Assembly: GCA_041483895.1 (NCBI GenBank) | Contig: JBGPGO010000008.1 | Coordinates: 64,001 to 128,000 of the forward strand | Reading direction: 5' to 3' | DNA from: Fimbriimonadia bacterium | Lineage (GTDB): Bacteria > Armatimonadota > Fimbriimonadia > Fimbriimonadales > JABRVX01 | DNA length: 64,000 nt | Part shown: positions 1 to 64,000 of the stretch, one piece after another | How positions within the stretch are numbered: the first letter of the stretch is position 1 | How the letters are laid out: every line of letters begins with the position of its first letter | Position numbers and translations under genes: made by a program | The notes under the pieces: model-generated | The model's database searches: none | Seen by the model: only the letters and a program-made list of their open reading frames with translations | What the model was told of the DNA's origin: nothing

Positions 1-728
1 CGCGGGGTTTTTTTGCCGATCCGGTGCGGGCGCTGTTCCCGCCGGAATCGATCATCGAGCGGTTCCGGTTCGACGGCTGCGTTTCGAATTGGGCGGATGT
101 GGAAGGGGCGTTGCGGTTGCTGGCCGATCGGTTGGGCAAGCGCCTGGCCGATCGGGATCGGCAGGGCCAGCGCATGGTGATCGTTTTGGAGACTGGGGGC
201 GCTCCCTCGCGTCTGGAGCGCATGTTCGCCCGTCCCATCGCCACCCCTTCCGCCGCCTTCGCGGCGATGACGTTGATGGTGAAAAACGCCTTTGACGATA
301 CGATCGTCAATGAAAAAACAAAAAACAAAAATTTCATTGACGATCGCATCGTCAAATCCACTCCCAATGATGCGACCGGTCTCCTGACCGAGTCGCAAGT
401 TCCTCCGGGGTCTCCTGACCGGACAAACGACGGGCGGTCAGGAGACCTAAAGAATGGTTGCGACTCGGTCGGGAGACCGGTCGCATCGATTGAGTCGCAC
501 TGTGAAGGGGCCATCCGCGCCATCCGCATCCTGATGCCCGGCCTGGAAAAGACCGACCGCGCCCAACCCAATCTGCTGGAAAGCGTGCCGGAACGGAGGC
601 GGAGGCTGATGATGGAACGCATCATCCGCACCTTCCGCTCCCGTTACGGCGACCGCTCCATCCGCCCGGCGCGCGAGGTCCCCGTCCCGCGGCGATTGCA
701 AATCCTGCGAGAGTGGCAGCGTGGATAG
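1..728 (+). CDS. imuB: ImuB/Y-family polymerase-like protein, C-terminal part (5' truncated by window edge), with in-frame palindromic insertion
   Basis: Frame is open from position 3. ERFRFDG...ALRLLADRLGKRLADRDRQGQRMVIVLE resembles the little-finger/IMS_C region. The stop overlaps the dnaE2 start, the typical imuB-dnaE2 arrangement. Confidence 0.7.
   Translation, partial: RGFFADPVRALFPPESIIERFRFDGCVSNWADVEGALRLLADRLGKRLADRDRQGQRMVIVLETGGAPSRLERMFARPIATPSAAFAAMTLMVKNAFDDTIVNEKTKNKNFIDDRIVKSTPNDATGLLTESQVPPGSPDRTNDGRSGDLKNGCDSVGRPVASIESHCEGAIRAIRILMPGLEKTDRAQPNLLESVPERRRRLMMERIIRTFRSRYGDRSIRPAREVPVPRRLQILREWQRG
291..510. repeat. In-frame mosaic of REP-like palindromes inside imuB
   Basis: Inverted doublet of TTGACGAT-NNN-ATCGTCAA (292-310, 337-355); inverted doublet of GATGCGACCGGTCTCCTGACCGAGTCGCAA (369-398, 458-487) with an inner hairpin; half of CCCTTCACAGTCGCACTGTGAAGGG (493-510). 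Confidence 0.9.
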
Positions 729-3700
729 CCCCGCAAGGAAACGAATATTGGAGGGCTCCGCTCCGTCGGAGCCGCAGATTGCCGTCTGGCGCGAGGCGGG
801 GCGGTGGTGGGACGGCGAGGCGTATCGCGAATTCCGCCGCTTCTTGGACGAGCGCGGCATCCAGCGGGAGAGCGTGGACGAATTTCCATCCCTCAGCCGG
901 GCGCTCTCGGAGAGGATGGAGGAGCAGCCGTACGAGGAGGACCATCGGGAGGAGTGGGCCTTCCGCATGCGCAAGATCCGGGATGAAAAAGTCGCCCGCG
1001 CCAACGGCTGGCTCCCCCGCGACGATGCGACCGGTCTCCTGACCGAGTCGCAAGTTCTTGACGATGCGATCGTCAATGAAAATATTAAAAATGTAGGCGC
1101 GGGTCAGATTGACGATTCGCCACCGATTGCCGACAACCAAGACCCGCGTAACCCCGTTGGAAATTCCGTCCCCCTCGGATCAAAAAATGTAGGCACGGGT
1201 CGGATTGACGATGCCCCGCCGATTGCCGACAACCAAGATGCGATCGTCAATGAAAAAACCTCTCCCTTCACAATAGGGATTGTGAAGGGAGAGAAAAACT
1301 CTCACCTACAGCCAGATTCCTCGCAAGCTCGGAATGACAACTCCCCTTCACAGTGCGACTGTGAAGGGATAAAAAGCACCATATCGTATGTATCCATCCC
1401 TTCACAGTCGCACTGTGAAGGGGACAACGATGCGCCGGGGTTCTCGTCTACCGAATCCGTACGTCCGCCGACCACCCAGACCCCGGCGCAACCCTGTCTC
1501 CATGTGCTCAGTGGATACAGCTTCGGCAGAAGCTCCATGCTCGCCGAGGAGATCCCGGTCCTGTGCGCCGACATGGGTATCCCCGCCGTCCTCGTCGCCG
1601 ACATCTTCTCCCTGACCGGCGCGATGGAGCATTCCAAAGCCGCCAAAAAGGCCGGAATCAAACCGCTGATCGGCGCCACCTTCGAGATGGCCGAAGGCGG
1701 CGAGATCGTCCTCGTCGCCCGCACCCGGAATGGCTATCGGAGCCTCTGCCGCCTGATCTCCGAGTGCCACTTAGGCGAGCCGCGCCTCTTCCCCCTATGC
1801 ACCTGGGAGCGGCTGGAGCGGCACCGCGAAGACCTGCTCTGCCTCACCGGCGGGCACCCCGGCCTGATCAGCCGCCTCCTGCTCGCGCAAAAATATGGCG
1901 AGGCGAATACCGTAACGCGCCGACTGATCGATCTCTATGGCCGCGATAATGTCTTCATACAGATCGAGCGCAGCTACTATCCGTTCGAAAAGGCGCTGGA
2001 GGGGCGGCTGCTGGAGCTGGCCTCCCATTGCGGCGTGCGCCCCGTGGCCGGCGGACCGATCACCCATGCCAAATTCGAGCACTTCCCGGCGCAGGACGTG
2101 CTGATCTGTATAGATACCCTTTGCGCGATTGAAGAAATTGACGGGCGCAAGCCGGGCAGGAAACAGGGGCAAACGCAGGTCGAAGGCCCCCCTCGCCGCG
2201 CCCTCAACGCCGAGAGATATCTGCACAGTCCCGCCGAGATGCGCGCCCTGTTCGTCGACCGGCCGGATTTGCTGGAAAACACATGGGCGGTGGCCGAGCG
2301 GTGCGACCCATGGGTGATGCCGCCCCGGACGGAGCTGCCGAAGCTGTACCCGGACGAGTTCGCCACCCTGCGCGAAATCACCTATGCCGGCGCGCGCGCC
2401 CGCTATCCCAAAATCGGCAGCAGCCTGCACCGCCGCATGGAAAACGAGCTGAACCGGATCGAGCAACTCGGCTTCGCGGGGCATTTTCTGGTCGCGTGGG
2501 ATATGTGCCGGTGGGCGCGGGAGAACCGGATTCTGTTCAGCGGTCGCGGGTCGGTGGTGGATTCGGTGGTGGCGTTTGCTCTTGGCCTTTCCCGCATCGA
2601 CGCGCATCACCACAACCTGCACTTCGATCGCTTCCTTCCCGCAGATGGGTCCAAAAGGCCGGATATCGACATCGACTTCGAGGCCGCCAAACGCAACGAC
2701 GTGCGCGAATATCTGACGAAAAAATATGGCGAAGATCATGTGGCCACCGTCGGGGCGGTGGGGGCCTACTGTTCGCGGGGAATCGTGCGGGAGGTGAGCA
2801 AGGTGTTCGGCATTCCGCCGGAAACGATCGGCTATTTTGCCAAGCGCATCCACGGCGGCGTCAGCCCGGACAACCTGCGCGCCTCCCTCAAGGCCCGGCC
2901 GGAACTGCGAAACAGCAACATCCCGGCGGACCTGTTCGAGTGGGTGTTCGCCCTCAGCCCTCTTCTCATGGATGTGCCGCGAAACATGCGCTCCCATTCG
3001 TCCGGCGTCGTGATCTCCCGAACGCCGATCATGGACACGGTGCCGGTCCTCATCTCCGGCCTGGACTCCGTAAAAATTATGCAGTGGGACAAGCGCAGCG
3101 CCAAGCATGTGTTCGACAAATTCGACGTGCTCTGCCTGCGCGGGCAAGACGTGCTGGGGAGGACCCAGGAGCAGATCCGGCTGTTCGAGGATTTCGATGT
3201 GGAAGACATCTCGCTGGAGGACCCGGACACCTACGCCACCATGCGATCGGGGCATCTGATCGGCGTGCCGCAGTCGGCCTCTCCCGCGATGCGGCAGGCG
3301 CACGTGCGGCTGGGGACGATGGACCTGAAGGACGCCAGTTTGGTGCAGGCGGGCATCCGGCCCGGCGTGGGCGGGGCGGTGAAGATCAACGAATTGATCG
3401 CGCGGCGGCGGGGCAAGCCGTACAGCTTCCAGCATCCCAAATTGGAAAAAATTCTGGGCCACACCTATGGGATTATCGTTTTTCAGGAGCAGGTGGACCA
3501 ACTGCTGCAGGAGTTCGGAAACTATACGTCCGGCGAGGCGGAGGCGACGCGCGAGGCCATCTACGAGAAGCGGCGGGAGAAATACGCGGCGCAGATTAAA
3601 GAGGAGGTGATCTCGCGGGTACTGGCGCAGGGATACGCGCAGTCGGTGGCGGAGGAGGTCTATGATTTAGTTTCCGGATTTCAGGGATATGGGTTTGCGG

Positions 3701-5256
3701 AGGGGCACGCGCTGGCGTTCGCGGAGATTTCGATCCGCTCGGTCTGGTGCCAGCAGCACTATCCGGCGGAGTATTTCGCGGCGCTGCTGAACTCCCAGCC
3801 GGCGGGATATTACGGCCCCTGCACGCTGGCGAACGAGGCGCGGATTCGGGGGGTGAGGATGCTGCCGGTGGATGTGAACGCGAGCGGGTTGGAGTTTTCG
3901 GTGGAGGATGTGCGGTCGGAGATGGACCCTCGGTTGATCCTTCCTCGCGCCGGCATCCGCGTGGCCCTTCACCAGATCAGCGGAGTGTCTTCCGACACCC
4001 TGACCCGCATATCCTTAAATGGGGTCTTGGATTTCATTGGCGATCGCATCGTCAACATCCCTTCACAGTGCGACTGTGAAGGGATAGGAGATGTGTTGGG
4101 GTCCTCGCCTGCCGGATCCGACCGAATGCCAATAAGCCCAGACCCCAACACCGGCATCATCACCCCGGATTTCATTGACGATGCGATCGTCAATGAAAAC
4201 TCCCCTTCACAGTCGCACTGTGAAGGGATGGAGAGACTCCCTCCCCCTTTTTCCGGCGCTGCCCGTTCCCCTGCGCCGGAAAAAGGGGGAGGGTTGGGGT
4301 GGGGGTTTGAATTCTCGATGCGCCGGGGTTCACTGTTACCGACTCCTCCCGATTGCCAACAACCCAGACCCCGGCGCTATACCTCTTTCTTCGACTTCGT
4401 CGCGCGGGTGCGGCCGGCGCGGGACGAGTTGGAGCGGCTGATCCTGTGCGGCGCGCTGGACAGCCTCCACCATAACCGCCGCGCGATGCTGTGGGCGATT
4501 CCCTCGGCGCTCAACTACGCGAGCAGCGTCGCCCCTTCACAGTGCGACGACGATGCGATCGTCAATGAAAAAGTATCTTCCTTCACAATGGGGATTGTGA
4601 AGGAAGAAAAAAATGATGCGACCGGTCTCCCGACCGAGTCGCAAGTTTCTTCGCGGTCTCCGGACCGATGCGGCGACTCGGTCGGGAGACCGGTCGCATC
4701 TATATCGGCTTGCGACTCGGTCAGGAGACCGGTCGCATCCGTAAGCCCAGACCCCAACACCCTCCCCCTCACCAACACCGAACCCCCCATGCCGATGGAC
4801 GTGGCGGATTTTCCCGAGCAGGAAAAGGCGATCTGGGAGCGCGACATCCTTGGCATGGACGTGCAAAAGCACCTGATGGCCTGGGAGCGCGAGCATGTGC
4901 AGGCGCGCGGCGGCATCACGGGAGCGCAGGCGATGGCCTCCAAGGACGGGACGAAATGTTTCGTGGTCGGCCATCCGATCCGCCTGCGCTTTCCCCCGAC
5001 GCAAAGCGGCCGCCGCGTGGTGTTTTTCGATCTGGAAGACGAGACGGGCCTCTTAAATGTGACCTGTTTCGATGAGACCTATCAGCGATATGGGCACGCG
5101 ATTATCTGCAATCCCTATGTGACGGTGGTGGGCATCGCGCAGGCGCGGGACAACTATATGGGATTTTTGGCCGAGAAAATTTTCCCCTACCGCGCCAACC
5201 TCCGCAACTTCACAACCACCCTCCCGCTCACGATGGCAGATTTTCTCGTTAGGTAA
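721..5256 (+). CDS. dnaE2: Error-prone DNA polymerase III alpha subunit (DnaE2/ImuC), 1511 aa, with three large repeat-derived insertions
   Basis: PHP start LHVLSGYSF, SGRGS, catalytic RPDIDIDF and KFDVL, YGFAEGHA, LNSQPAGYY, OB-fold FFDLEDETG. Lies downstream of the imuB-like gene. Confidence 0.92.
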   Translation: MDSPARKRILEGSAPSEPQIAVWREAGRWWDGEAYREFRRFLDERGIQRESVDEFPSLSRALSERMEEQPYEEDHREEWAFRMRKIRDEKVARANGWLPRDDATGLLTESQVLDDAIVNENIKNVGAGQIDDSPPIADNQDPRNPVGNSVPLGSKNVGTGRIDDAPPIADNQDAIVNEKTSPFTIGIVKGEKNSHLQPDSSQARNDNSPSQCDCEGIKSTISYVSIPSQSHCEGDNDAPGFSSTESVRPPTTQTPAQPCLHVLSGYSFGRSSMLAEEIPVLCADMGIPAVLVADIFSLTGAMEHSKAAKKAGIKPLIGATFEMAEGGEIVLVARTRNGYRSLCRLISECHLGEPRLFPLCTWERLERHREDLLCLTGGHPGLISRLLLAQKYGEANTVTRRLIDLYGRDNVFIQIERSYYPFEKALEGRLLELASHCGVRPVAGGPITHAKFEHFPAQDVLICIDTLCAIEEIDGRKPGRKQGQTQVEGPPRRALNAERYLHSPAEMRALFVDRPDLLENTWAVAERCDPWVMPPRTELPKLYPDEFATLREITYAGARARYPKIGSSLHRRMENELNRIEQLGFAGHFLVAWDMCRWARENRILFSGRGSVVDSVVAFALGLSRIDAHHHNLHFDRFLPADGSKRPDIDIDFEAAKRNDVREYLTKKYGEDHVATVGAVGAYCSRGIVREVSKVFGIPPETIGYFAKRIHGGVSPDNLRASLKARPELRNSNIPADLFEWVFALSPLLMDVPRNMRSHSSGVVISRTPIMDTVPVLISGLDSVKIMQWDKRSAKHVFDKFDVLCLRGQDVLGRTQEQIRLFEDFDVEDISLEDPDTYATMRSGHLIGVPQSASPAMRQAHVRLGTMDLKDASLVQAGIRPGVGGAVKINELIARRRGKPYSFQHPKLEKILGHTYGIIVFQEQVDQLLQEFGNYTSGEAEATREAIYEKRREKYAAQIKEEVISRVLAQGYAQSVAEEVYDLVSGFQGYGFAEGHALAFAEISIRSVWCQQHYPAEYFAALLNSQPAGYYGPCTLANEARIRGVRMLPVDVNASGLEFSVEDVRSEMDPRLILPRAGIRVALHQISGVSSDTLTRISLNGVLDFIGDRIVNIPSQCDCEGIGDVLGSSPAGSDRMPISPDPNTGIITPDFIDDAIVNENSPSQSHCEGMERLPPPFSGAARSPAPEKGGGLGWGFEFSMRRGSLLPTPPDCQQPRPRRYTSFFDFVARVRPARDELERLILCGALDSLHHNRRAMLWAIPSALNYASSVAPSQCDDDAIVNEKVSSFTMGIVKEEKNDATGLPTESQVSSRSPDRCGDSVGRPVASISACDSVRRPVASVSPDPNTLPLTNTEPPMPMDVADFPEQEKAIWERDILGMDVQKHLMAWEREHVQARGGITGAQAMASKDGTKCFVVGHPIRLRFPPTQSGRRVVFFDLEDETGLLNVTCFDETYQRYGHAIICNPYVTVVGIAQARDNYMGFLAEKIFPYRANLRNFTTTLPLTMADFLVR
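748..776. repeat. GGAG-prefixed short palindrome TTGGAGGGCTCCGCTCCGTCGGAGCCGCA in the dnaE2 5' region
   Basis: Stem GGCTCCG/CGGAGCC; related copies at 24103-24184. Confidence 0.65.
1021..1490. repeat. dnaE2 in-frame insertion 1: palindrome mosaic
   Basis: Units at 1024-1053, 1058-1076, 1261-1292, 1312-1339, 1344-1368, 1398-1422 and 1432-1489, plus a ~56-bp direct repeat 1087-1142/1183-1238. Ends just before the PHP motif. Confidence 0.9.
4031..4378. repeat. dnaE2 in-frame insertion 2: palindrome mosaic
   Basis: Units at 4037-4055, 4059-4083, 4093-4151, 4170-4198, 4203-4227, ~4237-4305 (CCCTCCCCC...GGGGGAGGG) and 4320-4377. Interrupts the HhH region just before YTSFFDF. Confidence 0.9.
4532..4760. 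repeat. dnaE2 in-frame insertion 3: palindrome mosaic
   Basis: Chimeric unit 4533-4570, then 4576-4607, 4615-4644, 4673-4700, 4710-4739 and a half element at 4741-4760. Lies in the linker before the OB fold. Confidence 0.9.
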
Positions 5257-5275
5257 CGCTGGCATCTTGCCGGCA

Positions 5276-6340
5276 CTATCGACCCGAAGGCTTCGCACCT
5301 GAATGAAAATAAGTGATCGTCCGCGAGATGGCCGGGAGATCGTCGACGAAACCCTCACCATTAATCCATGATCGGTCAGTGCCCATCTGCAAGGTCCAGT
5401 TTCCATGCCTATCGTACTTGTACTCGTACAACATTTCCCAGTCCCGACTTCCATCTTCGTTGTAGCCATTGCGCGAAACAACATTTCCGTACTGATCATA
5501 TCGCTCCACCTTCATCATCCAGGCCTTCCCATCCGCCTCATACGACGTCATCGTCACGGTCCGCGCATCGGGAGAAGAGTCTTCAACAATCTTGGAGCCT
5601 GATTCGGTGTCCGTTAGCGTCCTGGACCTGAGCGTTCCATTTGGATAGTACACGAAATCCTCCACCTGCTTTCCACCATATCGACTGAAGTGCGAAACTA
5701 GCAGTCCACCAGCAACACCATATCGACGTGTCTCATCAATTTGTACGGATCCGCCGAAATCACCAGACGAAAACAATTTTGCATAATGACAAAACTGTTC
5801 GAAACCATCCGCCGTGCGACTCCATCTCCATGAGCCGCGTTCCGTCTTTTCGCCAGAATCATAGGCCTCGTAGGATTTCCGAAGATGATGACCATTGTCA
5901 TATTCGAAAGTCTTGATTGACCCATATGATGCGGAAATGCTAAGGAGGTCTCCCGTTGGCGAGTATTTGTATGTTATCGTGGATTCGGGGGATCCATCCC
6001 TAAACTCCTCCTCGATAATCGGCCGGTGCGAAGCGTCGTAATGATAAACGCACTCATAGAAGCTTTTCCGGCACGCAGGCACAGATTGGGATAGCTGAGA
6101 TAGCTTGATCATAGTGCCGCGCCGATCATACGTTAGTTCGCGCTGAACAGTCCAATGAGCCTGCTCGTTCTCACCATCCCGCGTCTCTTCGACGACTTGC
6201 CGGACAGGTCCACGGAGGTTCTCATCCTTGGCCATTGGAAATAATTCGGGAGGATTGATCGGCTCGATGTTCTTCGGCCATTGAGGTTGCGCGGCGGCGG
6301 ATTGCAGCAGGAGCAAGAGCACCATCATCTCATAACTCAC
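5276..6340 (-). CDS. Secreted YD/RHS-like repeat protein
   Basis: Signal-peptide-like N-terminus; LRGPV motif; YxYD repeats; C-terminal YKYDRHGNW...RTITYF. Paralog of the adjacent gene. Confidence 0.75.
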   Translation of the reverse strand: MSYEMMVLLLLLQSAAAQPQWPKNIEPINPPELFPMAKDENLRGPVRQVVEETRDGENEQAHWTVQRELTYDRRGTMIKLSQLSQSVPACRKSFYECVYHYDASHRPIIEEEFRDGSPESTITYKYSPTGDLLSISASYGSIKTFEYDNGHHLRKSYEAYDSGEKTERGSWRWSRTADGFEQFCHYAKLFSSGDFGGSVQIDETRRYGVAGGLLVSHFSRYGGKQVEDFVYYPNGTLRSRTLTDTESGSKIVEDSSPDARTVTMTSYEADGKAWMMKVERYDQYGNVVSRNGYNEDGSRDWEMLYEYKYDRHGNWTLQMGTDRSWINGEGFVDDLPAISRTITYFHSGAKPSGR

Positions 6341-7392
6341 TTGTAGTACTCGATAGTTCGTCGGACCGCCGCCAGTTCTTCATCGGAAACCTCGCCATCG
6401 GGATAGGTAGTGCGGTTGGACCCAGTGCGCAAAGTCCAATTTCCGTGCGAATCATATGTGTAGTGGTAGACCTGATCCCACGTCATCGCGTCATCGCCGC
6501 CAGATGTGCGGCCCTTACGAGTCAGCTCATTACCATATTTGTCGAACGTCACCACCTCCGATATCCACTGTTTTCCACCTCTCTTCATCACGACCGTTGT
6601 TAACGTCCGGCCATCCTTCGATCGAATCTCCTTATAATCCATCTTCTCGTCCTCATTCGTGATTTTGGTATAACCCTTGCCGACTAGATCGTACGTGCAC
6701 TGCTCTCCGACGTCTCCTTCCGGACCGGTAAGCCTCGTACTCACAAGTTTTCCGCTATTCGTATAAACCCTCACCTCGATTACTTCAGCAAAGGCAACGG
6801 CATGTCCCGATGAAGTGACCATTGTATAGTGGCATTGCTGCTGAAACCTTCCAACGGGAAGGCGCTTCCACTCCCAAACGGCACCTCTCAGCCGCTCGCC
6901 ATGATCGCCGATTTCTGATGACTTAATGACATGATGATCCTGATCATAGGAGTATGTTGTGATCCAAGACGTGTTCTCGCCCGTTGATGTCATTATGGAC
7001 TCGACGAGCCCTCCCCACGAATTGAATTTGTACGCGCACCGACGCCAGCAATGGCCGTTGTCTGAATACTCGATGCCCTCAGTCTGTCCCAGCTTGTCAT
7101 AACTGTATTTTGTCGTTCGGAACCCTTTGTCTCCAGCACGCATCATATCGATCATGCGCACCCGCTCTTCTGTCATGTGGCCGGTTCGGTTGTAAGATGA
7201 CTCTTTCGTTATTCGCCATTCCGGAGGCTGATCCGGTGTCTTCTCATGCGTCTCGACACGGACCTTTGAGACGGGTCCGCGTAGATTTTCATCAGCAACC
7301 TCCGGAACAAGCTTCGGAATGTTGATGGGCTCGATGTTCTTGGGCCAGGGAGCTTGGTTTTGAATGACGAGAGCGAGAAGCGTCAGCAGCAT
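6337..7392 (-). CDS. Secreted YD/RHS-like repeat protein
   Basis: Start reassigned to ATG 7392 (AGGAGG upstream). Shares WPKNIEPIN...DENLRGPV and YDxHGNWT with the neighbour. Confidence 0.75.
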   Translation of the reverse strand: MLLTLLALVIQNQAPWPKNIEPINIPKLVPEVADENLRGPVSKVRVETHEKTPDQPPEWRITKESSYNRTGHMTEERVRMIDMMRAGDKGFRTTKYSYDKLGQTEGIEYSDNGHCWRRCAYKFNSWGGLVESIMTSTGENTSWITTYSYDQDHHVIKSSEIGDHGERLRGAVWEWKRLPVGRFQQQCHYTMVTSSGHAVAFAEVIEVRVYTNSGKLVSTRLTGPEGDVGEQCTYDLVGKGYTKITNEDEKMDYKEIRSKDGRTLTTVVMKRGGKQWISEVVTFDKYGNELTRKGRTSGGDDAMTWDQVYHYTYDSHGNWTLRTGSNRTTYPDGEVSDEELAAVRRTIEYYK

Positions 7393-7469
7393 GATGATTC
7401 CTCCTGACTGGTGGGACGAATGAGCTCCCGTAGCGTTCCGCTCAATCGACCATCGGCTATACTCCATTC

Positions 7470-8489
7470 ATGTCTGAATATCGGCTTACACAAGTGGTGG
7501 CGTGCGCGGGTTGAGCGAGTAAGCTGGGCCCGACCCAGCTCGCGGAGGTGCTCCGCGGGATCCCCGTGCAAGATGACCCGGACGTGCTCGTCGGACTGGA
7601 CAGCTCCGACGACGCCGGCCTTTTTCGCCTGCCCGACGGCACCGCCCTGGTTCAAACGGTGGATTTTTTCACCCCCATCGTGGACGACCCGTACACCTAT
7701 GGCGCAATCGCCGCCGCCAACGCGCTGAGCGACGTGTACGCGATGGGTGGAAGGCCGCTGACCGCGCTGAATATTCTCTGTTTCCCGATCGATAGTGCCC
7801 CGGCGGAGGTATTGCGGCAGATCCTGCTGGGCGGGTTCGACAAGATGCGCGAGGCCGGGGTCGCGGTCGTCGGCGGGCACAGCGTGGAGGACAAGGAGCC
7901 GAAATTTGGCGCGGCGGTGACTGGGATCGTAGATCCGGACAAGGCGATCACCAACGCCGGGGCAAAGCCGGGCCAAAAGATATTCTTGACGAAGGCGCTG
8001 GGGACCGGCATTGTCGCGACGGCGGCCAAGTTCGACGCCTGTCCTCCATCGGCGTTGCAAACGGCCTGCGAATCGATGATGAAGCTGAATAAAGAGGCGA
8101 GCGAGGTGGCGGTCCGGCATGGGGTCCGCGCGGGCACGGACGTCACCGGTTTCGGCCTCGCCGGGCACCTGTCGCACATCGCGCGCAACTCCAACATCGC
8201 CATCCGAATTGATTCCAACCGGCTTCCCATCCTTCCGGAGGCTATCCAACTAGCTTTAGCGGGACACGTCACCGCAGGCGCGAACAAGAACGCAGAGTGG
8301 CTTGGCGACATGCTGCAGGTGGGACCCGTCGCGTCTGGGATCAGGGACATCGTCTTGGACCCGCAAACCTCCGGCGGCCTGGTCCTGTGCATCGATCCCG
8401 CCGTTGCCGATGCCTTCCAAGCTGATTTGCCCTCCGCCGTCGAGATCGGGGAAACCCTCCCAGGCCCGCCGTCGATTCAAGTGCACTAA
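7470..8489 (+). CDS. selD: Selenide, water dikinase (selenophosphate synthetase), selenocysteine-containing
   Basis: ATG 7470 is in frame with the 7548 ORF and reads MSEYRLTQVVACAG-(TGA 7512-7514)-ASKLGP. DDAG, VQTVDFFTP, ANALSDVYAMGG, TDVTGFGL and DPQTSGGL motifs present. Confidence 0.93.
7515..7543 (+). promoter_or_regulatory. Candidate bacterial SECIS hairpin
   Basis: GCGAGTAAGCTGGG-CCCGA-CCCAGCTCGC directly 3' of the in-frame TGA. Confidence 0.6.
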
Positions 8490-8623
8490 TCGGACCCATC
8501 GGACGGATCAGACCGATCGGACCTATTAGTCTGATCCGTCCGATCCGTCCGATGGGTCCCCGTTGTGTCGGGGTCCTCACCTGGCAAACCCCTTTCTTGT
8601 GAAGACTCCAAAGACCCCGACAC
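8489..8623. repeat. Intergenic hairpin of ATCGGAC-type 9-mers plus fixed-spacer inverted repeat
   Basis: GGACCCATCGGACGGATCAGAC...GTCTGATCCGTCCGATCCGTCCGATGGGTCC; GTGTCGGGGTC (8565-8575) / GACCCCGACAC (8613-8623). Confidence 0.75.
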
Positions 8624-8652
8624 GGCGCCCTGGGGTAACCTAAAACCCAACA

Positions 8653-9441
8653 ATGGCCCGCGATAAACCGACCCTCAGCCCGTCCCGGTTCACCACCTAC
8701 CTCGCCTGCCCGGTGATGTATCGGTGGATGCACATAGACCCGCGCGGGCGTTGGTATCGCAAGGCCAAGGGCTATTTTGCCTTCGGGGCCTCGCTCCACA
8801 AAGTCCTACAGCAGTTCCACGAACAGGGCGGCGTCGGAACCGTGACAAAAGAGACCCTGATCGCCAACTACGAATCCGGCTGGATCGAGGCGGGATATGA
8901 ATCCGATGAGGACTCCCGGAAGCACATGGAGATGGGCCGCGAGATGCTCGCCTCCTACTACGAGAAACAGCAGGAGGTCGCGACGGAGGCACGCCCGGTG
9001 TATGTCGAGCGGATGCTGCGCTACGACATGGGGCCGTTCATCCTGTCCGGGCGCGTGGACCGGGTGGACGAGCACCCCGACGGACGGCTGGAGATTGTGG
9101 ACTACAAGAGCGGCCGGACGAGCGTGAGTGAAGAAGAGGTACGCGACGACCTCGCGATGTCCGCGTACCAGTTGCTGCTGAAGCGAACCCACCCGGAGAG
9201 GGAACTGTTTGCCACCATCCACGCATTGCGTTCGACCGAATGCGCCTCGGCCTCGCTGACAGAAAACGAGTTGGCACAGTTTGAGGAGACCCTGCGGCTG
9301 TTGGGGGAGGAGATCATCGAATGCGACTTCGAATCACTCCTCCCGACCTACAAGCCGATCTGCGCCCGCTGCGACTTCGTCCAACTATGCAAGCGCTCGC
9401 CGGAGTATTTGGAAGAATGGACGGCTGCGCAACAGTCGTAG
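8653..9441 (+). CDS. PD-(D/E)XK RecB/Cas4-like nuclease
   Basis: LSPSRFTTYLACP, GRVDRVD, IVDYKSG and C-terminal CARCDFVQLC (1+3 Cys pattern). Confidence 0.85.
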   Translation: MARDKPTLSPSRFTTYLACPVMYRWMHIDPRGRWYRKAKGYFAFGASLHKVLQQFHEQGGVGTVTKETLIANYESGWIEAGYESDEDSRKHMEMGREMLASYYEKQQEVATEARPVYVERMLRYDMGPFILSGRVDRVDEHPDGRLEIVDYKSGRTSVSEEEVRDDLAMSAYQLLLKRTHPERELFATIHALRSTECASASLTENELAQFEETLRLLGEEIIECDFESLLPTYKPICARCDFVQLCKRSPEYLEEWTAAQQS

Positions 9442-9444
9442 CTT

Positions 9445-11739
9445 CTATCCCCCAACGGCGCCGAAATTGAGTAGCACGATGTTGAAGTCGAATAGGTCGA
9501 CAACGCCATCGTAGTTGAGATCGGAATCCAAGTCGGTCCCAAATTCCAGCAGGATTTGGTTCAGATCGACAAGGTCCACGGCGTTGTTCCCATCGACGTC
9601 CCCATTTATCAGAGCGAAGTTTTGCTGATTCGCACCGGCAACCAGCGCGCGATTCGAGACGACCCCGCGTAGGGAGCGAGGAAGTTTGAAGGCGACATCG
9701 TAAGTGCCTGGCTCAATGTCCTGGACGGAATAAGAACCTTGAAATCCGAGCGTGATGGGGAAGCTGTAGAGCGACGTTTGCGTTCCCGGCTGACGAAGAG
9801 CGAGAACGCCGGTCAAACCGGAAGTGGTGCTCAGAAACTCCAACGAAACCTTGCCGGTCAGCTTGGCCTTCGGTCCCTCCTTATGACAAATGGCTCCGTT
9901 GTATCCGCCGAACCACATGTCGTTGGAAGTCGGGGCCGTGATGCGATAGGGATAGTACGGATACCCGTTGACCATTTGCCGACTCCACGTCTTACCGCCG
10001 TCCGTCGTGTGACGCATGACCCCATTGAAGTCGGTGTCGCGACCAACGATCCAAATGTCGGTCGCGCTGACGATAGCAACGTCGAAGTAGATTTCTTCGG
10101 TGGAGCCAAGATCGAGCGGCTGCCAAGATACTCCGCCATTGTCGGTCTTCGCCACATATCCATACCAACCGACCGCCCATCCATGCTGGCGGTCCAGGAA
10201 TCTCATCCTGCTGAGCGTCGGGCCACCGGCCAACCCCATCTCCAGCCAGTTTTGCCCGCCATCGATGGTGCGCAATCCAGAGCCGCCGATTCTGTATAGC
10301 CAGCCATATTCGCTATCGACGAATTGGACGCCATTCCAGCCGGCGGGGCCATCGAAAGTGACCGGCTCCCAACTCATGCCGCCATCTACCGTATGGAACA
10401 GGCCCTGCTCGTGGCCGAGATCATAGTCCGTGCCTGCAATCCATCCGTTGAGGGGATCGGTGAAGGAGACGCCCTCGATGTAGAAGTCGCCGGAAAGGGC
10501 AGGGTAGCCGATGTTCTGCCAGCTCTGCGCGCCATCGTCGGTGCGAAAAACCATTCCGCCCGGCCCCGCCACGATGGCCACATCTCGATTCAAGACGTCG
10601 ATCGCATGGAGATTCTCGTCTCGACCGAATATCTGGCCGGTCACCTCAACCTTTTGTGTCTTCCAGAACTTGCCGCCGTTCTCGGTGCGGAGAATGTATC
10701 CATTGTGGGCCACGGCCATGGCGACATTTCCGTCGATGGCCTTGAGATCGTAAATCTGGGACCCGACCCCGGAATTGATTTGCCGCCAGGTAATTCCTGA
10801 ATCACTGGTCGCGAAGATCAACCCGGTATCGCCAACGACCCAACCATTATCGGAGTCCACGAATTTGACATCCCAAGACGCCGGCAAGGAACCAAGTCCG
10901 TCGAATACCCAATCCCACGAATATCCGCCGTCTGGGCTGCGCCAGATATCTCCTTTGAGAGAAACCCCGACCACAACGTCCGAAGTGCCGGCTCTTGTGA
11001 TTTTGGAGAAGCCCGTCCAAATGCCCGAGGCGATGGTATGCCATGAATCGCCGGCGTCCAACGATTCCAAGACTGTCGTCCCTTCGTCCGCGATGACTCG
11101 ATTTGAGTCCATCCATAAGACTGTGTTGGCGGATTTCGGGTGCGTTTGGTCCCAGGTCTTCCCGCCATCAATAGTCTTGAAAATGCCGTCCGCGTCGGTT
11201 TTCGGCAGCCAACCGCCGGCAATACCAACGAGCGGGTCCCGGTAATCCGCTCCGTACATCACCGGGCAATCTGGATACCCGGATCGGAGATACCAGTTGA
11301 CGCCCCCGTCATAAGTTGCGGCCGCGGCGCCGTTCGCACCGATGATGCCTTCTAACGGGCTGAAAAAAGAGATCTGGTACCAGGATCCGCCCGGAACGCC
11401 GTACATTCGGGACCAATGAACGCCGCCGTCCGTAGAACGCCATGAGTCGCTTCCGTTCCCGAGCACGTAGCCGTGTTCCGCATCGCTGAAGAGCACGGCA
11501 TAGAACGGGTCCGCTCCGAGTGGGCCGGTCAGCCACTGAAACCAGGTCTTTCCGCCGTCGGGGGTCTCAACCAACGTGTGGCTAGAGCCGCATACGAACG
11601 CATGATCCGGTCCGAGAAGGGAGACGCCGTTATAGTTCGCGTCGGCGGGTAAGGGACTTTGTCGAATCCACGTGTCCTGGGCAGGTACGCCGGTCGCGAG
11701 CAAGGCAATCACGATGACAAGCGAGTCACGAAACCTCAT
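9445..11739 (-). CDS. Secreted YCF48/BNR-repeat beta-propeller protein with C-terminal dockerin/EF-hand-like repeat
   Basis: Many TxDGGxxW Asp-boxes; GDVDGNNAVDLVD...DLNYDGVVDLFD; ATG 11739 with GGAGG. Confidence 0.85.
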   Translation of the reverse strand: MRFRDSLVIVIALLATGVPAQDTWIRQSPLPADANYNGVSLLGPDHAFVCGSSHTLVETPDGGKTWFQWLTGPLGADPFYAVLFSDAEHGYVLGNGSDSWRSTDGGVHWSRMYGVPGGSWYQISFFSPLEGIIGANGAAAATYDGGVNWYLRSGYPDCPVMYGADYRDPLVGIAGGWLPKTDADGIFKTIDGGKTWDQTHPKSANTVLWMDSNRVIADEGTTVLESLDAGDSWHTIASGIWTGFSKITRAGTSDVVVGVSLKGDIWRSPDGGYSWDWVFDGLGSLPASWDVKFVDSDNGWVVGDTGLIFATSDSGITWRQINSGVGSQIYDLKAIDGNVAMAVAHNGYILRTENGGKFWKTQKVEVTGQIFGRDENLHAIDVLNRDVAIVAGPGGMVFRTDDGAQSWQNIGYPALSGDFYIEGVSFTDPLNGWIAGTDYDLGHEQGLFHTVDGGMSWEPVTFDGPAGWNGVQFVDSEYGWLYRIGGSGLRTIDGGQNWLEMGLAGGPTLSRMRFLDRQHGWAVGWYGYVAKTDNGGVSWQPLDLGSTEEIYFDVAIVSATDIWIVGRDTDFNGVMRHTTDGGKTWSRQMVNGYPYYPYRITAPTSNDMWFGGYNGAICHKEGPKAKLTGKVSLEFLSTTSGLTGVLALRQPGTQTSLYSFPITLGFQGSYSVQDIEPGTYDVAFKLPRSLRGVVSNRALVAGANQQNFALINGDVDGNNAVDLVDLNQILLEFGTDLDSDLNYDGVVDLFDFNIVLLNFGAVGG

Positions 11740-11920
11740 TGTTTCCTCCAATTCTTTGCCACCCAAATGGAGTCGCGTTCAGCCGCTTTGATACGGGAAC
11801 CGACTCGGCGATTAGGCGTTGGGCAAGGTAGCCCCGATGGACGTCAACGAGGATCGCGTCAGGTTATTGTAACTCGGTGACCGGCAATTGTCATGTCGGA
11901 AGTTTTAACGACAGATCGAG

Positions 11921-12664
11921 CTAAAAGCGGGTCAATGTCTTCGAAAGAATGCGCTCCACCTGTTCCAGTTGCTCTGGCGTATCCACCGAAGGGCCGGACG
12001 GGCGGCGGGTTCGGGTCATCGCCATCGTGTAGCCGTGTTCCAGCAGCCGCAACTGTTCCAGCCCTTCCGCCTGCTCTAACGGCGTCCGTTTGAGCCTGGT
12101 GTACTGCATCACCGTCTCTCGCTTGAAGGCATAGATGCCCAGGTGCCGGAGCGGCTTGAACCCCGGCTGGCGGGGATAGGGTATCTGGGAGCGCGAGAAA
12201 TAGAGCGCGAAGCCCCAATTGTCGGTGACGACCTTGACCACGTTCGGATCATCCTCCTCCGATGCGGCGCATGGGCAGAAAACGCTCGCGGAATCCGGGC
12301 GCTCGGAGGCCAGCATCGGCTTGAGACAGGCCAGAATGTCGGCGGGCCGGACGAGGGGCTCGTCGCCCTGGATGTTCAAGTAGATCTCTCCCAGGGTTGC
12401 CGCCGCCACCTCGGCCACGCGGTCGGTGCCGGTGGGGCAGGAGGGGCTGGAGGGGACGGCCTCCGCCCCGAAAGCCGCGGCCGCCGCCTGGATCTCCCGG
12501 TCCGGCGTGGAGATCACCACGCGATCGATCATCTCCACCTGTCGGGCTTTTTCCCACACCCATTGCACCATCGGCTTGCCGGCGATAAGGGCGAGCGGTT
12601 TGCCGGGAAAGCGGGTGGCGCCCATTCGGGCGGGGATGACGGCGATGATGCGGGCCTGTGCCAT
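11921..12664 (-). CDS. kdsB: 3-deoxy-manno-octulosonate cytidylyltransferase
   Basis: IPARMGATRFPGKPL, GTDRVAE, NIQGDEP, ALYFSRS, HLGIYAF, LEQLRLLE. Confidence 0.95.
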   Translation of the reverse strand: MAQARIIAVIPARMGATRFPGKPLALIAGKPMVQWVWEKARQVEMIDRVVISTPDREIQAAAAAFGAEAVPSSPSCPTGTDRVAEVAAATLGEIYLNIQGDEPLVRPADILACLKPMLASERPDSASVFCPCAASEEDDPNVVKVVTDNWGFALYFSRSQIPYPRQPGFKPLRHLGIYAFKRETVMQYTRLKRTPLEQAEGLEQLRLLEHGYTMAMTRTRRPSGPSVDTPEQLEQVERILSKTLTRF

Positions 12665-12704
12665 GGGGGTGATTGTTATCCGTGCGGCTCGCGGACGTCA
12701 AGGG

Positions 12705-13147
12705 GTGTCGGGGTCTTTGGTTTCGGCTGGAGCAAGGAGTTGCCGGACGTGAACCCCGACACATCCCAAAAATCCCTTCACAGTCGCACTGTGAAGGGAC
12801 ATCCAAATATTAGAATGCCCCGGGGCAAGCCGGGGCAGTTTTTACGATCCCACCAGGAGGATGCGGTTCATCGCCGCACATCCCCGGAGGGCGGTCGGCT
12901 AAAACGCGCGACCCTCCTGGCGCATAGGTTCGTTATACATCTTTTTGCACCACCTCCTTCTTGCTTAGGATTGGTGGCATTATCCCATGCCTGGGGGAGC
13001 GCCGTCAACGGTACTCCACTAGATAAGACGAATGACCCAGGCAAATCATTCCCGCCTTCGGTACCGGGTTTTCGAAATTGCCCACGCGATGTGCCGGGGT
13101 CCTCGTTGGCTGATCCGGTCTGTTCGTTTGCACCGAAGACCCCGGTA
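12705..13147. repeat. Intergenic cluster of palindromic elements between divergent genes
   Basis: Fixed-spacer IRs at 12705-12762 and 13091-13147; CCCTTCACAGTCGCACTGTGAAGGG at 12774-12798; TGCCCCGG-GGCAAG-CCGGGGCA near 12816-12837. Confidence 0.8.
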
Positions 13148-13214
13148 ATAGCGTAACCTTTCGGCAAATGCCGGCGTCTAATGCTCAAGTTGGACTTTTT
13201 GTCGAGGTGATGAG

Positions 13215-14528
13215 ATGTTTCGTTTTTCTGTAATGCTCATTGCTGTGTCTGCGGTTTCGGGCGCGAATGCCAAGGGCTACGGCCTGTTCGGAGACCAGAT
13301 CATCGGGCCGTACGAAAGTTTCAAGACCGAGGTCATCCGGCTGGGCGGCACACGCAACTCGCCGATCTTGTTTTCCAGCGGAACGGCGGACAAAGATGGC
13401 CGCATCTTGGAAACGTTCCGCCTTTCCGGACCTATGCCGACGCAGGCCTCTATCGGACCGTCCGAAGCACTCGGCTTCTTGGATCCGGAATATCTGGATT
13501 CCACCCAAAGAAACAGCTACCGACAGATCTGCAAGTACGATCCCCAGGGCCGCATGACAGAGATGTACTACACGACCATCACCGACGGCAAAAAGACGGA
13601 TACCCGATACGTATACACATACGACACTCAGGGCCGAATGAACAAGCAGGCCACGTATCAACGTGACAAGCTGATTTCGGCATCGTCGACCGAATTTGAT
13701 GGGGACGGACGAGTGGCAAGGAGCGAGAATTTTAGCGCCGACAAGCTGCAATCCACCACCGTCTACACTTATGACGCCAAAGGCAATCAGACCGAAATGC
13801 GGACCGAATATGCGGATCCAAAGGAGCGCACGAGTGGATACCGCTCTGTGACGGAGTTCGACGGCCAAGGGCGAACGGTGCGCATGGCCACCTACAACGG
13901 CGATGATTTCATGTACAGCGAGCAGTTACAGAAGTACGACGATCAAGGCGGAGTCGTCCAGACCACCTATCTGAACTATGTGCCCGACAAAGCGGTGGCA
14001 ACCCGGACGGTCACCAACATCGGTGCGGACGGTCGAGTGACGTCGGAAGAGCATTTTGATTTCGATGGCAAGCTCACGAGTCGTTCTGAGACTTCGACGA
14101 AGGACGGAGAAACGGTCACGACAACGTATGGCGCCGACGGCAAGGTGACGCAGAAATCGATCAGTCGCCAGGACGATAAAGGCGGTTTAAACGAATCCAC
14201 AGCATACGACGCCGAGGGAAAGGTGATCTACAGCTACAAGAGCTGGCAAGAGAATAAAGAGACTCACAGCGAATCCATTCAGCGATCTGGAAACGATAAA
14301 TATACAAGAACGGTCAAAGTGATCACGAAGGATTTCCTTCCGAAACTGGAACAGACGTACGACGGCGACAAACTCACGCGCCAGGTCCGATATGAGTATC
14401 ATATCGATAAACACGACAATTGGACGAAGGTCGTTCGCTTTGAGACTGAGGGAACCGGGCCGGAACGGGCAGTGTCGATGGCAACGAGGTTGATTCAGTA
14501 TCGTCTGGAAGCCGAAAAACAAAAGTGA
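13215..14528 (+). CDS. Secreted YD/RHS-like repeat protein
   Basis: Signal peptide; YTYDxxG repeats; C-terminal DKHDNWTK...RLIQY. Confidence 0.75.
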   Translation: MFRFSVMLIAVSAVSGANAKGYGLFGDQIIGPYESFKTEVIRLGGTRNSPILFSSGTADKDGRILETFRLSGPMPTQASIGPSEALGFLDPEYLDSTQRNSYRQICKYDPQGRMTEMYYTTITDGKKTDTRYVYTYDTQGRMNKQATYQRDKLISASSTEFDGDGRVARSENFSADKLQSTTVYTYDAKGNQTEMRTEYADPKERTSGYRSVTEFDGQGRTVRMATYNGDDFMYSEQLQKYDDQGGVVQTTYLNYVPDKAVATRTVTNIGADGRVTSEEHFDFDGKLTSRSETSTKDGETVTTTYGADGKVTQKSISRQDDKGGLNESTAYDAEGKVIYSYKSWQENKETHSESIQRSGNDKYTRTVKVITKDFLPKLEQTYDGDKLTRQVRYEYHIDKHDNWTKVVRFETEGTGPERAVSMATRLIQYRLEAEKQK

Positions 14529-15814
14529 AGTTCATCCACATCTTCTGGCTGCTTGCGGCGACAGCCCGCATTTCCGTCCTTGCCATGCCGGCCCCAACGC
14601 CGCCAGAAGACCAATTCCACGGCAAGGTTCATCACTATTCTTTTGAGGTTGCAAAGATAGGTCCCGGAGGAATCGGAAAAAGGACCTTGTTGAAGTCCGT
14701 AACGAAGAACTCCCAAGATCAGGTTGTTGAAGAGTTTCTCCTCACGAGCTGGCCTCCGGAGGTATGGGGAGACGCCTTGGAATCTCTTGGTGAATTGACC
14801 TTCTTGAATCCAAATTCCATCGGCCGGCCGATGCTCATGACCGAGCATCATCATTTCGCTCGCGACAAGAACGGCCGCGTATCAGAAGACGTCTGCCAAT
14901 CCATTAAGGAGGGAGAGAAGTTTACTGAGCGAAGGGAAAATACCTACGACTCGAAGGGCCATTTGATCGGCACAAAGTGTTATCGCGACGGCAAATTGGG
15001 TGAACGCGACGTGTACACGTACGACGAGCACGGCTTGCTCTCTGGAGAGCGATATGTTGGCGATCCGGAGCGTTTGATCTCCAGTTATCAATCTCCACGT
15101 ACCAGTGATTCGGACGTCGCCGGCGCGCCACGAACACGAGAGGAAGTCGAAAAGGACGAGAGCGGCAACGCGATTCGCAGGCGAACCTATGATACTGATG
15201 AAGTTCTGATTGCTGACGCGTACTTCAGATATAACGAAAAGAATATCGTAATGCAGTCTACAATTTTCCATTCCACCGCAACAGGAATTTCTCCGTTCAA
15301 AGAAACCTCTACCACCGATCCGAAAAGCAATTCGGAAACGATCGAAACGGTCGACCGAGCAGGGGACATCTTGAGTCGAATCGTCAACACAAAATCGACC
15401 TATACGATCGATAATCGAGAATACGGTTATGGTGGAAAGCTGGTCAAGCGCAGTGTAGAGGTAATGAAGCCGGAAGAGCGTTTTACCGAGCATACGGAAA
15501 CGGACGCAGACGGAAAAGTCACAAACTACGGCAAGAACTGGATGGAAGACGGTAAGATGCATACGCTGGAGTCAGGGAATCTGATGGACGGAAAGTTTAT
15601 GACACGGCGTATCGACTATTTGGACCTGGACATGGACCTGCCGTTGGAGATCGAAGAATCGGATGCCTCCGGCAAGTGTCTCATCCACATTCGGCTTGCA
15701 TATGACATGGATGAGCGCGGCAATTGGACCAAAATCACCCGATACGACGCCAAGGGAGATGGCAAGCTCGAACCTGTCGCCGTCGCCTTCCGAACCATCG
15801 AATACGCGCGATGA
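14525..15814 (+). CDS. Secreted YD/RHS-like repeat protein (tandem paralog 1)
   Basis: Signal peptide; YD repeats; nearly identical N- and C-terminal blocks to 15853..17133. Confidence 0.78.
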   Translation: MKFIHIFWLLAATARISVLAMPAPTPPEDQFHGKVHHYSFEVAKIGPGGIGKRTLLKSVTKNSQDQVVEEFLLTSWPPEVWGDALESLGELTFLNPNSIGRPMLMTEHHHFARDKNGRVSEDVCQSIKEGEKFTERRENTYDSKGHLIGTKCYRDGKLGERDVYTYDEHGLLSGERYVGDPERLISSYQSPRTSDSDVAGAPRTREEVEKDESGNAIRRRTYDTDEVLIADAYFRYNEKNIVMQSTIFHSTATGISPFKETSTTDPKSNSETIETVDRAGDILSRIVNTKSTYTIDNREYGYGGKLVKRSVEVMKPEERFTEHTETDADGKVTNYGKNWMEDGKMHTLESGNLMDGKFMTRRIDYLDLDMDLPLEIEESDASGKCLIHIRLAYDMDERGNWTKITRYDAKGDGKLEPVAVAFRTIEYAR

Positions 15815-15852
15815 AATACTGTGACTAGCAAACGCTCGAAGGAGCAAAAACG

Positions 15853-17133
15853 ATGAAATTCAGAGCAACGATCCTCGCCGCAACTGCGATCCCGGCAATT
15901 ATCTTTGCCATGCCGGCGCCAACCCCGCCGGAAGACCAATTCCACGGCAAAGTACGCCAGTACTCCCTGGAGATAGCGAAGATAGGTCCTGGAGGCGTTG
16001 GGGAAAGGACGTTGCTGAAGTCCGTAACGAAGGACTCCGAAGATCAGGTTGTTGAGGAGTTTCTCCTCACACGTTGGCCCCCGGAAGGGGCGGAAGACAC
16101 CCCGGATTCTCTCGGCGAATTGACATTCTTGAACCCGGATTCCATCGACCGGCCGATGTTGGAATCCGAGCATCATCATTTCACTTGCGACGCGAGCGAT
16201 CGGATTTCGGAAGACATTTGCCAATACAACAAAGAGGGAGAAAAATTCACCGAGCGCACGGCAAACTCGTACGATGCCAAGGGCCAATTGATCAGCGAAA
16301 AAACCTACCGAGATGGCAAACAGATCGAACGCGATGTTTACACGTACGACGAGAAAGGAATGCTCTCTAGCGAGGGATATGTGGGAGACCCTGAAAAGTT
16401 GGTTTCCAGTCACCGCTATCCGAGAGCAGGCGATCCGGACGTTGTCAGAGCGCCCCGGATCCGTGAGGAGGACGAAAAGGACGAGAGAGGCAATGTGGTC
16501 CGCCGGCGGACCTACGATCCCAGCGGTGTTTTGATTTTCGATTTGTATGCCAATTTCAACGAAAAGAACGTTGAAATTCTGTCGACCACTCTCTGCATTA
16601 CCGCAACGGGAAACGATCCATACAAAACAACGTCCACCAACGACCCCGAAAGCAACTCGCAGACAAAAGAATCAGAAAATCGGGCAGGCGATATCTTAAG
16701 TCGAGTCGTCAACACAAGGTCCAACAACAAGTCCGAAGTAAGCGAATATGGATATGGCGGAAAGCTGGTCAAGCGCCGCGTGGAAGTGGCGAAACCGGAA
16801 GAACATTATTGGGAGCATACGGAGACGGATGGGGCCGAGAAGGTCACGCGCTACAGCAAGGGCTGGATGAAGGATGGCAAGCTGCACAACTTGGAAACAG
16901 GCAGCTTCGTCGGCGAGAAATTTATCACACGCTGGACCGAATACTTGGAGGCGGACCTGCCGTTGGAGATTGAAGAATCGGATGCCTCCGGCAAGTGTCT
17001 CATTCACATTCGTCTTGCATATGACATGGATGAGCGCGGCAACTGGACCAAGATCACCCGATACGACGCCAAGGGGGACGCAAAGCTGGAACCCGTCTCT
17101 GTAGCCTTCCGCACCATCGAATACGCGCGATGA
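15853..17133 (+). CDS. Secreted YD/RHS-like repeat protein (tandem paralog 2)
   Basis: AAGGAG RBS; MPAPTPPEDQFHGKV and DLPLEIEESDASGKCLIHIRLAYDMDERGNWTK shared with the upstream gene. Confidence 0.78.
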   Translation: MKFRATILAATAIPAIIFAMPAPTPPEDQFHGKVRQYSLEIAKIGPGGVGERTLLKSVTKDSEDQVVEEFLLTRWPPEGAEDTPDSLGELTFLNPDSIDRPMLESEHHHFTCDASDRISEDICQYNKEGEKFTERTANSYDAKGQLISEKTYRDGKQIERDVYTYDEKGMLSSEGYVGDPEKLVSSHRYPRAGDPDVVRAPRIREEDEKDERGNVVRRRTYDPSGVLIFDLYANFNEKNVEILSTTLCITATGNDPYKTTSTNDPESNSQTKESENRAGDILSRVVNTRSNNKSEVSEYGYGGKLVKRRVEVAKPEEHYWEHTETDGAEKVTRYSKGWMKDGKLHNLETGSFVGEKFITRWTEYLEADLPLEIEESDASGKCLIHIRLAYDMDERGNWTKITRYDAKGDAKLEPVSVAFRTIEYAR

Positions 17134-17223
17134 AGTGCTATACTCTACGTAGTAACATATAGAAATCCGGGCATGGGTATCGGGTGTAATGTGCCGCACC
17201 TTTGAACCAAGATAATAAGATTT

Positions 17224-19029
17224 TTGACCGTAGCGTGCGGGCGCAGACCCCGCCGGCAAAACCTCGAAACCCCGCCCGATCAAAAGGGGTATCGTCCCAT
17301 CGAACCGAGAACTAAGAAAGAAATCATTGTCAACGTCACTCCGCGCGAGACGCGGATTGCCACACTAGAAGAGGGCCAACTGGTCGAGTTGAGGGTCGAG
17401 CGCGAAGAGCGCGTGGTAGGCTGCATCTTCAAAGGCATCGTCCAAAACGTCCTGCCCGGCATGGATGCGGCCTTCGTCGACATCGGCCTGGAGCGCAACG
17501 CTTTTCTCTATGTCGCCGACGTCCTATTGGATGACGGCACCGACACAGATGCCGCGTCCCTCAGCCGAAACGAGCTTCGCCAGCGCAAGATCAAGGACCT
17601 GCTGCGTCCCGGCCAAGAGTTGCTCGTCCAGGTTATCAAGGCCCCCCGTGGAACCAAAGGCGCGCGCGTATCCACACGCCTCACTCTTCCCGGCCGATAC
17701 GTGGTGCTCATGCCCGAAGGAGGCCACCTGGGCGTCTCACGCAAGATCGAGGACCGGGATGAGCGCGACCGACTGCGCAAGATCGGCCAGAAGTTCTGTC
17801 CGGAAGGCTTCGGTCTAATCCTCCGAACGGAGTGCGAAGGCAAGACGGAAAAAGAGCTCGCGCAAGACATCGCTTTCCTGATGAGAACCTGGAACCAGAT
17901 TTCGGTCAAGGTTGAAGGCAGCCGGGCGCCCTCCATGGTGCATTCCGATTTCACCCTGCTTTATCGCACCGTCCGCGACGTGTTCGGCGCGGATGTAAAT
18001 CGCCTCGTGGTCGACGATCCGGCGGAATACGAAGCCGTGAACGAGCTTGCGGATCTGGTGGCGGCAAAGATCAAGGGCCGCATCCATCTGTATGACAACG
18101 AAGAGTGCATTTTCGACAAGTACGGTATCGAGGCCCAAATGGACCGGTTGCTCCGCCGCAAAGTGTGGCTGAAATCGGGAGGCTATATCGTCGTCGACGA
18201 GACGGAAGCGATTACAGCCATCGACGTCAATACCGGCAAACAGGTCGGCGCAACCTCGCTCGCCGAAACCATTGTCAAGGCGAATTTGGAGGCGGTGGAG
18301 GAGGTCGCGCGCCAGATCCGGTTGCGGGATTTAGGCGGAATTATCGTCATCGACTTCATTGACATGGCCGGTGCGGGCGACCGCCGCATCGTATTGAACG
18401 CATTCACACGGGCCCTCAAACGGGACCGGGCGCGCACGCGCGTCGGACGGATCAGCTCCCTCGGCCTCATTGAAATCACACGCAAGCGAACCGGGGAATC
18501 GATCACAGAGGCGATGACGGAGCCTTGTCCGTTCTGCCACGGCCGGGGCCGGATTGCAGGAGCGGAGACCGTTTCCCTGCGCGTGGAGCGCGATCTGATG
18601 CGCGCGGCCAACGAACCGGGCAACGCGCTCTTGGTCGAGGCCCATCCGGACGTGAGCGAATGGATTATCGGCGCGGACGGAGAATGTATCGAAGAGCTGG
18701 AGCACCGGGTGCGCCGCGCAATCTACGTGCGCAGCAATCCATCGCTGCCGGTTGAAGAATACGAGATCAAGAACGGGACGACGGCGGAGTTTTCGCAGGT
18801 TTTGTCGCACTACAAAAGGGCGCAGGTTTTGGAATGCGACGTGGTGCAGTCGGTGTTATCCGCCGGCGAGCCAAAGGCGGTCGGTTGGTCGGACGACGGG
18901 TACTACCTGCGCCTTAGCAACGGGCTCGAGCACATTGGCGGACGTGTCAAGGCAAACATTACCGAGGTCCGCCGCAGCCATGCCGCCGCGAATCCCGTGC
19001 CGCTGGGTCACGCCAACCCGGTGGCGTAA
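17224..19029 (+). CDS. rng: Rne/Rng family ribonuclease (RNase G-like); start uncertain
   Basis: S1 domain VLPGMDAAFVDIG, AIDVNTG, RLRDLGGIIVIDFIDM, CPFCHGRG Zn-link. Confidence 0.9.
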   Translation: MTVACGRRPRRQNLETPPDQKGYRPIEPRTKKEIIVNVTPRETRIATLEEGQLVELRVEREERVVGCIFKGIVQNVLPGMDAAFVDIGLERNAFLYVADVLLDDGTDTDAASLSRNELRQRKIKDLLRPGQELLVQVIKAPRGTKGARVSTRLTLPGRYVVLMPEGGHLGVSRKIEDRDERDRLRKIGQKFCPEGFGLILRTECEGKTEKELAQDIAFLMRTWNQISVKVEGSRAPSMVHSDFTLLYRTVRDVFGADVNRLVVDDPAEYEAVNELADLVAAKIKGRIHLYDNEECIFDKYGIEAQMDRLLRRKVWLKSGGYIVVDETEAITAIDVNTGKQVGATSLAETIVKANLEAVEEVARQIRLRDLGGIIVIDFIDMAGAGDRRIVLNAFTRALKRDRARTRVGRISSLGLIEITRKRTGESITEAMTEPCPFCHGRGRIAGAETVSLRVERDLMRAANEPGNALLVEAHPDVSEWIIGADGECIEELEHRVRRAIYVRSNPSLPVEEYEIKNGTTAEFSQVLSHYKRAQVLECDVVQSVLSAGEPKAVGWSDDGYYLRLSNGLEHIGGRVKANITEVRRSHAAANPVPLGHANPVA

Positions 19030-20660
19030 TGGATGTCGAGGAACTTCGCCTGCAGCTTGCCCGGCGCGAAGCCGAATTGGAGGCGATGCGCCGCGTCAAC
19101 GAGGCGATGGGTTCCGCATTCGGCTCCCAGGAAATGCTGCAGGGAATCGCCGAGATCGGCCGCCAGGTAACCGACACAGACGTCTGCGAAATCTATCTCA
19201 TTCCTGAGAACGGCGAAGAACTTGTCCTCAAAGCCAGCACGGAGAATCAGGACCTGATCGATAAGGTGAGCGTCAAAATCGGCGAGGGGATAACCGGGAT
19301 GGTGGCGCTGGAACGGCAGCCGGTTGGGGTCAATCAGGACGCCTATAAGGATCCCCGCTCGAAGTACGTTCCGATTCTGCACGAAGAGGATTATGAGAGC
19401 TTTTTGGCGGTGCCGCTCCTGGTCCGGGACAAGCTGCTCGGCGTCATTACCGTCCGCACAACCGAGCCGCACGATTACAGCCCGGAAGAAGAAATGCTCC
19501 TTGCCGGCGTCGCGGGCCAGGTGTCGGGAACCATCGAAACGATGAGCCGATTGAGTGAATTGGAACACCAGGCCGTGCAGTATCGGACGCTGGCGCACGT
19601 GGGCCGCATGCTGTCCTCCACCGCCTATCTGGAAGAGATATTGCAGCTCTTGGTATCGGAAACCTCGCGGCAAATGAATTACAGAGTCTGCACGCTGCGG
19701 CTGCTCGACGAAGAGTCCCAGGAGCTTCTTCTGCACGCTTCCATTGCCACGAGCCGCGCGTACCTCAACAAACCGAGCATCAAATTGGGAGAGAGCGTTG
19801 CTGGAGTGGCCGTCAAGGAAAATCGCACGGTGACCGTTGAAGACGTGCAATCCTCTCCCGACTATCTGTTTCCGGAGATTGCGCGGGAACAGGGATTGCG
19901 GTCCCTCATCTGCGTGCCGCTCACGTTGGCGGGGAAGGCGCTCGGCGTACTCTCTTGCTATAAGGGGCAGCGTCACAACTTTACGCGAGACGAGATCCGG
20001 ACGCTGGAGACGATTGCGGGACAGGCGGCGATAGCGGTCAGCCACGCTCGGCTCAGCGCGCGCGATACGCTGATGCAAGAGATGCACCATCGGGTCAAAA
20101 ACAACCTCCAGCAGATTGCGAGCTTGCTGCGGATGAGCATGCAGCATTCAGAGCAAAAGCCACTGGAAGAGCACCTTGCGGAAAGTCTGAACCGCATCCA
20201 GGCCATCGCTACTGTGCATGATCTGCTCTCCCGCGACGATCTCGAATTTGTGCGGCTAAAGGCCGTCGCTGAGGCGATCCTGATGAATTTGATTCAAGGC
20301 TTTGCTCCGCCCGACTGTCACATACGTGTCGCGATCGAAGGCGAAGATGTCCGCCTACCGATGAACCAGGCGAATCATGTCGCGCTGGTGCTGAACGAGC
20401 TGGCGCAAAATGCGATCGAACACGGATTCATCGGTGGAGGTGAGTATGTTATAGAGATTTCGATCGGCGTACAGCAAGACCACGTCGAGATCCAAGTTCG
20501 AAACAATGGCCGGCCTCTTCCTGATGGCTTTGACCTGGCTTCGTCAAAGGGGATGGGCCTTAGCATTTGCGAATCTATCGTCCGCAGCGGTCTCGCCGGA
20601 AAGTTTGCCATCACGCAGGCGGATATGACCGTCGCAGTGTTTACCTTCCATCGGGGTTAG
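19029..20660 (+). CDS. Cytoplasmic GAF-GAF histidine kinase (HisKA_2/PdtaS-like)
   Basis: Two GAF-like domains; EMHHRVKNNLQ, NELAQNAIEHG, GMGLSI. TAATG overlap with rng. Confidence 0.88.
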   Translation: MDVEELRLQLARREAELEAMRRVNEAMGSAFGSQEMLQGIAEIGRQVTDTDVCEIYLIPENGEELVLKASTENQDLIDKVSVKIGEGITGMVALERQPVGVNQDAYKDPRSKYVPILHEEDYESFLAVPLLVRDKLLGVITVRTTEPHDYSPEEEMLLAGVAGQVSGTIETMSRLSELEHQAVQYRTLAHVGRMLSSTAYLEEILQLLVSETSRQMNYRVCTLRLLDEESQELLLHASIATSRAYLNKPSIKLGESVAGVAVKENRTVTVEDVQSSPDYLFPEIAREQGLRSLICVPLTLAGKALGVLSCYKGQRHNFTRDEIRTLETIAGQAAIAVSHARLSARDTLMQEMHHRVKNNLQQIASLLRMSMQHSEQKPLEEHLAESLNRIQAIATVHDLLSRDDLEFVRLKAVAEAILMNLIQGFAPPDCHIRVAIEGEDVRLPMNQANHVALVLNELAQNAIEHGFIGGGEYVIEISIGVQQDHVEIQVRNNGRPLPDGFDLASSKGMGLSICESIVRSGLAGKFAITQADMTVAVFTFHRG

Positions 20661-23037
20661 CGGCTTCAGTTCCCTTGACATATCTATCAAACCAATGCAG
20701 CCGCTCCCACAATACATGTTCCACCGACTCGCGAGCCGAATAGCCGTGCGACTCGTAGGGGAGCATCACCAACCGCACCGTGCCGCCGTGGCCCTTAATC
20801 GCCTGGAACAGCCGCTCGCTTTGGATGGGGAAGGTACCCGGATTATTGTCCATCTCCCCGTGGAACATCAGCAGCGGCGCCTTGATCTTATCGGCGTACA
20901 TAAAGGGGGAAACCTTCATGTACATGTCGGGCGCTTGCCACAAAGTCCGGCGCTCACTCTGAAAACCGAACGGCGTCAGTGTACGATTATATGCGCCGCT
21001 CTGTGCGATTCCCGCCTTGAAAAGATCACAATGGGCGAGCAGGTTGACGGTCATGAATGCGCCATAGCTGTGACCCATTACGCCGACACGATTCGGATCG
21101 GTTACACCCATCTCGTCTGCCTTGTCGATGGCAGCCTTCGCGCTCGATACCAGCTGCTCGATAAACGTGTCGTTAACTGTTTCCGGATCGCCCACAATCG
21201 GTATGGTTACATCATACAAGACGGCGTATCCATTCATGAGGAAGAAGAGCGGCGAGATCCCCGCCATAGTAGTGAATCGATCAGTGGAGCCGCTCACTTG
21301 GCCGGCGGTTGAAGTATCCGTGTATTCTAGCGGATAGGCCCAGATGACGGTCGGAAGGCGCGTGCCCTGCTTGTAGCCGGACGGCAGGTACAACGTAAAG
21401 GAACATTGCACACCGTCGCTCCGCTTGTAGGTAACTAGCTGTTTGGCGATTCCGCGAATCTGCGGCGTGGGGTCCTTGAATGCTGTCAGCGCCTTTACCC
21501 CCGAGGCGTCGTGTAAATAGTAGTTTGGCGGCTCGGACTGGGACTCTTTTCGAGTCACATATTGTCCAGAATCCGGCAGGTATTCAGCCACCGTCTCATA
21601 GTTGCCACCGCCGCATCGCCAAACCTGCTCCGTCTTGCCGCTGGACAGGTCATACCATTGCAGAAACGGATGGCTGCCGGTCGGTCCCGCTCCCTCGCCG
21701 CGCAGCAGCAGGCGTCCGTCTTGATTTATCAGGGCATATTCGCCATTCGTAAGACGCGTCGCAACCGGCTGGCCTGGGTCGCTGTATCGATCGCGCATAT
21801 CCAGGTCCCACAGCAGTTTCGGCGCGCCAGCCGGCTGATTGAAATCCATGAGATAGGTCTGTCGTCGCTGCCGCTCTCGTTCGTATTCTGTCAGGAGTCC
21901 TACTCCGTGCTTCTCGGTCCAGGATATCCCGGCATATCGGTTCCTCGCAAGAGCCAACTCGCGCGCCGCCCCTATCGGGACGTCCCGCATCATCACTTTG
22001 TCCCTATGGTCCACCTTTCGTTTCGGGTCGCCGCCATCCAGCGCCTCCACCCAAACCAGTGTCGAAGGCGCATCCGGACTCCAACCGATACTACGTATCC
22101 CCGTGGGCACGCCATCGAGCGGAACTCCTTCTTCATTCGGAAGGCTGGCCAGCGTCTCGACCTTTCCGGCGTCGATCCACAATAGCTCGATCTCGTGGGC
22201 GAATCCGCCGGCCGGCAAGAGGCGGGAAAAGGGGGGTACGGTCCTATCAACGAGAACGTAGTTGCCATCAGGTGACACGTCCGCGGAGGCGTACATGCCC
22301 TTCTTGCCGATACGCCGTTGCGCACCATTGGGAGAAACGATGATAAGTTGCGATGTCATGAAATATTCGAACAAACGGTCATCGCTTTCGTCCTGGAGTA
22401 GGTCCTGGAAAGTCCGCGTGGGGGCCGTTTTGCCGATGTTCTCCTGTACGTCGGGTCCGGCAGGCACCGGGCTTCGGTTTGGCATCTTCCCGCGATCCTC
22501 CGGCACGGCCCTGACCAGCAGTGAGCCGGTTGACCAGATCCATTGATACGATTGCCCATAGGCCGCGTTCACAGTCAAGTGGGGAAGCGCCTTCGATTTC
22601 CCCGTCTTGGCATCCGCCAGCCAAAGCTCTATCCCCTTGGCGCCGGTCGCAAGAAACGCGATGCGCTGCTCATCCGGCGACCAGCTCGGGCTGGACACCG
22701 AAAGGTCCTTGGGAAGCTGCATCGCCGTCTCCTTCCCATCAGCAACGTTCTTGATCGTCAAACCGACGATTTTTGCTGGCGCATGAGGACCGCTCGTCTG
22801 CGGATTAATGCGCGATCCGGCCAGGCGCAGCATGGGCGCCGCCAAATCCGCGATGGACGGGTACCGAACCCCCTGCACCAGCAGCATCCTGTCCCGCGCC
22901 GGAGAGAATATGACCGTGGGAGGCGGGGGTGCATCCAGCACGTCCAATACTGCCTTCGGCGGCTTCTGATAGCCCTGCGCGAGAAGGGCCGACGGGAGGA
23001 GCCATAGTGCGAATAGGATCGATTTCACGGTTCTCAT
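20641..23037 (-). CDS. S9 family (prolyl oligopeptidase-like) secreted peptidase
   Basis: GHSYGA nucleophile, HGEMDNN, ESHGY; signal peptide after ATG 23037. Confidence 0.88.
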   Translation of the reverse strand: MRTVKSILFALWLLPSALLAQGYQKPPKAVLDVLDAPPPPTVIFSPARDRMLLVQGVRYPSIADLAAPMLRLAGSRINPQTSGPHAPAKIVGLTIKNVADGKETAMQLPKDLSVSSPSWSPDEQRIAFLATGAKGIELWLADAKTGKSKALPHLTVNAAYGQSYQWIWSTGSLLVRAVPEDRGKMPNRSPVPAGPDVQENIGKTAPTRTFQDLLQDESDDRLFEYFMTSQLIIVSPNGAQRRIGKKGMYASADVSPDGNYVLVDRTVPPFSRLLPAGGFAHEIELLWIDAGKVETLASLPNEEGVPLDGVPTGIRSIGWSPDAPSTLVWVEALDGGDPKRKVDHRDKVMMRDVPIGAARELALARNRYAGISWTEKHGVGLLTEYERERQRRQTYLMDFNQPAGAPKLLWDLDMRDRYSDPGQPVATRLTNGEYALINQDGRLLLRGEGAGPTGSHPFLQWYDLSSGKTEQVWRCGGGNYETVAEYLPDSGQYVTRKESQSEPPNYYLHDASGVKALTAFKDPTPQIRGIAKQLVTYKRSDGVQCSFTLYLPSGYKQGTRLPTVIWAYPLEYTDTSTAGQVSGSTDRFTTMAGISPLFFLMNGYAVLYDVTIPIVGDPETVNDTFIEQLVSSAKAAIDKADEMGVTDPNRVGVMGHSYGAFMTVNLLAHCDLFKAGIAQSGAYNRTLTPFGFQSERRTLWQAPDMYMKVSPFMYADKIKAPLLMFHGEMDNNPGTFPIQSERLFQAIKGHGGTVRLVMLPYESHGYSARESVEHVLWERLHWFDRYVKGTEAANPDGR

Positions 23038-23063
23038 GCCTCGAATGATACACAATGGAGGGC

Positions 23064-24656
23064 ATGATCCATCTGCTTTTGTCCGCCGTCGCGATGCAGA
23101 CTTGGCCGCTGACCCGCGCGGAACGGACCGATTTCCAAGAGACATCGCATTACGAAGACGTAATCGCCTTCATTCAACAGCTTCAGAAAATGGGGGCCCC
23201 GATCACGGTCGAGTACATGGGAACCAGCCAAGAGGGAAGGCCGATACCGCTCGTCATCGCCACCAGAATCCCCGATCCGCACAGGGCCGGAAAGCCAGTG
23301 GTCTACATCCAGGCCAATATCCACGCCGGCGAAGTGGAAGGGAAGGAGGCCGCCCTACACATTCTCCGCAAGCTCTGCCAAGGCGGCGACATGCTCGACA
23401 AAATGGTGATCCTGATGACCCCGATCTACAACTGCGACGGCAACGAGAAATGGGGTCCAGGGGAGCGCAATCGGCCGGAACAGGACGGCCCCGCCATCGT
23501 TGGGGTACGGGGCAACGGACAGGGATTAGACCTGAACCGAGACGCGATCAAGGCCGATTCGCCGGAGATGCGGGCCGCATTGGATCGAATCTATTCCCAG
23601 TGGGACCCGGACATCGTGATGGACCTGCACACCACCGACGGCACGCGCCACGGGTATGAACTGACCTACGCGCCGCCGCTCAACCCCAACACCCCGCCAT
23701 CCGTCCTGAAATATTCGCGCGATGAGTTGCTTCCGGGTTTGCGCAAACGGCTTCGGCAGCAGTTCAAGATGGAGATGCAGGACTATGGAAACGTTTACGA
23801 TCGGGAAGGGATCAAAGCCTGGTATACGGTCGCGCCGGAGGGCCGGTACGAAACCAACTACGCGGGCCTTCGCGGGCGAATTGGGCTGCTGAGCGAGGCC
23901 ACCACCTATCTGCCGTTCAAGGACCGCGTCGTCGCAACCGAGCGCTTCGTCTGGGGCGTGTTAGAAGAGGTGGCGAAGAATCCGGCCAAGATCGTTGCAC
24001 TGACTCGGCAGGCGGACAAGGATGTCGTGACGTGGGCGACGACTCACCCGGAACTTGGCGTCCGCTTTGAGATGGCCCCGCGCGGATCCGAAGAAGTGAT
24101 TCTGGAGGGCTTCGCTCCGTCGAAGCCGAACGCTCCGTCGAAACCGAACGGCAAATTGGAGGGCTCCGTTTCATCGGAGCCGCACGGCCGCCCAACAAAC
24201 CTGACACGCGTCAAGATGCCGGTGTACGATCGCTTTGTCCCAACGCGCACCGCCAACTACCCCGCCGCCTACTGGATACCGGCGGAACAGGAGAAGGAGA
24301 TCGAACTGCTCCGCCGCCACGGAGTCAAGGTCGAAAAGCTGGTAGAGGACTCGCAGGTCGAGTGCGAGGAGTTCACGATCTCGGAGGTGCATGAAGATGC
24401 CAAACTATTCCAGGGCCATCGGCTGGTGCGATTGGAGGGGAAATTCGCTCCCGCGAAACGCACGATGCCAAAGGGCAGCTACCTGGTCCGCACCGCCCAA
24501 CCGCTCGGCCTGGTCGCGTTTTCCATTCTGGAGCCGGAGGGCCTGGACGGCGCCTCCGCCTGGGGCTTCTTTTCACCGGCGATGAAAATGGGTGACGCGT
24601 TTCCTATTCTCAAGTCATTTGAAAGTCCGAAATGCGCCACGGAGTCAAGGTGGTAG
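23064..24656 (+). CDS. M14 family zinc carboxypeptidase
   Basis: IHAGEVEGKE, DLNRD, DLHTT; GGAGG before ATG 23064 (alternative start 23055). Confidence 0.88.
   Translation: MIHLLLSAVAMQTWPLTRAERTDFQETSHYEDVIAFIQQLQKMGAPITVEYMGTSQEGRPIPLVIATRIPDPHRAGKPVVYIQANIHAGEVEGKEAALHILRKLCQGGDMLDKMVILMTPIYNCDGNEKWGPGERNRPEQDGPAIVGVRGNGQGLDLNRDAIKADSPEMRAALDRIYSQWDPDIVMDLHTTDGTRHGYELTYAPPLNPNTPPSVLKYSRDELLPGLRKRLRQQFKMEMQDYGNVYDREGIKAWYTVAPEGRYETNYAGLRGRIGLLSEATTYLPFKDRVVATERFVWGVLEEVAKNPAKIVALTRQADKDVVTWATTHPELGVRFEMAPRGSEEVILEGFAPSKPNAPSKPNGKLEGSVSSEPHGRPTNLTRVKMPVYDRFVPTRTANYPAAYWIPAEQEKEIELLRRHGVKVEKLVEDSQVECEEFTISEVHEDAKLFQGHRLVRLEGKFAPAKRTMPKGSYLVRTAQPLGLVAFSILEPEGLDGASAWGFFSPAMKMGDAFPILKSFESPKCATESRW
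24103..24184. repeat. In-frame palindromic repeat cluster within the M14 peptidase
   Basis: TGGAGGGCTTCGCTCCGTCGAAGCCG, a partial duplicate, and TTGGAGGGCTCCGTTTCATCGGAGCCGCA; same family as 748-776. Confidence 0.75.
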
Positions 24657-24775
24657 GAGCGATGCAGACACAGCCGGAAGCCATCCCCGACTCCTGCAGC
24701 CCGTAATTACTGATCGATTTCACATATGAACAGGAGTCCTATTGCAGACGTATAACTTGGCATCAGGAATTACCT

Positions 24776-25300
24776 GTGAAGCGTGTCATTTTCGTCGCTC
24801 TATTACTCGGTGTGGCGCTCGGTTGCACCCGCGCCCCGATTCGTCCGAAACCGCCGGCCGGTTGGATTCTTTTCAAACCGCACGGCTGCGGTTTCTCGGT
24901 CAACCTGCCGAGGGAGCCCGCCGAAGGACGGACGAATTGGACGCCCAATATGAAGGTTGGGAAAAAGTGGAGTGTCAACGACGAGCTGATCGCGTACAAG
25001 ATTCTGTACGTGGAGTTCACGAAAGTGCGCGGCAGCGATCGGGAAAAGCTGAGCGCTTATGTGACGGGGTTCGAAAGGTCCTTCGCTCGGGAACGAATCC
25101 TCACCACCAATTCCACGGATATCAGCGTGCGCGGCAAGCCAGGGCACCGGTCCGAGTTCATCTTCCCGGACTCTGTCAGCGAGATCATGGTTGTGGTAGA
25201 GCAGGATGACGTCTATAGAATCCTCTTCGTGGCTGGGCCGAGCGGGCAGTTGGATGGGGTCAAACCGAAAGCCTTTCTCGATTCGTTTGAGGTCGAATAG
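24776..25300 (+). CDS. Hypothetical lipoprotein (paralog 1)
   Basis: Lipobox-like ALGC; PxGWxxFxP...FSVxLP motif. Confidence 0.7.
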   Translation: MKRVIFVALLLGVALGCTRAPIRPKPPAGWILFKPHGCGFSVNLPREPAEGRTNWTPNMKVGKKWSVNDELIAYKILYVEFTKVRGSDREKLSAYVTGFERSFARERILTTNSTDISVRGKPGHRSEFIFPDSVSEIMVVVEQDDVYRILFVAGPSGQLDGVKPKAFLDSFEVE

Positions 25301-25357
25301 CGTTCTTGCAGGAATCCCCAGCGCATAGCGCAAAGTAGGCTGGGAAGGAGGCGAGAT

Positions 25358-25894
25358 TTGAAACGAATTTACTTTTGCCATATGATTCTAGTGGCTTGCC
25401 TGCTCGTGGGCTGTTCGAAACCCGTCCAGCCGCGTCCATCCCTTCCCGTTGGATGGATTGACTTTAGTCCTGCAAATATGGGGTTCTCTGTCTATCTCCC
25501 CAAAAAGCCGGCCCCCTTTCCTGTTCCAAATGTTCCGAAAGAAGCCAAACTCATGAAGGCATGGCAGATCGTCGGCCCGCCGATGGGGTATCGCCTAGTG
25601 AATTCGCGCGGCCCTTTCACCAAGGATCTGAAAGTTGAACTTTCCGCTTATTGCGAGAAGTTCGATCGGGATTTCTGTAAGGCGAGTGGGGCAACAGTCA
25701 ACTCTTCGAAAGACATGGAGATCCGCAGCTTACAAGGACATCGGACGGATGTGACGATTCCGGGTGGCTACACGGGATTTATCGTGTCGGTAATCAAAGG
25801 TGACGGGATATTTTCATTGGTTGCTGTCGGTCCGCCGGCGGACGTGAATCGACCGGAACTCAACACCTGCATCGATTCAATCGAGCTGAAATAG
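25358..25894 (+). CDS. Hypothetical lipoprotein (paralog 2)
   Basis: LVGC lipobox; same motif; AAGGAGG RBS. Confidence 0.7.
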   Translation: MKRIYFCHMILVACLLVGCSKPVQPRPSLPVGWIDFSPANMGFSVYLPKKPAPFPVPNVPKEAKLMKAWQIVGPPMGYRLVNSRGPFTKDLKVELSAYCEKFDRDFCKASGATVNSSKDMEIRSLQGHRTDVTIPGGYTGFIVSVIKGDGIFSLVAVGPPADVNRPELNTCIDSIELK

Positions 25895-25925
25895 CGTCGA
25901 GAATTAACCGATTGGTGAGGTAGGC

Positions 25926-26447
25926 ATGAACCGATTGTATGTACAACTTTGCGTCATTGGAGTCATTGCGATATGTGGTTGTTCCTCAAAGCCGAAACTT
26001 CCAACCGGATGGGCTGTCTTCCAGCCGGCAGGCTGGAAGTTCTCTGTCTACATGCCCCAGATTCCTCCGACGGATCCCAGCATGATCTTCCAAGATAAAA
26101 CGGGTCGAGGGCAAGGCTGGTCAATCGAAGGCGAAAACCGCATCCATATGATCGTGGCGATGGAGGGCAAGGGATTAGAACAGATGAGGTCCGGTACTGA
26201 AGCCTACTTGGATTCCCAGGTCAAGCCTATGTTCGCCGAAGCCAATCTTCGTCAGACCGCAAAGCGTGAAACCAAAATCAACGGCCATCCAACGACCGTC
26301 GTGGACTACACAGGATCGCTGACGAGCTTCATGACAGTCCAATATGTTTACCACGGAGACGTGGTAGTGATGCTGATTTTGGGTAGTACGGGCGGCAAAG
26401 ATGATGATAATATGAAGGCGTTCCTCAATTCCGTTGAGTTCAAGTAG
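25926..26447 (+). CDS. Hypothetical lipoprotein (paralog 3)
   Basis: ICGC lipobox-like; same motif; C-terminal FLNSVEF resembles paralog 1. Confidence 0.7.
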   Translation: MNRLYVQLCVIGVIAICGCSSKPKLPTGWAVFQPAGWKFSVYMPQIPPTDPSMIFQDKTGRGQGWSIEGENRIHMIVAMEGKGLEQMRSGTEAYLDSQVKPMFAEANLRQTAKRETKINGHPTTVVDYTGSLTSFMTVQYVYHGDVVVMLILGSTGGKDDDNMKAFLNSVEFK

Positions 26448-26461
26448 GTATCATCGCCCTT

Positions 26462-27448
26462 ATGCAATATCGTAGTCTGGGAAGAACGGGAGTGCAGGTC
26501 AGTGAGCTGTGTCTGGGGTGCATGAATTTCGGCTGGGGGACCGAAGAGGCCGACTCCATCGCCATCCTCAATCACGCCTTGGAGCAGGGCGTGAACTTTT
26601 GGGACACTGCCAACGTGTATAACAAGGGCGAGAGCGAAAAGGTGGTCGGCAAGGCGCTGCAAGGGAAGCGCGAGAAGGTCATCCTGGCGACCAAGTTCCA
26701 TGGCAAGATGTCCGACGACCCGAACGATTCGGGCAATTCCCGCCGCCACATCATCGCCGCCTGCGAAGCCTCACTGAAGCGGCTCGGCACGGACTGGATC
26801 GATCTGTACCAAATCCATCGCCCGCAGCCGGAAATCCCGATTGATGAGACCTTGCGCGCGCTGGACGATCTGATCCGGGCCGGTAAGGTGCGCTATGCCG
26901 GGACCAGCACGTTCGGCGCATGGCAGATCACGGAATCGATATGGGTTGCCAAAGAGCTGGGCCTCAATCGCTTTGTCTGCGAGCAGCCGCCATACAATCT
27001 CCTCGATCGCCGAATCGAACGCGAACTGCTGCCGTGCTGCATCACTTACGGGATTGGGGTCATCGCCTGGTCTCCGCTCGCGGGCGGGTTCCTGACGGGC
27101 AAGTACATCGGAGGGGCGAAGCCGGAAGGATCGCGCTACGAAAAGGACAAGCCTTTCCGCGAAATCGGCCCGCACGCCCTGGAAGTCATCGACAAGTTCC
27201 ATGCCTATGCCAAGAATAGGGAAGTGGCGGCATCGCATCTGGCTCTGGCGTGGGTCATGCGGCTGGAAGGCGTTACCGCCCCGATCATGGGCCCACGGAC
27301 AATGGAACAACTTCAAGATCAACTAAAGGCGTGCGATATCGAGATCACCGACGACGACCGGAAAGCCATCGACGAGATCTCTCCGCCCGGAAGCCATGTG
27401 GCGGAGTATTACACAGCCAACTTCGGACCGAACAAATACGCTCTGTAA
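26462..27448 (+). CDS. Aldo/keto reductase
   Basis: LGRTGVQVSELCLG, DTANVY, SLKRLGTDWIDLYQIH, WSPLAGG. Confidence 0.93.
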   Translation: MQYRSLGRTGVQVSELCLGCMNFGWGTEEADSIAILNHALEQGVNFWDTANVYNKGESEKVVGKALQGKREKVILATKFHGKMSDDPNDSGNSRRHIIAACEASLKRLGTDWIDLYQIHRPQPEIPIDETLRALDDLIRAGKVRYAGTSTFGAWQITESIWVAKELGLNRFVCEQPPYNLLDRRIERELLPCCITYGIGVIAWSPLAGGFLTGKYIGGAKPEGSRYEKDKPFREIGPHALEVIDKFHAYAKNREVAASHLALAWVMRLEGVTAPIMGPRTMEQLQDQLKACDIEITDDDRKAIDEISPPGSHVAEYYTANFGPNKYAL

Positions 27449-27462
27449 GTCGCCGATGAACG

Positions 27463-28311
27463 CTACAGGGAAATCGCAACGACGGCTTTGCCGAGGGCCG
27501 GGATGAATCGCACCTCGTTCGCGCCGAAGTACTGCATCCCCATGCTAAACGCGATACCGGACACACCCGCCTGGCGCGCCATTTTGGTGACCTTTCCCGC
27601 AATCACCCAGTCCGGAGTCGTCTCGCTTGAGACCTCCTCCGAAACATAGTCGGCGATGCGGCGAACCCAGGCGTCAATGGGCTGCATAAACAGCCGATCC
27701 GCCGGTTCAACGTGCAGCTCCAACGCGTAGAGCCACACGATATCGCGGAGCATGAGAGAGCAAATCTTCGGACCGATGCCGCGCACGGCGACGAGCCGCT
27801 CAAACCAAGGCTGAATTTTTCCGGACCGGATGACGCTGTCCCGCACCGCATGAAACAGATTGCCGACGCAGTCTTCCCGATGGATATCTTGCACCAACTC
27901 GAGAATGCCATCCAAGATGCCGCGGTTCATCTGTTCGGTGGGTTTCCGCCGGCGTTCTTCGCAGACCTGCAGGAACAGGCTCCAAAGAGAAATCGGTCCG
28001 GAAGACTCCAACAAGTGATCGAATGCTTCGTCCGTTGGCGTCAGGCGATTGAGGGCCTCCACCGCAATGGCGGCATACTCATCCCCGACATCTCCGCGCC
28101 GAGAGAACGCATAGTAACCGTAGACCACTCGAAGCACTGCATGGGGGCTCTCGAGCGCTTCCAGAATCATGTCTTGCGAGATAGGAGGCAATCGGAGGAC
28201 CGATGCGATTCTGGGCAAAAGGACATCTTGTTGAAAGCGGGTCGCCTTTTCCCCCGCTATTTTACGGATCACCCTCTTTTGGGCGAGTTCATCTATTGTA
28301 AAATTTGTCAT
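27463..28311 (-). CDS. Hypothetical protein with HhH-GPD glycosylase-like motif
   Basis: VRGIGPKICSLMLRD followed by PIDAWVRR. Confidence 0.55.
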   Translation of the reverse strand: MTNFTIDELAQKRVIRKIAGEKATRFQQDVLLPRIASVLRLPPISQDMILEALESPHAVLRVVYGYYAFSRRGDVGDEYAAIAVEALNRLTPTDEAFDHLLESSGPISLWSLFLQVCEERRRKPTEQMNRGILDGILELVQDIHREDCVGNLFHAVRDSVIRSGKIQPWFERLVAVRGIGPKICSLMLRDIVWLYALELHVEPADRLFMQPIDAWVRRIADYVSEEVSSETTPDWVIAGKVTKMARQAGVSGIAFSMGMQYFGANEVRFIPALGKAVVAISL

Positions 28312-28342
28312 GGTTGCGCCTGTGGTCGCGACAGGCTCTAAA

Positions 28343-29665
28343 TCAAAAAGTAGCGTCGGCGCCGAGGGACCAGTAAAAGGGCAGAACAGGTGTCTGGACC
28401 TCTTTATTAGCGCCCGAGGCCGTATTCACAGCCAACATTCTCTGCAATATTTCCCCGACCCACGACTTCACATCCAACCGCGCGCCTCGCATCTTGTTCT
28501 CAATTACCCACGCGGCGGAGGAACACCATAGTCCTACCGGGCCAGTTGGAGAACCGATGGTGAGACACCGCTCGTTCTCCCAGCAGGCGTTGATCAGTGC
28601 GTAGGCGCCCATCTTCATGTTGTCGTAACCGAACTTCATGTCGTTGCTTTCAACAAGCCGGTCCACTTGAAAGACCGCGCAGAGCCGATTCGTCTTTCCA
28701 ATGAAGTTAGCCAACAGATCGTTCTTTTTGACAAACTCGCTGAACGCGTCTCGATTCTCGACGCCGCTTGGGATCAGATAGTCCATTTTATCCGCCGGAT
28801 TCTCCCGGCCCGCTCCCGTGAACATAAAGAACACCACAGCGCCGGGCGGCAGGGTCGCGGCGAAGCTCTGGACGCCTGTCAACAACTGTTCATACGTGGG
28901 CTCGGTGAGGATCGTCACGTGAGACGGATCGTATCCGGTGCTCTTCGTGAGAGCCTCCTTCATCAGCGCGCAGTCATTGATGGCATTGGGAACATCGCCG
29001 ACCGAGGCGTGGTACTTGCTGATGCCGATCAAGATCGCATACTTCATGGGGTCGATAGCGACCGGAGCATTCGGATTCGTGCCGGTTGGCCCGGCGGAGG
29101 TCTTCACTTCGCTCTTTGCCTTCACCATCGATGAGGCGGCGAGCCGGTCCGAATCGGTAAGGATTTCGTTGTCTACTCGCCAATCCAGCTTCTTTTGCGA
29201 ATCGAGATCGCCGGCTGTTTGAATGGCGGCGGCGGCCTTTACGGCATCTCCCAAGGCCTTCTGGGCATCAGAAATCACAAAATAGAGGGCGGCGCTGTTT
29301 TGACCCTTTGCCGCAAGCGCCTGCAGTTCCGCCACGGCGGTCGCAAAATGAGGCTTGCCGGATTCGCCACCGGCGGCCAGACCCAATTGGTACTCTGCAT
29401 AGGCCCCGCCGAAGTTGGCGCTGTAGGGCGCGCCCTTGCGCCAGGTTTCGCGTGTTGTCGGGCCGATGGTGAAGGTGGTTGATAGGCTGGAATCCATCGG
29501 CCGCAGCTTGCCGGCGGCCTGGAACATGGAGCGGGCGGTAGCCCAGTTCTTGGCCTTTGCCGCGGTAACTCCCTGCATATAGGGCTCAATCCAGGGTTCC
29601 TGGGCGAGCGCGAGCGCCGCGAACCCCAGAGCCACAATCGTCATTCCAAGCCGTTTTGTCAACAT
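28343..29665 (-). CDS. Secreted helical + caspase-like (C14) domain protein, catalytic dyad apparently absent
   Basis: KYAILIGISKY...NAINDC; FMFTGAG and FQVDR at the positions where SGHG and DACR are expected. Confidence 0.7.
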   Translation of the reverse strand: MLTKRLGMTIVALGFAALALAQEPWIEPYMQGVTAAKAKNWATARSMFQAAGKLRPMDSSLSTTFTIGPTTRETWRKGAPYSANFGGAYAEYQLGLAAGGESGKPHFATAVAELQALAAKGQNSAALYFVISDAQKALGDAVKAAAAIQTAGDLDSQKKLDWRVDNEILTDSDRLAASSMVKAKSEVKTSAGPTGTNPNAPVAIDPMKYAILIGISKYHASVGDVPNAINDCALMKEALTKSTGYDPSHVTILTEPTYEQLLTGVQSFAATLPPGAVVFFMFTGAGRENPADKMDYLIPSGVENRDAFSEFVKKNDLLANFIGKTNRLCAVFQVDRLVESNDMKFGYDNMKMGAYALINACWENERCLTIGSPTGPVGLWCSSAAWVIENKMRGARLDVKSWVGEILQRMLAVNTASGANKEVQTPVLPFYWSLGADATF

Positions 29666-29680
29666 GGTCGCCTCCCAAGC

Positions 29681-30883
29681 TTAATCTTCGCCGAATTGGT
29701 AGTTCAACGACAGGCTTGTATCCATCCCAGAATGGCGATTTGAGGATCCAAAGTCCAAATTCAGTCCCCAACGGCCATCCAACGGGCGATATCCCAAGCC
29801 GAACGTAAATATATTTTCGTCGCTGAACGTCTGATCGTTCCCGGCTTGATAGCTATGGAACCCAACTCGGACCGGAACAAGGAAGCCATGCAGGCCCAAA
29901 GTGTATTGGAGGCCCAATCCAAAGTTGGTGGCATTGTCTCGCTGATCAGCAAGTCCACTGTTGGACTTGAAGAAGTGGTCAATTTGGGCCGCTCCCACCA
30001 GGAAGTCCGTATTCGAGCCTCGCGGGTTCTCTAGTAAAAGGTAGCTGGCGCCGAACGAGACCTTGGCGGGAACAGTGTCGCCGAAGGCCGCCGCTCCGCC
30101 GAAATCGCGCAGTTTCATCTCGGACCGGTAGGTTACACCCCAGGTGCCCTTCATGGTGTTGAACGGTGACATTACGCCCACCTGAACCCCGAAACCCGTG
30201 CCGGTCTCGTTGATAGTCGATTCAGTCGTGCCGAGGTCATTGTTCGGGTCGTTCGGGTCGACCAGCGTCTCCGAGTGGAAATAATTAAAGTTCTCTTGGA
30301 CGTAGAGCAGGCCGATCCCGAATTGCATGTTGTTTGTTAGCTTGCGAGCGTAGGCAAGTGTGAAGAAATCGACCGAAATCTCGGTATTGTCGATATAGGG
30401 TCGGATTTCGAGATTGCTGTCCGGGTCCCCGCTCGTGAGGCGTGCCGCAAACTTGTTGTTCTCATAGAAGCCGCCTCGCCAATAGGCGATCCCCAGCGTG
30501 CCGCCCGGTCCTTTGCCGTTCTTGCCGAGCGGAAGCGCCAACCCGGCGAATCCAAGCCGCTGATCCCCTGAGCTGCCGGTTGTGCGGGAGGCCGGATTGA
30601 TCACGTTGCCGGCAAGGGTCGTTTGATACGTAGGCAGAGTTCGCATGACGATCGAGAACTCCGGCTTGGAAAGGTATGCCAGTCCTGCCGGATTCCATGC
30701 GGCGGCCGTCACATCGTCGGCAATTGCCGCAAACGCGCCGCCCATGCCATATCCACGACCACCCATGTCGAGCGAGTAGAGCGTATCGCCCGGTTTTTGA
30801 GCCCATACGCCAATCGCGCTCATTCCGATGCCGATCCAGATCGCCTTAAGCGTCCTTGCTTGTCTCATGATAGTTCGCTCCAT
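29681..30883 (-). CDS. PorV/FadL-like outer-membrane beta-barrel protein
   Basis: GGRGYGMGGAFAAIADDVTAAAWNPAGL; alternating beta strands; near-terminal LNYQF. Confidence 0.8.
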   Translation of the reverse strand: MERTIMRQARTLKAIWIGIGMSAIGVWAQKPGDTLYSLDMGGRGYGMGGAFAAIADDVTAAAWNPAGLAYLSKPEFSIVMRTLPTYQTTLAGNVINPASRTTGSSGDQRLGFAGLALPLGKNGKGPGGTLGIAYWRGGFYENNKFAARLTSGDPDSNLEIRPYIDNTEISVDFFTLAYARKLTNNMQFGIGLLYVQENFNYFHSETLVDPNDPNNDLGTTESTINETGTGFGVQVGVMSPFNTMKGTWGVTYRSEMKLRDFGGAAAFGDTVPAKVSFGASYLLLENPRGSNTDFLVGAAQIDHFFKSNSGLADQRDNATNFGLGLQYTLGLHGFLVPVRVGFHSYQAGNDQTFSDENIFTFGLGYRPLDGRWGLNLDFGSSNRHSGMDTSLSLNYQFGED

Positions 30884-30892
30884 TCCTTGGTA

Positions 30893-33292
30893 CTAGAACG
30901 ATACAAAGAACTGCTTCTTTGCGGTCGTTGGGCCGTTGCCGGCCTTATCGGTGGCTGTAACCTCAACGGTATAGGCCGTATTCGACTTGCCCGGGCCCTT
31001 TCCCACATTGACTTGACCCTTCCAGCGGATACCCGTGCCATTCGTGAGCGCGGCGCTGGAAAGAAAGTCCACTTTGGCTACGACATTGTTGTGGGAGTCT
31101 CTGATAACGGCCGTAATCTTCGCGGGATCGAGGCTCTTGTCGCTCAGGTCCTTCACGTCGACGATCACAAGCATGTTCGAGAACGGCGGGATCTTCTGAC
31201 TTTTGAACGGATAAAGGATCGTCAGCGTCGGCGCCGTTCGGTCAATCTGGACGCTGACCGACTGTGTGGCAATATTGCCGGCCTTGTCCGTCGCGGTAAT
31301 CGTTATCGTGTGGTTTCCCTCAGAATAGCCGGTTGTATCCCAGTCGACGCTGATCGCCGATGTGTTTCCGGTGTTTGACGCCAGGTCACCGCCATCTACC
31401 TGGACCTTCCAATTGTCCAAGTTGCTTTCGATGACTTCGCCTGTGATGGAAACCGTGCCGCTGACGAAATCATCTTTGAGCGGCTTGACGTTCTGGATGA
31501 CCGGTGCGGTGTTGTCCACGTTCACGCTTCGACTGAGCGTCGCCACGTTTCCGGCCTTATCCTGGGCGCGGACGTCGATGGTGTGCGGACCGTCCGGGAA
31601 GGTTCGATTGCTGCCCGTCTTGGCCCGCGTGTCCCAGCTCACCGTCAGATTCGAAGAGGTTCCGGTATTGCTCGGGATGTCCACGGAGCCGTCGATCCGG
31701 ACCGTCCATTTGTCCAGATTCGAATCAGTAACGGTTCCCGTGATATCCGTGATTCCCTTCACGAAGGCATCGGCGAGCGGTGCGGTCAGAACGATGGTCG
31801 GACCGGTCTTGTCGATGCTGAAGGTGACAGAGGTCTCGGCAACGTTGCCGGCTTTGTCCGTACCCGACAGCTTCAGATTATGCGAACCTTCCGATAGGAC
31901 GCTTGTGTCGATCGTTGAATTGACCGTGGTCTGGGTTGACGTGGCCGTTCCAAGCCCACTCGTGCCGCCATCGACGGTGAGGTCCCAGTGATCGAAGTTC
32001 GCGTCGGTCGCCGTTCCGGTCACCGTGATGCTGCCGCCTGAAACGGTGGTGCCTGCGGTTGGCGCCGTGAGGTTGACGACCGGCTTCGTATTGTCCGATG
32101 TCACGGTCACCTGGGCGGAACCCTGGTTGCCGGCTTTATCGAAAGCGGTGACCTTTACCGTGTGGCTGCCATCGGAGTAAATCGTGGTGTTCCAGGTGGA
32201 CGCGATGGTCGTCGTTGTCCCGGTACTAGGCGTCAGACCGGACGTGCCGCCGTCCACCGTTACGTTGTAGTGGTCCAGATTCGTCTCATTGATTGTTCCG
32301 TCGATGTTGACGGTACCTTTGACAAATCCGCTGCTGATGGGCGTAATCGCAAAGTTGACCGCCGGACCGATATTGTCCAGCGTGAAATTGCGAATTACCC
32401 TGTTTTCGTTTCCGGAAGCGTCGACGAGGAGCAGGGTTAAGGCGCGGGAGCCGTCTGGCACGCCCAGCGCAACCGTATCCCACGTGAGGTCAATGGTCTG
32501 GTTCGACCCTACTCCTGTGAATAGATTCGCCCCCAGGTCAGTTGTGACCGTCGTCGTCGCGCCCGCATCCGGGTGATGGGAGTCGCCCTTGATGCTGATC
32601 GTTCCCTTCAAACCGGCGCCTTCCGTCGGCGCTGTCAGCCGGACAACAGGATTGGTAACGTTCTTGACGGTTAAACTTCGGGTAATGGTGGACTGGTCAC
32701 CAAAGCTGTTGGTAACTGTCAATACAACAGTATGCGCGCCATCGCTAAGCACCGTTGAGTTGAGATCGGCGTTGATGCTGCCGGCCGAGCCGGAGGCCGC
32801 ATTGGAAGTGCCGTCCCAGCGAAGGGTCCAACCGTCGCCTGCCTGGCCTTTCGCCCGTACCAGGCCGCCAACCGTGGCCGTATCCGTGGGATTTGTGAGC
32901 TTAATGTAAGTAGCGTTGTTGACGATGAGGCTGGTTACGCTGTTTTGGCCACTCGACGGAACGGTGTCGGTGGCTGTCACTCGGATCTCCCAGTCGCTGT
33001 CGTCGGGGAATCCGCCCGCGTCCGTGTTCCATGTGGTGTTCACTGTGCCGTTCGTCTGCGATCCCGTCGAGACCTGGGTGTATCCAACGGCTTGGTTGGT
33101 GGATTTGACTTCCACAACCAAGTTCATGGTGCCGACGCCGCCACTCAAAGTGAACGTGATCTTGGCGGTCCCGCCGATCTTTCCACCAGTTGTCGGGTTA
33201 TTAATCGTTACGGACGGGATGGCTAGCGCGAGCGACGGAATCAGCGCCACCAGCGTAAGCCACAGATTTCGTACGTGCCTTCCTTTGGCCAT
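30893..33292 (-). CDS. Secreted bacterial Ig-like (Big) repeat protein
   Basis: About 8 repeats of WDT...DGxHT...AxDKAGN...DNTxP; signal peptide; AGGAGG RBS. Confidence 0.88.
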   Translation of the reverse strand: MAKGRHVRNLWLTLVALIPSLALAIPSVTINNPTTGGKIGGTAKITFTLSGGVGTMNLVVEVKSTNQAVGYTQVSTGSQTNGTVNTTWNTDAGGFPDDSDWEIRVTATDTVPSSGQNSVTSLIVNNATYIKLTNPTDTATVGGLVRAKGQAGDGWTLRWDGTSNAASGSAGSINADLNSTVLSDGAHTVVLTVTNSFGDQSTITRSLTVKNVTNPVVRLTAPTEGAGLKGTISIKGDSHHPDAGATTTVTTDLGANLFTGVGSNQTIDLTWDTVALGVPDGSRALTLLLVDASGNENRVIRNFTLDNIGPAVNFAITPISSGFVKGTVNIDGTINETNLDHYNVTVDGGTSGLTPSTGTTTTIASTWNTTIYSDGSHTVKVTAFDKAGNQGSAQVTVTSDNTKPVVNLTAPTAGTTVSGGSITVTGTATDANFDHWDLTVDGGTSGLGTATSTQTTVNSTIDTSVLSEGSHNLKLSGTDKAGNVAETSVTFSIDKTGPTIVLTAPLADAFVKGITDITGTVTDSNLDKWTVRIDGSVDIPSNTGTSSNLTVSWDTRAKTGSNRTFPDGPHTIDVRAQDKAGNVATLSRSVNVDNTAPVIQNVKPLKDDFVSGTVSITGEVIESNLDNWKVQVDGGDLASNTGNTSAISVDWDTTGYSEGNHTITITATDKAGNIATQSVSVQIDRTAPTLTILYPFKSQKIPPFSNMLVIVDVKDLSDKSLDPAKITAVIRDSHNNVVAKVDFLSSAALTNGTGIRWKGQVNVGKGPGKSNTAYTVEVTATDKAGNGPTTAKKQFFVSF

Positions 33293-33562
33293 TAGCTCAA
33301 CTCCTCCTGGTTCGGTTCTCCGACAATCGTCTAGTTCGACTTCGCCTGGGACAGAGAAACCCCTGCGGGTTTACCCAAATTTGTGAATAAATGGCAATAA
33401 CTGCTCGAAGTTGTTATCGGTAGACCTTGGAGTAGTTCTTTAGGTTTGAACGGGACGGTTACCTCGTGATTTGCGGTACAGTAAAGTGAACGTAATAGGT
33501 GTCGTCCAGCGTTCGAAGGGATCGGATGCGGACGCATTTTCGAGAATAGGGAGGAAAAATCG

Positions 33563-34207
33563 TTGAAATCTATCAATAAGATGCTTGCTGTCGTTGCTGT
33601 GGCGGCCGTCTCGATATCGGCATTTAGCCAGAGCATTGTCGCGAAAGACGACTGCACGGCTTGCAAATGGCTTGGCGACTTCATGTCGAAGTCCATGGCG
33701 CGCGGTATCACCGACGATATGGTCGTCCTGAAAAACGGCACGGCCTGGTTCTTCTTTGGCAAGACCGCGGCGGATGCCCAGTGGGTAGTGACCCAGTTCG
33801 AAGCCTTCGACAAGGCTGTTGCGGCTCCTGACGCCAAGTTCTGTGCGGACTGTACCGTGTTCGCGAATTTCGCGATGAACAAGGCGACCGTACAGGAAGT
33901 TACCAAGACGAAGACAGGCGCCATTTTCACGTTGGTCAATTCGGACAAAGCGGTCGCGGCTCCGTTCGTCAAGAAGATCACCGCAATGATGGCCGCTGAG
34001 AAGGCCGGCGCAGCCGAACCGACCGGTGGCACGAAGGCCGTCACCGTGTTCTTGGCCAAGGGTGATGGCATCACGACCTGTCCGGTTACCGGCCAACCGG
34101 TGAACAAGAACGTCAGCGCCGTCATTTTCGGCAAGACCATCTACTTCTGCTGTGGCAACTGCCCGGCAAAGGTCCAGGTCAACCCCGAGGCGTACGTCAA
34201 GAAGTAA
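33563..34207 (+). CDS. Secreted Cys-rich protein with C-terminal YHS-like domain
   Basis: Signal peptide; CTAC and CADC; CPVTGQPV...YFCCGNC; GGGAGG RBS. Confidence 0.7.
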   Translation: MKSINKMLAVVAVAAVSISAFSQSIVAKDDCTACKWLGDFMSKSMARGITDDMVVLKNGTAWFFFGKTAADAQWVVTQFEAFDKAVAAPDAKFCADCTVFANFAMNKATVQEVTKTKTGAIFTLVNSDKAVAAPFVKKITAMMAAEKAGAAEPTGGTKAVTVFLAKGDGITTCPVTGQPVNKNVSAVIFGKTIYFCCGNCPAKVQVNPEAYVKK

Positions 34208-34214
34208 TTCTGTC

Positions 34215-34423
34215 CCCTTCACAATAGGGATTGTGAAGGGAAACTGAATCCAGCCCCTTCACAGTACGACTGTGAAGGGATATCTGCTCGAATGTCGCTA
34301 TCTCCCTTCACAATCCCTATTGTGAAGGGAGAATTGGTTTCCGTTGATCGACGATGCGATCGTCAGGGAAAAGGAAACCCGCGCAGAAAAAGGAAATCCC
34401 CTCACAGTCCGACTGTGAGGGGA
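34215..34423. repeat. Intergenic palindrome mosaic between convergent genes
   Basis: Units at 34215-34240, 34255-34279, 34301-34332, 34350-34365 and 34397-34423; same families as in dnaE2. Confidence 0.9.
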
Positions 34424-34430
34424 CGTTTAC

Positions 34431-37400
34431 CTACTTGCTGACCACAAGGGACTGGGGCGGGGAATAGGTGACGTTCTCCGGATTGTAGTACTCGTACACC
34501 TTGCTTGCCGGAGTGCGCGCGCGGAGCGGGTACTTCGCCTTCATCCGATAGGAGAACGTGACCGACTTGCCCTTCTCCAACTTGTCGAAGTACAGGATCG
34601 CCTGTCGGCCGGTCAGACTGAACTTCTGTATCTTTTTGGAAGACACGAGTTCGGCCAGGTCGCCGGCGATCACATCGAATCCGGGCGGCGTTCCGAGGTC
34701 CACAATCACCATGTTCGCCGCCACGCCGGGACCGTTGTAGATCACCCGAACATTGGAAGTCACGATGTCGTCTTTCGCCAGCTCATGCTTGTCGAAGTTG
34801 ACGTCGATATCCATCTCCTTCTTTTGGTCCGTGGCCTTGGCGCTCCATGGCGCATAGTAGATGCCGGTGATCTGATACATCGGCGTGCCCTTGCCCGCGT
34901 ACTCGATCCGCACTTCGTTCGCGCCGCCCTCCACGTATTGTTTGGCATCGAACTGCCGCACCACATCATAATCTTCCGGCGTGATGACGAAGGTGCCAAC
35001 CACCTTGTTGTTGACCAGCACGCGCCCCTCGCCGTTCATCTCTTTGCCTGCGGTCTTCATCGCGGTAATGAGGGCCTTTAGCGCGAACACGGTGGCTTGG
35101 GTCGAGTACCAGGTGCCGCTCGGGTCCTTGGACGAAATCAGGAATCCGATGCCCTTGTTGATCACGTCCGTGTGCCCGCCGGCCTTCATCAGCGCCAGCA
35201 GCGCGAGGGCGGTGGTCTCCACGTCGCCCGACTTGCCGCGGCTGTAAACCAATGTCTCGGTCTCGGAGTTGAAGTAGATCTTCTCTCTGTCGCGCTTCAT
35301 TGTCGCCAGCAGCATTTCGATGGCATTTGTTTTCTGCCCGGCGGCCAGTTGCGCGTTGGCGGTAAGGGCCAGCGCGTAGGCGTCGTTGACGCCTTTCAAG
35401 TTGCCGTTGAGCCATGCCAGCGCCTTCATCAAGGACGGGGACCTGCTGCCGCTTTCGGCCATTGCCCAGGCGATGTAGGCGGTGGTCTTGAACACGTCGT
35501 TCTGCCGATTGATCGCGCCTTCCGCGATGCCGCCCTGATCCGGATTCCAACTGCCGTTGCCGTTCTGTTTGGACTCGAGCCAGGATTGCGTCCGAGCCAG
35601 AAGCGCCGGATCGATGTTGTACACCTTGGCCATGTCTGAGAATTCCAGCAGGCCATAGGCTGTGAGGACCTTGTTGGCGGGCGCGTTCCCGAACCATTCG
35701 AATCCGCCGCCCTTGACCTCGAAACTGAGCAGCCGCTGGTAGCCCAGATTGATGTACTGCTCCGCCTTCATCTGAATCTCCGGCGTGATCTGCTTGGTCT
35801 GCTTCATGTAGTCCAACACCATCACGTTCGGATACGTGCTCGAGCTGGTCTGCTCGAAGCAGCCGCCCGGCATTTGGAATATCTTGTCCATTCCTTCCAG
35901 CACGGTCGCCATCAGGCCGGGATAGATTTTCACAATGACATTGGATGCGTCATTGATCGCGTTGTTCGGGAAGTCCACGGTCTTCTCGACTACGCCTCCC
36001 AGACGGTCGCTGAAACCGATGGTCTCGCGCCGACCGTCCGGCAGCACGTCGATCTCGCGGGTCATGGCATCCGACAGCCGGTCGCCTTTCGCCCGCACGA
36101 TCAGCTTGTGGCGGCCGAGACCGGTGACCTTGAAGCGGAAATAGACGGCGCGCACATCATTGGCGCCCATCGTCACAGATTGCGTGCGATCGCTGAGGAA
36201 TTCCATGCCGCCGCTCGATTCAATCTCCAGCGCGACGGTCTGCTTGCCCGGCAGGTAGTTGTAGACGGCAACCGGGATGCTCACCTCGTCGTTCTGCGTC
36301 AGCGCCACGGGGAGGTCTATGTCCACAAAGAAGTCCTGGAACACCTTGATCGGAGCGGTGGCGGAACCCATTTCGCCGTTGCGATTGACAGCGCTTAGGG
36401 TCGCGCGCCACGTCGTGATGGAGTCGGCCATGGGTACTTCAATCGTTGCTTTGCCAGTTTCGTCGGTGATGATGGCAGGGTTCCAATAGAGGGTTTCGGG
36501 GAAGTACTGCCGCATGCGCGGCTCTTGCGCGCCGCCCTGCTTTTTCTCGTCAACGGACCCATTGAAATTTGTCTTGCCCGCTGTTTCCCGCAGCAACATT
36601 CCTTCCGCAGCCGGTTTCGCGGCATTGGCGACCATTCCCAATCTTTCCTCGCCGGCAAATTCACCTCCACCGCCACCGAAGCCTCCGGCGCGGCCGCCGT
36701 CTTTGAACATTGTACGGATTCCGAAATCCCGATCTACTTCAATGGACGCGTACACAGCGGTGTATCCGCCAGGCGTATAGACGTAGGCGGCGATGTCATC
36801 AATCGTGTCGAATCGACCGTCAATCCCCGCCGACTGGATCGTGACGCCGGTATACCCGTCAGCAACCTGACCGCTGCCATTCCATACGTATCGCGGGATG
36901 CCGGCGAATCGATAGACGTGGCCCCATTGATCCTTGAGATCCGCCTGCGAAATCCAACCCCTTTGAACGCAGAGTCGCCAATCGGACTCTGTCATCGGGA
37001 CTCGGTGCTGTTCGGCGAAAGTCTTGCCCGTTTTCACAGAATATCGGGCCACAAATTGCTCTGTCGCGGATCGATAGGCTTCCGTCTTTGACTGGAGACG
37101 ATTCTTCCACTCTTGGAGGAACGGCTCGATCTTCTTGGCATAGCTGTTTTGCATGATCCCGGGCACGCCAACCGGTTCGGCTTGCGCGAACAGAGCTTTG
37201 GCCGCAAGCTGCGTGCCACCCGTATACTTGGCCGGCTCAAACATTCGTTCCGGCGTGATCGAGTGGATCTCATACCTGGGATGCAGCAGCTCCTGCTCCA
37301 AAAGGAAGTAGACGCGTTCCATGCCCGGATGCATCTCCTGCAGCGCAAACACGCTCTCGTCCACGATGCTGAGACCGATGGCGGACGCCCCCCGGCGGCC

Positions 37401-39137
37401 AACCTGGAGGACGAGCTTGGCGTTCTCGCCGGGGCGGTACGTCTGTTTGTCAGTCGTAATCGTTACGGCCAGATCGGTGGATGGAGAGACGAAAACCACA
37501 CGGCTGTCCCGAACAATCTGTCCCGCATAACTCAGACGATAGGCATGGATCCGAAGGGTGCCGGCAAGGTCTTCGGTCGGAGAAAACGTGATGCCCGCGA
37601 CCCCGCGCGAATCGGCGCGGGCGGTGCGCGTCAGCACGGTACGGCCGTCTTTGATAACGTCGAAATAGATGGTGCCGGTGGGGTCCGGCGTGGTGAGGCG
37701 GGCCTCGCAATAGAGCGGCCTGCCGGCGCGCACAAGAGAGGTGGCGGTGCGGAGGAGGATGCCGTCCGGCATCGCGTCCATCAGCACGTTGACCGTCGCC
37801 TTGCCTTCATTTCCCGCCTGGTCATGGCCGACGACGGAGACAGATTGGTTGGAGCCGGGACCGCCTACGAACACGCCGCGCGGAACACGGATCTCAACCA
37901 ATCCAGAGTCGTCCGTGATCCATTCCTGCTGTGCGAACCGTCCGTCGGGACCGGCCAGGCGCAATCGCGCGCCCGGAACCGGCTGCCCGTCCGGGGTGCT
38001 GGCGATCGCATAGAAGCCCATGTCCATCCCTGGGAGCATCGTTTTGCGCTCTGGGATCAGATTCAACAGGAGGGCCGAACCGGCGACCGGGACGGTCTTG
38101 GACATCGTCTGCTCGTGGTCCGCCGTGTCTGTCACCTTGACATCGATCTTGACCATGCCGGCGCCTTGGTCCAGCGGCTGGCCGACGAAGTGAGCGGGAA
38201 GGGTCTGATCGAAGTGGAAATGGCCCTCACCGTCGGTCTTTCCGCTGACGGTGGCAAATTCTGAGAATGTCACGTCGTAGGTAGAAAGCTTGACCTCGAC
38301 AGTGCCGCCGACGACGGGCTTGCCAAAGATGTAGTCGGTGTTGATATTGCCGCTCATCGCCTGACCGGGGGTGTAATATTCGTGGTCGGTCTTGACGGCG
38401 ATTTTGAACTTGGGCAGCACGTATCGATCGACGGTAACCGTTTTTTCCTCATCCGTGTTGCCGACCGTGGTGCGAATCTTGTACTGGCCCATGCTGATTT
38501 CGTCGGCCAATTGGAAGTCAGCGGAGACGATGCCGAACGGCGAGGTCTTGCCGATCTTCTTGAACACCTTGTTGCCTTTGGCATCTTCAATCTCCAGGGT
38601 CGTGTCGGTGTTCGCGGCGGGGCGTTTGTTGCCCGTCCACAAAGACAAAGCCCGGATGTGTATCATCTGTCCGGGCTGGTAAATCGGTTTGTCGGTTGTT
38701 ATCAGAATGCTTACCGGTTGCTGTACGATAACGGGCGATTCTAGTTGGTCGGTTTCGCCAATCGCGTCCACGCGGACCAGCATCGTGTAGTTTCCGGCTG
38801 GGACGCTCGGTGTGGTGAAGTCGGCGCTGGCGATGCCGTCGTTGCCGGTTCGGCCGGCGAAAAGGGCGTACTCTTTCCCCTTTTGGTCCTTTAGCCGAAT
38901 GTTGACCTGGGCGTTTTTCAGCTCTTCATTCGCCAAGTGATCGCGGCAGGAGACGCGCAGCGACGAGGCGCTGTCGGCGAGAAGGATGTTGGAGCCTAAT
39001 ATAACGGTTTCCAACCGTGGAACTTCGGAGGAGCCGAGGCCGGGCAGCAATACCGACGCGGCCGCCAAAAACGTGAAAAGAGTGACCTGCCACACTCGGC
39101 GTCGGATGCGGCTAATTTTGTGCATATTTGAGTCCAT
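34431..39137 (-). CDS. Alpha-2-macroglobulin family protein with thioester motif
   Basis: TTDKPIYQPG, DESVFAL, RQYFPETLYW, DSITTW, GCFEQ, GTWYSTQAT, VYEYYNPE. Confidence 0.93.
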   Translation of the reverse strand: MDSNMHKISRIRRRVWQVTLFTFLAAASVLLPGLGSSEVPRLETVILGSNILLADSASSLRVSCRDHLANEELKNAQVNIRLKDQKGKEYALFAGRTGNDGIASADFTTPSVPAGNYTMLVRVDAIGETDQLESPVIVQQPVSILITTDKPIYQPGQMIHIRALSLWTGNKRPAANTDTTLEIEDAKGNKVFKKIGKTSPFGIVSADFQLADEISMGQYKIRTTVGNTDEEKTVTVDRYVLPKFKIAVKTDHEYYTPGQAMSGNINTDYIFGKPVVGGTVEVKLSTYDVTFSEFATVSGKTDGEGHFHFDQTLPAHFVGQPLDQGAGMVKIDVKVTDTADHEQTMSKTVPVAGSALLLNLIPERKTMLPGMDMGFYAIASTPDGQPVPGARLRLAGPDGRFAQQEWITDDSGLVEIRVPRGVFVGGPGSNQSVSVVGHDQAGNEGKATVNVLMDAMPDGILLRTATSLVRAGRPLYCEARLTTPDPTGTIYFDVIKDGRTVLTRTARADSRGVAGITFSPTEDLAGTLRIHAYRLSYAGQIVRDSRVVFVSPSTDLAVTITTDKQTYRPGENAKLVLQVGRRGASAIGLSIVDESVFALQEMHPGMERVYFLLEQELLHPRYEIHSITPERMFEPAKYTGGTQLAAKALFAQAEPVGVPGIMQNSYAKKIEPFLQEWKNRLQSKTEAYRSATEQFVARYSVKTGKTFAEQHRVPMTESDWRLCVQRGWISQADLKDQWGHVYRFAGIPRYVWNGSGQVADGYTGVTIQSAGIDGRFDTIDDIAAYVYTPGGYTAVYASIEVDRDFGIRTMFKDGGRAGGFGGGGGEFAGEERLGMVANAAKPAAEGMLLRETAGKTNFNGSVDEKKQGGAQEPRMRQYFPETLYWNPAIITDETGKATIEVPMADSITTWRATLSAVNRNGEMGSATAPIKVFQDFFVDIDLPVALTQNDEVSIPVAVYNYLPGKQTVALEIESSGGMEFLSDRTQSVTMGANDVRAVYFRFKVTGLGRHKLIVRAKGDRLSDAMTREIDVLPDGRRETIGFSDRLGGVVEKTVDFPNNAINDASNVIVKIYPGLMATVLEGMDKIFQMPGGCFEQTSSSTYPNVMVLDYMKQTKQITPEIQMKAEQYINLGYQRLLSFEVKGGGFEWFGNAPANKVLTAYGLLEFSDMAKVYNIDPALLARTQSWLESKQNGNGSWNPDQGGIAEGAINRQNDVFKTTAYIAWAMAESGSRSPSLMKALAWLNGNLKGVNDAYALALTANAQLAAGQKTNAIEMLLATMKRDREKIYFNSETETLVYSRGKSGDVETTALALLALMKAGGHTDVINKGIGFLISSKDPSGTWYSTQATVFALKALITAMKTAGKEMNGEGRVLVNNKVVGTFVITPEDYDVVRQFDAKQYVEGGANEVRIEYAGKGTPMYQITGIYYAPWSAKATDQKKEMDIDVNFDKHELAKDDIVTSNVRVIYNGPGVAANMVIVDLGTPPGFDVIAGDLAELVSSKKIQKFSLTGRQAILYFDKLEKGKSVTFSYRMKAKYPLRARTPASKVYEYYNPENVTYSPPQSLVVSK

Positions 39138-39209
39138 AGAAACTTCCTCTAACAGGGAGCTAGAGCCTTGCTTGCTAGTTAGAAGCTTGGGAGCAGAGAC
39201 AGGTTACAC

Positions 39210-39496
39210 GTAGTCGCGGGCCAGCTTGCCGATACCCTTCCGTCCACCAACTCCAGGGGCCCGCGTTGGACCACGGCGGATGTGGAAAAACTGTTGGATA
39301 TCGGATATTTCGCCCCTCGCACGCGGGACATATGGTCGGCAATCCGATGCGGTATCACAATGCTGTCCCGCGCCTACAAAACATGGCCATTCCGTTATTC
39401 GGTATCCCTTCACAGTCGCACTGTGAAGGGTGCCGCTGTGTTGGGGTCCTCGTCTACCGAATCATGACTCTCGCCATCAGCCCCAGACCCCAACAC
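39210..39496. repeat. Intergenic palindrome cluster
   Basis: GTAG-type arms (39210 GTAGTCGCGGGCC; ~39364 GTCCCGCGCCTAC), perfect CCCTTCACAGTCGCACTGTGAAGGG 39406-39430, fixed-spacer IR 39438-39496. Confidence 0.85.
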
Positions 39497-39507
39497 AATG
39501 CGTGGGC

Positions 39508-40017
39508 CTAATCATCCCTGTACTTCCATCGAAACAGCCAAATGAGGAAAAGGCCGAAGCCGATGCACATCACCGGCCAGAACATGGCCTGATACCAGGG
39601 ACCGGTTCTGTAAAAGTGACCATATCTTCCCGGCATGTAGTAGGTGAACACGCCGTCGATGTTGGTGCGCACATAATGTTGGATGTACGCCGCAGCGATC
39701 ACGAGGCCCGCGAGGATCGAAACGACACCGGAGGCGATCCCGACGACATACCCGGCCTGATATTGCCGCTCGCTTGCCTCAACCTCACTCCAACTCGCAT
39801 CGACGACCGGCGTTCGCTTCTGGACCCGAAACTTGAGGTCCTCGATCTGCATCGAGGACGGATGCCGCGCCGCCAGCACGTGCAGCATCCGCTCGGCCTC
39901 GTCGTACTTCCCCTTGGCAGCGAGCGATCGCACAACGGCCAATTCGGCGTCAAGCTCTTCCATTTGACTCATCCGTTTGCGGTTTTGACCGGAGGAGCTG
40001 ATTTGGCGGGACGTCAA
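39508..40017 (-). CDS. Small membrane protein, hypothetical (true start probably internal)
   Basis: Helical N-terminal part and two hydrophobic segments. Confidence 0.55.
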   Translation of the reverse strand: MTSRQISSSGQNRKRMSQMEELDAELAVVRSLAAKGKYDEAERMLHVLAARHPSSMQIEDLKFRVQKRTPVVDASWSEVEASERQYQAGYVVGIASGVVSILAGLVIAAAYIQHYVRTNIDGVFTYYMPGRYGHFYRTGPWYQAMFWPVMCIGFGLFLIWLFRWKYRDD

Positions 40018-41041
40018 CCTCCTTGGAGCGGCGGAGCAGTTGGGCCGACTCGTCTTCGGGTTCTGCGGCGCGCAATAGCGTCGCTTGCTCTGATTGCCGC
40101 GCGGCCCGTCCGCGAACAGTCGCCAAAACGTCCGCAGCCCGCGCCCTCAATTCTTCAGGTCCAGACCGCGCGACCCGCTCCAATGAGCGGAGACAATCTT
40201 TTCCGCCCACCGCTGCCAAGGCCTCGAGTGCTCCTGATACGATGCTGGGATCTGAATCATCGATCAATTCGGTAAGCGCCTTCATGTCATGCTCCGACAA
40301 TTGGTCCGATTTGGTTGCGTCGACTTTCGGAAGCATCTTCAGAAGGGCGCTCCGGGCTTCTCTACGGAACCTCCTTTCCCGGTGGAGTCCTGCCATCGCC
40401 CCGACGAGGGCAGCGTCATTTGCACCGTCCAACAACTTGGCAATCTGCTTCCTTCTGGATCGAAACGCCGTGATACCGAGAATGTTCAGAATTATCCAGA
40501 TGCCATAGGAGCCTGGATTAGAGAACGTCGTCCAATCGTGATGCCAGAACCAGCCGACAAGCGACATGACGACGAATAGGCCAATCAATACCAATGGAAC
40601 AAAAACCAATCTCCCGCGGCTTATTGATTGCATCGCGCAGAGATCACGTGCGACGCTACGATATGCTTCTGCACTGCCGATGGCCCTAGCCACCTCGACT
40701 TTGCATTCGTAGAGATTATTGCCGGCGTCGATCATAGTTAGCAGATGTTCGCTTTCGGGAACATGACTTTTGAGGAGTGCGAGCTCAGCCTGCTTCACGG
40801 ATTGAACACCAGAGCTCATACGTACGAGGAAACTGCCTAGCGCCTTCAACGCTCCCCGATTGTTCAACGGCGGCGTTTCGATGATCAGGCTGCAGTCGGG
40901 ACATTCGAACATCGGCAAACCGGCTGGACGATTTTCCGCGGCGAGGTCCGATGACGCGTTGCAATTCGGGCAGATAGTCGGTTTTCCCACACATCCATTG
41001 TAACCGGTATTCCGGTAGTCGTACGCTCTAGTTTGCGCCAC
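39950..41041 (-). CDS. Membrane protein with N-terminal Zn ribbon and C-terminal HEAT-like repeats
   Basis: CPNC...CPDC; two TM segments; ALEALAAVGG HEAT-like motif. Confidence 0.6.
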   Translation of the reverse strand: MAQTRAYDYRNTGYNGCVGKPTICPNCNASSDLAAENRPAGLPMFECPDCSLIIETPPLNNRGALKALGSFLVRMSSGVQSVKQAELALLKSHVPESEHLLTMIDAGNNLYECKVEVARAIGSAEAYRSVARDLCAMQSISRGRLVFVPLVLIGLFVVMSLVGWFWHHDWTTFSNPGSYGIWIILNILGITAFRSRRKQIAKLLDGANDAALVGAMAGLHRERRFRREARSALLKMLPKVDATKSDQLSEHDMKALTELIDDSDPSIVSGALEALAAVGGKDCLRSLERVARSGPEELRARAADVLATVRGRAARQSEQATLLRAAEPEDESAQLLRRSKEVDVPPNQLLRSKPQTDESNGRA

Positions 41042-41168
41042 CTTACGTTTCTGTTGCTACGGAGTGCTGTCCTTGAGAAACTAACGCAAGCTAAAGCGTG
41101 CGACTACCACGATTAGACTGCCGGAGCCGGAAGCTCGTAGATGCCAATCCGCCATAATAGGTATGAAC

Positions 41169-41197
41169 TTGACTTTCCGGCCTCCGGTTGGTACAAT
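41169..41197 (+). promoter_or_regulatory. Sigma70-type promoter upstream of rpsU
   Basis: TTGACT-17 nt-TACAAT with TG extension. Confidence 0.75.
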
Positions 41198-41329
41198 AAA
41201 CCTGCCGTGCGGCTGCCCGGAGGGTATTTTGCGTGTTGAGGTCAAGGTCGGTCGAATTCCGAAGATATTGGTGGCAGTGGACCTCAACACATCAGAACCT
41301 ACCGGGCGCGATAGGAGGAGTTTCGGAGT

Positions 41330-41497
41330 TTGATACATGTAAGCGTACAACAAAACGAATCGATCGATGCCGCCATTCGGCGCTTCAATCAGAAGCTGCA
41401 GCAAAGCGGCATTCTGAAAGAGCTCAAGGAACATGCTCACTATGAAAAGCCGAGCGAAAAGAAACGCAGGCTGCGAAGGCGTCGAGGCCGACGCTAG
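41330..41497 (+). CDS. rpsU: 30S ribosomal protein S21 (absent from ORF track)
   Basis: Manual translation from TTG 41330: MIHVSVQQNESIDAAIRRFNQKLQQSGILKELKEHAHYEKPSEKKRR...; AGGAGG RBS. Confidence 0.93.
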   Translation: MIHVSVQQNESIDAAIRRFNQKLQQSGILKELKEHAHYEKPSEKKRRLRRRRGRR

Positions 41498-41537
41498 CGC
41501 CCCCCTCCCCCAGGCCGTTCGCGGCTAATCCCTGATT

Positions 41538-43052
41538 ATGCGAGCCTCCAAGCGATCGCTGTCTTCATTTGTTGGTAACCGCCCTCGCAAGAGCGCGAAG
41601 GACTACCTGCGTTCACTTACCACCGGTATCGCCGCCTGGGTCATCATCGCGGCCTGCCTCCTGCTGCCGTTCGCGGCCAGCTTGGACCTGGGCCGATGGA
41701 TTGCGACGTTGGTCTTTTCCGCCGTCTCCGTCGCCGCCATGACCGCGCATCTCTCGTCCCGCGGCCTCAACACAGACGACCGGACGAAGTTTCTCCGCAT
41801 GATTTTCCTCGTCGCAGTTCTGTGCCTGTGGGGCCTGCAGCTTGCCAAGTATGCCCTCGGCGCACGCCTCAGCGACCCCGGCGTGGCATTGCTAGGCGTC
41901 TCGCCCATCGTTGCCGCCGGTCTGCTGCTTGGGGCGCTTTCCACCCCCGGCACAGCGGTCGTCGCGCTGGCTTTTCTCACGACGTGTTCCATCGCCGCCG
42001 GCATCTCCAACCCAATGGACCTCAGCGCGGCCTGGCTTAGCGGGTCTGTGGGCGCGTACGCGGTGAATCCGCTCAAGCGTCGTTCCGACCTTCTGCGCTC
42101 CGGCGGTCTGGTTACCGCGGCCTTTGCGCTTCTCGGTCTTTGCGCCAGCCTTGCCACAGCGCCAATCCAGGTGGAATCGCTTCGGGCCGCCGTCTGGAGC
42201 GGCATCGGCGGCGTCTGCGCGATGGCGTTGTTCTGGCTTTCCGTCCCGGTTTTCGAGCGGCTGTTCGACCTAGTGTCCGACTGGGGCCTCATGGAGCTTT
42301 GCTCGCCGGAACAGGAGCTTCTGCACGAATTGACACTCCATGCGCCGGGGACCTGGGCGCACAGCGTGATGGTGGGCAACCTCGCCGAGGCCGCCGCCAA
42401 GACGATTGGGGCCAACGCTCTGCTCGCCCGCGCCTGCGCCTATTATCATGACGTCGGCAAAATGCGGCGACCGGAATTCTTTATCGAGAACCAGGTGGGG
42501 ATCAACGTCCACGATACGATCACGCCGAACCTATCGGCTAAGGTGATCGCGGCCCATGTCAAAGACGGCCTGGAGCTTGCCACTCAATACCGGCTGCCGC
42601 AAGCCATCCGCGACGCAATCGGCCAGCACCACGGCACCTCGCTGATTAGCTACTTTTACCACCAGGCCACTGTAGGAATGGAGCAGGAAGACCCCATCCT
42701 GAAGCAGCATTTCCGATACGAAGGACCGCTGCCCCAGCGTAAAGAGATCGGGATACTGATGCTGGCGGACGTTGTCGAGGCGGCCACGAAATCTACTGAA
42801 AAGATGTCGCCGGCCCGTCTGGAGAACCTGGTCGCGAACCTAGTGCGAGAAAGAGTCGAGGATGGCCAGCTCGATGCATGCGAATTAACTTTTCGAGACG
42901 TAAACAAGATTGTAACATCGTTCGTCCAAACATTAACCGCGGTGCGGCATCAGAGAATTGAGTACAGCGCCGCCGAGGAGACGTGTGAAGATAAGCCGAG
43001 TGACGCTGACGAATCGGTCACGCTGCCGCCTACGATCGCAAGCGGTTCGTAA
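41538..43052 (+). CDS. 7TM-HD (HDIG) phosphohydrolase, PgpH/YqfF-like
   Basis: Multiple TM helices; APGTWAHS, YYHDVGK, QHHGT, MLADVVEAA; conserved position next to ybeY. Confidence 0.88.
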   Translation: MRASKRSLSSFVGNRPRKSAKDYLRSLTTGIAAWVIIAACLLLPFAASLDLGRWIATLVFSAVSVAAMTAHLSSRGLNTDDRTKFLRMIFLVAVLCLWGLQLAKYALGARLSDPGVALLGVSPIVAAGLLLGALSTPGTAVVALAFLTTCSIAAGISNPMDLSAAWLSGSVGAYAVNPLKRRSDLLRSGGLVTAAFALLGLCASLATAPIQVESLRAAVWSGIGGVCAMALFWLSVPVFERLFDLVSDWGLMELCSPEQELLHELTLHAPGTWAHSVMVGNLAEAAAKTIGANALLARACAYYHDVGKMRRPEFFIENQVGINVHDTITPNLSAKVIAAHVKDGLELATQYRLPQAIRDAIGQHHGTSLISYFYHQATVGMEQEDPILKQHFRYEGPLPQRKEIGILMLADVVEAATKSTEKMSPARLENLVANLVRERVEDGQLDACELTFRDVNKIVTSFVQTLTAVRHQRIEYSAAEETCEDKPSDADESVTLPPTIASGS

Positions 43053-43431
43053 CGCTGTGAAGACTCTGTTGGACAGGCAACACGGGGGAAAGCCGGAAGT
43101 AAGCATCCTGCTGTGCGACGACGAGGAGATTCATGAGCTCAACCGATCGTTCAGAAACATGGACCGTCCCACGGATGTGCTTTCGTTCGGATTGGATGAA
43201 CCCTCTCCGGACGGCCATCAGCTTTTGGGCGACGTTGTGGTCTCGCTGGAGACGGCAAAGCGGCAGGCGGTACAGCACGGCCATGATTTGGAGACGGAGA
43301 CGGTGCTGCTGGCTCTTCACGGGACCCTGCATCTTCTCGGCCACGAGGACGGCACCGATGCGGAGCTTGCCGTCATGATCGACCAAGCGGAGCGGCATGC
43401 TCGCGATCTGGGGTATCTAGGTGGGGCATGA
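42985..43431 (+). CDS. ybeY: rRNA maturation endoribonuclease YbeY
   Basis: PTDVLSF, LGDVVVS, HGTLHLLGHED; GTG 42985 with GAGGAG. Confidence 0.92.
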   Translation: MKISRVTLTNRSRCRLRSQAVRNAVKTLLDRQHGGKPEVSILLCDDEEIHELNRSFRNMDRPTDVLSFGLDEPSPDGHQLLGDVVVSLETAKRQAVQHGHDLETETVLLALHGTLHLLGHEDGTDAELAVMIDQAERHARDLGYLGGA

Positions 43432-44147
43432 TTAGCCGCCGGCACAACCCCTTCAGCGCGTTTCGAGTCGCAATCCAAGGCGTGGTTTACACGTTCCGGA
43501 CTCAGCGCCACATGCGGTTCCACTTCTACACAGTCATCACCGTTTTGGTGCTGGGGCTGTTTTGGAACCTGCCGTATCGGGAAATCCTCATTCTTTTGTT
43601 CACGATTTCCATGGTGTTGGTTGCCGAGATGTTCAATTCCGCCATTGAGGCGGTCGTCGATCTGGTTCAGCCGACATACCATCCGATGGCGAAGTTTGCG
43701 AAAGACATCGCGGCGGGCGCGGTCCTGATCACGACGGTGAACGCCATCGTGGTCGGCGGCCTTCTTTTCATTGGGGATACGCGGCTGGTGGATGTCGCCA
43801 CGCTGCTGCGGCCCAACGAAATTGCCCAGCCGGTGGTGCTCAAGACACTTGTCGGAATCTTCTTGGTATTTGTTCTTGTGGTGGTTGGGAAGGCGCTCGG
43901 AAAGCGAGGGTCCCTGTGGCATGGGGGACTGGTGAGCGGTCATTCGGCGCTGGGGTTCTTTCTCGCCATCGCAGTCGTTTTTCTTGCGCAGGGAAACATC
44001 CTGGTCCAGTTATTGGCCGTGATGCTGGGAACGCTGGTGGCGCAAAGCCGGTGGGAGGCCGGCATACATTCGCTCTTTGAAGTAGGACTCGGAGCGACCG
44101 TCGGCAGCATGTTGGCAGCTATCATTTACGGCCTGACCAGGCACTAA
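43428..44147 (+). CDS. dgkA: Diacylglycerol/undecaprenol kinase fused to PAP2-like domain
   Basis: AEMFNSAIEAVVD, AKDIAAGAV; SGHS and QSRWEAGIH. Confidence 0.85.
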   Translation: MISRRHNPFSAFRVAIQGVVYTFRTQRHMRFHFYTVITVLVLGLFWNLPYREILILLFTISMVLVAEMFNSAIEAVVDLVQPTYHPMAKFAKDIAAGAVLITTVNAIVVGGLLFIGDTRLVDVATLLRPNEIAQPVVLKTLVGIFLVFVLVVVGKALGKRGSLWHGGLVSGHSALGFFLAIAVVFLAQGNILVQLLAVMLGTLVAQSRWEAGIHSLFEVGLGATVGSMLAAIIYGLTRH

Positions 44148-44156
44148 CAACAAACT

Positions 44157-45668
44157 ATGAACGAGACAACCAATGGGGACAAACCCACTTCGAATAACGG
44201 AGATCAACCTCCTTTATACCGCCTTGTCCAGGCAGCGGCGATACCGCTTCTTCTGCTCGGCCTGTTTGCCGCGCTGCGGTCGCAATGGATCCAGGAGATA
44301 ACCGGGTTCACAATAGATTCCGACGAGAGTATCCGGGCGCAGTTCTGGCTCGCCTTAGCGTTCCTTGGCATCGCGCTATGGCTGCGATATCTGCTTGAGT
44401 CGGGCGAAACCGCGGTGGCATTTATCAGCCAGACCCGCGCCTCCTCTCTCATCGAGAAGAAGCTGAAGGGCGCCCGAGGTCTCAAGCGGCTGTTGGACGA
44501 CCGGGATCAGTCTTTCCGCACCATCCGAACCGCTTCGCATCTCGTGCTCGCCACCAGCATCGCGGTTTCCATGCTGTTCATCGGCCGCGGTGTCCAGACG
44601 CTCTTGGCGCGTTGGTTCCCCGATACCAATGAACGGAATTTGGCGGGCGTCGCCTATGTGCTCGCGTTCCTGTTCGCTGGATGTCTCATGTTGATCGTCG
44701 GGGAAATGCTCGCCCGAAGCGTGGCGAGCGCCGATCCGGAGAAATGCGCGCTCAAACGATCCTGGTTCCTCCTCCTCGTGCGAAATCTTCTTTCCTGGCC
44801 GGTCGGCATCGTGGGCAAGATCGCGTCATGGGTCTCGCTGCTGTTCCGCGTCAAGCCCTATACGTCCGTGCCGACAATTACTGAGGACCAACTTCGCACT
44901 CTGCTCGAAACAAGCGAAACCCAAGGCCAGTTGGAAGAGGAAGAGCGCGAAATGATCCATTCCGTGTTCGACTTCGGCGACGCTATCGTGCGCGAAGTGA
45001 TGACCCCGCGAACGGATATGGATACGGTCAGCATCGATGCGGGTATTGAGAAAGTCGCGGACCTGGTGACGGCGACAGGGCACAGCCGCATACCGATTTA
45101 CAAAGATACGGTGGATCAGATTGTCGGGGTTGTGCACGCGAAGGATCTGCTGCAGTGCATGAACGGGCACGAGAAGAAGACAATCGAAGAGATCATGCGC
45201 CCTGTCTATGTGATTCCGGAGAACAAGAAGCTGGCAGAGCTGCTCTCAGAATTCCGGTCGGGCCGGAACCAGATGGCGATTGTCCAGGATGAATATGGGG
45301 GCACGTCGGGACTGGTGACGATTGAAGACGTAGTCGAAGAGATCGTTGGCGAGATCGTCGACGAGTATGACGAAGAGCAGCCGATGTGGTCGATCACGGA
45401 TGATGGGGCCTTTGTTTTCGACGGAAAGATGAATCTGGACGATGTGAACGATCTGCTTGGTTCGGACCTTGATTCCGAAGAGTTCGATACGATTGGCGGA
45501 TATGTATTCGGGTTGATCGGTCACCAGCCCTCTCCCGGTGAAGTGGTGGAGGCGGAAGGATGGCAATTCCACGTGGATGAGACGGACGGCCGCCGGGTGC
45601 AGAAGGTATGCGTGCGCAGAATTCCGGAACAGGAAGAGTCGGCAACGGGGCAGGAACAAGAGGCCTAA
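44157..45668 (+). CDS. CNNM/hemolysin-family CBS + CorC domain protein
   Basis: VREVMTPR, HSRIPIY, DEYGGTSGLVTIEDVVEEIVGEIVDEYD. Confidence 0.9.
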   Translation: MNETTNGDKPTSNNGDQPPLYRLVQAAAIPLLLLGLFAALRSQWIQEITGFTIDSDESIRAQFWLALAFLGIALWLRYLLESGETAVAFISQTRASSLIEKKLKGARGLKRLLDDRDQSFRTIRTASHLVLATSIAVSMLFIGRGVQTLLARWFPDTNERNLAGVAYVLAFLFAGCLMLIVGEMLARSVASADPEKCALKRSWFLLLVRNLLSWPVGIVGKIASWVSLLFRVKPYTSVPTITEDQLRTLLETSETQGQLEEEEREMIHSVFDFGDAIVREVMTPRTDMDTVSIDAGIEKVADLVTATGHSRIPIYKDTVDQIVGVVHAKDLLQCMNGHEKKTIEEIMRPVYVIPENKKLAELLSEFRSGRNQMAIVQDEYGGTSGLVTIEDVVEEIVGEIVDEYDEEQPMWSITDDGAFVFDGKMNLDDVNDLLGSDLDSEEFDTIGGYVFGLIGHQPSPGEVVEAEGWQFHVDETDGRRVQKVCVRRIPEQEESATGQEQEA

Positions 45669-47029
45669 GCGCCGCGGTGAGGGGCACGTCCCCGACGGTG
45701 GCGGATCAAGAAGATTCCGGCGATCATCATGAAACCGGTCGACGGCTCAGCAACTGGCGTGGAAAGGATGTATGCGAAGGTGTGGTCTGGGTGTACGATC
45801 TGCCATAAAACCTGGCCGTTCGGCCCGATCGCCTCACCGCCACTGGAGTCGTACGCCTGCCCTTGCAGGTAATCCTGAGTCAGATTGAATCCATTGACGA
45901 ATGTGTCCACTTTGTGATTGGTGAGCACTCCGCTCCCAGACCAGAGGGCGTCTCCAAAATCGTCGATGCCATAGCAATACAGCCGGTCCGTAAGCGGCAT
46001 GCGGTCGCCGAGCAATGGGCTTGATATATCCGTCTGGTTCTTGGCGATGATTCGGATATTGCTGTTAGTGGCATCGTCACCGAGCCAGACAATGTCGCCG
46101 GATTCGGACAGATAGTTGTAACTTTGCGTCGCCTCATACTGGTCCAGATAGCCATCAATGTAAGAAAGATCTTTTCCATCCACCTGAAGAAACGCGACTC
46201 CACGCGTCAGAGCCAGCCACGCTATGTGGCCGGAGTTTGTGATCTCGACCGGCAGCGCGGCAGGCCTATCAGTGTACTGGCTTCTTGCATAGACCTGATC
46301 GTTGAGAAACACGACGGATTCGCCATTCGTGTTGGCGCCGGCTCCGCCCCAGAGTAAGTCGTTGTTATCATTTAGGCTCAATAGATTCGCGGCATAGCGA
46401 TTATTGCCAAGGATGTTGGCGGAGTAATTGACGCCGTTGTGAAAGACATCAAACACGCTGTTCCCGGTGAGGCCGGACAGTGCTTGGAACGCCGTGTCTC
46501 CATACTTGTTGACGGTAGCCTGCGCGGAAGAGTTGGACAGTTCCATGCCAACGTAGATCTCTTGCCCTCCCAGAAACAGGCGGCTGTATTGCCCCGGAAA
46601 GCTGGCACCCCAGAAAGGCCGTCCCTGGCCATCGATTCCGATTACGTTTGCATCGTCTGGCGGCAATCCCGGCGGAAAAATGTCGGCGTAGTAGTCGTGT
46701 CCATCGACCATGGCGTGGAGAGACTTGGAATCCAGTCCTATCCATCCAACCTGGCCATTATCATTGATCCTGCGAGTAAATCCTTGGCTCGTGCCCGGAA
46801 AATAGGTTTGGGTCAAGTTTGTCTTGTACCGAAACGCCTGTGGCAGCTCATTCGATGCGCCGGGCACGTGCGTGTACGCGGTGTATATTGGAATTCCATC
46901 CTTGTTCACCGCGAAGTAGCCGGTGCCCCGGTGCAGCCCGTCGATCAGAATCTCATGTTTCCATTTGCTTTGTCCCGCCGCGGTCACGGCCGCAAGGAAA
47001 GCGCAGATCAGGATCGATATCGATTTCAT
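45665..47029 (-). CDS. Secreted repeat protein with PEP-CTERM-like C-terminus
   Basis: Signal peptide; INDNGQV-like repeats; TPVAEPST + hydrophobic segment + RHRR. Confidence 0.7.
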   Translation of the reverse strand: MKSISILICAFLAAVTAAGQSKWKHEILIDGLHRGTGYFAVNKDGIPIYTAYTHVPGASNELPQAFRYKTNLTQTYFPGTSQGFTRRINDNGQVGWIGLDSKSLHAMVDGHDYYADIFPPGLPPDDANVIGIDGQGRPFWGASFPGQYSRLFLGGQEIYVGMELSNSSAQATVNKYGDTAFQALSGLTGNSVFDVFHNGVNYSANILGNNRYAANLLSLNDNNDLLWGGAGANTNGESVVFLNDQVYARSQYTDRPAALPVEITNSGHIAWLALTRGVAFLQVDGKDLSYIDGYLDQYEATQSYNYLSESGDIVWLGDDATNSNIRIIAKNQTDISSPLLGDRMPLTDRLYCYGIDDFGDALWSGSGVLTNHKVDTFVNGFNLTQDYLQGQAYDSSGGEAIGPNGQVLWQIVHPDHTFAYILSTPVAEPSTGFMMIAGIFLIRHRRGRAPHRGA

Positions 47030-47049
47030 GACTCATGACTCCCAGGGGC

Positions 47050-47074
47050 TCCCCCGCGCTCGGGCGCGGGGGAG
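47050..47074. terminator. GC-rich hairpin between two co-oriented genes
   Basis: TCCCCCGCGC-TCGG-GCGCGGGGGA; no clear U-tract. Confidence 0.35.
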
Positions 47075-47089
47075 AGTGCGTTACATCAA

Positions 47090-48592
47090 TTACGGTTGAA
47101 TAAAGTTCGGGCCCCAATAAGCCGCGACCTTACCGTTGCCAAGCGTGAGCACAACGGCTCCTTCCAGGTCTATCGCAAGGTCCTGAGTTGGGATGGAGCT
47201 TGCGGGGTGAATGGGAAACGGATAGCGCATCGCTGATTGGGCTGACCCGCCAAAAACCGAAGGATTTTGGCAATATATGTAGCCGGTGTCGGTGGCCCAA
47301 TAGAGACAGTTGTTGCTATCGGCGTTGGTGAACATCGCTGTCGATGACAAGTTATCCGAGGTGGTATTCATCTTCTTTCCGAACGCGCCGCTGCCGGAGC
47401 TTCCCTGATCGTCCGCCTTAACCGGGGTCGGCTTGCCCGTCCCAGTTCCCGCGGTCTGCGCCAAGAAGAAGGCGTTCGTGTCTCCGCTCGGGACCTCGAT
47501 GCATGGATTTGCGTCGATTCGTCCCACGGTGCGCTGTGTTCCATTGTCACTGGCTGTTGTCATCGGACTGCTCCAAGCCGCGGTTCCCTTGTCGCCGCCA
47601 ATGTCGTCGTCGCCCCGGATAGAATATACATATCCCTGGTTGCTCGAGTCGAATGTGGCGATGTAAACTCGAATGTTTGGAGCGTTGTCGTTACCAACGA
47701 TCGGCCAGGTATTGCAGGTTTCGCTGTTGGAGTCGGGGGCAAATGTCCACTGAAGTACGGCGTGGTCGCCGTAGTCAAAGATGCACTGCGCGTGGCCGTC
47801 GCTGTTGGCGAGCACGATATTCCAAAACGGCGACAGAAGCTCCTCCGGCGGTGACCCGACAGACGGGATGCGGAAAATTGTCGACATCGGCCGAACAATC
47901 GGGAAGCCGGTGCTGTAACTCCACTCCTCAGAAGCGTCAGAGCCGGAAGAGTATCCGGATGGGTTGAATGCGTAGACCCTGCCATTCGACGACGGCACAT
48001 ACACTCGGTTCCCGTCGTGATTCGGCTGGGTGTCGGGGTACCAGAACGGAAGGTAGAGCGGAGCGCTTAGAGTGTCCCCGCTGGAACCAAGTTGCGCCGA
48101 TCTCCATACCTTTGAACCATCGGATGCGTCGAGGCAGTAGAGACGCCTATCCGTATCGATGATGAACACCGCCTTCGTGCCGTTGGAATAACCGAGGACC
48201 GGCGATCCGATCGGTGTCCCGGCCAAGGTATAAGACCCTTGATAGTCCTTTGATACGGAGAAGGCATACGTCCCCGAGTTGTAACTGACTTGCAGACGAT
48301 AGAGCTTCTTGTCGTTCCCAAAGTAGTAGACCTTGTATTCGAACGCATTGGGATCGCTGGGTTCACCTAGTGCCACCCCATTGATCGGAGTTCCATCGCC
48401 GCCGCCAGGCGTGTAGGACCACTTCGCGGCGCCGGCCGTGTAAGGTGGCCTTACGTCCTTTCCATCGATCGTCTTATGGCCGCTTCGATGGGTGTCAAGC
48501 CCACCCATCGGCCACTGCCCGTAGGTCTGGGCAAAAACAGAGGAGATCAACCCCCCCATAATTGCAATCATAATTACACTTATTCTTAACAT
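47090..48592 (-). CDS. Secreted PQQ-like beta-propeller protein
   Basis: WPMGGLDTHRSG; LYCLDASDGSKVW repeats; ATG 48592 preceded by GAAGG. Confidence 0.75.
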   Translation of the reverse strand: MLRISVIMIAIMGGLISSVFAQTYGQWPMGGLDTHRSGHKTIDGKDVRPPYTAGAAKWSYTPGGGDGTPINGVALGEPSDPNAFEYKVYYFGNDKKLYRLQVSYNSGTYAFSVSKDYQGSYTLAGTPIGSPVLGYSNGTKAVFIIDTDRRLYCLDASDGSKVWRSAQLGSSGDTLSAPLYLPFWYPDTQPNHDGNRVYVPSSNGRVYAFNPSGYSSGSDASEEWSYSTGFPIVRPMSTIFRIPSVGSPPEELLSPFWNIVLANSDGHAQCIFDYGDHAVLQWTFAPDSNSETCNTWPIVGNDNAPNIRVYIATFDSSNQGYVYSIRGDDDIGGDKGTAAWSSPMTTASDNGTQRTVGRIDANPCIEVPSGDTNAFFLAQTAGTGTGKPTPVKADDQGSSGSGAFGKKMNTTSDNLSSTAMFTNADSNNCLYWATDTGYIYCQNPSVFGGSAQSAMRYPFPIHPASSIPTQDLAIDLEGAVVLTLGNGKVAAYWGPNFIQP

Positions 48593-48782
48593 TGTCCAAC
48601 CTTCTTTCCTAGAAGGCGGCTTCTCCATGATACTCCGACTTCCGTAATTCCGCAACTTTTGGAGTATCACGGATGAAGTCGTCGAATTATCCTGAAGAGT
48701 ACCGGACGGGCAATCCCCTGTCTGCCCGTAATTTCAATGACATTGGTTCACATGGCAGCGCGATTCGATCTGCAGGAAACGA

Positions 48783-49115
48783 CTAGGGGAGGTGAAGAAA
48801 TCGGCTGCCCATCGTGAGGAGCGATTCCGTTGTGAGCGACACGAGTTGCTCGGGCCAATCCGGATGCCGGACATGGAGCATTTCGTGCACGATGTCCTCA
48901 ATGGTCAGCGCCCTCGTATGGTAGATGCACGGTCTTGGTCCCAGCGTCACTCCCACCAAGGAGGCGCCGGGCCTGCCGTCCTCGCCGGTAACCTGCCAGC
49001 GACTGATGGCTTGCAGGTTTACGGGCACGGCGATCCCAAAATCTTCACGCAACCGACGGACAGCCATGCTTGCTTCGAGTTGAGACAGTCTTGTTCTGGG
49101 GGAATGGCGGGGCAT
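48783..49115 (-). CDS. Small HEXXH-motif protein (minimal zincin-like)
   Basis: IEDIVHEMLHVRHPDW in the C-terminal part of ORF 48783..49517; the upstream part shadows the opposite gene; start uncertain. Confidence 0.55.
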   Translation of the reverse strand: MPRHSPRTRLSQLEASMAVRRLREDFGIAVPVNLQAISRWQVTGEDGRPGASLVGVTLGPRPCIYHTRALTIEDIVHEMLHVRHPDWPEQLVSLTTESLLTMGSRFLHLP

Positions 49116-49215
49116 CGCTGCCAGTGTTGTTCCGCGTTGCCGCCATATCGGACCCCAGGCGCGTTTACGAGTATAGTAGGCGCGGGCCAAGGGGCCCGCG
49201 TTCGATGAGGAGCCT

Positions 49216-49884
49216 GTGCCTTTGCCCAACCACGAAATCCAATTGGGAATCTCCCTCACCGCGGCATTCGTCCTGGGCGCTTTGCATGTATTGGAGCCTG
49301 CCCATGGACGAAGCATTGTTTCGGCGCTGGCAGTGGGAGCAACGTCGAGCAGAAGGTCGATTTTGGCGTACGGTACGGTGGTGACGATCTCCCATACCAT
49401 CATGACGCTCGCCATCGCCGTCGTCGTCGCTCTCGCCGGCAATGCGATTGCGGCCGGTTCGGCTGCCTGGGTAGTACGCATCCTGGCAAGTCTGCTGACG
49501 ATTGCAATTGCCATCAAGATGTTTCGTCATGCGGCGGAGCAGGAAAAGTGCGGCTGCACCCTTCACCATGAACCGAAGCCGACTACCAATCCGATTGCCC
49601 TCGGCATTGCCGGCGGGCTGATTCCCTGTTTCGGCAGCCTCTCGCTTGTCACCGCATCCGTAGGCGCAGGCCAATTCTTCGCGGCAGTACCTCTCGTCCT
49701 GGCATTTGCCTTAGGCCTTGGAGTTACGCTCATCGCGACGGCAATGCTTACTCGGGAAGTGGGCAGGCGGCTGTTGACTGGGTTCCGGTATAGCGGCTAC
49801 CTGGCGGCTTGGCTCATTGGCATCGCCGGGGTGGCCGGCCTCCTGTGGACAGTATGGGGAATCGTGGCCGGCAGCACCGAGTAG
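49216..49884 (+). CDS. RcnA/NicO-family nickel/cobalt transporter
   Basis: LGALHVLEPAHG, TISHT, GGLIPC; GAGGAG RBS. Confidence 0.85.
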   Translation: MPLPNHEIQLGISLTAAFVLGALHVLEPAHGRSIVSALAVGATSSRRSILAYGTVVTISHTIMTLAIAVVVALAGNAIAAGSAAWVVRILASLLTIAIAIKMFRHAAEQEKCGCTLHHEPKPTTNPIALGIAGGLIPCFGSLSLVTASVGAGQFFAAVPLVLAFALGLGVTLIATAMLTREVGRRLLTGFRYSGYLAAWLIGIAGVAGLLWTVWGIVAGSTE

Positions 49885-49890
49885 CGGCGA

Positions 49891-49907
49891 TTGGCATGGC
49901 GTGTGCT
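49891..49907 (+). promoter_or_regulatory. Candidate sigma54 (-24/-12) promoter
   Basis: TTGGCATGGCGTGTGCT: GG-N10-GC spacing. Confidence 0.5.
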
Positions 49908-49917
49908 TGATACTGCA

Positions 49918-50080
49918 CAGAACCGACAAAACAACACTCATCGACACAGCATAGCCGAAGGGAAAACGGCGCCTTAGGGACTTGGCGCCATCGGAAGGTG
50001 ACGGGCGAGCGAAGGCGCTCGCCCGGCAACCCTTCGCGTACGGCCATTAAAACTATGGCCGAGCTTTCGCTCGGCCGAAA
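49918..50080 (+). ncRNA. Candidate structured small RNA
   Basis: A/C-rich 5' part followed by consecutive hairpins, three with GGA in the loop; no credible ORF; lies between convergent genes. Confidence 0.4.
50056..50075 (-). terminator. Probable intrinsic terminator of the PEP-CTERM gene (possibly bidirectional)
   Basis: Minus strand GGCCGAGC-GAAA-GCTCGGCC followed by ATAGTTTT. Confidence 0.55.
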
Positions 50081-50114
50081 TTACTGCAATTTGGACACGA
50101 TTATCAATATGCCG

Positions 50115-50804
50115 TTAGGAGGATCTCCTGCCGCGCCGCAATCCCAGCGCGGCGAGAGTTAAGAATGCGGTTCCAAGACCGGCTATCTGACCCGGCTCCG
50201 GAACGAAGGACAGTTCCTTCTCGATATGGGCGAGGGAGGCGATGGCCGAAGAATCGATCTGGGTTCGCCCGGCCTCGTCGACGTACGTCACACCGTCGAG
50301 AATGTAGGTCTCTTTAATTCGAATGGCATAGGTCGTCGCGAAAATATAGTGTCGACTGCTCGGCTGGCTAAACTCGACGCCGGAATCCGAAACCAAAACC
50401 GTGGGGTTGTTCGGATTGCTGATGTCCTTGACCAACTCGCTCCAGGCAATGAACGGGTTTTTGGCGAACTGGCCCTTTACGATATTTCCGATCAGATCCA
50501 CAGTGAGGTCATGGATGGCCGGACCGCGCTTGTCGGCGCGTACTTCGTACTCAATGATGAGCGAGCCAATGGCCTGGCCGCTGCCGTCTCCGACAGTGGC
50601 GTTCGGAAAAATGAAATCTGCAGTTACGTTGACGACCCTATCATTACCAAAGGGTATCGTTCCGGAAATGATAGCGGAACCGCCGCTACTGAGGGAGCCG
50701 TCCAAGATAATCTGCTTCCAGTCGGCAATAAAATCAGTGGCATGCGCAGTAGCGCAAACCATCAACAGACCAATTATGGCCTGAAGGGTAATACACCTTC
50801 TCAT
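50115..50804 (-). CDS. PEP-CTERM sorting domain protein
   Basis: Signal peptide; VPEPGQIAGLGTAFLTLAALGLRRGRR. Confidence 0.85.
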   Translation of the reverse strand: MRRCITLQAIIGLLMVCATAHATDFIADWKQIILDGSLSSGGSAIISGTIPFGNDRVVNVTADFIFPNATVGDGSGQAIGSLIIEYEVRADKRGPAIHDLTVDLIGNIVKGQFAKNPFIAWSELVKDISNPNNPTVLVSDSGVEFSQPSSRHYIFATTYAIRIKETYILDGVTYVDEAGRTQIDSSAIASLAHIEKELSFVPEPGQIAGLGTAFLTLAALGLRRGRRSS

Positions 50805-51017
50805 CCAGGTTCTCCTTCAAGTTCCGACGCTACAATTAGCACCGGGGGGCAATACAAGCCAAAAATTTCGTGGCCTTAGGCCATCAATGCTTCCGTTCTC
50901 TAGGAACGGCTTCTACCTTGCTGGAAACATTCTCCATCATAAACGGTGAGATGTCAAGGGCAACCGGCCAAAAAAGTCCGAAAGTTTTCCGCTTACTTGC
51001 ACAAATACCGGAGTCGT

Positions 51018-53108
51018 TTAGAGGTTGGCTTTCAGAAAGCGGGCGAACTCTCGGTAGATATAGGTGCGCTCTTTGGTCGGACCGTGTTTCATTCCCGGAT
51101 AGAACATCACTTGGAAGCTCTTTTGCGCCTTTTGGAGGGCCTCAACCAAGCGGACAGAATTCTGAAAATGGACGTTGTCGTCGGCAAGCCCATGCACGAT
51201 CAGCATCGCCGCCTGCAGCTTGTGGGCGTGGGTGAAGGGGGCTCCCTCCCGGTAGCCGTCTGGGTTTTCCGCTGGGGTCCGCATGTACCGCTCCGTGTAA
51301 ATCGTGTCGTACAGCTCGTAGTGGGTGACCGGCGCCCCCGACATACAGACCTTGAACGTGTCTCCGCCCAAAAACGCCGTGAGAGACGAGAGGTATCCAC
51401 CGTAGCTCCATCCCCATATTCCAATCCGCTTGCCGTCTACGTAGGATTGCCGAGCCAACCACCGCGCACCCTCGATTTGGTCGTGCGCTTCCCATTTCCC
51501 GAGGTTCAGGTAAGTAATCTTCTCGAATTTCGTTCCCTGACCGCCGGAGCCGCGTCCGTCAACCATGAAGATGATGATCCCCTTTGACGCCAGATGCTGG
51601 GAGAGCCACTCGTCGCCCCAGCGGTTCATCACAACCTGGGAACCCGGCCCGCCGTATGTGTGCATGAGCACGGGATAGCGCTTTGCCGCATCGAAACCAA
51701 CGGGCTTCAGCATTCTTGCGTGCAGCTTCTGCCCATCTCTGGTCTTTATTGTCAGAAGCTTCCATCGGGCAATCTCGTATCCCGTGGTGGCTGGGATTGT
51801 GGGTTCGATCAGGGTAGCGACCTTTCCACCGCCAACAGCGAAAACCGACGTTTCGGAGGGCGTGTTCAAGTCGCTGTGCACGTCCAAATAGTGGCTCGGC
51901 GACGGAGTGGCCTCGTGGTGTCCTTCCCCGCGGGTGAGCCGCTGCAGTGTTCCACCGTCGAGGGGAACGGCTACCAGGTTGCGTTCCGTCGGCGATGGGA
52001 TCGAAGCCGTGGCGTAAGCGGTCCCATCGCTAACCAAATGAATCTTCTGAATATCAAAGTCGCCTTTGGTGAGCCTGCTCTCGTTCTTCCCGCTCTTGTC
52101 ATACCGATAGATATGCCGGCGCCCATCGCGGCTGCTGAGCCAAAGAAATCCGTCGGCGGTGAACTGAATATCGCCTTGCGGATCGACCCAACGATCATCC
52201 GTGTCGGTTAGAATCACTCGGCACTTGCCGGTATTTGGGTCGGCGGTCAGCAGGTCGATCCGGTTCTGCAGTCGCGGCATTCTCTGAATAAGTAGCTTGC
52301 CGGTGGGAGACCACTGCATCCGGGCCAGATAACCGTCCGCCTCATGCCTCGTTTGCATTTCCACCCGTTTGCGCGTCGCCAGTTTGAGGACATGGATGGA
52401 TACGATCGGGTTGGGATCGCCGGCCTTTGGATATCGCGTCTTCCGATACGTCGGGTGCTGCCCGGAGTAGTCGGTGATGATGTATTCGGGGACGCGCCGC
52501 TCATCTACCAGGAAAAAGGCGATACGCTTGCCGTCCGGAGACCAGGCCCAACCGTCCACGAGGCCCAGCTCCTCCTCGTACACCCACCCGAATCTTCCAA
52601 CGTACACCTGCGGCTTTGCCAGCCGGGTCAGCCTCCGTTCCTTCCCAGATTGCAGGTCCAATGTCCACAGATCGTCGTCCCGGACGAATCCAAGAAGCCT
52701 GCCGTCCGGTGAAAACTTGGCGTTTCTCTGGACGCCTGAATGCCGAGTGAGCCTCCGCATCTTTCGCGTTGCCATTGAATATAGAAAATAATCTCCCTGG
52801 CCGGAAAATCGTGTCGGAGGATCGGAGTGAAATAGGAGATGCTTCTCATCCGGCGACCAGCAATAGTTCGTGATCCCGGGCTTGCGGCCCTTGCTAATAC
52901 GAATACCGGCGCCGGAAACGGCGATCGCGCTTTTGCCCGTCCCGGCATCGAACATCCAGAGGGATTTGAACTCCACCCCGTCCACTTCCAATAGATAGCT
53001 CAGCCGCTTGCCGTCTTTCAGCCATTGCGGGGAAACGATGGCCCGGTGCTTGAATTTCTCGTTCAAGTAGGCGTCTTCGAGGGTGATCGGCCTCCGTCGT
53101 TTGCTCAT
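51018..53108 (-). CDS. Dipeptidyl-peptidase IV (S9B)
   Basis: GWVYEEE, YPKAGDPNP, GWSYGG, DDNVH; no obvious signal peptide. Confidence 0.92.
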   Translation of the reverse strand: MSKRRRPITLEDAYLNEKFKHRAIVSPQWLKDGKRLSYLLEVDGVEFKSLWMFDAGTGKSAIAVSGAGIRISKGRKPGITNYCWSPDEKHLLFHSDPPTRFSGQGDYFLYSMATRKMRRLTRHSGVQRNAKFSPDGRLLGFVRDDDLWTLDLQSGKERRLTRLAKPQVYVGRFGWVYEEELGLVDGWAWSPDGKRIAFFLVDERRVPEYIITDYSGQHPTYRKTRYPKAGDPNPIVSIHVLKLATRKRVEMQTRHEADGYLARMQWSPTGKLLIQRMPRLQNRIDLLTADPNTGKCRVILTDTDDRWVDPQGDIQFTADGFLWLSSRDGRRHIYRYDKSGKNESRLTKGDFDIQKIHLVSDGTAYATASIPSPTERNLVAVPLDGGTLQRLTRGEGHHEATPSPSHYLDVHSDLNTPSETSVFAVGGGKVATLIEPTIPATTGYEIARWKLLTIKTRDGQKLHARMLKPVGFDAAKRYPVLMHTYGGPGSQVVMNRWGDEWLSQHLASKGIIIFMVDGRGSGGQGTKFEKITYLNLGKWEAHDQIEGARWLARQSYVDGKRIGIWGWSYGGYLSSLTAFLGGDTFKVCMSGAPVTHYELYDTIYTERYMRTPAENPDGYREGAPFTHAHKLQAAMLIVHGLADDNVHFQNSVRLVEALQKAQKSFQVMFYPGMKHGPTKERTYIYREFARFLKANL

Positions 53109-53257
53109 CCCCCATAGGTTCGCCGCAAGTTCGAAACTCCTTGCCCTTCTTTGCGACCCCTTGCCAGTCATTGCCGATACTGATATACTGTCATATCGTC
53201 ATCGGGCGCGACCTCGGTGGAGCGGGGTTGCACCGTTGCTACCTAGTGAGGTGAACA

Positions 53258-53980
53258 ATGGCGGAACCCATTCGTCAGTCGGACATCGCCGAGGCTGATG
53301 CCGAACAGGGCTTTTATTGGCTTGGCGGCTTTCTGCTCGTTCTCGTGCTGGGCTTCCTTCTCTACAAGTACGGCAGCCAGAATCCCGGCGGGATTGTCCT
53401 CATGGCTCTGTCTCCCATCGGGCTCGTGATGGGGATTCGCAAGTTTTATTCGGCGAAACATGTACCCGGCGTATCGGTGGAGTGCCCGTACTGTCGCGGA
53501 CACTCGAACTTTCTCGATGCGCCGAAGACGGATTTCACGTGCGCGGCCTGTCATCGCCGCGTCGCGGTGGATAATGGCCGCATTCTTGACACGATCGAGG
53601 TCAAGTGCGGCTTTTGCGGGACATTGCAGAAGTTTTCGGAACGAACGGAGGTCGCGCTCTGCGAGGAGTGCGACCGGGAGATCCCATTGGCAACGTCGCC
53701 GACGGGGGAGATGCGCCACCTCGCAAAAGGCCTGGCGCTGGATGACGATGCGCGTCCCTACGATCTGATCCTACGCGCGACCGGCACCCGGCCGGACGAG
53801 ACGATTGCCGCCCTGCAGCACATCCTGGCGCTAAACCGCATCCAGGTGAAGGAGATATTGGAGAGGCTGCCTGCCACGCTGCTCACCGGGATCCCAAAAC
53901 GAAAGGCGCAGATGCTGCAGGAGGATTTGCGGAAAGTTGGGGCGCGGACGGAAATGATCCTGACGGGTGGAACGGCCTGA
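53258..53980 (+). CDS. Membrane protein with double zinc ribbon and C-terminal L7/L12-like domain
   Basis: Two TM segments; four CxxC; VKEILERLPATL...LRKVGA. Confidence 0.6.
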   Translation: MAEPIRQSDIAEADAEQGFYWLGGFLLVLVLGFLLYKYGSQNPGGIVLMALSPIGLVMGIRKFYSAKHVPGVSVECPYCRGHSNFLDAPKTDFTCAACHRRVAVDNGRILDTIEVKCGFCGTLQKFSERTEVALCEECDREIPLATSPTGEMRHLAKGLALDDDARPYDLILRATGTRPDETIAALQHILALNRIQVKEILERLPATLLTGIPKRKAQMLQEDLRKVGARTEMILTGGTA

Positions 53981-54022
53981 ACGCTCGGCCCGTTCCCGCT
54001 AGGTGGCTGGTAGAATGCCCCC

Positions 54023-55036
54023 ATGCCGGTCATCGTCGCCGAACATCTATGCAAGAACTACGTCTCCCATAAAAAGGAGCCGGGGGTTCTTGGCGCGCTG
54101 CGAAGCCTCGTCACTCGTGAAAAGACGGAAGTGCGGGCGGTGGACGATGTCAACTTCACCATAGAAGAGGGCGAGCTGGTTGGGTTCCTCGGCCCGAACG
54201 GAGCGGGGAAGACCACAACGCTGAAGATGCTGACCGGAATTCTCTTTCCGACCAGCGGGCATGCGAGCGTCCTTGGCTATACCCCGTGGGAGCGAAGGGT
54301 CCCGATGCAGCGGCAGATCGCGCTGGTGATGGGGCAGAAGATGAATCTTTGGTGGGACCTGCCGGCATTCGACAGCTTCATCCTGTTCCGGGAGCTGTAC
54401 GAGGTGCCGCACGACGAGTTCAGGAAGCGGCTGGACTACCTTGCGGAGTCGCTCGCTGTGACCGACAAGCTTCACGTCCAGGTACGAAAGCTGTCCCTTG
54501 GAGAGCGCATGAAGTGCGAGCTGATCGCCGCACTGCTCCATAACCCCAGAGTTCTGTTTCTCGACGAGCCCACGATCGGCCTCGACCTCGTATCACAGAA
54601 GCGCATTCGTGAGTTTCTGCTGGACCTGAATCGGCGGGATCGCTGCACCATCCTGCTGACAAGCCACTACATGCAGGATGTGCAGGCCCTTTGCGAGCGT
54701 GTGCTGATCATCGATCGCGGCAAGCTGCTATACGATGACCACCTGTCGAAGCTCGCAAGAATGCACGGGGGCAGCCGGGTCCTGCGACTGCAATTCGAGA
54801 CGCCGGTAGATCGCGGCGACCTGGAGCGCTTCGGCCGGGTGCTGCAGTTCGATGATCTCTCGGCGGAGCTGGAAGTCTCCCGCGACCAGACCAGCCATGT
54901 GGCGGCGGGAGTTTTGGAGGCATTTCCGGTAGCGGACATCACGATTGGCGAGCCGCCCATCGAAGACGTCATCAGCGAGATATTTAGCGGCGGCAAAGTG
55001 CCAATCGCTGAGCCGTCGGCCCAACCGTTGCCATGA
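54023..55036 (+). CDS. ABC transporter ATP-binding protein
   Basis: GPNGAGKTT, LSLGERMK, LFLDEPT. Confidence 0.93.
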   Translation: MPVIVAEHLCKNYVSHKKEPGVLGALRSLVTREKTEVRAVDDVNFTIEEGELVGFLGPNGAGKTTTLKMLTGILFPTSGHASVLGYTPWERRVPMQRQIALVMGQKMNLWWDLPAFDSFILFRELYEVPHDEFRKRLDYLAESLAVTDKLHVQVRKLSLGERMKCELIAALLHNPRVLFLDEPTIGLDLVSQKRIREFLLDLNRRDRCTILLTSHYMQDVQALCERVLIIDRGKLLYDDHLSKLARMHGGSRVLRLQFETPVDRGDLERFGRVLQFDDLSAELEVSRDQTSHVAAGVLEAFPVADITIGEPPIEDVISEIFSGGKVPIAEPSAQPLP

Positions 55037-56178
55037 GCGCGAAGGACGAGATCCATATCATTGGCGCCGGGCCGGCGGGTCTGTCCGCTGCCATCTACCT
55101 GGCAAAACGCGGCAGAGCGGTGCACGTCCATGAAAAGCGTTCGGCCCCCGGCCTCCGCCATCACGGCTTCCAGGGGATGGAAAACTGGAGCGGGAAACTG
55201 CAGGTCCCGGAAGCTCTCCGATCGATGGAAATAGAACCCGACTTTCTCTTGCGGCCCGTGCGCGAAGTGACCTACATTGGGCCGGAGCGCAATCAGCATC
55301 TGGTCAAGTCCCCCGATCCGATCTTCTATCTCGTCCGGCGGGGAGATGAGGAGGATTCGCTCGATCGGGCTCTGGTCCGGCAGGCGACGGCATGCGGCGC
55401 GAAGATTACGTTCAACGATCCGGTCGAAATCCCTCCGCCCGGTTCTATCGTCGGCATCGGTCCCACGTACGCCACGGCGATTGCGAAGGGGATCGTATTT
55501 CGCACAGACATGCCGGATGCGTTTCTCTGCATTGTCGATCCCATGCTTGCACCGAAGGCCTATGCCTATCTGCTGGCGTGCGGTGGATCGGCGACGCTGG
55601 CGGTCATGTTGACGGAAGAATTCAAGACGGTTAGTAGCTGCCTGCAGCGGGCGATAGACGAGTTTCAACAACTTCGTCCGTTCTCTATGGAGGATGTAGA
55701 GGAGTTTGGCGGCGCGGGAAACATTCATTTCACTGAGGCGCGAATGGTGGAAGGCCGGTATATCGTCGGCGAATGTGTGGGCGCCCAGGATGCCTTGTGG
55801 GGATTCGGGATAACCTACGCCCTGCGCTCGGGCCGGCTCGCCGCCCAATGCCTGCATGAGGGTACGAACTACGACAGGCGATTTCGCAAGGAATTGCTGC
55901 CCGCCATTCGCAAATTGCTGGTCAGCCGATGGCTCTACGAGCGGGTTCCACCAAGCGCATACGAACGATATCTGACCAAGTTCTCCGCCGCCCCCGACGC
56001 GCGCATCATGCTTCGCGATACCTATGGCAAGGCGTCGTTTCTGAACATACTGTATCCGATTGCCAAGAGAAAATACTGCCGGGACATCGGCGACAGGAGG
56101 CGCCACAAAGAGGACTGCCAGTGCGTCTGGTGCCGATTGGAGGCCGGGGAATTTGCCTCCGGCGAGTTATTCCCGTAA
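55033..56178 (+). CDS. FAD-dependent oxidoreductase (geranylgeranyl reductase-like)
   Basis: IIGAGPAGL; VGECVGAQDALWGFGI; C-terminal CQCVWC. Confidence 0.8.
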   Translation: MSAKDEIHIIGAGPAGLSAAIYLAKRGRAVHVHEKRSAPGLRHHGFQGMENWSGKLQVPEALRSMEIEPDFLLRPVREVTYIGPERNQHLVKSPDPIFYLVRRGDEEDSLDRALVRQATACGAKITFNDPVEIPPPGSIVGIGPTYATAIAKGIVFRTDMPDAFLCIVDPMLAPKAYAYLLACGGSATLAVMLTEEFKTVSSCLQRAIDEFQQLRPFSMEDVEEFGGAGNIHFTEARMVEGRYIVGECVGAQDALWGFGITYALRSGRLAAQCLHEGTNYDRRFRKELLPAIRKLLVSRWLYERVPPSAYERYLTKFSAAPDARIMLRDTYGKASFLNILYPIAKRKYCRDIGDRRRHKEDCQCVWCRLEAGEFASGELFP

Positions 56179-56252
56179 CGCTCGGGTTATGCATTCGGGC
56201 ACAATCCTGGTAGGCTTAAGCCCATCTCCCCTAGGAAAGGCACCATTGGACC

Positions 56253-57281
56253 GTGATTGTCGCCCTGTCTCACGCTGCAACTGAGGAACAGATTCGCACT
56301 ATTGAAAAGCGAATCGCCAAAGAAAATCTTAAGGTCGTCCGCATGCCTGGCGATGACCGCGTCGTCATCGGCATCATCAGCTCAATTCCGGCCGATACAC
56401 GATACGACCTGGCGGACTCTCTCGATCGAATGGAGGGCGTGGATCATATCACCCACGTCAGCCGGCCATATAAGCTGGCAAGCCGAGAGTTTCACGCGCA
56501 CGACACGGTGGTCCAAGTGGGCGACTGCGCGTTCGGAGGGAAGGCGGTCGTCGTCATTGCCGGTCCTTGTTCCATCGAAAGCGAAGAGCAGATGCTGGAA
56601 TGCGCCAACGGGTCGAAGGCCGCGGGAGCGACAATGCTGCGTGGCGGAGCGTTCAAGCCCCGGTCCTCTCCCTACGCATTTCAGGGCCTCGCGAAACAGG
56701 GCCTGGAGATCATGCGGGATGTGGGTAAGCAGGTTGGGCTGAAGACGGTTTCCGAAGTGATGTCGCCGCAGGATGTTGGCCTAGTCGCCGACCATGTGGA
56801 CATGCTGCAGATCGGCGCTCGCAGCATGCAGAACTTCCCCCTGCTTGTCGAAGCGGGAAATTCGGGCCATCCGATTCTTTTGAAACGCGGGCCGAGCGCG
56901 ACCGTAGACGAATTTCTGCTCGCCGCGGAATACCTGCTGTCTCGATCGGACAATGATGTGGTGCTATGCGAGCGCGGCGTGCATCCGCTCGACAGAACCT
57001 ATACGCGAAATACGTTGGACCTTAGCATCGTGCCCGTGCTGAAGGAGATTTCGCATCTGCCGGTCGTGGTCGATCCAAGCCACGGGACCGGGCATGCCAA
57101 GTACGTGCCTTCGATGGCGCTAGCGGCTGTGGCGTGCGGGGCGGACGGTCTCATTGTGGAGATGCATCCCAACCCGTCACAGGCGATGTCCGATGCCGCC
57201 CAGGCGCTCCTCCCCGACGCGCTGTGCAAGATGGTTGAGGATTGCCGCAAGGTTGCGGAGGCGGTAGGCAGGTCGATTTAG
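56253..57281 (+). CDS. aroF: DAHP synthase type I-beta with N-terminal regulatory domain
   Basis: IAGPCSIE, RGGAFKPRSSPY, QIGARSMQN, DPSHGTG. Confidence 0.93.
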   Translation: MIVALSHAATEEQIRTIEKRIAKENLKVVRMPGDDRVVIGIISSIPADTRYDLADSLDRMEGVDHITHVSRPYKLASREFHAHDTVVQVGDCAFGGKAVVVIAGPCSIESEEQMLECANGSKAAGATMLRGGAFKPRSSPYAFQGLAKQGLEIMRDVGKQVGLKTVSEVMSPQDVGLVADHVDMLQIGARSMQNFPLLVEAGNSGHPILLKRGPSATVDEFLLAAEYLLSRSDNDVVLCERGVHPLDRTYTRNTLDLSIVPVLKEISHLPVVVDPSHGTGHAKYVPSMALAAVACGADGLIVEMHPNPSQAMSDAAQALLPDALCKMVEDCRKVAEAVGRSI

Positions 57282-58420
57282 GGCGGAATCGGCGCCAGGC
57301 CCTCAATATACACGACGGCTTCGAACAGCGCCTCATATCGGTCGATCATCAGTTGCTTCGTGAACAACTTTTCGACCCGCTCCCGGCCGGCCTCCCCCAT
57401 TTCCGCGCAAAGCTCCGTATTGTTCAGCAGGTGCTCCACATTCTCCGCCATCATTTCCGGTTGGCCCGCCGGCGAGATGGCGCCGTGCACATCGGTCTGC
57501 AAAATGTCCCGGACGCTGCCCACGTCGGTCGTGCAGACGGGTATGCCGGATGCCATCCCTTCGAGCAAAACTTGCGGGAAAGTTTCTACCACGGGGCGAG
57601 ACGTGAGGACCAAAACATCGAAAGCCCTTACCACCTTGTCGACATCGTTTCGAGGGCCTAGGAACACGACCGTACCGGCCACCCCACGATCCTTGGCAAT
57701 GCGTTGCAACGTCTCTCGGCGGTCCCCATCGCCCACGATGACGAATCGCGCGTTTGGCAGCCTTTTCTTGAGCAGAACCGCCATATCGATGAAAAACTCG
57801 TGGTTCTTTTCCTTGCGCAACGCGCCCACGATGCCGACGAGCTGAAGATAGGATGCGAAGCCGAGTCGTTCTTTGTCCGCAGGCTTATCCACAGCGGGAG
57901 TAAATCGATGCGTGTCGATACCGACCGGGATCACCGCGAATCGATCCGGTGTGATTCGCTCGTGCCGAGACAGGTATCCACGGTGGGTTTCTGAGAGGGC
58001 GACGAAGCGGTCGGCGACGGGGAGTGCGACGCGCTTCGAGACAAAATACCGGCCCAGCCGTTCATGCTGACCCATCGAGTGGTATCCGACGATGAGCCGT
58101 TTCAGGTGGCCGGTCCGTTTCATGATGCCCGCCCAAAAGAGGGGCAGGGGGCTGTCCGTCACGTACAGCACGTCGGTCTGGAGCCGCATGATCAGCTCCC
58201 GAAGATTGAAATAGGTCCACAAGCTAAAGCGGTTCGGGCCGAGGCGTTGGTAGAACTCCGCCCCCTGCTCGATCATCTGCTCTCCAACCGGCCCGGGACC
58301 GTATAAGGTTGCGACGGACGGCAGGAAACGGCCCCGGTCGAGGCCGTTGTGGACCGTCTGGACCAGCCTATCCTCTCCGCCATGCAAGAGCTGCGCGTGC
58401 AGGAACAGCAATCGAATCAT
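57278..58420 (-). CDS. GT4 glycosyltransferase
   Basis: GALRKEKNH, ETFPQVLLEGMASG. Confidence 0.9.
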   Translation of the reverse strand: MIRLLFLHAQLLHGGEDRLVQTVHNGLDRGRFLPSVATLYGPGPVGEQMIEQGAEFYQRLGPNRFSLWTYFNLRELIMRLQTDVLYVTDSPLPLFWAGIMKRTGHLKRLIVGYHSMGQHERLGRYFVSKRVALPVADRFVALSETHRGYLSRHERITPDRFAVIPVGIDTHRFTPAVDKPADKERLGFASYLQLVGIVGALRKEKNHEFFIDMAVLLKKRLPNARFVIVGDGDRRETLQRIAKDRGVAGTVVFLGPRNDVDKVVRAFDVLVLTSRPVVETFPQVLLEGMASGIPVCTTDVGSVRDILQTDVHGAISPAGQPEMMAENVEHLLNNTELCAEMGEAGRERVEKLFTKQLMIDRYEALFEAVVYIEGLAPIPP

Positions 58421-58442
58421 TCGATAGTATTATGGCCGACCG

Positions 58443-60833
58443 CTATTTCGTCGCCCAATCGTTGGTGAAGTAGCCCGCAGCCAAAACTCCGCCTGCGCCC
58501 TTCTCGAGAGTGTCGGGGCCGAACAAAACGTAATCCGGCAAGGAAACGCCGGATATGAAATAGCGCGGGTCGGTTGAGGCTCTTATCGCTAGCGTCGAAG
58601 TGCTGCCGACGACGCCGACGAGACCCGTTTCATGGCCGGAACGGGGATAGACGAACCAGGCTGAGATGTCACCTGTGTATTCCTTACCATCGATGATGGC
58701 ACGGTTGCGGTGGATGCTGATCGGACAATCGGCAAGCAGGGAGACAAAGGCGGTGTTGGTTTCGGAGTTGCCGTACAGTATGATGTTGCGGCCGTGGACC
58801 GATTCGGGTTTGAACTGCGTATCGGGCACTACAAGAACGTTGCCATTCCCGCGATACCACCAGGTCTCTTGCTCGAAACGGACCCGGGCCAGCAATGCGT
58901 CGTTCTCCTCCGGCGTCCCGTGCGTCCCGTACACCCAGACCATATCGTTTGTGAACGCGAGCTTGAACGGTCCGTTTTGAGAGGGATTTTTCTTGTCCGG
59001 GCGCTCGATCCCCGCGCGCCATTTGGTTCCAATCTTTTCTACCACGAACGGAGATTTCGTGTCGGCATCGGTTACGGGCAGACCGTCGCAAAGCACCTTG
59101 ATCGTGCGCCCCGGCAGCATCTTCGTCAGATCGAATCGGATTGCCTCTATGTTCTCGGTGGTTACCTGCAGCTCCGATCGATCGGGCCGCAATGTGGCTG
59201 TCACTTTGCTGATGCCGCCCGGCTCCGATTGACGCAGCACAGTCAGCCAAAAGTGTTGCGATGAGACCGCCGGGTTTTGGGTCGCGAACGATATCGCTAA
59301 GGGGCAGTCCGGGCGCACTCTTTGCTCGAAGAAATCATTGCGCGGCTTATAGTCCATGCATTCCGCGCCGGGATAGTCGGGGGAATCATACCAGTGCCCG
59401 GCGCCCGACTCTTCATGCGTGTGAAAGTCCGGGTGGTCCTTCAGCTTTTCTTTCATCGTGGTCAACTCGGTAAACGGCACGTTGTCATCGGCGGTGCCGT
59501 GCACGGCATATATCGGAAGGTTATCGTAATTGCTGAGAAGGGAGAGGGTGTCGCTCTCCAGCTTGCATCGTTGCAGCGGATCGTCGCCCACGACCGGCGC
59601 CCCGCCGCCATAGCTGAAGAACGAGACCCATGCCGAGGACGGACCGATTGCGGCCCAAAGCGATGGGTAAAGCGCCCCGAGATACCAGGTCCCGTGGCCG
59701 CCCATGGAATGGCCGGTGAGATAGATGCGGTTCGGATCGATTGCATGCTTTGCCGTGAAATCGGCGAGCGTTTCGAGCGCATCCATCCGGCCCCATTCCT
59801 GCCAGTCGAAGCCAAATGGCCGGCGATTGGTCGGCGCAACCATCCACGTGTTGACCTTTGTGTATGTCGCGCCGATCTGCCCATTGGCCTCGACCCCGGC
59901 GCCGTGCAATGTGAGCTGCATCGGCGCGGGGCCTGGGGCCGGATGCAGCGGCGGACGGACGGCGTAATATTGCACGGAACCGTCGATCTTGGAAAGGCGA
60001 GTGACGGCATATTGATCGCCAGGCTGCCGGACACTGATTGCAATGATTTGTGTGTGCGTTTCTCCCCGATATTTCAATTTCACCGTCAACTGCACGCGGC
60101 CGTCCTTGTCCTTGTCCTCTGCCTCCACATCGCGCTTCTGGACGATGGGGAAGGGGGGTTTGAGGATGCCGTACGGCAGGATATCGGCCAGTTTCACCAC
60201 CTGCCGCGCGAAAACCGGTCCCTCAATCTCCAGCGTACCGCCACTCAGCGCAGTAGGCAAGTGATTGGCGATGACGACAGCGCCGAAAGACTTAAGCCGC
60301 TCGCCGACGCGAACGTCCGGCACAAGCGTATCCCGCTCCGTCAGGGAGCATGAACCGGACACTGGTGACAGGTTGAATGAAAAATTCCCACGACTTGAAC
60401 GGACGATGAAAACATTCTTGCCTTTGCGCAGCGGGACGACAATTTTGAGAATGCCGAGACCATACACGTCTCCCACAAAGGGAAGCCCGTTGACAAACAG
60501 GTGGCTGAATCCGCCGCCGGTCAGAAAAACGGGACCTTCCGATTGAGCATCTACGGTGGTCGCTGCCCAGCCGTTTTGGAACCGCTCCGATTCAACGCCG
60601 CCATCCACCTTGGTTGTCGCGGTTTCCGTCCAATCCGGATCGACGTTCGGGTTGCGGGCAATCTGATCGGCGATGGAATCTACGACAAACGGAATCCTGC
60701 CACCGGTACCCTGATATCTGGACACTTTCCAAATCAGTTTCCCCGCGGAAACATCGGATGGGAGGACTTGGGAATGCGAAAATTGGCACGACAGCAGCAA
60801 TGCGCAAACGGCGAATATGTTGTTAAGCATCAT
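58443..60833 (-). CDS. Secreted alpha/beta hydrolase (esterase/peptidase-like)
   Basis: LHGAG, TGHSMGG, HGTADDNV, GAGHW; start 60833 or 60854. Confidence 0.8.
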   Translation of the reverse strand: MMLNNIFAVCALLLSCQFSHSQVLPSDVSAGKLIWKVSRYQGTGGRIPFVVDSIADQIARNPNVDPDWTETATTKVDGGVESERFQNGWAATTVDAQSEGPVFLTGGGFSHLFVNGLPFVGDVYGLGILKIVVPLRKGKNVFIVRSSRGNFSFNLSPVSGSCSLTERDTLVPDVRVGERLKSFGAVVIANHLPTALSGGTLEIEGPVFARQVVKLADILPYGILKPPFPIVQKRDVEAEDKDKDGRVQLTVKLKYRGETHTQIIAISVRQPGDQYAVTRLSKIDGSVQYYAVRPPLHPAPGPAPMQLTLHGAGVEANGQIGATYTKVNTWMVAPTNRRPFGFDWQEWGRMDALETLADFTAKHAIDPNRIYLTGHSMGGHGTWYLGALYPSLWAAIGPSSAWVSFFSYGGGAPVVGDDPLQRCKLESDTLSLLSNYDNLPIYAVHGTADDNVPFTELTTMKEKLKDHPDFHTHEESGAGHWYDSPDYPGAECMDYKPRNDFFEQRVRPDCPLAISFATQNPAVSSQHFWLTVLRQSEPGGISKVTATLRPDRSELQVTTENIEAIRFDLTKMLPGRTIKVLCDGLPVTDADTKSPFVVEKIGTKWRAGIERPDKKNPSQNGPFKLAFTNDMVWVYGTHGTPEENDALLARVRFEQETWWYRGNGNVLVVPDTQFKPESVHGRNIILYGNSETNTAFVSLLADCPISIHRNRAIIDGKEYTGDISAWFVYPRSGHETGLVGVVGSTSTLAIRASTDPRYFISGVSLPDYVLFGPDTLEKGAGGVLAAGYFTNDWATK

Positions 60834-60865
60834 CGTGCCCATGGTACCAGCCATGGGAGGCAGGG

Positions 60866-62617
60866 TTACCCGCCATCAATGGGCTCCGGCGTGACTGTGA
60901 TTTCGATCTTGGCCTTCGCCCTTTCGATCAAAACCTTGACCGGCGTTCCGGCGGATGACTTCAAAAAGCCCTCCACGATGCTCTGCATGTCCTGAATCGT
61001 CACGTCGCCCCATTTCAAGATCACGTCGCCCTCTTTCAATCCCGCCTTCTCCGCCGGGCTGCCGGGACTCACGCCGCTCAGCAATACCCCCGGCCCGTCG
61101 AACGAATAGTCGGGTATGAGGCCGACGCGAATCTTGATGCCCCCGCGACCCGATCCGGTGGCAGGCGGAGTGGTCGTGTCGGGCTTGTCAAAAGTCATCC
61201 CTTGCGTCACCTTCTGGAAGGGGACCTTCTGATCGAGAGCGTCGATCTTTTGCACCATGCGATCGACCATGTGGAGAACGGATACTTCGCCGGGATAGTT
61301 GATTTTGTCCCAGTCATCCGTATAGGCGTGATAGTCCTTATGCAGATTGGTGAAAAAGAATACGACGGGAATCCCGCTGTTGTAAAAGCCTGTGTGATCG
61401 CTCGGTCCCGCGCCGGCGGCGACCTTGCTGATCTTCAGATTGTCGGTATTGACTTCATCGATCCATTTGGACCATATCTGAGATGAACCGACGCCTTCAA
61501 TCGACAGCTTGTTATCCGTCATGCGTCCAACCATGTCCATGTTGACCATCGCGGTCACTTTTTGCAGATCGACCGTTGGATTGTGGACGAAATAGTTGGA
61601 GCCAATGAGCCCCTCTTCTTCTCCGCCAAAACAGATAAAAAGCATGCCGCGCTTGTTCGTGTGCTTCGCTGAATAATATTGTGCCATTTCCATGACGGCC
61701 GCGCTGCCGGAGGCGTTGTCATCCGCGCCGTTATGGATGTAGACGGTCCCGTCCACCGCCCCGACCTGGCCGTATCCGAGATGATCGAGATGGCCGCCGA
61801 GGACGATCATCTGATCCTTATAGGCAGGATCGTTGCCGGGAAGAAAGCCGATCACATTCTTGGACTTGCCGCGATTCGGCTCCATCTGGGTGATAAACCG
61901 CACGCGGGAATTGGCGAACAGAAAAGATTGCGGCTTGCCGGTGGAATTGAGCGACGCGAACAGATCCATGATCTTTTTTCCGCCGAGAAGCCGCTCTGCC
62001 GCGGTCCGAGTGATGAGAATCACGGGAACGTCGGCGGCCTTAAATCGGAGCAGCATCGGCGCCAATATCTCGCCTTGCGCGCCGGCTGAAACAAGAATGA
62101 CTCCTGTCGCGCCCGCATCGGTGGCGGCATGCATGCGTTCGCTTAAGGCGGGACCGCCTTCGGGCTTTTCAACCAGCATCATCACAACTTTGCCGGAGGG
62201 ATCAGCACCGACGTAATCGTCCTTGATGCCAAAACCGACGAATGCCAACTGGCCGCGGCCCCAACGGTCGTGCCTGCTGCCCGGTACTGGTGCGTAGTCC
62301 ACGCCTCGGACAAAATCCAAAGACTTCTCGCTGATATCGACAACCAGCATGTTGTTCTTGCCGTAGCTCGATCCCGCGGTCATCTCGAACGGTTGGAAAT
62401 ACCCGTTGGTACCAAGCGGTTGCAGTCCATATTTCTTGAACTCGCTCGCCACGTAGGCGGCGGCTTTTTCGAATCCCGGGCTGACCGCCAATCGGCCCTC
62501 GAGCTCGTCGGAGGCAAGGTATTTGATATGGCGCTCGATATCGGCCGCCTTGATCTCCTGCCCGGCAACGGCGCCGCCGGAAAGAACTGCAAGGAAAATC
62601 CATAGAATTCGTTTCAT
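60866..62617 (-). CDS. M28 aminopeptidase with PA and PDZ domains
   Basis: GGHLDHLG, GADDNASG, GEEEGLIGS, SDH, DYH; C-terminal PDZ; GGAGG RBS. Confidence 0.92.
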   Translation of the reverse strand: MKRILWIFLAVLSGGAVAGQEIKAADIERHIKYLASDELEGRLAVSPGFEKAAAYVASEFKKYGLQPLGTNGYFQPFEMTAGSSYGKNNMLVVDISEKSLDFVRGVDYAPVPGSRHDRWGRGQLAFVGFGIKDDYVGADPSGKVVMMLVEKPEGGPALSERMHAATDAGATGVILVSAGAQGEILAPMLLRFKAADVPVILITRTAAERLLGGKKIMDLFASLNSTGKPQSFLFANSRVRFITQMEPNRGKSKNVIGFLPGNDPAYKDQMIVLGGHLDHLGYGQVGAVDGTVYIHNGADDNASGSAAVMEMAQYYSAKHTNKRGMLFICFGGEEEGLIGSNYFVHNPTVDLQKVTAMVNMDMVGRMTDNKLSIEGVGSSQIWSKWIDEVNTDNLKISKVAAGAGPSDHTGFYNSGIPVVFFFTNLHKDYHAYTDDWDKINYPGEVSVLHMVDRMVQKIDALDQKVPFQKVTQGMTFDKPDTTTPPATGSGRGGIKIRVGLIPDYSFDGPGVLLSGVSPGSPAEKAGLKEGDVILKWGDVTIQDMQSIVEGFLKSSAGTPVKVLIERAKAKIEITVTPEPIDGG

Positions 62618-62627
62618 TTTTCCTCCC

Positions 62628-63662
62628 TTAGGGAACCCAGTCGGCGATGAATACATCCGTCTCCCCAGGCCTCAAATGCGCCCGATTGCTGCAGAATACG
62701 ATCTTCTTGCCATTTGGCGAGAACATCGGGAAGCCGTCGAATTCCTTCGTATACGTGATCCGCTCGAATCCTATACCGTCCACGTTGATCATGTGGACGT
62801 CGAACTCGCGTCCTTTGGCGTCGGGATAGTTCGATGAAAACACAATGTGCTTGCCGTCCGAATGCATGTACGGAGCGAAGGAGGCACAACCCAGATGCGT
62901 GATCTGCCGCTTGTGCGATCCATCCGCGTTCATGATCCAGATCTCCAGCGGCCCAGGGCGGTACAGATTCTGCGCGAGATTCTTCTTGTAATCCTGGAGC
63001 TCGGCGTCGCTGGAAAACGCCGACCGCCGGTAGACGATCTGCTTGCCATTCGGGGTCCAGAACGGTCCGCCGTCGTAGCCGGGTTCGTTGGTGAGACGTT
63101 TCAGGCGCTTTCCGTTTAGGTCCATGGTATAGATGTCGAGGTCGCCGTCCTTCGCGCTTGTGAAGGCGACGACGCCTTTCCTGTTGATCGTGGATTCGGC
63201 CGTGTAGTTTCCGAAATGGGTGAGCTGTTTCAGATCGGTCCCATCGGGTTTCGCGGTGAAAATCTCATACGTCTTGTACATGTTCCAGACGTAGCCTTTG
63301 GAATAGTCGGGAGGCGGCGGAGCGGCCGGGTCAGCCCAATGGGTGCTGGAGAAAAGGACGCGCTTGCCATTGGGAAAGTAGTAGCCGCAGGTGCATTTTC
63401 CCATTCCCGTGGAAACCAGCTGTCTCCCCGTCCCGTCCGGGTTTATCGAATAGATCTGGTCGGCGCCGTCGGGGGAATCGCTGGATTGATAGATCAGCTT
63501 CTTGCCGTCGAAGCTCCAATAGCATTCGGCGTTTTCGCCTTTGAAGGTTAGCTGCTTTACGTTCTTGAGATGGCGTTCCTGTGGGTCCCGAAGTGGGTGC
63601 GTGCTGTCGGTAGGCTGTTGCGGCAGGGCCAGAAAAAGGCTGAAAAGGAGTAGTCCGCGCAT
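62628..63662 (-). CDS. TolB-like PD40 beta-propeller protein
   Basis: WSFDGKKL, FSPNGKKIVFCSNR repeats; signal peptide. Confidence 0.85.
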   Translation of the reverse strand: MRGLLLFSLFLALPQQPTDSTHPLRDPQERHLKNVKQLTFKGENAECYWSFDGKKLIYQSSDSPDGADQIYSINPDGTGRQLVSTGMGKCTCGYYFPNGKRVLFSSTHWADPAAPPPPDYSKGYVWNMYKTYEIFTAKPDGTDLKQLTHFGNYTAESTINRKGVVAFTSAKDGDLDIYTMDLNGKRLKRLTNEPGYDGGPFWTPNGKQIVYRRSAFSSDAELQDYKKNLAQNLYRPGPLEIWIMNADGSHKRQITHLGCASFAPYMHSDGKHIVFSSNYPDAKGREFDVHMINVDGIGFERITYTKEFDGFPMFSPNGKKIVFCSNRAHLRPGETDVFIADWVP

Positions 63663-63716
63663 AATGATGGAATTCTACCCACCCCGCAAAACGTAATAGC
63701 GTTACGAGGAGGCACA

Positions 63717-64000
63717 GTGCGTATCGAGGAATTGCGGGAAAGGGTGCTTGCGGAATTCGGACCGGACCTCAGCCGGGCGACCCCGGCATCTGTGACTGAG
63801 TTTCTGACTCGCCTGGAAGCGGAAGAGGGCGGGGAAAACGGGTGTCTGGAAATGGGAGGGTATGCGGGCGGTTACGACCGAATCATTCGGACTTTTCTGG
63901 GCCGGATGCTGGCTGCCCATCCGGACGATTCTGTGGTTCCCCTTTGGAAGTTTTGTCTTCAACTTGCGTTTTCAATGGAGGAACAACACGAAGCCGCGCG
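63717..64000 (+). CDS. Hypothetical protein, 3' truncated by window edge
   Basis: GAGGAGG then GTG 63717; open frame MRIEELRERVLAEFGPDLSRATPASV... to the end of the window. Confidence 0.6.
   Translation, partial: MRIEELRERVLAEFGPDLSRATPASVTEFLTRLEAEEGGENGCLEMGGYAGGYDRIIRTFLGRMLAAHPDDSVVPLWKFCLQLAFSMEEQHEAA

Follow-up and report, generated by a model that had tools for sequence, protein, structure and literature searches.

In-frame REP-type hairpins in a DnaE2-type DNA polymerase gene of a Fimbriimonadia bacterium and the reading frames in which genic copies are found

Introduction

Short palindromic repeats lie in frame within two adjacent polymerase-like genes of a Fimbriimonadia bacterium (GenBank assembly GCA_041483895.1, contig JBGPGO010000008.1), and they raise the question of why copies of a repeat at separate sites should be translated in the same reading frame. 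An earlier note on this DNA, which described complete units as always read in one frame, offered either selection on the encoded acidic, Cys- and His-bearing peptides or phase-preserving copying between insertion sites as the explanation. Here we report frame use in the operon and across the genome and weigh these two explanations together with others.

In-frame REPs in dnaE2 are known from Di Nocera, De Gregorio and Rocco (2013; PMC3733652), who tabulate, in supplementary file 3, inserts of 29-81 aa in the dnaE2 genes of O. terrae, S. wittichii, R. palustris, and E. litoralis; favored frames are already visible in the O. terrae rows (e.g., VAGVADPG, VGPALAAG, GTGVPPV), and the main text takes up neither frame choice nor charge or arginine. 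Rickettsia palindromic elements (RPE; Ogata 2000, 2002, as covered in the consulted parts of the reviews PMC10969869 and PMC2229807) are elements of 105-150 bp, each said to encode a conserved peptide, and an RPE in guanylate kinase is described there as apparently neutral or slightly harmful. Our literature search found no statement of a frame or charge rule for intragenic repeats and no GATG-tagged REPs.

Results

The window, i.e., the whole 64,000-nucleotide stretch, opens with an ImuB-like gene followed by a DnaE2-type gene (Table 1). The ImuB-like gene was matched by NCBIfam DNA polymerase IV models, every one under its cut-off (best E 9e-16), and a Pfam search returned no match to it; upstream of it lie opposite-strand genes, among which no imuA-like ORF was recognized. 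The DnaE2-type protein carries PHP, NTPase, finger, split HhH, and OB domains as well as the catalytic aspartate motifs PDIDIDF (at 647) and KFDVL (at 800), and its homologues (53-67% identity) include several annotated as error-prone DNA polymerase. A second dnaE copy, on contig G000:C18, shows 30% identity to this protein and has no repeat units. Judged from its domains, its aspartate motifs, and the separate replicative dnaE, the gene at 721..5256 probably encodes a DnaE2 (error-prone Pol III alpha), with a PRK05672 score of 546 bits where the model cut-off is 939.

Table 1. Genes, repeat blocks, and representative repeat units of the locus (window coordinates)
Feature	Position	Strand	Remarks
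ImuB-like (Y-family polymerase-like) gene, 3' part	1..728	+	starts approximately 447 nt before the window; from ORF calls
Repeat block 1, in ImuB-like gene	286..512	+	A, inverted A, C dimer, half B; net charge -4
119-bp inverted dimer (REPIN-like) of family C	369..487		folds into a single long hairpin
DnaE2-type DNA polymerase III alpha gene	721..5256	+	1511 aa; typical relatives approximately 1170 aa
Repeat block 2, DnaE2 linker ahead of PHP domain	1021..1491	+	approximately 142 added residues; net charge -14
Family C unit (DATGLLTESQ)	1024..1051	+	bulged hairpin, 5' GATG; 122 copies in genome
Family A palindrome (DDAIVN)	1058..1076		51 matches in genome; TCGCA loop, as in B
Family D palindrome (FTIGIVK)	1265..1288		26 copies in genome; arms akin to B
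Family B palindrome (PSQCDCEG)	1345..1367		78 copies in genome
Family E copy, frame DAPGFSSTES	1428..1489	+	62-nt pair with 4316..4377, 79% alike
Repeat block 3, interrupts HhH domain	4024..4380	+	approximately 114 added residues; HHH_6 match in two stretches
Family E copy, frame MRRGSLLPTP	4316..4377	+	62-nt pair with 1428..1489, 79% alike
Repeat block 4, linker ahead of OB fold	4530..4765	+	approximately 71 added residues

Repeats of at least seven families account for about 330 extra residues in the DnaE2-type protein, and the 13 repeat units in its gene compare with at most four in any other gene of the genome. Block 2 runs C, A, a 56-nt tandem pair, half A, D, another hairpin, B, B, and E; block 3 runs A, B, a GATG-tagged hairpin, A, B, a G-rich hairpin, and E; and block 4 consists of half B, A, D, and a C dimer with two inverted copies. 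In the predicted structure, the inserts are low-confidence loops separating confidently folded domains, with pLDDT below 50 across the block 3 insert, the low confidence being partly due to the absence of aligned sequences. At the same linkers, the DnaE2 proteins of relatives have unrelated inserts or none, and none of them carries these peptides. Sequencing reads from 4 of the 22 listed runs, matched to positions 1-5400 of the window, showed no empty site, a result that is uninformative; the longest read pieces among the matches listed had 0-1 differences, and one 117-nt piece within the C dimer had seven. The read variants sit in repeats and probably come from other copies.

Families A, B, C, and D each form one stem-loop (folding, -6.9 to -13.8 kcal/mol) in units of 19-30 bp, as expected of short REP hairpins. 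A 5' tag is present in each case, namely a constant GATG on C and TTTC, NATC, and TCTC ahead of A, B, and D, though it differs from the GTAG, GTGG or CGTC that is canonical at the foot of such hairpins. Across the genome, 21 families comprise 835 units, which are mostly intergenic, as REPs are (136 lie within called genes); family C is atypical, with 57 of 122 copies within genes, and A and D occur within called genes in this operon only. Further REP traits are the narrow range, exact repeat patterns being found in 1 of 41 and 1 of 228 genomes (for family A, 1 of 228 genomes of the class), and inverted dimers of the REPIN/BIME kind, the 119-bp C dimer having intergenic twins at G000:C7:130064-130184 (96.7% identical) and C6:99564-99683 (94%). 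A predicted RAYT gene (G000:C12:73418-73951; 85 bits) has inverted C copies on both sides, and another (G000:C5:229681-230248; 92.9 bits) has B copies on both sides, both scores being above the NF047646 cut-off; since each of the two families surrounds a RAYT gene of its own, we regard B and C as REP-type elements. No cognate RAYT for A or D was seen at the RAYT loci inspected. Of 400 other genomes of the phylum, 8 contain RAYT homologues, which have different repeats alongside, or none.

Inside the operon, the frame assignments of the earlier note proved correct at every position. Family A is read in one frame in 7 of 7 copies (FDDTIVN at 292, IDDRIVK at 337, LDDAIVN at 1058, NQDAIVN, a half copy, at 1232, IGDRIVN at 4037, IDDAIVN at 4175, and DDDAIVN at 4547); B reads PSQ(C/S)(D/H)CEG at 1345, 1399, 4060, and 4204 and is present as half copies at 493 and 4532; C gives DATG at 369, 1024, and 4615 and DSV at 460, 4673, and 4712; and D reads FTxGIVK at 1265 and 4580. 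That units are always read in the same frame nevertheless fails within a single gene, as the two copies of family E are translated in different frames (Table 1). Each of the four blocks has one sense frame of three without a stop, so that the copies count as four sites rather than approximately twenty, and with two open frames to choose from, all four sites would agree with p=0.125. The 119-bp dimer likewise has a single open sense frame, which forces DATG and DSV. Three of 16 operon units (CDSVRRPVA, CDSVGRPVA, and MRRGS) are in a cationic or neutral, low-ranked frame.

Phase-preserving copying, in which fixed composites or gene conversion between sites would pass on one founding frame, has its traces in this operon: the dimer has near-identical intergenic twins and three of its six frames are open, two of which give DATG and DSV; A plus D recurs at two sites (87% over 67 nt), and other junctions are also common to several sites; and 8 of 8 operon neighbor pairs are co-phased. 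Because same-family tandem pairs in genes are trivially co-phased, unlike-family neighbors were tallied separately; 12 of 13 such pairs in genes were co-phased, compared with 11 of 24 between genes (p=0.011), a difference that favors the filtering proposed in the Discussion. Against copying as a general cause, intergenic neighbors as a whole were co-phased in 22 of 60 pairs, i.e., about one third (p=0.59 against one third), spacers vary between sites, family E stands in different frames at two sites of one gene, and copying does not account for a bias over 29 unlinked genes (described below). Copying thus applies to some sub-blocks but is refuted as the general cause, and as the explanation of frame use it is quite unlikely.

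To evaluate frame use across the genome, genes were called with a purpose-written dicodon script; 33 of 36 host genes have a Pfam match (including era, ffh, trmD, and hemN), indicating that the host genes are real. Outside the operon, full B is read as LHSxTVKG in five genes and keeps the operon frame, PSQxxCEG, in the remaining two of seven; complete C uses five frames among 48 copies in 29 genes (28 DATG, 8 TRSG, 6 LRLG, 3 CDRS, and 3 CDSV, leaving out one weak 100-codon ORF, C23). The use of both frames genome-wide, which the earlier note had set against its own proposal, is therefore found for B and in part for C. The first C copy is nonetheless DATG in 19 of 29 genes, where 10.0 are expected from the open frames of each cluster (p=1e-4). 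A-family matches in other genes (FDDLIFT, FDDGIGD) were rejected as chance two-mismatch matches.

Of 64 genic clusters, 41 were read in their lowest-charge open frame (18.0 expected), and the mean charge of used frames was -0.063 versus +0.046 +/- 0.017, a contrast to be read with the caveat that charge, codon usage, and 'gene-likeness' correlate in GC-rich DNA and that the frames of ordinary coding DNA differ in the same way. Net charge was the best single predictor of frame (2dLL 37, 56 genes, with two families, a protein repeat and a simple tandem, left out of the model); hydropathy did not predict frame. Copies within one family are non-independent; the charge effect was present without the two largest families (p=2e-5), at strictly internal sites (p=1.3e-4), and on top of codon usage and end-word phase (p=0.005), and the latter two improve the fit somewhat over charge alone (p=0.035-0.067). 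Eight of nine family groups showed the same charge direction (p=0.039). Outside the operon, the A/B/D group, i.e., three of the four families named in the earlier note, runs opposite (charge +0.094, 4 clusters), with B mainly as the cationic LHSRTVKG. A charge test on the DnaE2 inserts of relatives placed 41 of 45 below their open frames, yet it was not discriminating because the difference is equally seen in ordinary segments of the core (-0.004 vs 0.076), and no support is drawn from it.

Selection could also act at the level of translation, on rare codons (AGG-AGA, CGA) rather than on peptide charge, and DATG does have the best codon score among open C frames (CAI 0.77 vs 0.53-0.66), CAI alone being significant in the full set. 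This account appears distinctly unlikely, as CAI gave a poorer fit than charge (2dLL 12 vs 37), added little to it, and was non-significant at strictly internal sites (p=0.10).

Alternatively, insertion itself might be phase-biased, through joining at a short target or microhomology (e.g., GATGCG, Asp-Ala) whose genic occurrence depends on codon position. GATGCG occurs at sense codon positions 0/1/2 in proportions of 0.33/0.04/0.17, near the DATG:CDRS ratio of 20:3, and end-word phase by itself reaches a 2dLL of 13-20. The same account, however, predicts antisense LRLG at almost the level of DATG (0.26 vs 0.33), whereas 3 and 19, respectively, were seen; intergenic C copies have no orientation bias (15 vs 13); charge improves the fit beyond end words (p=0.005 to 2e-6); and known RAYTs, according to the consulted part of PMC8266576, cleave at a dinucleotide on the 5' or 3' side of the hairpin. 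We consider phase-biased insertion unlikely, even if it is the strongest of the alternatives.

With regard to positive selection, peptides such as PSQCDCEG and DDAIVN might be functional as acidic, Cys/His-bearing sequences, e.g., in metal binding or polymerase tuning. The pile-up of units in the DnaE2-type gene, the net acidity of the inserts (-6.8 per 100 residues), and the confinement of genic A and D to this operon would all fit, and in Di Nocera 2013 (PMC3733652) an alteration of repair enzymes by inserts of this type was a matter of speculation. On the other hand, frames containing Cys are used less than expected genome-wide, His makes up 0.8% of inserts versus 3.0% of the core, the C/S and D/H variation of B merely tracks palindrome orientation, the peptides are absent from relatives, and the inserts have no fold in the structure model, where scarce aligned sequences also lower confidence. 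A functional role of this kind is thus highly improbable. What survives of the proposed selection on the encoded peptide is a negative filter, acidic in direction inasmuch as low net charge best predicts frame; selection of Cys/His-bearing peptides does not hold.

Discussion

Random insertion in tolerant loops, followed by purifying selection against Arg-rich peptides rather than selection for metal binding, is probably the origin of the observed frame use. RAYT (TnpA-REP) enzymes would spread REP-type hairpins through this lineage, with hairpins entering genes irrespective of codon phase. An insert would survive only where the frame is kept, no stop is read, and the loop is tolerant, as observed for the four blocks. 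Among open frames, those giving Arg-rich, cationic or Cys-bearing peptides would be purged more often, which is our proposed cause of a bias that is itself statistically evident, and neutral or acidic disordered peptides would hence build up. The DnaE2 linkers, presumably very tolerant, would have received successive arrivals and local duplications, each filtered alike, up to the approximately 330 added residues, and some sub-blocks would have come, or been copied, as ready-made dimers. The peptides would be passengers without specific function.

A broader reading is possible but doubtful, namely that intragenic REP copies amount to a natural saturation experiment in which bacteria, as a general rule, retain loop inserts of any family mainly in the frame of lowest positive charge, that 330 acidic disordered residues may in addition tune DNA or clamp binding of a DNA-binding translesion polymerase, and that RAYTs act here with non-canonical GATG and TC-type tags.

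The repeats resemble the GTAG/CGTC-tagged REPs of PMC3733652 in being short tagged hairpins that occur as singles, dimers, and clusters and lie in frame in linkers of known genes; they differ in their tags (GATG on C and NNTC-like on A, B, and D, with GATG having 0 occurrences there) and in the bigger load, in residues and families, on one protein. With REPtrons and REPINs, as described in the consulted parts of Quentin 2018 (PMC6006769) and Corneloup 2021 (PMC8266576), they share a RAYT between inverted hairpins with a 5' tetranucleotide, a bulged stem (in C), inverted dimers across one genome, and frame-keeping insertions; by contrast, the canonical guide in those parts is GT[AG]G, and a GATG family and a TC-tagged perfect palindrome beside RAYTs are not described in them. 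The likeness to RPE, in the consulted parts of PMC10969869 and PMC2229807, is that palindromic repeats are translated in frame within conserved proteins, whereas the present units measure 19-30 bp, are read in several frames, and share the genome with RAYTs. A single conserved peptide from an element of 100-150 bp was not found in our families, B having two frames and C five. RPE-1, to our knowledge, uses one frame throughout.

A pile-up of small mobile hairpins in a DNA-repair polymerase gene is a known kind of event, of which this locus is a large example; the novel part may be the measured rule on which frame survives. If this rule holds elsewhere, it would provide a direct read-out of the de novo peptide sequences that proteins tolerate and would explain recurring repeat-derived peptides without invoking function. 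GATG- and TC-tagged repeats beside RAYT genes would, in addition, broaden the known guide sequences of RAYTs.

Repeat blocks in the polymerase operon

The operon at the window start joins an ImuB-like gene to a DnaE2-type polymerase gene. The best homologues of the 1511-aa polymerase are 53-67% identical to it across residues 260-1100 and mostly ~1170 aa long; those named belong to Fimbriimonadaceae or Armatimonadota, and several are annotated as error-prone DNA polymerase. The surplus length of the polymerase consists of three blocks of ~142, 114, and 71 residues, and a fourth repeat block lies within the ImuB-like gene; a second dnaE (contig C18; 30% identical) is without any repeat unit.

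Features of the operon, its surroundings, and related repeat loci (G000, whole genome; C, contig; L154, stretch upstream of the ImuB-like gene)
Feature	Location	Strand	Remarks
Y-family-polymerase-like (ImuB-like) gene, 3' end	window 1-728		
C dimer, 119 bp	window 369-487		
DNA polymerase III alpha, 1511 aa	window 721-5256		PHP, NTPase, finger, HhH, OB domains
N-terminal extension, ~90 aa	window 721-1020		WREAGxWW...E, before PHP domain; conserved in the DnaE2-like protein and relatives; no match in NCBIfam or Pfam
Family E pair	window 1428-1489, 4316-4377		
TGTGTYGGGGTCCTCG family copy	window 4090		read DVLGSS
Two secreted proteins, paralogous-looking	window 5276-7467	-	immediately 3' of dnaE2; 354 and 376 aa; WPKNIEPIN start; YD-repeat-like
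Two similar beta-rich secreted proteins	L154:224-856, 887-1456	-	5' of ImuB-like gene, where one might look for imuA
RAYT gene, C5 (L142)	G000:C5:229681-230248		
RAYT gene, C6 (L165)	G000:C6:123209-123730		47% identity to C12 enzyme
RAYT locus, C12 (L155, L156)	G000:C12:73091-74104		
Dense C-copy cluster	G000:C7:98796-132757		contig C7 total 21; several within adjacent genes
G-rich hairpin, examples	G000:C5:43889, C27:3988		
B copy at gene end	G000:C9:17337, C2:101336		final codons and stop (..LHSATVKG stop)

All repeat readings that the earlier note listed for this operon are present in the sequence where it placed them; its main claim, that complete repeat units are always translated in the same frame, reads too much into four constrained sites. 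The operon copies are not independent: they are grouped in four blocks, and over the full length of each block two of the three sense frames are interrupted by stops. Four sites choosing between two open frames would all agree by chance with p=0.125. The C dimer has a single open sense frame, in which its two ends read DATG and DSV; intergenic twins 94-97% identical to it occur in the genome. The two members of the family E pair, which are 79% alike and lie in the same gene, are translated in two different frames.

Among 120 homologous proteins, and likewise in 30 of 81 aligned loci (the operon locus counted), unrelated inserts concentrate at the same linkers. When the last 491 residues of the polymerase were modelled with AlphaFold2, both inserts had pLDDT <50, to which low alignment depth also contributes, and the surrounding domains came out with high confidence. 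Ser, Pro, and Asp are abundant in the inserts, which have a net charge of -6.8 per 100 residues, 0.8% His, and 2.8% Cys; a metal-binding role for these peptides found no support.

Reading frames across the genome

Genome matches numbered 51 for family A, 78 for B, 122 for C, and 26 for D, and frames were tabulated over 3364 genes called by a dicodon script. Pfam matches were found in 33 of the 36 host proteins scanned, including homologues of era, ffh, trmD, hemN, mutY, and plsY. Families A and D had no credible copy within called genes beyond the operon. The tabulation contradicts a single frame for the other two families: full B copies outside the operon read LHSxTVKG in five genes and PSQxxCEG in two, and five frames occur among the 48 complete C copies, which lie in 29 genes (28 copies read DATG, 8 TRSG, 6 LRLG, 3 CDRS, and 3 CDSV). 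The bias of C toward DATG is nonetheless real; the first C copy reads DATG in 19 of 29 genes, as compared to 22% for randomly placed intergenic clusters (p=7e-7) and 10.0 genes expected from the open frames of each cluster (p=1e-4). A G-rich hairpin, AACCCTCCCCCGCAAGCGGGGGAGGGG, which often adjoins a C unit across variable spacers, has 15 copies in genes, of which 14 read NPPPQAGEG; this bias exceeds that of all families of the earlier note.

The earlier note had also proposed phase-preserving copying. Composites copied with fixed phase would leave intergenic neighbours co-phased as well, and intergenic co-phasing is the sole free control, since preferred frames had been defined from genic data. 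Co-phased pairs made up 22 of 60 intergenic neighbours (p=0.59 against one third), as compared to 20 of 23 in genes outside the operon and 8 of 8 within it; for neighbours of unlike families, the counts were 11 of 24 between genes versus 12 of 13 in genes (p=0.011). Dimers and pairs copied locally do make the operon more uniform, but the intergenic pairs speak against copying as a general carrier of phase.

Net charge as a predictor of frame

In a conditional model over stop-free frames (21 repeat families, operon left out), net charge was the top predictor (2dLL 37, 56 genes); dicodon score gave 20, end-word phase 21 (two terms), codon adaptation 12, and hydropathy 0.4, and the Cys coefficient was negative. 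The charge effect persisted when the two largest families (p=2e-5) or N-terminal sites (p=2e-7) were removed, at strictly internal sites (p=1.3e-4), and beyond codon and end-word terms (p=0.005). Conversely, those terms improve the fit somewhat beyond charge (p=0.035-0.067), such features being correlated in GC-rich DNA. Eight of nine family groups share the direction (p=0.039), the sole dissenter being A/B/D with four clusters, and whole clusters use the lowest-charge open frame in 41 of 64 cases versus 18.0 expected. The preference for low-charge frames is measurable across families, modest, and testable.

Repeats and their RAYT genes

Seven genes for RAYTs, the transposases associated with REP hairpins, score above the NCBIfam cut-off. 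The C5 RAYT is flanked by B copies and close variants, and the C12 RAYT by inverted C copies; no RAYT adjoining A or D was seen. Family C forms a bulged hairpin with GATG at its start, the loop is TCGCA in both A and B, and the palindromes of A, B, and D are nearly perfect and follow a TC-ending word. The exact repeat patterns occurred in this genome only, among 41 and 228 genomes searched. The A-D repeats are REP-like, yet lack the canonical GTAG/CGTC tag. The C12 locus, with a GATG-tagged C tandem array on one side of the RAYT and inverted copies on the other, is a REPtron (RAYT gene plus flanking REPs) with a non-canonical tag. The second RAYT, on C6, is flanked by the TGTGTYGGGGTCCTCG family. 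Four related RAYTs (C5, L142; C6, C21, and C27, L143, L139, and L140) have TC-tagged palindromes on their flanks, and in three of them the final gene codons extend through the repeat (STGGPVE).

Discussion

We propose that RAYTs would spread the hairpins without fixed phase and that purifying selection against cationic inserts probably produces the excess of low-charge frames. The operon is a heavily loaded case of an already published event, in-frame REPs in dnaE2: Di Nocera 2013 (PMC3733652) described intragenic REPs, named dnaE2 as a repeated target, and tabulated four dnaE2 inserts. In supplementary file 3 of that study, the O. terrae rows show favourite frames, with roughly 33 of 52 GTAG-19 units falling in the two Arg-free frames by eye count; the main text, in the parts consulted, has no passage about frame choice, charge, or arginine. 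That study concluded that CGTC-type repeats are without a dedicated transposase, a view to which the four TC-tagged RAYT loci may be relevant. According to Quentin 2018 (PMC6006769) and Corneloup 2021 (PMC8266576), the guide is GT[AG]G, with cleavage at dinucleotides located 5' or 3' of the hairpin. At listing level, the literature yielded no stated charge rule and no GATG-tagged REP; the primary literature on Rickettsia palindromic elements, compared here through reviews, may hold an earlier statement of frame preference. Beyond the known dnaE2 REP inserts, the residual finding is the preference for low-charge frames, together with non-canonical REP tags.

Follow-up and report, generated by a model that had tools for sequence, protein, structure and literature searches.

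REPs lying inside dnaE2 have been on record since 2013, and the genome studied here is an extreme case of a known phenomenon. Di Nocera, De Gregorio and Rocco (2013, PMC3733652) described GTAG/CGTC REPs located within genes for replication and repair, among them four dnaE2 genes (O. terrae, 934-971; S. wittichi, 81 aa; R. palustris; E. litoralis). Their intragenic REP clusters spanned 43-82 aa, and the recurrence of insertions in dnaE2 and repair genes was discussed with the speculation that they create mutators. REPtrons and BIMEs combine a RAYT/TnpA-REP with REP mosaics (Ton-Hoang 2012, PMC3333891). Rickettsia palindromic elements (RPEs) appear in PMC3184786 and PMC3733652 as single elements of 105-146 bp. 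On the polymerase side, PMC12926913 describes DnaE2 systems without ImuA, made up of iPolY, ImuB-C and RecA, with DnaE2X and DnaE2B groups.

The window examined here is a 64,000-nt stretch of contig C8 from a Fimbriimonadia bacterium. It contains the following features (a dot marks features without strand).

1..728 (+): 3' part of an imuB-like, apparently inactive Y-family gene, 391 aa, starting 447 nt before the window at C8:63553
292..511 (+): in-frame REP mosaic, ~70 aa, within the little-finger region of the imuB-like product (from homologue comparison, repeat matching and folding), composed of a family 13 inverted pair, a 119-nt family 0 inverted doublet and a family 3 part-unit
721..5256 (+): gene for a dnaE2-type DNA polymerase III alpha, 1511 aa, core conserved; product domains are a small N-terminal WW domain, PHP, palm, fingers, HhH and OB
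748..774 (+): single family 21 repeat unit at the N-terminus of dnaE2, part of the protein if translation begins at GTG 721
1023..1489 (+): block 1, families 0, 13, 15, 2 and 3 plus TIR-type units, ~135-140 aa net, in the linker that joins the N-terminal domain to PHP
4032..4377 (+): block 2, families 13, 3, 9 and 5/1 plus a TIR-type unit, ~113 aa, in a loop of the HhH region
4530..4762 (+): block 3, families 3, 13, 15 and 0 (three times), ~72 aa, in the HhH-OB linker
5253..5274 (+): GTAA-type repeat; its TAA serves as the stop codon of dnaE2
12770..12799 (.): intergenic family 3 copy, adjoining TIR-type units at 12705-12765
34215..34365 (.): intergenic mosaic of families 15, 3, 15 and 13
39403..39496 (.): intergenic mosaic combining a family-9 TIR-type element with family 3

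A first-pass annotation had described in-frame repeat blocks in this operon, and we confirmed four mosaics in intact frames. The frame of dnaE2 (721-5256) is uninterrupted, as is that of the Y-family gene upstream, which ends at 728, and the polymerase motifs GRGS, PDIDIDF and KFD are all found in the dnaE2 product. Alignment with 22 orthologue loci placed the dnaE2 insertion boundaries at ~1023-1489, ~4032-4377 and ~4530-4762; the extra sequence of the imuB-like gene lies at ~292-511 (13 locus orthologues and 21 database homologues). This would add ~330 residues to the dnaE2 product and ~70 to the imuB-like protein that orthologues lack. The shares of the four blocks matched at least once elsewhere in the genome were 87, 73, 84 and 91%, and those with at least three matches were 83, 58, 75 and 86%, compared with 5-18% and 0%, respectively, for four core coding controls. 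The imuB block and block 3 form very stable hairpins (-132 and -137 kcal/mol), with folding z-scores of -14.5 and -11.6 and none of 200 shuffles equally stable. The 119-nt doublet in the imuB-like gene is 96.7% identical to an intergenic copy on contig C7, and the intergenic copies reported earlier are present at 12770-12799, 34215-34365, 39403-39430 and 39437-39496. These comparisons support the proposal that intergenic mosaics in a reading frame would add new protein sequence.

Repeats occur at seven places in the operon (the count takes in a repeat ahead of the promoter and another at the stop codon), and all five coding repeat sites keep the frame. The unit at 748-774 and the one at 5253-5274, which supplies the dnaE2 stop codon, had been overlooked at first pass. 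There is no in-frame ATG in the sequence before the conserved dnaE2 domain. The linker holding block 1 is also expanded in other homologues, and block 3 corresponds to E. coli alpha residues 915-943. No Rfam matches were obtained for positions 1-6000.

The units are REP-type hairpin repeats scattered across the whole genome. We counted 1457 of them in 109 k-mer families, mostly intergenic (1112), with 100 overlapping gene ends and 245 inside called genes; per base they are ~30-fold rarer in coding DNA. Clusters of at least two units make up 389 of 674. Families 13, 3 and 0 have 48-107 copies each (within 2 mismatches), and the genome contains 21 inverted family 0 doublets. Family 0 was found in none of the five relatives examined. 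Eight RAYT-like genes are present, seven above the NF047646 cut-off and the remaining one at 79.7 versus 80. Family 3 flanks a RAYT on contig C5, family 0 one on C12 and family-9-type TIRs one on C6, so that each of these three has a cognate RAYT flanked by its units. The units have likely been spread by the genome's own RAYT transposases. A single mobiliser for all families is not established, because families 13, 15 and 1/5 were found with no RAYT next to them in this genome, and what family 2 flanks is a different, small ORF. That ORF has no NCBIfam match and presumably resembles a GIY-YIG nuclease. A DUF559 nuclease was considered as the mobiliser of families 1/5 and gave no match.

Like the REPs of Di Nocera 2013, these are short (20-40 nt) high-copy palindromes, mostly extragenic, in doublets and clusters, some of them in frame, and REP ends supply stop codons. 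Unlike that single family, the mosaics here combine at least nine families, the blocks reach 70-140 aa (~330 aa in one protein), and translation and metabolism genes are hit while other repair genes are spared. The block units also lack the GTAG/CGTC tag, beginning with GATG or xAT instead; GTAG is present in families 14 and 18, both absent from the blocks. The view taken at first pass that coding palindromes are known only as single elements does not hold, given the clusters of 43-82 aa and the four dnaE2 genes already published. With REPtrons and BIMEs the genome shares HUH/Y1 transposase genes flanked by inverted unit copies, inverted doublets, and no visible target-site duplication: no direct repeat was seen in the listed flanks of the 21 family 0 doublets, which also sets this family apart from MITEs. 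It differs in having eight RAYTs for several families in one genome, heterologous families interleaved, and 17% of units inside called genes. Palindromic DNA in frame inside housekeeping proteins recalls RPEs. However, the units in the mosaics are 25-50 nt and stacked, only the family 0 doublet reaches 119 nt, and cognate transposases are present.

In gene content the operon resembles the ImuA-less DnaE2 systems, with an apparently inactive Y-family gene before DnaE2, RecA present and imuA not found; unlike them, it has no separate ImuB-C gene that we could recognise. In this 95% complete genome, the imuA model NF033429 matched only recA, below cut-off, and "mutasome" is therefore a loose label here. 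The imuB-like protein ends shortly past the little finger, and DUF6504 was not detected on its C-terminus or on the DnaE2 N-terminal domain. An assignment of the latter as DUF6504/ImuB-C was also tried through the ESM Atlas, which gave no usable match. A possible substitute for ImuB-C is the small WW-containing domain that DnaE2 carries as a fusion. The imuB-like gene lacks ~65 N-terminal residues just after its start, a loss seen in none of 19 full-length database homologues and bridged at its junction by contigs of two metagenome runs. It hints at possible decay of dnaE2's partner. An operator-like palindrome precedes the imuB-like gene in all 11 orthologue loci inspected and scores 26.4 bits here against the orthologue profile, the best site in the genome. 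With regard to SOS (LexA) control, the conserved palindrome precedes the operon and a UvrD-family gene and is absent before recA and lexA.

DnaE2 itself retains 212 of 214 invariant columns (versus 20 orthologues), and its terminal branch of 0.52 in a quick tree falls inside the range of 0.01-0.76. It scores above cut-off for TIGR00594 and below cut-off for PRK05672. Judging from its motifs and invariant columns, the C-family polymerase is predicted to be catalytically intact. Relaxed selection, as suggested at first pass, thus fits the loop lengths but not the core. In an AlphaFold model of the C-terminal 551 aa, blocks 2 and 3 lie in loops predicted to be disordered (mostly pLDDT <50), while the flanking domains are mostly >80. 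The added peptides are most probably neutral and disordered passengers.

Units lie inside 71 genes, and 66 of the 70 scanned have a family match. The hosts include Ffh, Era, TrmD, AlaS, CarB, PurL, PurA, HisF, AroE, HemW, QueG, WaaA and MnmG, and homology on both sides of the units identifies these as intragenic REPs. Since so many genes, essential ones included, carry internal units, the outcome named at first pass as refuting mutasome specificity is largely observed, and we reject that specificity. What stands of the claimed concentration is that dnaE2 is the heaviest host, with 21 units against 7 in the next gene; none of the many housekeeping hosts is as dense. General enrichment in repair genes was not seen in this genome, with no internal units in uvrA, polA, two UvrD-family genes, recA, lexA or dnaE1. 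Codon conformity was read as closeness to the genome average, not as a proxy for expression. No RNA run was listed as holding the sequence, which speaks neither for nor against expression.

A paired comparison across the phylum separates the two polymerases. Inserts of at least 20 aa between PHP and OB occur in the second DnaE of 20 of 57 genomes and in DnaE1 of one, where the insert is intein-like. The second-DnaE inserts fall at a few recurring sites and most have no strong hairpin, a pattern that speaks for tolerant loops rather than targeting. A crude whole-gene hairpin count, dominated by chance hairpins, was alike for the paralogues (26 versus 29, p 0.35). Inserts occupy the same sites in long DnaE2s of the order and in homologues of the imuB-like gene; the long-DnaE set was selected for length and so shows sites rather than frequencies. 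Insert sequences are unrelated between lineages, and the lengthening of the same loops in other lineages is independent. No strong hairpin was found in dnaE2 of the 22 orthologue loci. In genome G002, the dnaE2 is not orthologous and holds another REP, present in 715 copies in that genome, a case of independent colonisation. Related dnaE2 genes of G031 and G002 are truncated or frameshifted near the HhH loop. Whole hairpin-transposase-hairpin cassettes are found in frame in six DnaE1 homologues. A search for long DnaE1 homologues was swamped by matches from other phyla and inteins, and no rate was derived from it.

Our preferred explanation, which we regard as probable, is that genome-wide REP clusters, likely spread by RAYTs, have settled in frame in loops of dnaE2 and the imuB-like gene that likely accept nearly any extra length. 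The "tolerant loops" suggested at first pass are supported by the 20 versus 1 of 57 genomes and by the recurring loops, and dnaE2 is the heaviest host likely because its loops tolerate extra length. Units would be deposited by RAYT cleavage and strand transfer on single-stranded DNA; E. coli TnpA-REP cleaves and recombines in vitro, and insertion near resident REPs has been modelled (both in PMC3333891). Mosaics would then grow as new units land beside resident ones, and selection would purge insertions that break frame or fold. A non-essential, damage-induced polymerase with several long linkers would be expected to retain more units than its essential paralogue. As a counterpoint, tolerance alone may not explain seven repeat places in one operon.

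It is possible, but unlikely, that insertion itself is biased toward dnaE2, RAYTs needing single-stranded DNA that would be more exposed in the operon or in G-rich transcribed regions. Three blocks in one gene, where a Poisson null expects 0.02 genes with at least three, the repeats at seven sites and the conserved operator-like palindrome would all fit. On the coding strand, four-fold sites up to 500 nt upstream of coding clusters are rich in G (GC skew +0.13 near clusters versus +0.006 in control genes), the skew fading with distance, and R-loops and repair are named as possible sources of single-stranded DNA in PMC3333891. However, five genes carry at least two blocks where 1.2 would be expected, so that the Poisson null proves too narrow; the repair genes listed above and dnaE1 are free of internal units, and most second-DnaE inserts have no strong hairpin. 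The within-gene skew test was weak (35/58, p 0.04), and the skew near blocks 2-3 is within the range of REP-free orthologues. An origin of the flanking skew in double-strand-break resection or C-to-T change was dropped because the skew is one-sided and G-up/A-down. A bolder version, also doubtful, would make C-family polymerase loops active RAYT landing sites. Whole cassettes like those of the six DnaE1 homologues would lodge in frame, and insertion would favour transcribed DNA that is single-stranded and G-skewed, for instance in an operon induced by damage. The dnaE2 mosaics would then be accumulated remains, and DNA damage would drive new peptide into the enzyme that handles it.

We consider it quite improbable that the operon is decaying, unused after the imuB-like deletion and merely collecting repeats. 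The loss of ~65 residues, the missing imuA and the broken dnaE2 genes of G031 and G002 would suit such decay, but the frame is kept at five coding repeat sites, the DnaE2 core is conserved on a branch that is not long, and the operator-like palindrome is the genome's best site. Moreover, reduced ImuBs in which thumb and little finger are retained are common, according to PMC12926913.

Functional inserts, with hairpins damping mutator expression or peptides altering the enzyme, seem very unlikely. We take the position of block 3 to be that of the internal clamp motif and counted this in their favour, along with the stability of the hairpins and the HhH location of block 2, a region placed against the ImuB thumb by a published model (PMC12926913). 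Against them, the same units sit inside essential genes (ffh, era, trmD and alaS among them), the inserts of different lineages are unrelated in sequence, most orthologues have no inserts, and coding copies of families 0 and 3 are no more conserved than intergenic ones (~1 mismatch each).

It is highly improbable that the mutasome takes part in repeat propagation, through repair synthesis at RAYT nicks. Extension by a host polymerase belongs to a published amplification model (PMC3333891), and the two co-occur in this genome and in G002. Yet G001, of the same family and 98% complete, has one REP at 128 copies and no second DnaE match, so the link suggested at first pass is not needed; dnaE2 lacks strong hairpins at the 22 orthologue loci, and a trans-acting role would not put repeats in the polymerase's own gene.

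That misassembly at repeats created the blocks is hardly credible: the assembly is fragmented (43 contigs) and three of eight block junctions had no bridge among the matches listed, but at least five were bridged by contigs of public sediment metagenome runs, which may include the source sample, with at least 31 letters on each side and 0-1 differences, no joint cleanly removing a block occurred among the matches listed, every mosaic has unique spacers, the frame is kept at all sites as random misjoins would not do, and the same pattern recurs in ~70 further genes and in other genomes.

For annotation, blocks of this kind make gene calls longer, break up HMM matches and produce false "novel domains". 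The locus is a strong example of how non-coding mobile DNA would extend proteins, by ~330 residues in one enzyme, with candidate transposases in the same genome; tens of residues also appear to be added to essential Ffh, Era and TrmD. A simpler and testable answer to the mutator idea of 2013 is that DnaE2 accepts long inserts, whatever their kind, far more often than its essential paralogue does (20 versus 1 of 57 genomes). In a repeat-rich genome, the length-tolerant loops of DnaE2 fill up.

A single open reading frame (721–5256, 1511 aa) encodes DnaE2, with PHP, palm, fingers, HhH and OB domains all matched. Aligned with 22 orthologue loci drawn from 40 relatives, it carries extra sequence at three sites, one in the linker ahead of PHP, one in an HhH-region loop and one in the linker leading into the OB fold. 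One row among the 20–22 used, L022 from genome G036, is not the sole basis of any claim. The little-finger region of the imuB-like Y-family protein has about 70 surplus residues. The repeat-bearing segments are as follows.

292–511: block in the imuB-like gene
748–774: further repeat unit in dnaE2
1023–1489: dnaE2 block 1
4032–4377: dnaE2 block 2
4530–4762: dnaE2 block 3

Matches elsewhere in the genome cover 73–91% of the four blocks vs 5–18% of core coding stretches, and the two blocks that we folded were both far stabler than shuffled sequence. The imuB-like gene contains a 119-nt doublet of repeat family 0 that shares 96.7% identity with an intergenic copy. A perfect 9-bp hairpin within dnaE2 was absent from all 22 orthologue loci. 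In five sediment metagenome runs, which may include the source sample, contigs bridged 5 of 8 block junctions among the matches listed; clean excision of any block was not seen among those matches. The first-pass annotation had described frame-preserving palindromic mosaics in imuB and dnaE2 and had proposed orthologue alignment to fix their boundaries. The intact dnaE2 frame, the three sites located by that alignment, the genome matches and the folding all bear this description out, to which we add the unit at 748–774 and a repeat unit that supplies the dnaE2 stop codon.

We next consider the genome as a whole (43 contigs, 3.95 Mb, GC 57.9%, completeness 95%; the window is C8:64001–128000; homologues labelled Fimbriimonadaceae share 57–60% identity and point to an Armatimonadota bacterium of the same order). 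Genes were called with a hexamer model (3376 genes), and repeat families were defined by clustering 16-mers that occur five or more times, a definition that rare or diverged repeats escape. This gave 109 families with 1457 units, of which 1112 are intergenic, 100 straddle a gene end and 245 lie within called genes. The annotation had suggested counting coding against intergenic copies; per base, units are about 30-fold rarer in coding DNA.

When only units at least 120 nt from the gene start and at least 60 nt from the gene end were counted as internal, 71 genes held one. Leaving out dnaE2, 66 of 70 had a Pfam or NCBIfam match, and in some of these genes the matched domain leaves the unit in a terminal tail. 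Protein homology was found on both sides of the unit in Ffh, Era, TrmD, AlaS, CarB, PurL, PurA, HisF, AroE, HemW, QueG, WaaA and MnmG. No internal unit was present in uvrA, polA, two UvrD-family genes, recA, lexA or dnaE1 of this genome. With Ffh, Era, TrmD and AlaS among the 71 hosts, the proposed specificity for the mutasome (the imuA/imuB/dnaE2 system) is not borne out. As a point of concentration dnaE2 does stand out, with 21 units vs 7 in the next gene. A length-based Poisson model expects 0.02 genes with three blocks, the observed case being dnaE2; this null is too narrow, because five genes hold at least two blocks vs 1.2 expected. Separately, a moaE-like gene (C2:194829–195527) lies behind a 7-unit mosaic in open frame; this could represent an insert fused at the N-terminus or a gene call that is too long.

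Judged from its sequence, the DnaE2 core is not decaying, because it retains 212 of 214 columns invariant across 20 orthologues (truncated L003 and frameshifted L023 omitted), its terminal branch in a quick tree (0.52) is inside the range of other orthologues, and its identity to four relatives (56–59%) exceeds that of DnaE1 (49–52%). An AlphaFold model covering the C-terminal 551 residues, whose fold matches Pol III alpha, gives pLDDT below 50 across most of blocks 2 and 3, while the domains around them are confident. Block 3 maps between residues 915 and 943 of E. coli alpha, the region of the internal clamp motif. In relative G031, the dnaE2 orthologue L003 (contig C4) stops at the HhH loop that hosts block 2 here and lacks the rest of the HhH region and the OB fold. 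Two DnaE2 homologues of about 1715 aa (P0031, P0036) are extended N-terminally by about 550 aa that include PF13298.

We compared DnaE1 with the second DnaE in genomes picked for possessing both. Omitting the source genome, two genomes with a DnaE1-like second copy and one near-duplicate reduced 61 pairs to 57. Inserts of at least 20 aa between PHP and OB occurred in 20/57 second DnaEs vs 1/57 DnaE1s, the latter intein-like (sign test, p = 2e-5, with kin non-independent and second DnaEs heterogeneous). The second-DnaE inserts fall at a handful of recurring sites, and about 5 of the 20 insert-bearing proteins have REP-like hairpins in their genes; by a cruder count of hairpins, second DnaE and DnaE1 did not differ. 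Repeat-like or low-complexity peptides occupy the same loops in long DnaE2s of the order, which were selected for length, and in some imuB-like homologues. In the paired set, G002 is the one genome checked genome-wide; it has an unrelated REP in 715 copies and the following gene.

C83:1–4042 (L024/L091): non-orthologous, frameshifted dnaE2 of G002, in which PHP and HhH carry mosaics of this unrelated REP

These observations are most simply read as a tolerance of extra length in DnaE2 loops, which fill up in genomes rich in repeats. The paired test favours such tolerance over targeting and supports the tolerant-loop explanation offered at first pass. A link between mutasome and repeat propagation, also offered there, is not needed, because relative G001 holds 128 copies of one REP (that of the G002 dnaE2) with no second DnaE match. 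The original observation is confirmed and its interpretation in part supported: loop tolerance is favoured, confinement to the mutasome is not supported, and such a link is not required.

Candidate mobilisers are present. There are eight RAYT-like genes (REP-associated Y1 transposases), six matching Y1_Tnp and two found with a profile built from those six; seven pass the NF047646 cut-off and the other falls short by 0.3 bit. Inverted copies of family 3 (read as PSQSHCEG) flank the RAYT on C5, family 0 (read as DATGLLTESQ) brackets that on C12, and family-9-type terminal repeats border one on C6. Directly 3' of the family-0 RAYT, family-0 variants form a tandem array with G-rich spacers (C12:72914–73383; L236:414–883). 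Inverted family-2 repeats bracket a 95-aa ORF (L237:215–502, on C28) that has no NCBIfam match and presumably resembles a GIY-YIG nuclease, possibly a second kind of mobiliser. No RAYT-type gene was found in this genome beside families 13, 15 or 1/5, no target-site duplication was seen in the flanks of 21 family-0 doublets, and family 0 was absent from the five relatives searched.

What is established of the process is that the units are multi-copy, that three types have cognate RAYT genes, that units sit in frame and that loops are reused. RAYT genes would drive the spread of units, mosaics would enlarge at sites already seeded, insertions would survive only where frame and fold stay intact, and the added peptides would be neutral. 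In E. coli, TnpA-REP is reported to act on single-stranded BIMEs by cleavage and recombination, and the authors of that study proposed that insertion occurs near resident REPs (PMC3333891).

Two leads point beyond tolerance alone. Among the 120 long DnaE1 homologues listed, 6 (one of them labelled Fimbriimonadaceae) have a whole RAYT domain in frame at the palm–fingers junction. Repeat-like peptides flank the domain on both sides, and both of the homologues scanned reach the NF047646 cut-off.

Approximately residues 570–800: in-frame RAYT domain in DnaE1 homologues P0123, P0128, P0135, P0137, P0138 and P0140

The second lead is base skew. Upstream of repeat clusters, four-fold sites on the coding strand are G-rich and A-poor genome-wide (in the window, at ~3100–4000). 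GC skew within 500 nt of coding clusters is +0.13 vs +0.006 in controls, and larger clusters show more of this bias, which declines over about 1 kb; a test within genes gave weak evidence (35/58, p = 0.04).

The host operon has features of its own. imuA was not found in this genome, and the imuB-like protein is missing about 65 residues in frame after residue 4 (C8 ~63570; L107 ~570). None of the 19 database homologues whose N-terminus is complete shares this loss, nor do the locus orthologues, and the deletion junction is bridged in two metagenome runs. Published work reports DnaE2 systems that lack ImuA, and reduced ImuBs that retain thumb and little finger (PMC12926913), as the protein here likewise does. 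A small conserved domain (W-x5-WW-x-GE; window 760–1000), with no Pfam or atlas match, is fused to the DnaE2 N-terminus order-wide; it may stand in for ImuB-C. Beyond dnaE2, at 5276–7392 on the minus strand, neighbouring genes encode two related proteins (354 and 351 aa) that look secreted and have Tyr/Asp-rich repeats; the one scanned had no Pfam match.

About 450 nt before the window, the palindrome GTAGAC-N4-GTCTAC (C8:63540–63561) precedes the operon, and each of the 11 orthologue loci inspected has it there too. Further matches lie ahead of a UvrD-family gene (C3:217855) and of a gene resembling a radical-SAM enzyme (C1:232741); none was found before recA or lexA. We regard it as a candidate damage-response operator in this order; SOS control of the operon is a plausible possibility.

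Intragenic REPs, including clusters encoding 43–82 aa and double insertions, were described in 2013, with enrichment in repair genes, four dnaE2 cases and speculation about mutators (PMC3733652). Both that work and ours have intragenic REPs in dnaE2, the present case being unusually heavy. In literature mostly without subscription journals, we found no later treatment of REPs in dnaE2 and no report of in-frame RAYT fusions or of base skew beside REPs. Intragenic REPs in dnaE2 are known; this case is new. The paired comparison of DnaE1 with the second DnaE provides a useful test between loop tolerance and targeting.
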